Below are positions 1 through 20,000 of a DNA stretch of 20,000 nucleotides, in pieces. Below the pieces are notes generated by a model. It was given only the letters and a program-made list of their open reading frames with translations, made no database searches and was not told the DNA's origin. This DNA comes from Moniliella sp. 'wahieum'. Lineage: Eukaryota. The stretch covers positions 433,157-453,156 of the forward strand of contig RSEE01000054.1 in assembly GCA_003971905.1 (NCBI GenBank), in the 5' to 3' direction. The translations under genes were made by a program, and so were the position numbers. Position 1 is the stretch's first letter. The number at the start of each line of letters is the position of its first letter.

Positions 1-482
1 GGGGTAGCCGACGGGTTCGGCGTGTTGCCTGTGTGCAGCAAATGGTTTCATGTCAGAAGAGCCCTGCCACCAGGCCATGAGGAAGGCAGGACGTACAGTC
101 GCTGTTCGCGCAGACACCGATGGCCGAGGGCTCCTGGCAGCAACAGTAGGTGGCGTACCGGAGGCACTTTTGCGTGCCGGAGAGGCTTATCAGGGTCGCT
201 GGGGATGACGGACAACTCGTCGTCGGCACGCTTGATGATGCTAGCGCTGGTGGGAGAGCATGTACCTGGGTGGGGCGGACAAATACACCATGGTTTGGTG
301 GGCAATCCTGGATGTACACCTGTCCCTGCACCGATCCGTCGTTCTTTCCGTTGGGAAGGTCGAGCACAACGCCGACCCACTGCCCCGGAGCAAAACGGGG
401 CTGGCCAAGATACATAATCTTGCCCACCCCCGCTGACCTCGACGCGCTGCCCGACCCACAGCTGGGGCGCATTGGCGCTCAT
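1..482 (-). CDS. NIP100: CAP-Gly domain protein, most likely dynactin p150(Glued) subunit; 5' portion only, continues beyond window start
   Basis: ATG at 482-480 gives MSANAPQLWVGQRVEVSG. A 1-nt frameshift in a G run near 425-431 leads into VGKIMYLGQPRFAPGQWVGVVLDLPNGKNDGSVQGQVYIQDCPPNHGVFVRPTQV, a CAP-Gly domain with GKNDG at the extreme N-terminus, followed by a Ser/Pro-rich linker. This fits p150/NIP100; CLIP-170/Bik1 is not excluded. Confidence 0.72.
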
Positions 483-933
483 TGTGGAGACTGCTCTCGG
501 GTACCGAAATGGCAACAGAAACGGAATGGATAGGAACAGGGGCAGGGGCGATGGCAAGAGACAAGAAGTGGTGGTGGTGGTGATGCTGGTGGTGGTCATG
601 GCGTGAGCAAAGCAGCAAGAGATGAGTGAGACCCCGCAATAAGGACGCCCTCCCATCCCGCAGGGAGGGCGTTGGACGTTGGTACGAGGCAGACAAACCC
701 TACGTACACCCTACCCTAGCGCCCCACGCTCAGCCTGAGCGCTCACGCTCCTATCCGACCTACCCAGCCTACCCCCGTTGTTCCCCATGGCCTCATCTAT
801 CCGATCGATCATCATCAACCTCCTTGGCCATCCCGACTGGTCTCCTTCCGGCTGCACTCGCGCCTATCTCCCGAAGCCTTAGATGCCCCCAACCATCGAT
901 TCGTAGTGCAGGATACCAGCAGGACCAGGCACC

Positions 934-2223
934 TTATGCGTCCATCCTGCCCACTCAAACGTCAGTTCCCCTTTCATCCGGCGCAAAAAAACGGTCCACG
1001 TACTCATTCACACACTCCCACTCCCCCTTCAGGTTCTCCTTCCACAGCGTAATTTTGCCGTCGCCACACGACGGCCAATACGTTGCCCGATGGACCAGGA
1101 TACCTTCCAGACCGTGTCGGGGAACTTCCCTTGTCCATCGGAAGAAGGGTCCAGGGTGACTTTGGACCACTCGGACGACATTGCCTCTTGCGTCCAGATG
1201 AGCACGGTACGGTCCTGCGATGCGGTCGCCAGCTGTGTCCGGGGCAAGCCTTGACCGGGAGCAAAGGCCACATCACGCACCCAATCCGTATGTCCAGCAA
1301 GTGGGACGGCCTCCTCAACCCACCGGTTCTGCTCCTCGCTAAACTCCCACAGCTTGACCACATTGTCGCATCCGGCACTCGCAAACCTCCGCACGGGGGG
1401 CAGCGCCTGCGCCGCATCCTTGCCCACGCCAAGATGAGGGTTAACCAGGCTGCCGGGAACCACGGCCGGCGCCCCACGAGACGGCATTGGAGCCAATCGG
1501 ATGGGCAGTGACCATGTCCACTGCCCAAGTGCCATTGACTATCGGTCAAGGAAACATGTCAGTTTACTAACCTCGACATAAAATGAGAACAGGTCACGCA
1601 CAATTGAACGTCAATACCGACACGTTACCATCGGACGAGGCACAGGCCAGTACAGCGCCCAGTTCAGGCGGGGCCCAAGCCAGCGAGTTGACCGAGGCCG
1701 AATGCATGGCATGCTCCTTGATCTTTTGCCACGACCCAGTCGGTTGCTGGAGGTGTCGCCCGCCCCGTGCCGGCGCGGCAGCGGAGCCTCCTCGTACTTC
1801 CAAATCAAGACCTTGCCATCGTACGACGCGCTAGCCAAAATCGAGCCGAATTTGGGGTGGGCCCATGCGACCTGCCACACCGGCCCCTCGTGGCCGGTCA
1901 GAGACACACCTGGACCAGTCGCCGCGCCGTCCACAACATCAAAAATCTTGACACTCCGGTCTGAACTGCAAGTAGCCAATCGGCGCCCGTAAAAGTCGAG
2001 CTGGGCATCGTGTGAACAGAATCGCTCTCGTCAGTTCCGCTCCTCAACACAGAGGGGTGCAGGCCACGTACAATCATATCCTCATGGTGAGTTTCAATGG
2101 TTTGGGCTCCGAACGGGCGGGGCAACGGGAGGGGCAGCAAGAGCCTGTGAAGTAGCAAATAAGTGGTCAGAAAAGGCGGTCAGACAAGGGTTTCGAGCGG
2201 CGGGGCCAGTTGGAGCATACCAT
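934..2223 (-). CDS. SEC13: Protein transport protein Sec13 (COPII coat / nuclear pore WD40 protein), 5 exons
   Basis: Stitched translation: M / ...[11 protein letters not shown] / [24 protein letters not shown]...[32 protein letters not shown]...[33 protein letters not shown] / NGTW...[15 protein letters not shown]...[13 protein letters not shown]...[13 protein letters not shown]...[21 protein letters not shown] / EMDA-stop (TAA 936-934). Introns at about 2220-2145 (GTATGC..CAG), 2071-2013 (GTACGT, acceptor lacks G), 1601-1539 (GTGCGT..TAG) and 1003-947 (GTACGT..CAG), with CTGAC branch sites. Several frameshifts are presumed sequencing errors. Confidence 0.96.
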
Positions 2224-2401
2224 CGTTGGTGAGAAATAGCGTGGTGGTGGTAGAGGCTGAGAAGACGGCAGCGAGCACATGGACGTGGCGCCGGCGAGCT
2301 GGCCACGTTGCTCCAACGAACAGATTGACTGGCCTTGTGCGGCTGGGGTTATGTAATACAGGAAACGTTCAATTTTCCAGTGGCAGGTGCCTTCCACGTG
2401 T

Positions 2402-2536
2402 GTCATCATCGATCATGGATCATAGAGATCATCCGTTAGCCGGGTCATGCGTCACGCGTCACACTCATCATGCACCATGCGATGAGCCAGAAGGATGGCA
2501 TGATCATCGATCATGCATCATGCATCATGCGTGCAC
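2402..2536. repeat. Block of overlapping short palindromes (ATCGAT/TGATCA/ATGCAT/CATG)
   Basis: For example catcatcgatcatggatcat and gcatgatcatcgatcatgcatcatgcatcatgcgtgcac, about 180-310 bp upstream of the SEC13 ATG. Confidence 0.7.
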
Positions 2537-2929
2537 ATTTTCACCAAAATGTGAGATGCTCCTCCTTGTTCAGGATCGATGGATGTGTCGCCTCGGGGCA
2601 TACGCGAACCAACCCGATCAAATGCTAGTAGCTACGGCCAGCTACAGCCTCTTGACATCCCATCCACCATGGGTATGCTGTAGCACCACTACATCATACT
2701 CCTCCCTCTCCCTCTTCTCTACGTTTACGCATACGCGCGAATTGTTATCAACAAAAGTTCACGCATTTCAGCAAAACTGTCATTGACAGTCAAGCTAGTC
2801 ACAGGCCAGCTCAAAACTGCGCGGGTCCCAGTATGGTATATAGTGTCGGGGACAGCTGCGCCTCCCAAAGGTATCCTCTGGGGCAAGGGAGGCAGATGCA
2901 AGCGGAGGGGGGGGGGGGGAGGAATTCAC

Positions 2930-4646
2930 GTTTCTAGGCACCTTCAAGCGGCAAGTACCAAGCAAGATCACAAGGATGAACGGCCACTGCGCTCGTGCTC
3001 GTATGCACTGACAAAGGTCTCGATGCCCGTGAAAAATTGGCGAAATTGGCGAAAGTTATCATCCTCGCACATATAATCCGATACTCGTCCATGATCTCCT
3101 CACCACGGCGAAGCAAGTTAAGCAGTAGTTGTACGAGTCGGAGTTGGGGGTAATCTCCGACTGAACTGGGACTAAACGAGTAGTTCCCCTAGGGTCGACG
3201 CACCGACGAGCGCCGCTTCCCACGCTGAGCAGGTTGAGTCTCCCCAACATTCGACATCTGAGCGCGCTTCCTACCCGCTACAACACACACAAACCAAGTT
3301 CCGTGGCAGACCAGGAGAGGCTGCAGGTCTCTCTGACCTCCGACGGATGCTCCCAGGTGCAGAAGAGCGTGGCAAGACGGAGCGGGTGCCGCAGCGGGAC
3401 ACAACAGCTTCGTCCTCGCCATCGTGCTCCAACAAAGCCTCCACCATGCCTTCGTCTGTGGCATCCCCCCGGCTCGGCCCCCATATCCATCGTCATGCCC
3501 GCTTCCGCATCAGTCTCATCTCCCGCATCCTCTTCTTCATCCCCCTCCTCGGTCGTCCCCATTTGCGCTCCAGTGGTACATGCTTCGTCCCCCTTCGCAT
3601 TGAGGGCAAATCATCCCGTGGAAGAGGGTAGTTGACGAGACTTGGTACGTGGGAGGAAGGGTGCCAGAGGGAATGCTCCACCTCAAGTCGATCACATGCT
3701 CGTCGTAGCGTAGGCGAAGATTGATATTGGAATGGCAAGCGAAACGTTGCGAATCGGACAATTCGGTGACCTGTTTGGGTCGATACGTGCTCACCGCATC
3801 CCACCGCTCGTCTTGCGCACAAAGACATTTGGCTGCCCACGTATCGCCCACACGCCATGTATTGCGCATATGGAAGCGGTAGCCGATCAGGCGATGAATT
3901 TCGTTCATCAGCGCCTTGACCGCGCGCGTGCGCCGGCTGGTATTGACTGTATCATCCGTCATGGCAGTTTCGAGGGGCGGAAAGGCGCTCATGGGGAGGC
4001 GGCGCGGTACACCAAGGGGGTTCCCGCCTTACGACTGGTGTCCACTGCCCTACAAACGCGCCCCAGCTGGATAACGACGTGGCGGCGCGATGTTTCCGGC
4101 AGGTGCGCAGCAAGCGGCCATTTTTGAAAAAGTGGACCTTGGGCAACGTTTCGTGGCATCTGGGACACCGGATAAATGCGGGGGCGATCTTGGGATCCAT
4201 CCACGTTTTTACGCTGGCGGACCGGAGGTCGACTCGATGGTAGTCGGGTTGGTGGAAGCATCCTGCTGTGACCCTCCCGGGTTCCTGGCCTTGGCTGTCC
4301 TGCTCATCGTCATGGTCATTATCATCATCATGGATCTGACCATGGTTGAGGTCTTGGCCATGGCCATGATTGCCTTCATCGTGTTCATATCCCCCAGCAA
4401 TCCGTTTGCGACTTCACTCGTCCCACCTAGATCCGGCTGCACGTTGCCAGCCTGGCTCGGGGCAGGAGACGGGTAAAGCGGCCGGCGAAAAGATCCTGCA
4501 TGGGCACAAAGGTTGACATGGTTGGAGAGATGGCCGCTTCCTAGCGCATTCAACCCAGGTCCAAACCGTGGGATGAGGAGTAGCTAGCAAACCGGAACGG
4601 TGTCTGTAGGTTGCTCCCTCCGCCGCTTGTTCTCGCGCCGATGCAT
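2930..4646 (-). CDS. Hypothetical protein with CxxC..CxxH zinc finger and a WRKY/GCM1/FAR1-like (Mutator-type) DNA-binding domain; frameshifted, ends approximate
   Basis: Fragments across frames: a His/Asp-rich tract (HDEGNHGHGQDLNHGQIHDDDNDHDDEQ), IRCPRCHETLPKVHFFKNGRLLRTCRKHR, LMNEIHRLIGYRFHMRN...KCLCAQDE...QRFACHSNINLRLRYDEHVIDL then EVEHSLWHP, an acidic tract (EEGDEEEDAGDETDAE), and a helical C-terminus (LRRGEEIMDEYR, FRQFRQFFTGIETFVSAYEHE). Candidate ATG at 4646-4644. Confidence 0.55.
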
Positions 4647-4669
4647 GAAATTGGCCGAAAACCGTGATT

Positions 4670-4820
4670 ACGTTTGAAACGTTTGAAACGGTTGGGGAAA
4701 ATACGACCCCCTGATTCGGAACATCATTAATCAGCGGTTCGATCGCTTACCTACGCAAATGTTGGGATTCGAACACTGGCATCATGCATGATGCATGCAT
4801 CATCGATCATCGATCATCTC
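4670..4820. repeat. Palindrome-rich blocks (ACGT-cored, then ATGCAT/ATCGAT-cored)
   Basis: acgtttgaaacgtttgaaacggtt at about 4670-4693 and gcatcatgcatgatgcatgcatcatcgatcatcgatcatc at about 4779-4818, directly upstream of the minus-strand zinc-finger gene. Confidence 0.7.
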
Positions 4821-4868
4821 TCTATTGTGCTGAGAGTGGCCAGGTTCGGGAGTGCGCGGCGAGTCCTG

Positions 4869-5740
4869 GATGGGTTTTCTGTGGATTTCCGTATCCCCCC
4901 CAGTCCATTTTGATGAGGGGTTAATTTGAGTATCCCCTCCGAACTGGTTTCTGGGAATACCTGTTACTACATTCCAGTGTCGACTGTTGCGACGCGCGCC
5001 ACTGGTGTAGTATGGCCTAGGGACCCAAGCCCGGTTTGCCTCTCGGGCACATTTCGTTCAGAAAGGATAATCGGAACCGTGTATTCGGATCTGTATACTA
5101 TAGCGCACACTACTATAATTAAACCCTCAACGCTTATTCCGTTGTCTCGAGATGGACGTCGGAGGATGGGAAACGTGGATGGGTTCTCTATAAAAGATAA
5201 GTGATGAGACCTGGTCCTGATGGTCCTCGAGGGTGATGCAATCGCACTGGTGGTGGTGGTGGTCTAAGCCAGCCAGCAACGCCTAATACAGAGGAACATC
5301 AAACATCGAGTCGCTATTATAGGGAAGAACGGAGAGAGAAAACAACGGAACTCCCAGACCTGCGGAGGAACTGAAGAAGGGACATTGGCCAAAGCACGCC
5401 GCCCGACGGCTCAACGACAACTGTTACGGACCAGAGGTGGATATATAGCAGGAGTAAGAAAGAGATGGCTCAAGGGCTGAGAGGTCGTTAAACTCAACAG
5501 AGCTGTAAGAGGCAATTAGGAAGCCTCTTTTTTCCATCGTTCGAAGTACTCTCGAATGTGGGAGAACTCGCAGCTGATGTGGCCGGTTCAATCAAAGGAT
5601 GATAGCGAGCGATAAAATTTGGTGTACCACGAGCGCCGATGCATCTCTCGGTTGCCCAACGTTTTTCAAAGCTCATCTTGAGCCAGAAAGGGCACTAGTA
5701 TAATACGCGACTACGTGGTCTTCCATGGATATTGGGTCCA
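4869..5740 (+). pseudogene. Degenerate coding remnant of unknown family (copy B)
   Basis: Lower-GC stretch whose interrupted translation contains GNTCYYIP, DGKRGWVLY, CYGPEV, EAIRKPLF, FGVPRA and RDYVVF, in the same order as similar motifs in 18391-19810(-). Multiple in-frame stops and frameshifts. Confidence 0.4.
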
Positions 5741-6222
5741 TTAATCGGCATATGCTGCTGTAGTAGTGATAGAAGTAAAGCGTTAACTTTTGTCCGTGGC
5801 AACTTTTGGAGAACTGAGTAACTCTGTCATGTGCGATGTCAAAACCAATCATGTCTTGCCTTGGCGCGTGGACAGTCGCGATTATTCATTCATCCGTCAC
5901 ATCAGCCACCCTCTTGTTGTGCAAAGGTCGTCAATCTACTGACGAATCTCTATATAGCTCTTGGTGGTAGATCATATCTTGTGTAGAAGTATTCGTTGGA
6001 AATCCTGTGTACAACCAGAGAGGGACAGAGAACTGAATCATTGCTATAATCCCACACTATCGAGTGGGTAGCCAAGCGAGCGGGAAAGGGTGGTGGGTGA
6101 TGGAGTGCGGTGGCTTTTTGTGCGATCGTGTTTGCTATGCGTACATAGGAGAGCCAAAAAGCGCGCATGGCCGAAGCGCATTTAAGCTTAATCGCGATCA
6201 CCTCGGGTGGGTGGGTGCCTCG

Positions 6223-6241
6223 CTTGAAGCTTGAAGCTTGA
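6223..6241. promoter_or_regulatory. Candidate regulatory motif CTTGAAGCTTGAAGCTTGA
   Basis: Identical 19-mer also at 11246-11264; lies about 160 bp upstream of the P450 ATG. Function is inferred only. Confidence 0.35.
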
Positions 6242-6398
6242 CAAGCCCCCATCTCATTGTTTGGCGTCTCGTATATAGCCCTCTTTCGCCACAACCACCC
6301 CCACTCCTTCTTTTGTCTCCCGCGCCCACCCTCAACACCACCTCGCATCTATCCCAGCCCCCCCCGAGTGCCGTGCCAACCCCCACACCGCACCCAGC

Positions 6399-8400
6399 AT
6401 GGACAGCATCCCACCTCACTGGGCTGCTCTTCCGCCTTCCCTTAGCTCCCCCGTGCTGGCTGCAGTGGCCGTCGGAGGCGTCTTGACACTCCTGCTGCTC
6501 CTGTGGTACCCTGACCGTCCCATTGGCGCCCACGCCAGGCCAACATTGGTGTCGTTCCCGGCGGATACCCTATCCTGGGCCATGTCGGCATGCTCTGGGA
6601 CTCGATCCGGCTCAAGACAAGGGACCGGTTCCTTGATGACATCTGCGATGCCCAGCGCGCCTTTGGTCCCGGGTTGCGCCCCTATGCTTTCCATCACCTT
6701 GCCATGGGCGGGACGACCATTGTCATCAACCGCCCCGAGTATGTCATGCACTGCCAAGATAACAAGTATGGCAACTTTCCCAACTACATTAAGGCGCGAG
6801 CATTCAGCGTGCCATGTCCGATTTTCTTTCGCCGAAGGGATCTTTGTTGCAGATGGCCAACCTTGGCGAACCCACGCAAGATCGCAGCCAACATCGTATG
6901 TCGCATCTCCTCCCCCCTTGTTGCGTGTGTTGGACTCGTGGAGCAGCTCTGTAGGGATCGTCGATCATCGATCAAGGCGCATGTGGGGTAGTATTAACAG
7001 GTTTCTTCCTGTTGACGCACAGTTCTCGGCTTCGAATTTCCGCACCCACTTTCAAGAAAGCATTCATGCCCACCTGAAGAAAATGGAAGCGCTTATGTCC
7101 ATCTGCGCCAAGGAGCGCATCGCCATCAACTTTCAGGACCTGATGTTCCGTTTTACCATGGACACATTTATGGACATTGCGTTTGGTTCTTCATTTGGGT
7201 CTCTTCCGTACGTCTGTGCTGTCACTCCGAGCGGCAGAAAGGATCAACAAACTAATCTTTACAAGCGAATGTGCCTCTGATTGTTTGACAGAAACCACCC
7301 CCGATGGCCTCAACCATACTAAGCCGTTTGTATCGCTTTCGATCATTTCAAGAGTGGCAAGGACGAGGGCGCAAACGCCGGCTATTCTTCTCAAACTTCA
7401 GCGGTATACTCCAGAAGGACGAAAGACGTCGGCCGCAGTCGCCACCGTCCTTTCTATGGCCAACAAGCTCATCATGGAACGGATCGACGCGCTGGCCAGG
7501 CGGGCGAGGATTCTGTTGGCAAGGATGCGTCAACTAAGGGAGTCAGACAAGCATGGCAGGACTTGCTCCAGCTTTTCCTGACCTTGACTTGAACCCTGAG
7601 ACGTTGAGCCAAGTGCTTCTCAACTATATCATTGCCGGTCGTGACTCGACGGCCCAGACCGTGGCGTGGTTGATGCTCGAACTGAAAGATCGGCCCGATG
7701 TGGTCCAGCAGTTCGTGACGAAATGGAGGCCGTGTTAGGCGATGGTGGTCCCGAGCAGCGTCTGGTTCATATGACGATATCAAAAACCTACCCTACATGA
7801 GCTGTAGTGTACGAGTCATCCGGTTGCATCCCACCGTACCCCCAAAGTCGTGGTGCGTAGAAGACGACGTGATGCGTCCCACCATCTTCCTGACGGAGCG
7901 TACAACCAGCTCCACCCCAACGGGCAAAAGTACGGCGGTACTGGTGCCGCGCGCGGACGCTGAGCCGCTTCCCGACATCTATGTGCTCAGGGCACGACGG
8001 TGATGGAGTGATTACGCCATGGCCGGAGTCCGGAGATTTGGGGCCCGATGCGGCCGAGTACCGCCCCTCACGTTTCTCAAGAGCGATGGCACGGCCAAGT
8101 CGTATTCGGCATACGTGTTTCATGCGTTCAACGCGGGGCCGCGGTTGTGTTTGGGCCAGACGTTGGCCACATTTGAAGCGATTGCCCTGTTGGCTATGAT
8201 TTTGAGCCGCTTTGATATGCACTATGACGAGGTGGCGTTGAAGAAGCCCCGCCACGTATCGCATTTCCATTACGCTACCTATCAAAAACCCTGCCTACAC
8301 TGTCCACCCTAAGCCCACGGTCCAACTCGGTCGTTCTCTCTCCCGTCGCGAGCGACTCCACAATTGCCCATTTCCCCTGGGCACTAGATACACTGCGAAG
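6399..8400 (+). CDS. Cytochrome P450 monooxygenase, CYP86/CYP94/CYP704-like (fatty-acid hydroxylase-type); frameshifted, 3' end approximate
   Basis: N-terminal membrane anchor (VLAAVAVGGVLTLLLLLWYPDRPIG), EGIFVADGQPW, INFQDLMFRFTMDTFMDIAFG, I-helix LLNYIIAGRDSTAQ (about 7615-7657), K-helix ..VIRLHPTVP, meander WGPDAAEYRPSRF, heme motif FNAGPRLCLG (8127-8156) and terminal YRISITLPIKNP. Introns at 6896-7022 (GTATGT..CAG) and 7208-7291 (GTACGT..CAG). Confidence 0.93.
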
Positions 8401-9009
8401 AGACGTGATCAATTTGGGCCAGTTTCTGGTCAATTTTCCTCATATGATTCTCTTGTATCACTTCCAACCTGACCAAGAAAGTGCTTCACACCAAGTTTAG
8501 CAGTGCATAATACGCTACCCTTCGCATAATACTCGCCTGTACCTCTCCTTAGAAAACCACAACTTCCCTTCTCCTCCTCCCTCAAAAATATGGTTGTTTA
8601 AATGCTCTGGTTGGGTTGGGTTGAATGATAAGGTGGGCAAGCACAGAGAGGAAGGACTGAAACGAGAAAAGGCAGCTTTGAGATTCAGAACGGTGGTCTA
8701 GAGATGAAAGTGTGCCAAACAGGTAAAACGAATTGAGGATATTGAGGGGGCGTCCCACCATGCAATGGACGAAGGGAGAAAGGGTGCCGGAGTGCACCTA
8801 CGTGGAGCGGGTCCAAATGTATTCCGATTGAGAGGGAGCCAAGCACAGCGACCGAATCCGCCGGGGGCGGACGGCAAGTAAATGAGTTTTATGAGAGGGA
8901 TTGGGCGTCAAGAACATCACAGTCGTGGGAAAAGCGTGCGGGTCGTGAAGAAAGGAAAGAGAGAGGAGCGAAGGGAGTCAACGCTCCCCAGCCAAAGTCC
9001 AGCCGGCAG

Positions 9010-10598
9010 TTAGATCATACTGTCGGGGTGCGGGGGGGGCACGGGAGCGGGCGGAACGGTGCTGGAGAGCGTTTGCAGCATGCCACCCACCTCGACCAGC
9101 TCTTCCGTCGAGGCGACGGACCAAACCTAGGGCTGGGCGCCGGGGAGCGGCCCAAGCCCACGCTCAGCCAGCCGATGTGCGGTTTGGTCGCGGTAGGCGA
9201 GTTCCTTGCGCAGCAGCGCGGCGCCTTGCCGGCCCGGACCGAGACAGACGAACCGTTCCACCCCTGCAGCCAGCGGCTCTCGATCGAGGGAGAGCCAATG
9301 GACCGGCCGAGCCAACGCGTTTTGCAAGTCGAGGCGAACGTCGCGTTGCGTGTCGAGCCATTCGCTGCTAAGGGCTGAGGATGCGGGGGCGCGCTGCGCG
9401 GGCCGAGGGGTAAGTTGGACACGGCCGAGCGAACGGTTTGGGCTGCGCCCTTCTTTGGTGGTATGGTACGGTCCCGAGGTGGGCAGCGTGGCCGCTTCGG
9501 TTGCCCATCCTCGTTGACCCAGCGCTGCGTGACGTACTGCACAGCCCTCTCTGTACCAGCCAGCACAACCTCGAGCGAAGAATTGATGCTGGCCACTTGG
9601 GCGTATTCGTCCGGTGCGATCCCGTGCACGAGACCATCGCGAATATCGGCCGCGGCCAACTCGACCTCCATCTGCGCCGAAAACAGATCGCCCGGCTTGA
9701 GTGCCACGCTGCACATGAGCGAGCGACGGTATCCGGCCTCGGCGTTGCTCACTGGGCCCGCGTTGAACCCCCACGTATCATACACACTCTGTGGAAGCGC
9801 CGTGCCAGGGGGATGAAAAACGGGGTGGGCACGTAGATGCAAGCTGGACGCCAGGCCATAGTGCCGCAACAGCCGAACGCCATCGGTAAACTCCAACGCG
9901 CCCGACGCAACGAGGGAGGGGAGGCTGCCCACCAAGCCGTGACCAAGCACCGCATCAACATGATCCCGAACCAAGTCGACTGCAAACTCGGAGCGCAACA
10001 CTTGTAGGAACGACATGGTCGCCGTAAAGATTGCAGGCCATGCGTTCTCGGCGCGGGTCAGGTTGAGCTGGTCGCCTTGAAAGACCATTTTGCGGAGCCA
10101 ATCCGGTTTCGCAGCACCAGCATCCTGTTGACGCATAGGATCGGCGGGGGCGGTAGTGGCCAGGGCAGACTCAAATGCGGCACGCTGGGCTGAGGAGCGA
10201 GCATGCTCGGGCAGGTCGCCGGTCGGTCGTTGGGATCAAACGAGCGCTGGAGCGCTTCCTCTGCATCGAGCCACACTTGTTCGGCCGCAGAAAACGTGCG
10301 AGCGAGGTTGTGGGCCATACCAACGTACTGCGATCCTTGTCCGGCAAACACAAGTGCCGTCCGCTTACGACGGATCGACGGATCGGTCCCAGTCACCGCA
10401 GAGACTGGGCGCAGACGAGGACGAAAGGAAGAGGTCTGTGCAAACGGCTGCCCCCCGCGAGGGACGACATGGACCGCGGCGCAGAGAGCAGGGAGGGCGG
10501 TGCAACGGCCGCCTGCAAGCCATGCTCCCTTCGGCCACAAGGGAAGCAATGAGCGGGTTGTGAACACGGAAGGCGCAGGCAAGGCGGGGGGCAAACAT
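9010..10598 (-). CDS. Malonyl-CoA:ACP transacylase (FabD/MCT1-like) homologue, probably mitochondrial, with a degenerate active site
   Basis: ATG at 10598, Arg/Ala/Leu-rich leader, then TALVFAGQGSQYVGM, LTRAENAWPAIF, LGHGLVGSLPSLVASGALEFTDGVRLLRHYG, VASINSSLEVVLAGT, LPTSGPYHT, LARPVHW and FVCLGPG. These align with the FabD motifs FPGQGSQ, TQPA, GHSLGE, AN.NS..Q.V.SG, VS.PFH, L..PV.W and E.GPG. Frameshifts near 10590, 10140 and 9500, plus an in-frame TAG at 9127-9129. Confidence 0.88.
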
Positions 10599-11232
10599 GA
10601 GTAGGGCTAGGGGGGGTAATTGGCGCGATGGGAGGCTCTCGCAGTTACGGTAGATGAGTACTCAGTGCGGAACGCTAGTCGTGAGCAGAGAGAGGTGTGG
10701 ATGAGAGGCGAGATGGTGGGGTAAGGAATGCAGGGGCAGTAAATCGGCAGCGGCGCACCAAAGCCAGGGATGGCGGGCTGAACTGCTGTGTTGACTGTAC
10801 TATTATTATAGTGGGTTGGGCGCAGTCGGTGGGCGCAAGCGGCCAGTTGATCGTGGCTTCAAGAGCAAGAGTCGATGAGCGGGCAACGTTTGGCGAACAA
10901 TTCTGAGGATCTTGGCCTCAATCGTCCAACCTCGCTCTTGGAGAGTATATAGACTTCCGTCGGCTCCGACCATTCAGACCATTCACTAGCGACTAGTGAG
11001 AGCGCCTGGCTAAAACGTTGGTGCGCAGCGCCTGTTCATTTATGCGCACATTGTTCGCGCTCTTAGCTCCGCACATCTCAGTATTGCGACTGCGCCCTCC
11101 ACCCCCCTGGCGACCTGTGTGAGCGGCACTGTGTGGGTTTCCGTGGACCACGAGCGTTGGCGCGGCGCACCGAGTGGCCGTGCGGGGAGCAATAATACAA
11201 GGCACCGCGCTAGTTGTCGGAACTTTGGCTGC

Positions 11233-11264
11233 CTTGAAGCTTCAACTTGAAGCTTGAAGCTTGA
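11233..11264. repeat. Tandem AAGCTT-cored motif cttgaagcttcaacttgaagcttgaagcttga
   Basis: Three AAGCTT palindromes in 32 bp, including the perfect palindrome TTGAAGCTTCAA; about 640 bp upstream of the transacylase-like gene. Confidence 0.7.
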
Positions 11265-11984
11265 TCCAAATCCCATCTACGCCACACCCCTGGACAGGGG
11301 ACCGCCCCCCGCCCTGCTGCTACGTATTGGGCGCGCCCCCACTCGGCGCTCCTCTGCGCCGCCAGCTCCTGCGCCACCCGTCTCAAAAGGAGCTCTTGCA
11401 ATACGGTCAATATTCGATAGGCAGGTGCTTCCCCTGTGTTTTCACCCTAGTTGTAGGGCCTCATCCGCCAATCATCGCAGGATGACTATAGATCGTTATC
11501 TCCACCATACGCGTCGTATAGCGTCCTTCTCTCTTCCTACTACTGGCACGTGCACCATGCTCCTCCTCCGTCCCCTCTGCCCGCCCTAAGCGCTAAGCGA
11601 GGCCACGCATCGGGCGCTGATGACGGACGTGATGCTACGGCATAGCAGGCCTCAGCCAGGCCCACCAGGGTTGTGAGTTGTTGTTGGTCAGTGGAGTTGG
11701 GCAGTGGCTGGGGTCGTAGAAGAGGTTGTATGGTTCGTCTCCCAGTCCACCTTAAGGCAATCTACCTCTCCGCCCAACCGCCGTTGCAACGACGACACGA
11801 CACACACGACCTGCGCAGCTGCCAGTGTTCCGAGCCGTGTCATTCGCAGGGCCGAGGCGGGTGGACCAGCGACGTGGAGAGAAGAGAGGCGAAGCGAGGA
11901 AGAATGCACGAGACAAAACGAAAACCGATGGCAGAACGAGTGTGGATTGAAAGACACGGGCTAGCAACCGCACACTAGACTATA

Positions 11985-12014
11985 CACTGCACTGCACTGC
12001 ACTGCACTGCACTG
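11985..12014. repeat. (CACTG)6 microsatellite
   Basis: Six perfect CACTG units. Confidence 0.9.
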
Positions 12015-12673
12015 TCCTAGCCGTCCCGGGTCCCGAGGCGCCTTGTCGGTGATCACGATCGCATCACGTTGATCCGTACGTCAGAGGCGGGTGAGGCCGA
12101 GGTCAGATAGGCAGGCGCACTAGCCCCACGACGCCAGCACGGAGTGGCGGTGCGCGCACCGGCCTACGCTGCGGCATAGGAGCGTCGAAGGCAAAAGGGG
12201 AAAGGCCAAGTCCGTGGAGAAGGGGGGGGAAGGAAAGAAAGGAAAGGAAAGGAAAGGGGTAGAGGGTGTGGTCCGTAGGGAGAGAAGAATTATGGTGTCC
12301 ATGGGGGAGGTGGTAGTGTCCAATTCGTGGGGGTGCGGTGGGCTCCGAGCCCGAGCCCGCCAACGTGCAAAAGGAAAGTGGGGATCCCACGCGACCGTTG
12401 TCCGTAGGGGCAAGAGGTAAGAGGGGAGAGGGAGAAAGTGTCTTCGTCGTCCATAGAACAGGGGCAAGTGAAGGTGAAAACACACAAGATATAGGAATAC
12501 AGTACCGAGCCGAGCGCAGACAGGAAACGCAACCAAACAGGCAAAAAAAACGAAGAAAACAGTCCGTACAGCACGGTCGGCCAGAGGGCCGGCGACGTGC
12601 TGGATGCTAAAAAGGGATCAGGAGGGGGGAGGGGAAGAGAGCGGGAGCGGATGCGGGCGGATACGGAGCACGG

Positions 12674-14818
12674 TCAAGTCTTGGGGTCATCGGGTCCCGA
12701 TGGTGGCGAGTGGCTGTCCAAGCGTTTGGACGAGGCCAAGGGACCCTTTTGGGAGCGGATGCGTACCGCCAAGCGGAACCCGGAGCGGGCCGAGTCGAGA
12801 AGATCCTTACAGACGTGTTCGACGTGTTCGCGTTGGAGCACGCCAGCGCAAACGCCGTACGCTTCCGGGTGGTCCGAAACCAGTTCCATCCCGTGCTCCA
12901 TCAACTTTTCCATCAACGACGCATTGCTCGAGTAAAAATTCCGCGAGGAAAAATCGAGATTGTACACTTTCCTCTTCTCCAGCGGCCGTGGCATACGGCC
13001 CTGAACGCCAGGTACCATTCGCTCCACCCATTCCCCAGCCGGCGGCTGCTCGGTCAACTGACGAAACTCGGTTACGCCCAAGTAATAGTACAAGCGGGGG
13101 CGGAGATCCAGCTAGACGAGAGGGAAGGAAAGGGGGCGAGGGGAGAGGGTGAGCTGGTGCGACGCCAAGAGCAAAGAAAGGGGTAGGCAACGGCAGAGGG
13201 GGACATACCAAGAGTTTGCGGTTGCGGAAGCGTTTGTCCGATTCGGGAATAAACGTCATGAGGCCTTCCTCGTTAAGCAGGCCGGGAGGGTAGGTGGCCG
13301 AGTTGTTGGGATCGAACGCGACGGGGCCAAGTGGCGGGCGAGAAAGGAGTGGGCGAGTCGCATGGTACTTGCACTGGAAGTGGACAGAGACCGAAGCTCT
13401 GCCAGTCCCTCCAGTCGCGCCCGTTTGGTCGCAGGATGTACCAACCCGTCCGAGGAGAGGGGCGTTTGGTCGTAGCCAGGCTGGTCTCGGGCAATAGGTT
13501 GGACCGGCTGGACCGGCTGGACCAGCAGCCAGTCCGCCCGGTCCGGGCGCAGCAAACGGGTACACGGGCGTAGCCAGCGTCGGCATCGCAGCCGATCCTG
13601 GTACGCCGGATCCCCAGCTGACCGGCGTAGAGAGGGCCATACCGGGCGGAGGCATTCGCACCGTGCTGACACCCGGACGGGACAAGACGGGCCACATGTC
13701 GACTGTGCCAGCAAGGTGAGGCGCCGAAGGCGCCGAGGGAGGGAGGTTGAGACCCATCGACGGCGCCAGTCCTGCAGGGACCAGGGGGACTCGGCCACGC
13801 TGGCAGCCGAGGTGTACAGGCAGCGAGCCCCACGGAGTCGGCAGCGGCGCGTCGGTCATGCCTGCGGGAAAAGACATGGATTCTGCATGGCTCAACTGAC
13901 CAGCAGCTGGCGCAGACCACGAGGCTTGGGCAGGCAACAGATCCGACTCGGTTGACGTCGAGGCGGGCAACGGACTCAAGCCCATCATGTTGCACTCAAC
14001 GCCAAGGGAGGCATTAACGGTCCCTACTGGGGGTGGGGTGGGGCCAGAGCAGACGTCGCGGCGGCCGGCTGGGATCGGGGCGAAAGAGGCTCCTCTGCCA
14101 GGAGGCCCCCGGACAAGACAGGAGTCGTGCGGCTGTGGGAGACTGGCTCGACAGTGGCCGGAGAAAAGAGGGCAGGAGACCCACTCGGGTTCGCCATGGC
14201 ATGTTGCTCGGATGACGAGCCCAGTCCCGTCTCCTTGAGCGTCTGGAGCTGCTGCGAGTTGGCCTTGAGGCGGGTCGACAGGCTCAGCACGCGCTGTTCC
14301 ACCGAGTCTTCGGGAGACGCGGGCTTGCGGCTGGCCGCGTCGATGGCATTGGCACTGGGGGGGCGCTTCGAGGCGACCGACTGGGTCAAATCCTCGACAA
14401 ACTCCAACGCTTGCTCGGCCAGGTTGACCACTTCGGACGTGAAGCGCACGTTGAGGCCAAAGGCATCCTGGACACGGGCATCGTTGGGGGCGGAACGGTA
14501 GAAGCGGGCGCGACCACGTCGGGGCTGGAGGCCGAGGTGGGTGTGACAGGCGAGTCGTAGAGCAGGGCCGGGGACGAGGCGTTGGCTAGCGACGGCCAGA
14601 ACGGGAGCGAGGCGCTGTGCACAGAGGGTCGAGCAAGAGGCGGGTGGACAGGCCAGGGGTCGGCAGCCGGCTTGGCCAGACTGGCAGAAGGCAGAGGCAT
14701 GGGCTGGGGCGGGAGCGAATGGGCGTAGAGCCGTTCTGCGGCGATCGAGGTGTGGCTGGCAGTGCTGGTGTGGACGGGGGCGGCGAAGGACGGGGGTGCT
14801 GGGCAAGGTCGCTGTCAT
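12674..14818 (-). CDS. Hypothetical protein: Pro/Ser-rich low-complexity regions, a helical segment and a globular C-terminal domain
   Basis: ORFs 14024..14818, 12807..13988 and 12674..13093 link up. Intron 13208-13112 (GTATGT...GCTCAC...polypyrimidine...TAG) joins ..DKRFRNRKLL to LDLRPRLYYYLGVTEF.. in phase 0; stop at 12676-12674. CT-rich flanks look like UTRs. No family recognised. Confidence 0.7.
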
Positions 14819-14842
14819 GTCGCAAGACGACGCACCGCACGC

Positions 14843-14924
14843 GGGAGGGGAAGGGGGGCGGGGAGGGGGAGGGGGAGGGGGAGGGGAGGGGGAGGGGGAG
14901 GGGGAGGGGAAGGGAAGGGGAGGG
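14843..14924 (+). repeat. (GGGGGA)n G-rich tandem repeat
   Basis: About 80 bp of G3-6 runs separated mostly by single A, ending 25 bp upstream of the minus-strand ATG at 14818. Confidence 0.85.
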
Positions 14925-16145
14925 ACGGAACGGGGTTTCTAGGCGTGGCGGCAAAAAGAGGGGCGACGGGTGGGACGGATGGATGGATGGATGCTGGCAA
15001 AGCGAGGCGGGGGCAATGAATGAATGGCTGGGCGACAGCAGAAGGGACGGGGGAGAGGGCGGGAGAAGCGGAGGAAGCGCCGTGGGTCTTGGAGCGTGGC
15101 GCCTCACTCCGGCCTCAAGCTTCAAGCGTGAAGGATGCAGCCGAAGGGTGAAGGGGAAGCTAGCGTGCGGGAAGCGTAAATAACACCAAACGCTGGTTTG
15201 GCCGCCTCACGTTCAAGTCGGCCGCTGGTACTGGCGGGGTATGCCGAGGGGGAAGGACAGGCCCCGGACGTTCAGTTCGAGTTGGACGCAAAACGTGCAA
15301 TCCTCGGCACACTCAGCCGGCGGCGAAGGCGACGGGAATTGAGCCGGCGTGCGGTTGGAGGGCGAGGGGCCGCCTGTCGGCGCTAATAGCAGCAGCGCTG
15401 GCCCTCCTGCCGATGCCCAGGACGGCTGACAAGGTGTCTTCCCTTGGCACGCAGCCAGCCGCCGCGGCGTCGATACGTATGTCTGTTCCCACCATCATCC
15501 ATCCGTAACTCAGTTGCCAGTAAGTACGACTGACGCGGGGCATCAGCCACTCGCGCCAGCCCACCCGCATCCTGTGATCAGCACCGCCAGCCCGCCGTCC
15601 GCGCCGTCAAATTTCAAACCCGACAGATCGAGCTCCCAGCGTCTCCCCCCTCCTGCCTCTCGCTACCACGTCCAAGCAGACGACTTGCCCCACGCTTTCT
15701 TTTGATCGTTCTCAGCAGACGCGGGGGTGCGCGCGCGCTGCATTGTACGGCATGTCTGGGCGCCTGGAAAATAATGAAAAGAGCCGTTTTGCATCGGTTT
15801 CCCGAGGCCATATCCGGTGTTCCAACCAGCACTGGAACGGAGGAGGAGGGTCAGGCTCTGACGTCCTGACCAATGGATGGATCGGTTGATGCGAATCAGG
15901 GGTCGGTGATCGGGTGATGGAGTGGTGAGATGGCGGCCAGGGTGGCGTTTGTCCGGCTCCCCGTTAGCGCGTAGCGCTGATAGCTGTACAGGATAGCTGG
16001 GTGGCGCGGAGCCGGTAGGGTTACGGGATGCGCTTGTGTTGAGGATGCTCACCGGTCAGCGGTCGCTATTCAATGGGGCCCCTGCCGGCCTGCACCGCCA
16101 GATCAGCCATCGCCGATCCCGATCATCGATCGGTGCGCCACCAGC

Positions 16146-16303
16146 CACTAGCTCGTCACACTCACACGTCACACGTCACACTAGTCCTAGTCACCGGTCA
16201 CCAGTCACTAGTCACTAGTCCTAGCACTAGTCAAGCAAGTCACCAATCGTTACTAGTACTCGCACTCATTCGATTCATGGAACGTTGAACGTTATGAACG
16301 TTT
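16146..16303. repeat. ACTAGT/GTCAC-cored and AACGTT-cored palindromic low-complexity blocks
   Basis: cactagtcctagtcaccggtcaccagtcactagtcactagtcctagcactagtc...tactagtact followed by gaacgttgaacgttatgaacgtt. Confidence 0.75.
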
Positions 16304-16785
16304 CTATCATCTTCTTTGAGCTTCTGCCACCATCCGCCACCCTCCGCCACCCTTACCAAACACGGCCGACGGCCGTTTGGCTGCCCAGGCTGCCCCTGGA
16401 GCATCATGTATCAGGCTTCAGATTGAAGCTTGACTCCAAGCTTCGGATCCCAGATGCTGGGGAGGACGGAGGGCTAGCGACCTAGCGCCCGGCCAGTGTG
16501 CAGGTAGGTTGTGCCGGGCGTGGATTCAATCAATCGTTGTGCAGTGGGTCGAGATTTGTGATGCATGGATGACGCTGTCGATGATCGCGCTGACTGCGCC
16601 GACTAGATGACTGTGTGCTCAGCGCGCTCACATGTCGCACGCTCACCGACCTCACCCTGGCTCGCGCTCACCCTGATACTCACACCCTCGGATCTTGAAG
16701 CTTGATCTCGATCAATGTTCCATGGTGTTACAGAGGTCGTTGCCAGCTGCCGCTGCCACTCTGAACTGTGAACACGGGGCCCCTG

Positions 16786-16900
16786 AAAACGTTAAACGTT
16801 TGAAAAGTGCGTCGAACGTGAACGTGTTGAACGTTGAGTGTTGGTACGTTGAGTTGTTGAATGAGTATGTGGAACGTGGCTGCCGAGTCGGCAGTGCCGA
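16786..16900. repeat. AACGTT-cored block plus CTGCCGA-g-TCGGCAG inverted repeat
   Basis: aaaacgttaaacgtttg...gaacgtgaacgtgttgaacgttgag...tacgttgag, then ctgccgagtcggcagtgccgag. Confidence 0.7.
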
Positions 16901-17559
16901 GTGCTTAGCTAAGGCCCATGCGCCCTAGACGCTAAGCTCTGGTAGACACGTACTGCTGCAGGGGCGGTGCGGGTGGTGGCTGTGACCTCCAACCTATCAC
17001 CTTGCACCATACATCATGCGTCATGCGTCGACGCTTTCTCAACTCTCAGATCTCAACCTTCTCACCAGCCTGAGGCTGTGCGGATGGCCGTCCCCCGCGG
17101 TCGGGCTCTTGGTCGCACTGTTGCTGGCGCCGCGTGGACATTGGCCATCCCGCACCTTGCCCCCCCACACACCCCGTAAGATCTGTGATGCAGCGCCAGC
17201 GTGCTGCCGCCGGTTCCGCCTTGGTGGTAGACAGTGGAGCAGCACATGCACCGCCACGGGGGAGCCAGGGAGAGCCACGAGAGCCCGCCGCGTCCTGTGT
17301 GGGATGGTTCTCAGGCTGTGATGCATGTGCCGTGATGCTCATGACCGCATGCGCATGACCATCATCGACATCATCCACATGATCTTTCGAATTCAAAAGC
17401 AGTACGAGAATGCGGTAAGTGGAATCGCCGGCTACTCTTCTCCTCACGAGGTGGAACCGTGTGGCCCCCCTTACCTGTTATTACCACAGCCTGCACGTAG
17501 GGGGAAGACGGAGCCCATGTTGTGATGCGCGAACGAACACTTGGTCGTTTTTTAGGAAA

Positions 17560-17700
17560 CCTCAGTAACTATATTCGTGTTTGAGTAGTTCAGTACTGAG
17601 AGTGTGGTGCGGGGAGAGTACACAGTGTGAGTACACTGAGTCTCAGTACTGACGGCTACATTTCCACATCTGTGTACTGAGTAACTGAGCTCACTGTTTA
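17560..17700. repeat. AGTACT/CTCAG-CTGAG palindromic block
   Basis: ctcagtaact, tcagtactga (twice), actgagtctcagt and gtactgagtaactgagctca. Confidence 0.7.
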
Positions 17701-18390
17701 ACTAAACTAACCCCGACCCAGGTGCATCTAGTGCGGACACTCGCCCGCGACATCGGTCCACGCGATATGCACCACGACAAACTGTTGCGAAACAACAATT
17801 AACGTTTTAACGGAGAAAGAACCGCCAGCCTCTCGTTCTCCTCCTGCGTCCCCTCACCCGGTCAAACTTGTTTTCGCTTTCGCGCCCCCAAAGCATATAT
17901 ATTTTGGCAGTATTAGGATAGTTGCACTATCGCCATTGTATCTCACTCATCGGCCGTGCATGTACTCTGCCATAACAAGTACCACTATATACTCTCGACT
18001 ATACTCGCGGTCAACTCCTTTCTTGGCCGAGAGGATGGGGTCGAAAAAGTAGCACCCAAAAAACCTAATCCATAAGCATCAAGGGGCCCAGTGTGCGCCC
18101 ATATCCTGCTGGTTGTTTATCTGAGAGAGAGAGGCGGGGCGAGACCAGTGCAGGCCCAACGGGGGTCGTCATCTCAGTTCTCATTGGTATTCCTTTAGCT
18201 CTGCGAAACATCTCGCACTTGCAAGCCTGTGCTGCGATAGTATACATCTTAGTAGTATACATTTTAGCAACAATTATAGAGAGAATGATATCCTAGCGAT
18301 CCCCCTGGTTCCTTGACCTTAGTGGCGCTTTCAAATAACCCCGCAAGATGAACAGTTCGGTTTAGACGTAGCGTTCCCCCTGTCCCAGCC

Positions 18391-19810
18391 TTAAGCTCTG
18401 TCAATATGATATGAATTCAAAAGAGAAAAGACACGGGACTGCTGGGTTAGGAAATCAATGGAGTCGCCATACAGCAAGTCGGGACCCTCTGGAGCCCGTC
18501 CGAATCTCGCATCAAAAAACCGGATCGCACGTGGTACACAAATGTAATAAACGGGTGAATCACCTCCAACGAGAGACTCTTCAGGTATTCTTTTTTTCAC
18601 AGTATAGTTAAGCATCTTCTTGGCCGTCTTGGTAGCATATAGTATCCGCGCGTCGTCTAATAATCAAGGAAGAATAGCTCTTTTGAGTGCCTCCCTAATA
18701 GTCCATCGTGTCTCTTGTGGCATTCCGCTTACTCCCGCAGTCGAAGCTCCTCTTTCTCGGGCGTTCCAGCGTTGCAGTTCTTTATATACCACCTCGCCTT
18801 CGGGTCCGTAACCATCACCCTCTTGTTGTGCACGAATCCGGCAAGGTGTGGTCCATCTTCATTTCTGATTCAGCGAAAGCTCCTGCCATCCGTTGCTCGC
18901 TAGTGTGTATGCCTCCCCTCCCTCACACGCCGCGTCCCGCCCTCTCTTGCCCACAGCAGTCGCCTCGTGTGGTGAATGTGGGTGTGGTGGAATACAACAC
19001 ACGATCTTATGAATAGGCGCTCGCACAGTCTTGTGTCATGGGCCAAAATTGGACTGGGTGCAGGAGCAAGGGAGAATGTACGCAATTGATGACATCTGAA
19101 CCACACTTTGATTGCATTTGCGGCACGCGGACGGCACACAGGGCTCAGAGCTGTAGGTCAATCTGAACCCCTGCTTGTCGTGAGCTCGATCGACCCCAAG
19201 GAACTTGGTTGCTGGCATTGAGGACAGCCAAATGGAGTTGAACGCCTCGCATTGATGGCTGCTGTATCTTGCATAAGCGGTGGTATAATGTGTTTGACCC
19301 ACCGCACAATGTAGTTACAGTCGCCCGGAGCTACTCCAACACCTCAAAAGGGACGAGGAGGGCCGATGATCGCAATAATGCGGTTGAGCACAGCACTTTT
19401 GTCGTTTACACGTAGGTATATACGTTTTTCCCACATATATCGGGATAAAGCCTCTTCACCAAACCGAAGAGAAGAGTGTTTTCTCTCTTGGATCCACCTC
19501 TAAGGGCATATATCCCTATCTCAACCTTTTGGAGCTGTGACTAATGCTTTCGCGAATTTCCACAGGTACTATAAAATCTGCAGGCCCATCATATAACTCC
19601 CGGGGAGATGGGCAACTGAGACCGCCATGACATCTTCGCATGTTTACAACCGTTAATAGAGGGAGGAAACCCTTGATGCTGTGTACTATTTGCACCATGG
19701 TGAGATCTAACCGCATTTTGACATTGTCGGGATGCTTCGGCTCTTATTCCAGAAGACGTTTTAATAGTAGTTGTAGAAAGAAATGAGGGAGGGTCCCTTT
19801 CATTCTGTGT
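18391..19810 (-). pseudogene. Degenerate long reading frame of unknown family (copy A); may extend past window end
   Basis: ORFs 19516..19716, 19036..19302 and 18391..18615 are all in one frame. By manual translation, about 470 codons carry only 7 internal stops (first bases at 19746, 19518, 19458, 19317, 19038, 18861, 18666) before TAA at 18393-18391. Lower GC than the host genes. Confidence 0.5.
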
Positions 19811-20000
19811 CCACACTAATACGTTATCTTCATTCATTACCAGAGCTATTCCAGCCGTTGTGAAGGGGGACATTTGGTGCCTGATTCAGGATGTTGGCAG
19901 CATTGGATTCATCAATTTGCCGCGTGCGTTCAAAAATTCAAACTCTGGGAGATACCACTGTAGGTATTGAAGGTGATGGCGATGCCATTTGATGGCAAAG

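Follow-up and report, generated by a model that had tools for sequence, protein, structure and literature searches.

We analyzed a window of 20,000 nucleotides from Moniliella sp. 'wahieum' and found on its minus strand a gene related to the malonyl-CoA:ACP transacylases FabD (bacteria), Mct1 (yeast) and MCAT (human), as well as a SEC13 gene lying about 8 kb away. The transferase-like gene can be followed from end to end by using three reading frames. Its parts, and SEC13, are laid out as follows:

10598/10510 to 9010, minus strand: FabD/Mct1-like gene as a whole, three reading frames needed.
10513..10598, minus strand: uncertain 5' end, with an ATG at 10598 in a frame that differs from that of GQGSQ (hand reading).
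10220..10510, minus strand: coding segment 1, frame B, with GQGSQ at 10342-10328 (tblastn of P0001/P0002/P0003).
9495..10214, minus strand: coding segment 2, frame A, an unbroken 720-nt frame with WPA, GHGLVGSL and RHYG.
9457..9492, minus strand: coding segment 3, frame C, 12 codons, with SGPYHT at 9477-9460 and frame changes near 9493 and 9456 on either side.
9387..9455, minus strand: coding segment 4, frame A again, covering the KGAAxxxRxAVSxLPL stretch of the homologues (the tblastn HSP in frame -1 extends through it).
9130..9384, minus strand: coding segment 5, frame C, with PVHW and LGPGR, and a frame change at a C5 run near 9390-9385.
9127..9129, minus strand: in-frame TAG at the site of a conserved Glu in YEVWS (homologue comparison).
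9010..9126, minus strand: conserved C-terminal tail (VWSVASTEEL...) that resumes past the TAG, with a TAA stop at 9012-9010.
About 2012-1003, minus strand: SEC13, identified by matches to PDB Sec13 and to named fungal SEC13 proteins.

At the 5' end, a candidate intron of 55 nt (GT..AG, 10567-10513) would link the frame of the ATG with that of GQGSQ, an assembly indel being equally possible. The protein resembles FabD, Mct1 and MCAT (PF00698, TIGR00128) in its predicted fold, its GQGSQ, its order of motifs, its PVxW and its LGPG, and differs from them by about 150 extra residues in insertions and by an altered active site. Its scores, too, fall short of the curated family cut-offs: two window pieces give 25.1 (segment 1) and 15.9 bits with PF00698 against a cut-off of 32.7, and one gives 39.7 with TIGR00128 against a cut-off of 260.9, where the homologue P0001 reaches 128.6. 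The window pieces are fragments, which depresses their scores.

In FabD, Ser92 and His201 form the catalytic dyad, Arg117 binds the malonyl carboxylate, and Gln11 and Leu93 form the oxyanion hole through their backbone amides (bioRxiv 10.1101/2020.05.15.098798). The first-pass annotation had cited this dependence on Ser and Arg correctly, and had proposed that both residues were lost here. Read base by base on the minus strand, the gene has GGT CAC GGC at 9944-9936, giving GHG where FabD has GHS, TGG at 10040-10038, giving WPA in place of QPA, and TAT at 9860-9858, giving RHYG with a Tyr at the malonyl-binding Arg position of RxRG. All three codons lie exactly where they had been placed, in one open frame from 10214 to 9495. 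When the translation of this frame is aligned by phmmer to the solved FabD 3qat (E 1.2e-5), W pairs with the Q of QPA, G with the S of GHSLGE and Y with the R of RxRG, and the nucleophile elbow has one extra residue, matching the insertion previously described. The same three pairings come from a MAFFT alignment with the bacterial FabD P0005 and fungal homologues. We take the Gln of QPA to be E. coli Gln63. The window protein is then without equivalents of Ser92, Arg117 and Gln63, and carries a Ser four residues past the Gly (GHGLVGS). It keeps the equivalents of Gln11, in GQGSQ, and of His201, in SGPYHT, the latter inside a 36-nt stretch between two frame changes. Both motifs are indeed retained, as had been noted, but in two other frames than the substitutions; the description of a clean in-frame stretch fits the three substitutions and not the whole gene, which is broken by frame changes and a TAG.

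These three residues, G, W and Y, recur in two independently assembled homologues, P0001 (460 aa) and P0002 (672 aa), which are uninterrupted ORFs from separate assemblies and are 64-65% identical to coding segment 2. Because these two proteins carry the same residues, the substitutions in the window gene are neither chance nor read errors, and the argument that they are not of the indel type stands.

We then looked at the place of the gene among its relatives. A word-based search started from the clean stretch returned 5 matches among 7977 candidates, and a profile of four of those five, run against 1.84 billion representative proteins, gave 18,057 matches at E up to 0.001. Scores fell from 866 to 226 bits over the first 20 listed, followed by a clear break to 198 bits. 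The named high-scoring relatives come from Pseudozyma, Ustilago, Sporisorium, Kalmanozyma, Moesziomyces, Testicularia, Thecaphora, Violaceomyces, Tilletiaria, Jaminaea, Parajaminaea, Sympodiomycopsis, Exobasidium, Ceraceosorus, Tilletia and Malassezia, and every named member of the window gene's clade belongs to the Ustilaginomycotina. The next group in the profile search, with GHSSGE, is from Pucciniomycotina (Mixia, Pseudohyphozyma, Phakopsora), and beyond it lie the canonical Mct1 proteins of early-diverging fungi. In a maximum-likelihood tree of 27 rows, the Ustilaginomycotina clade, window included, has a support of 100/100 and a stem of 0.9, and its sister is the Pucciniomycotina clade (100/100). 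The window gene groups with P0001 and P0002 in a subclade (100/100, stem 0.40); over 439 columns, pairwise identity is 0.61 between the window and P0001, 0.59 between the window and P0002, and 0.70 between P0001 and P0002. By its position within the fungal MCT1 tree, the window gene is the MCT1 orthologue of its lineage.

Active-site residues were counted over 82 family rows including the window, each row being the representative of a 90%-identity cluster and not an independent event:

Ser92 column, 78 rows: Gly in 76, Ser in 1 (P0341), Asp in 1 (P0354).
Residue(s) after Ser92, 78 rows: Ser in 61, Thr in 5, a two-residue insert with Ser/Thr in 5 (Tilletia); for the rest, Met in 2, Leu in 2, Leu-Val in 1 (window), Ala in 1, Gln in 1.
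Arg117 column, 78 rows: Arg in 73, Tyr in 3, Gln in 2.
His201 column, 78 rows: His in 73.
Gln11 column, 73 rows: Gln in 72.
Gln63 column, 77 rows: Gln in 52, Trp in 3, other residues in 22.

GHG is thus conserved among the orthologues, with Ser or Thr as the usual next residue (GHG-S/T-G): a Ser or Thr adjoins the Gly in 71 of the 78 rows. As for the two exceptions at the Ser position, P0341 is a Malassezia-like cluster with GHSSG and P0354 has GHDSG. Judging from these alignments, the change from Ser to Gly is an old, clade-wide trait that mostly stands beside an otherwise conserved site. Because it is clade-wide and mostly accompanied by conserved Arg, His and Gln11, it is by itself no mark of a dead enzyme: the residue that the first-pass annotation took as its leading clue is truly lost, but its loss is not particular to the window gene. 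In the sister group, the Pucciniomycotina MCT1-like proteins (GHSSGE), a second Ser already follows the nucleophile Ser, and this arrangement is the likely precursor of GHGSG. Unlike the window subclade, these proteins keep the nucleophile Ser and have His or Leu at Arg117. Several proteins from Pucciniomycotina and relatives (P0022, P0023, P0028, P0030, P0031, P0035 and P0037) also have GSGSQ or GTGSQ instead of GQGSQ; going by these motifs, Pucciniomycotina Mct1 is also unusual and may differ in its substrate preference.

On the same alignments, what sets the window subclade apart is Trp, Tyr and the lack of an adjacent Ser or Thr. Among the 77-78 family rows, Trp at Gln63 and Tyr at Arg117 occur in the window, P0001 and P0002 only (all three subclade members). 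All three have Leu or Met where their relatives have the Ser or Thr adjoining the Gly, and P0001 and P0002 have Phe at His201, where the window retains His. The GHG-S/T-G orthologues (among them those of Pseudozyma hubeiensis, Sporisorium, Malassezia, Exobasidium, Jaminaea) share with the window gene the Gly and the clade motifs GDQLNLTRAEN and YEVWS, but they keep Arg117, His201, mostly Gln63, and the adjacent Ser or Thr. Across the family, six rows are without an adjacent Ser or Thr, and Arg is also absent from four of the six, through two losses that are independent, one in the window subclade and one in Ceraceosorus. P0010, which has lost Arg and His and kept the Thr, runs against an association between the two losses, and P0334 (GHGLG) and P0350 (GHGQG) have no adjacent Ser or Thr and yet keep Arg and His. 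That loss of the adjacent Ser or Thr goes together with loss of the active site is therefore only suggestive in these counts.

The named Ustilaginomycotina orthologues also have an N-terminal extension of 130-430 residues, which was not detected upstream in the window. A profile of nine orthologues run against the six-frame pieces of the window found nothing for it (the lowest E, 0.29, belonging to another part of the window), and tblastn upstream in the window gave weak repeated matches only, at 11320-11273 (E 1.7 or worse). This extension is seen in P0002, P0004, P0006, P0007, P0009, P0011, P0012, P0013 and P0156; it has no Pfam match and contains the conserved motifs GxAGKGAVPNYG and YAPTxRSxRPLPxHTYFSxPSSSFN.

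We further investigated whether the altered form is constrained, and binned 425 alignment columns by their conservation among 69 other Ustilaginomycotina rows. Identity between P0001 and P0002 is 0.87 in the family-invariant columns, then 0.68, 0.61 and 0.50 in the most variable ones. In 79% of the 116 near-invariant columns, both proteins still have the consensus residue of the family, and the near-invariant columns altered in both number 12, Arg117 and His201 among them. The window gene itself matches P0001 or P0002 in 83% of the near-invariant columns versus 47% in the most variable class. In this protein-level comparison, the altered state is common to all three subclade members, whose substitutions track the conservation profile of the family. 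The fold was assessed on P0001 as a proxy, which is 61% identical to the window read-through. Its AlphaFold2 model, made from a 49-row alignment, is confident (pLDDT 91.8, pTM 0.91) and has the two-subdomain FabD fold. The best Foldseek matches of the model are FabD/MCAT structures (target TM 0.84-0.92); human MCAT is matched at a TM of 0.79 (2c2n), and 8csp_8, the MCAT seen on a small mitoribosomal subunit (mtSSU) intermediate, ranks 24.

Altogether, the window gene is, by its residues, a degenerate orthologue; we do not class it as an ACP S-malonyltransferase because Ser and Arg, two defining features, fail. The explanation that we favor, and that we hold to be somewhat better than even, is that it encodes a Mct1/FabD-fold orthologue whose malonyl site has collapsed and which is retained under purifying selection as a pseudoenzyme, the frame changes being sequencing errors. 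In this scenario, Gly stands for the nucleophile Ser in the Ustilaginomycotina clade as a whole, and the malonyl site of the subclade of the window, P0001 and P0002 has collapsed further, with Gln63 changed to Trp, Arg117 to Tyr, no Ser or Thr adjoining the Gly and, in P0001 and P0002, His201 changed to Phe. Such a protein could presumably not form a malonyl-enzyme, nor could it bind the carboxylate of malonyl, so that no malonyl transfer would be expected from it. It would nonetheless remain a well-folded, FabD-like protein under purifying selection, and is probably kept for something other than catalysis. The earlier proposal of a catalytically dead homologue that is kept is borne out in that Ser, Arg and Gln63 are lost and that this state is shared with the intact and constrained P0001 and P0002, but not in its view of the gene as a paralogue.

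The job of such a protein might be that of a non-catalytic binder in mitochondria. Its likeliest partner would be ACP or an acyl-ACP, which we favor because of basic residues that are retained: mapped by eye, the position matching E. coli R190 (column 475) is Arg in the family and Lys in the subclade, and the basic residues matching K286/R287 are kept as well. In E. coli FabD, R190 and K286/R287 are described as ACP and CoA contacts (bioRxiv 10.1101/2020.05.15.098798). The small mitoribosomal subunit, as for human MCAT, would be a less likely partner. Human MCAT is reported as a structural factor on mtSSU assembly intermediates (PMC9892005; PDB 8csp chain 8), a piece of background that the first-pass annotation had given accurately, and it belongs to the same fold family as the window protein, offering by analogy a precedent for a non-enzymatic mitochondrial job of this fold. 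Unlike the window protein, however, human MCAT retains its catalytic residues and its enzyme role, and the likeness of the fungal protein to it is one of shared fold only.

The state of the window copy bears on another reading, that of a true pseudogene with genuine frame changes and a genuine TAG, decaying in this species whatever its relatives keep. Relative to P0001 and P0002, the gene undergoes at least four frame changes, near 10215, 9493, 9456 and 9386, and a TAG replaces a conserved Glu; identity drops around 9560-9380, and the tip branch of the window in the maximum-likelihood tree is 0.49, against 0.27 for P0002 and 0.15 for P0001. By comparison with the homologues, introns do not account for the frame changes. 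A 59-nt GT..AG candidate (10183-10125) restores the frame, but the stretch is coding in P0001 and P0002 (AQRAAFE...), and a 62-nt candidate ending near 9495 would remove a conserved segment. The SEC13 gene can serve as a gauge of the indel error rate in this assembly. It has one ordinary intron near 1600-1540 and, in about 1 kb of coding sequence, four frame changes with no room for introns: at a G4 run near 1476-1473, dropping one G restores the usual SWAP motif, and two further changes fall within 50 nt around 1100-1050 (SGNVLAV region). The transferase gene has about 3 frame changes per kb, SEC13 about 4. Because the essential SEC13 gene is similar in density, and because homopolymer runs coincide with two of the transferase gene's four sites (near 9456 and 9386), we read the frame changes of the transferase gene as assembly noise; they are probably errors and not decay. 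As for the TAG, it may be a genuine stop or an error of the assembly. The residues of the window gene also follow the profile of the family, agreeing with the intact homologues more in invariant than in variable columns, which speaks against decay, and we regard a true pseudogene as unlikely.

Another possibility is that the protein is still an enzyme, through another nucleophile (the Ser of GS at +4), through direct transfer from CoA to ACP, or with a changed substrate. The window gene does keep GQGSQ and His201, and in the clade at large Gly coexists with Arg117 in 73 of 78 rows, with His201 in 73 of 78 and with an adjacent Ser or Thr in 71 of 78. Because these three are conserved, it is suggested that most clade members may still bind or turn over malonyl thioesters. 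The window subclade, however, has Tyr for the carboxylate-binding Arg and Trp for Gln63, P0001 and P0002 are without His201 and without a Ser or Thr adjoining the Gly, and the FabD residue after Ser is described as contributing to the oxyanion hole with its backbone amide, and its placement is not that of a nucleophile (bioRxiv 10.1101/2020.05.15.098798). Activity of the window protein is in our view quite unlikely. A related scenario starts from the absence of the FabD nucleophile Ser across the Ustilaginomycotina. Most lineages, in which the other active-site residues persist, would have a shifted or Ser-independent transfer or a malonyl-binding role. In a few, this one included, the site would have collapsed fully, and the window protein would be the end state of a series from enzyme to pseudoenzyme, with a purely structural job (binding ACP or the mitoribosome, in analogy to the moonlighting of human MCAT) and with malonyl-ACP supplied otherwise. 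We consider this series possible, if doubtful. The first-pass annotation had instead proposed a dead paralogue, in a genome that would hold a second copy with GHSxG intact. In yeast, malonyl-ACP made by Mct1 feeds mitochondrial fatty acid synthesis, which yields octanoyl-ACP, the lipoate precursor (PMC12416284). If this fungus, like yeast, needs lipoate derived from that pathway, malonyl-ACP must have some source, which speaks for a second copy. Nothing that we found, however, supports a paralogue: for each named Ustilaginomycotina species one MCT1-like protein was seen, with which the gene groups, and the tree nests it in the only MCT1-like clade found for this subphylum. A further negative comes from the exhaustive profile search, where 20 canonical-motif matches among the top 150 were looked up and none of the 13 with organism names is from Ustilaginomycotina. 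For P0038, a GC-rich canonical candidate, the nearest Atlas cluster is diatom-dominated. Weak as these negatives are, we hold the paralogue to be very unlikely and return to an orthologue retained as a pseudoenzyme as the preferred reading.

[quoted passage not shown] To our knowledge, mitochondrial fatty acid synthesis is the only known route to the lipoate precursor in fungi. If a whole subphylum lacks the textbook nucleophile, and some of its lineages the entire site, then the chemistry of this family must allow more than has been assumed, or ACP must be loaded by another route. A dead subclade within it would separate the structural role from catalysis naturally, which bears on the moonlighting of human MCAT.

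Elsewhere in the window, the region 12000-15000 is very GC-rich (0.64-0.68) with a strong positive GC skew, and a 592-codon open frame with no Pfam match lies at 12810-14585 (minus strand). At 6279-8309 (plus strand), three ORFs in two frames match Cytochrome P450 at profile positions 86-165, 258-298 and 387-445, a split gene whose breaks may be introns, assembly indels, or both. An ORF at 56-478 (minus strand) carries a CAP-Gly domain (72 bits), and its gene probably extends past the start of the window.
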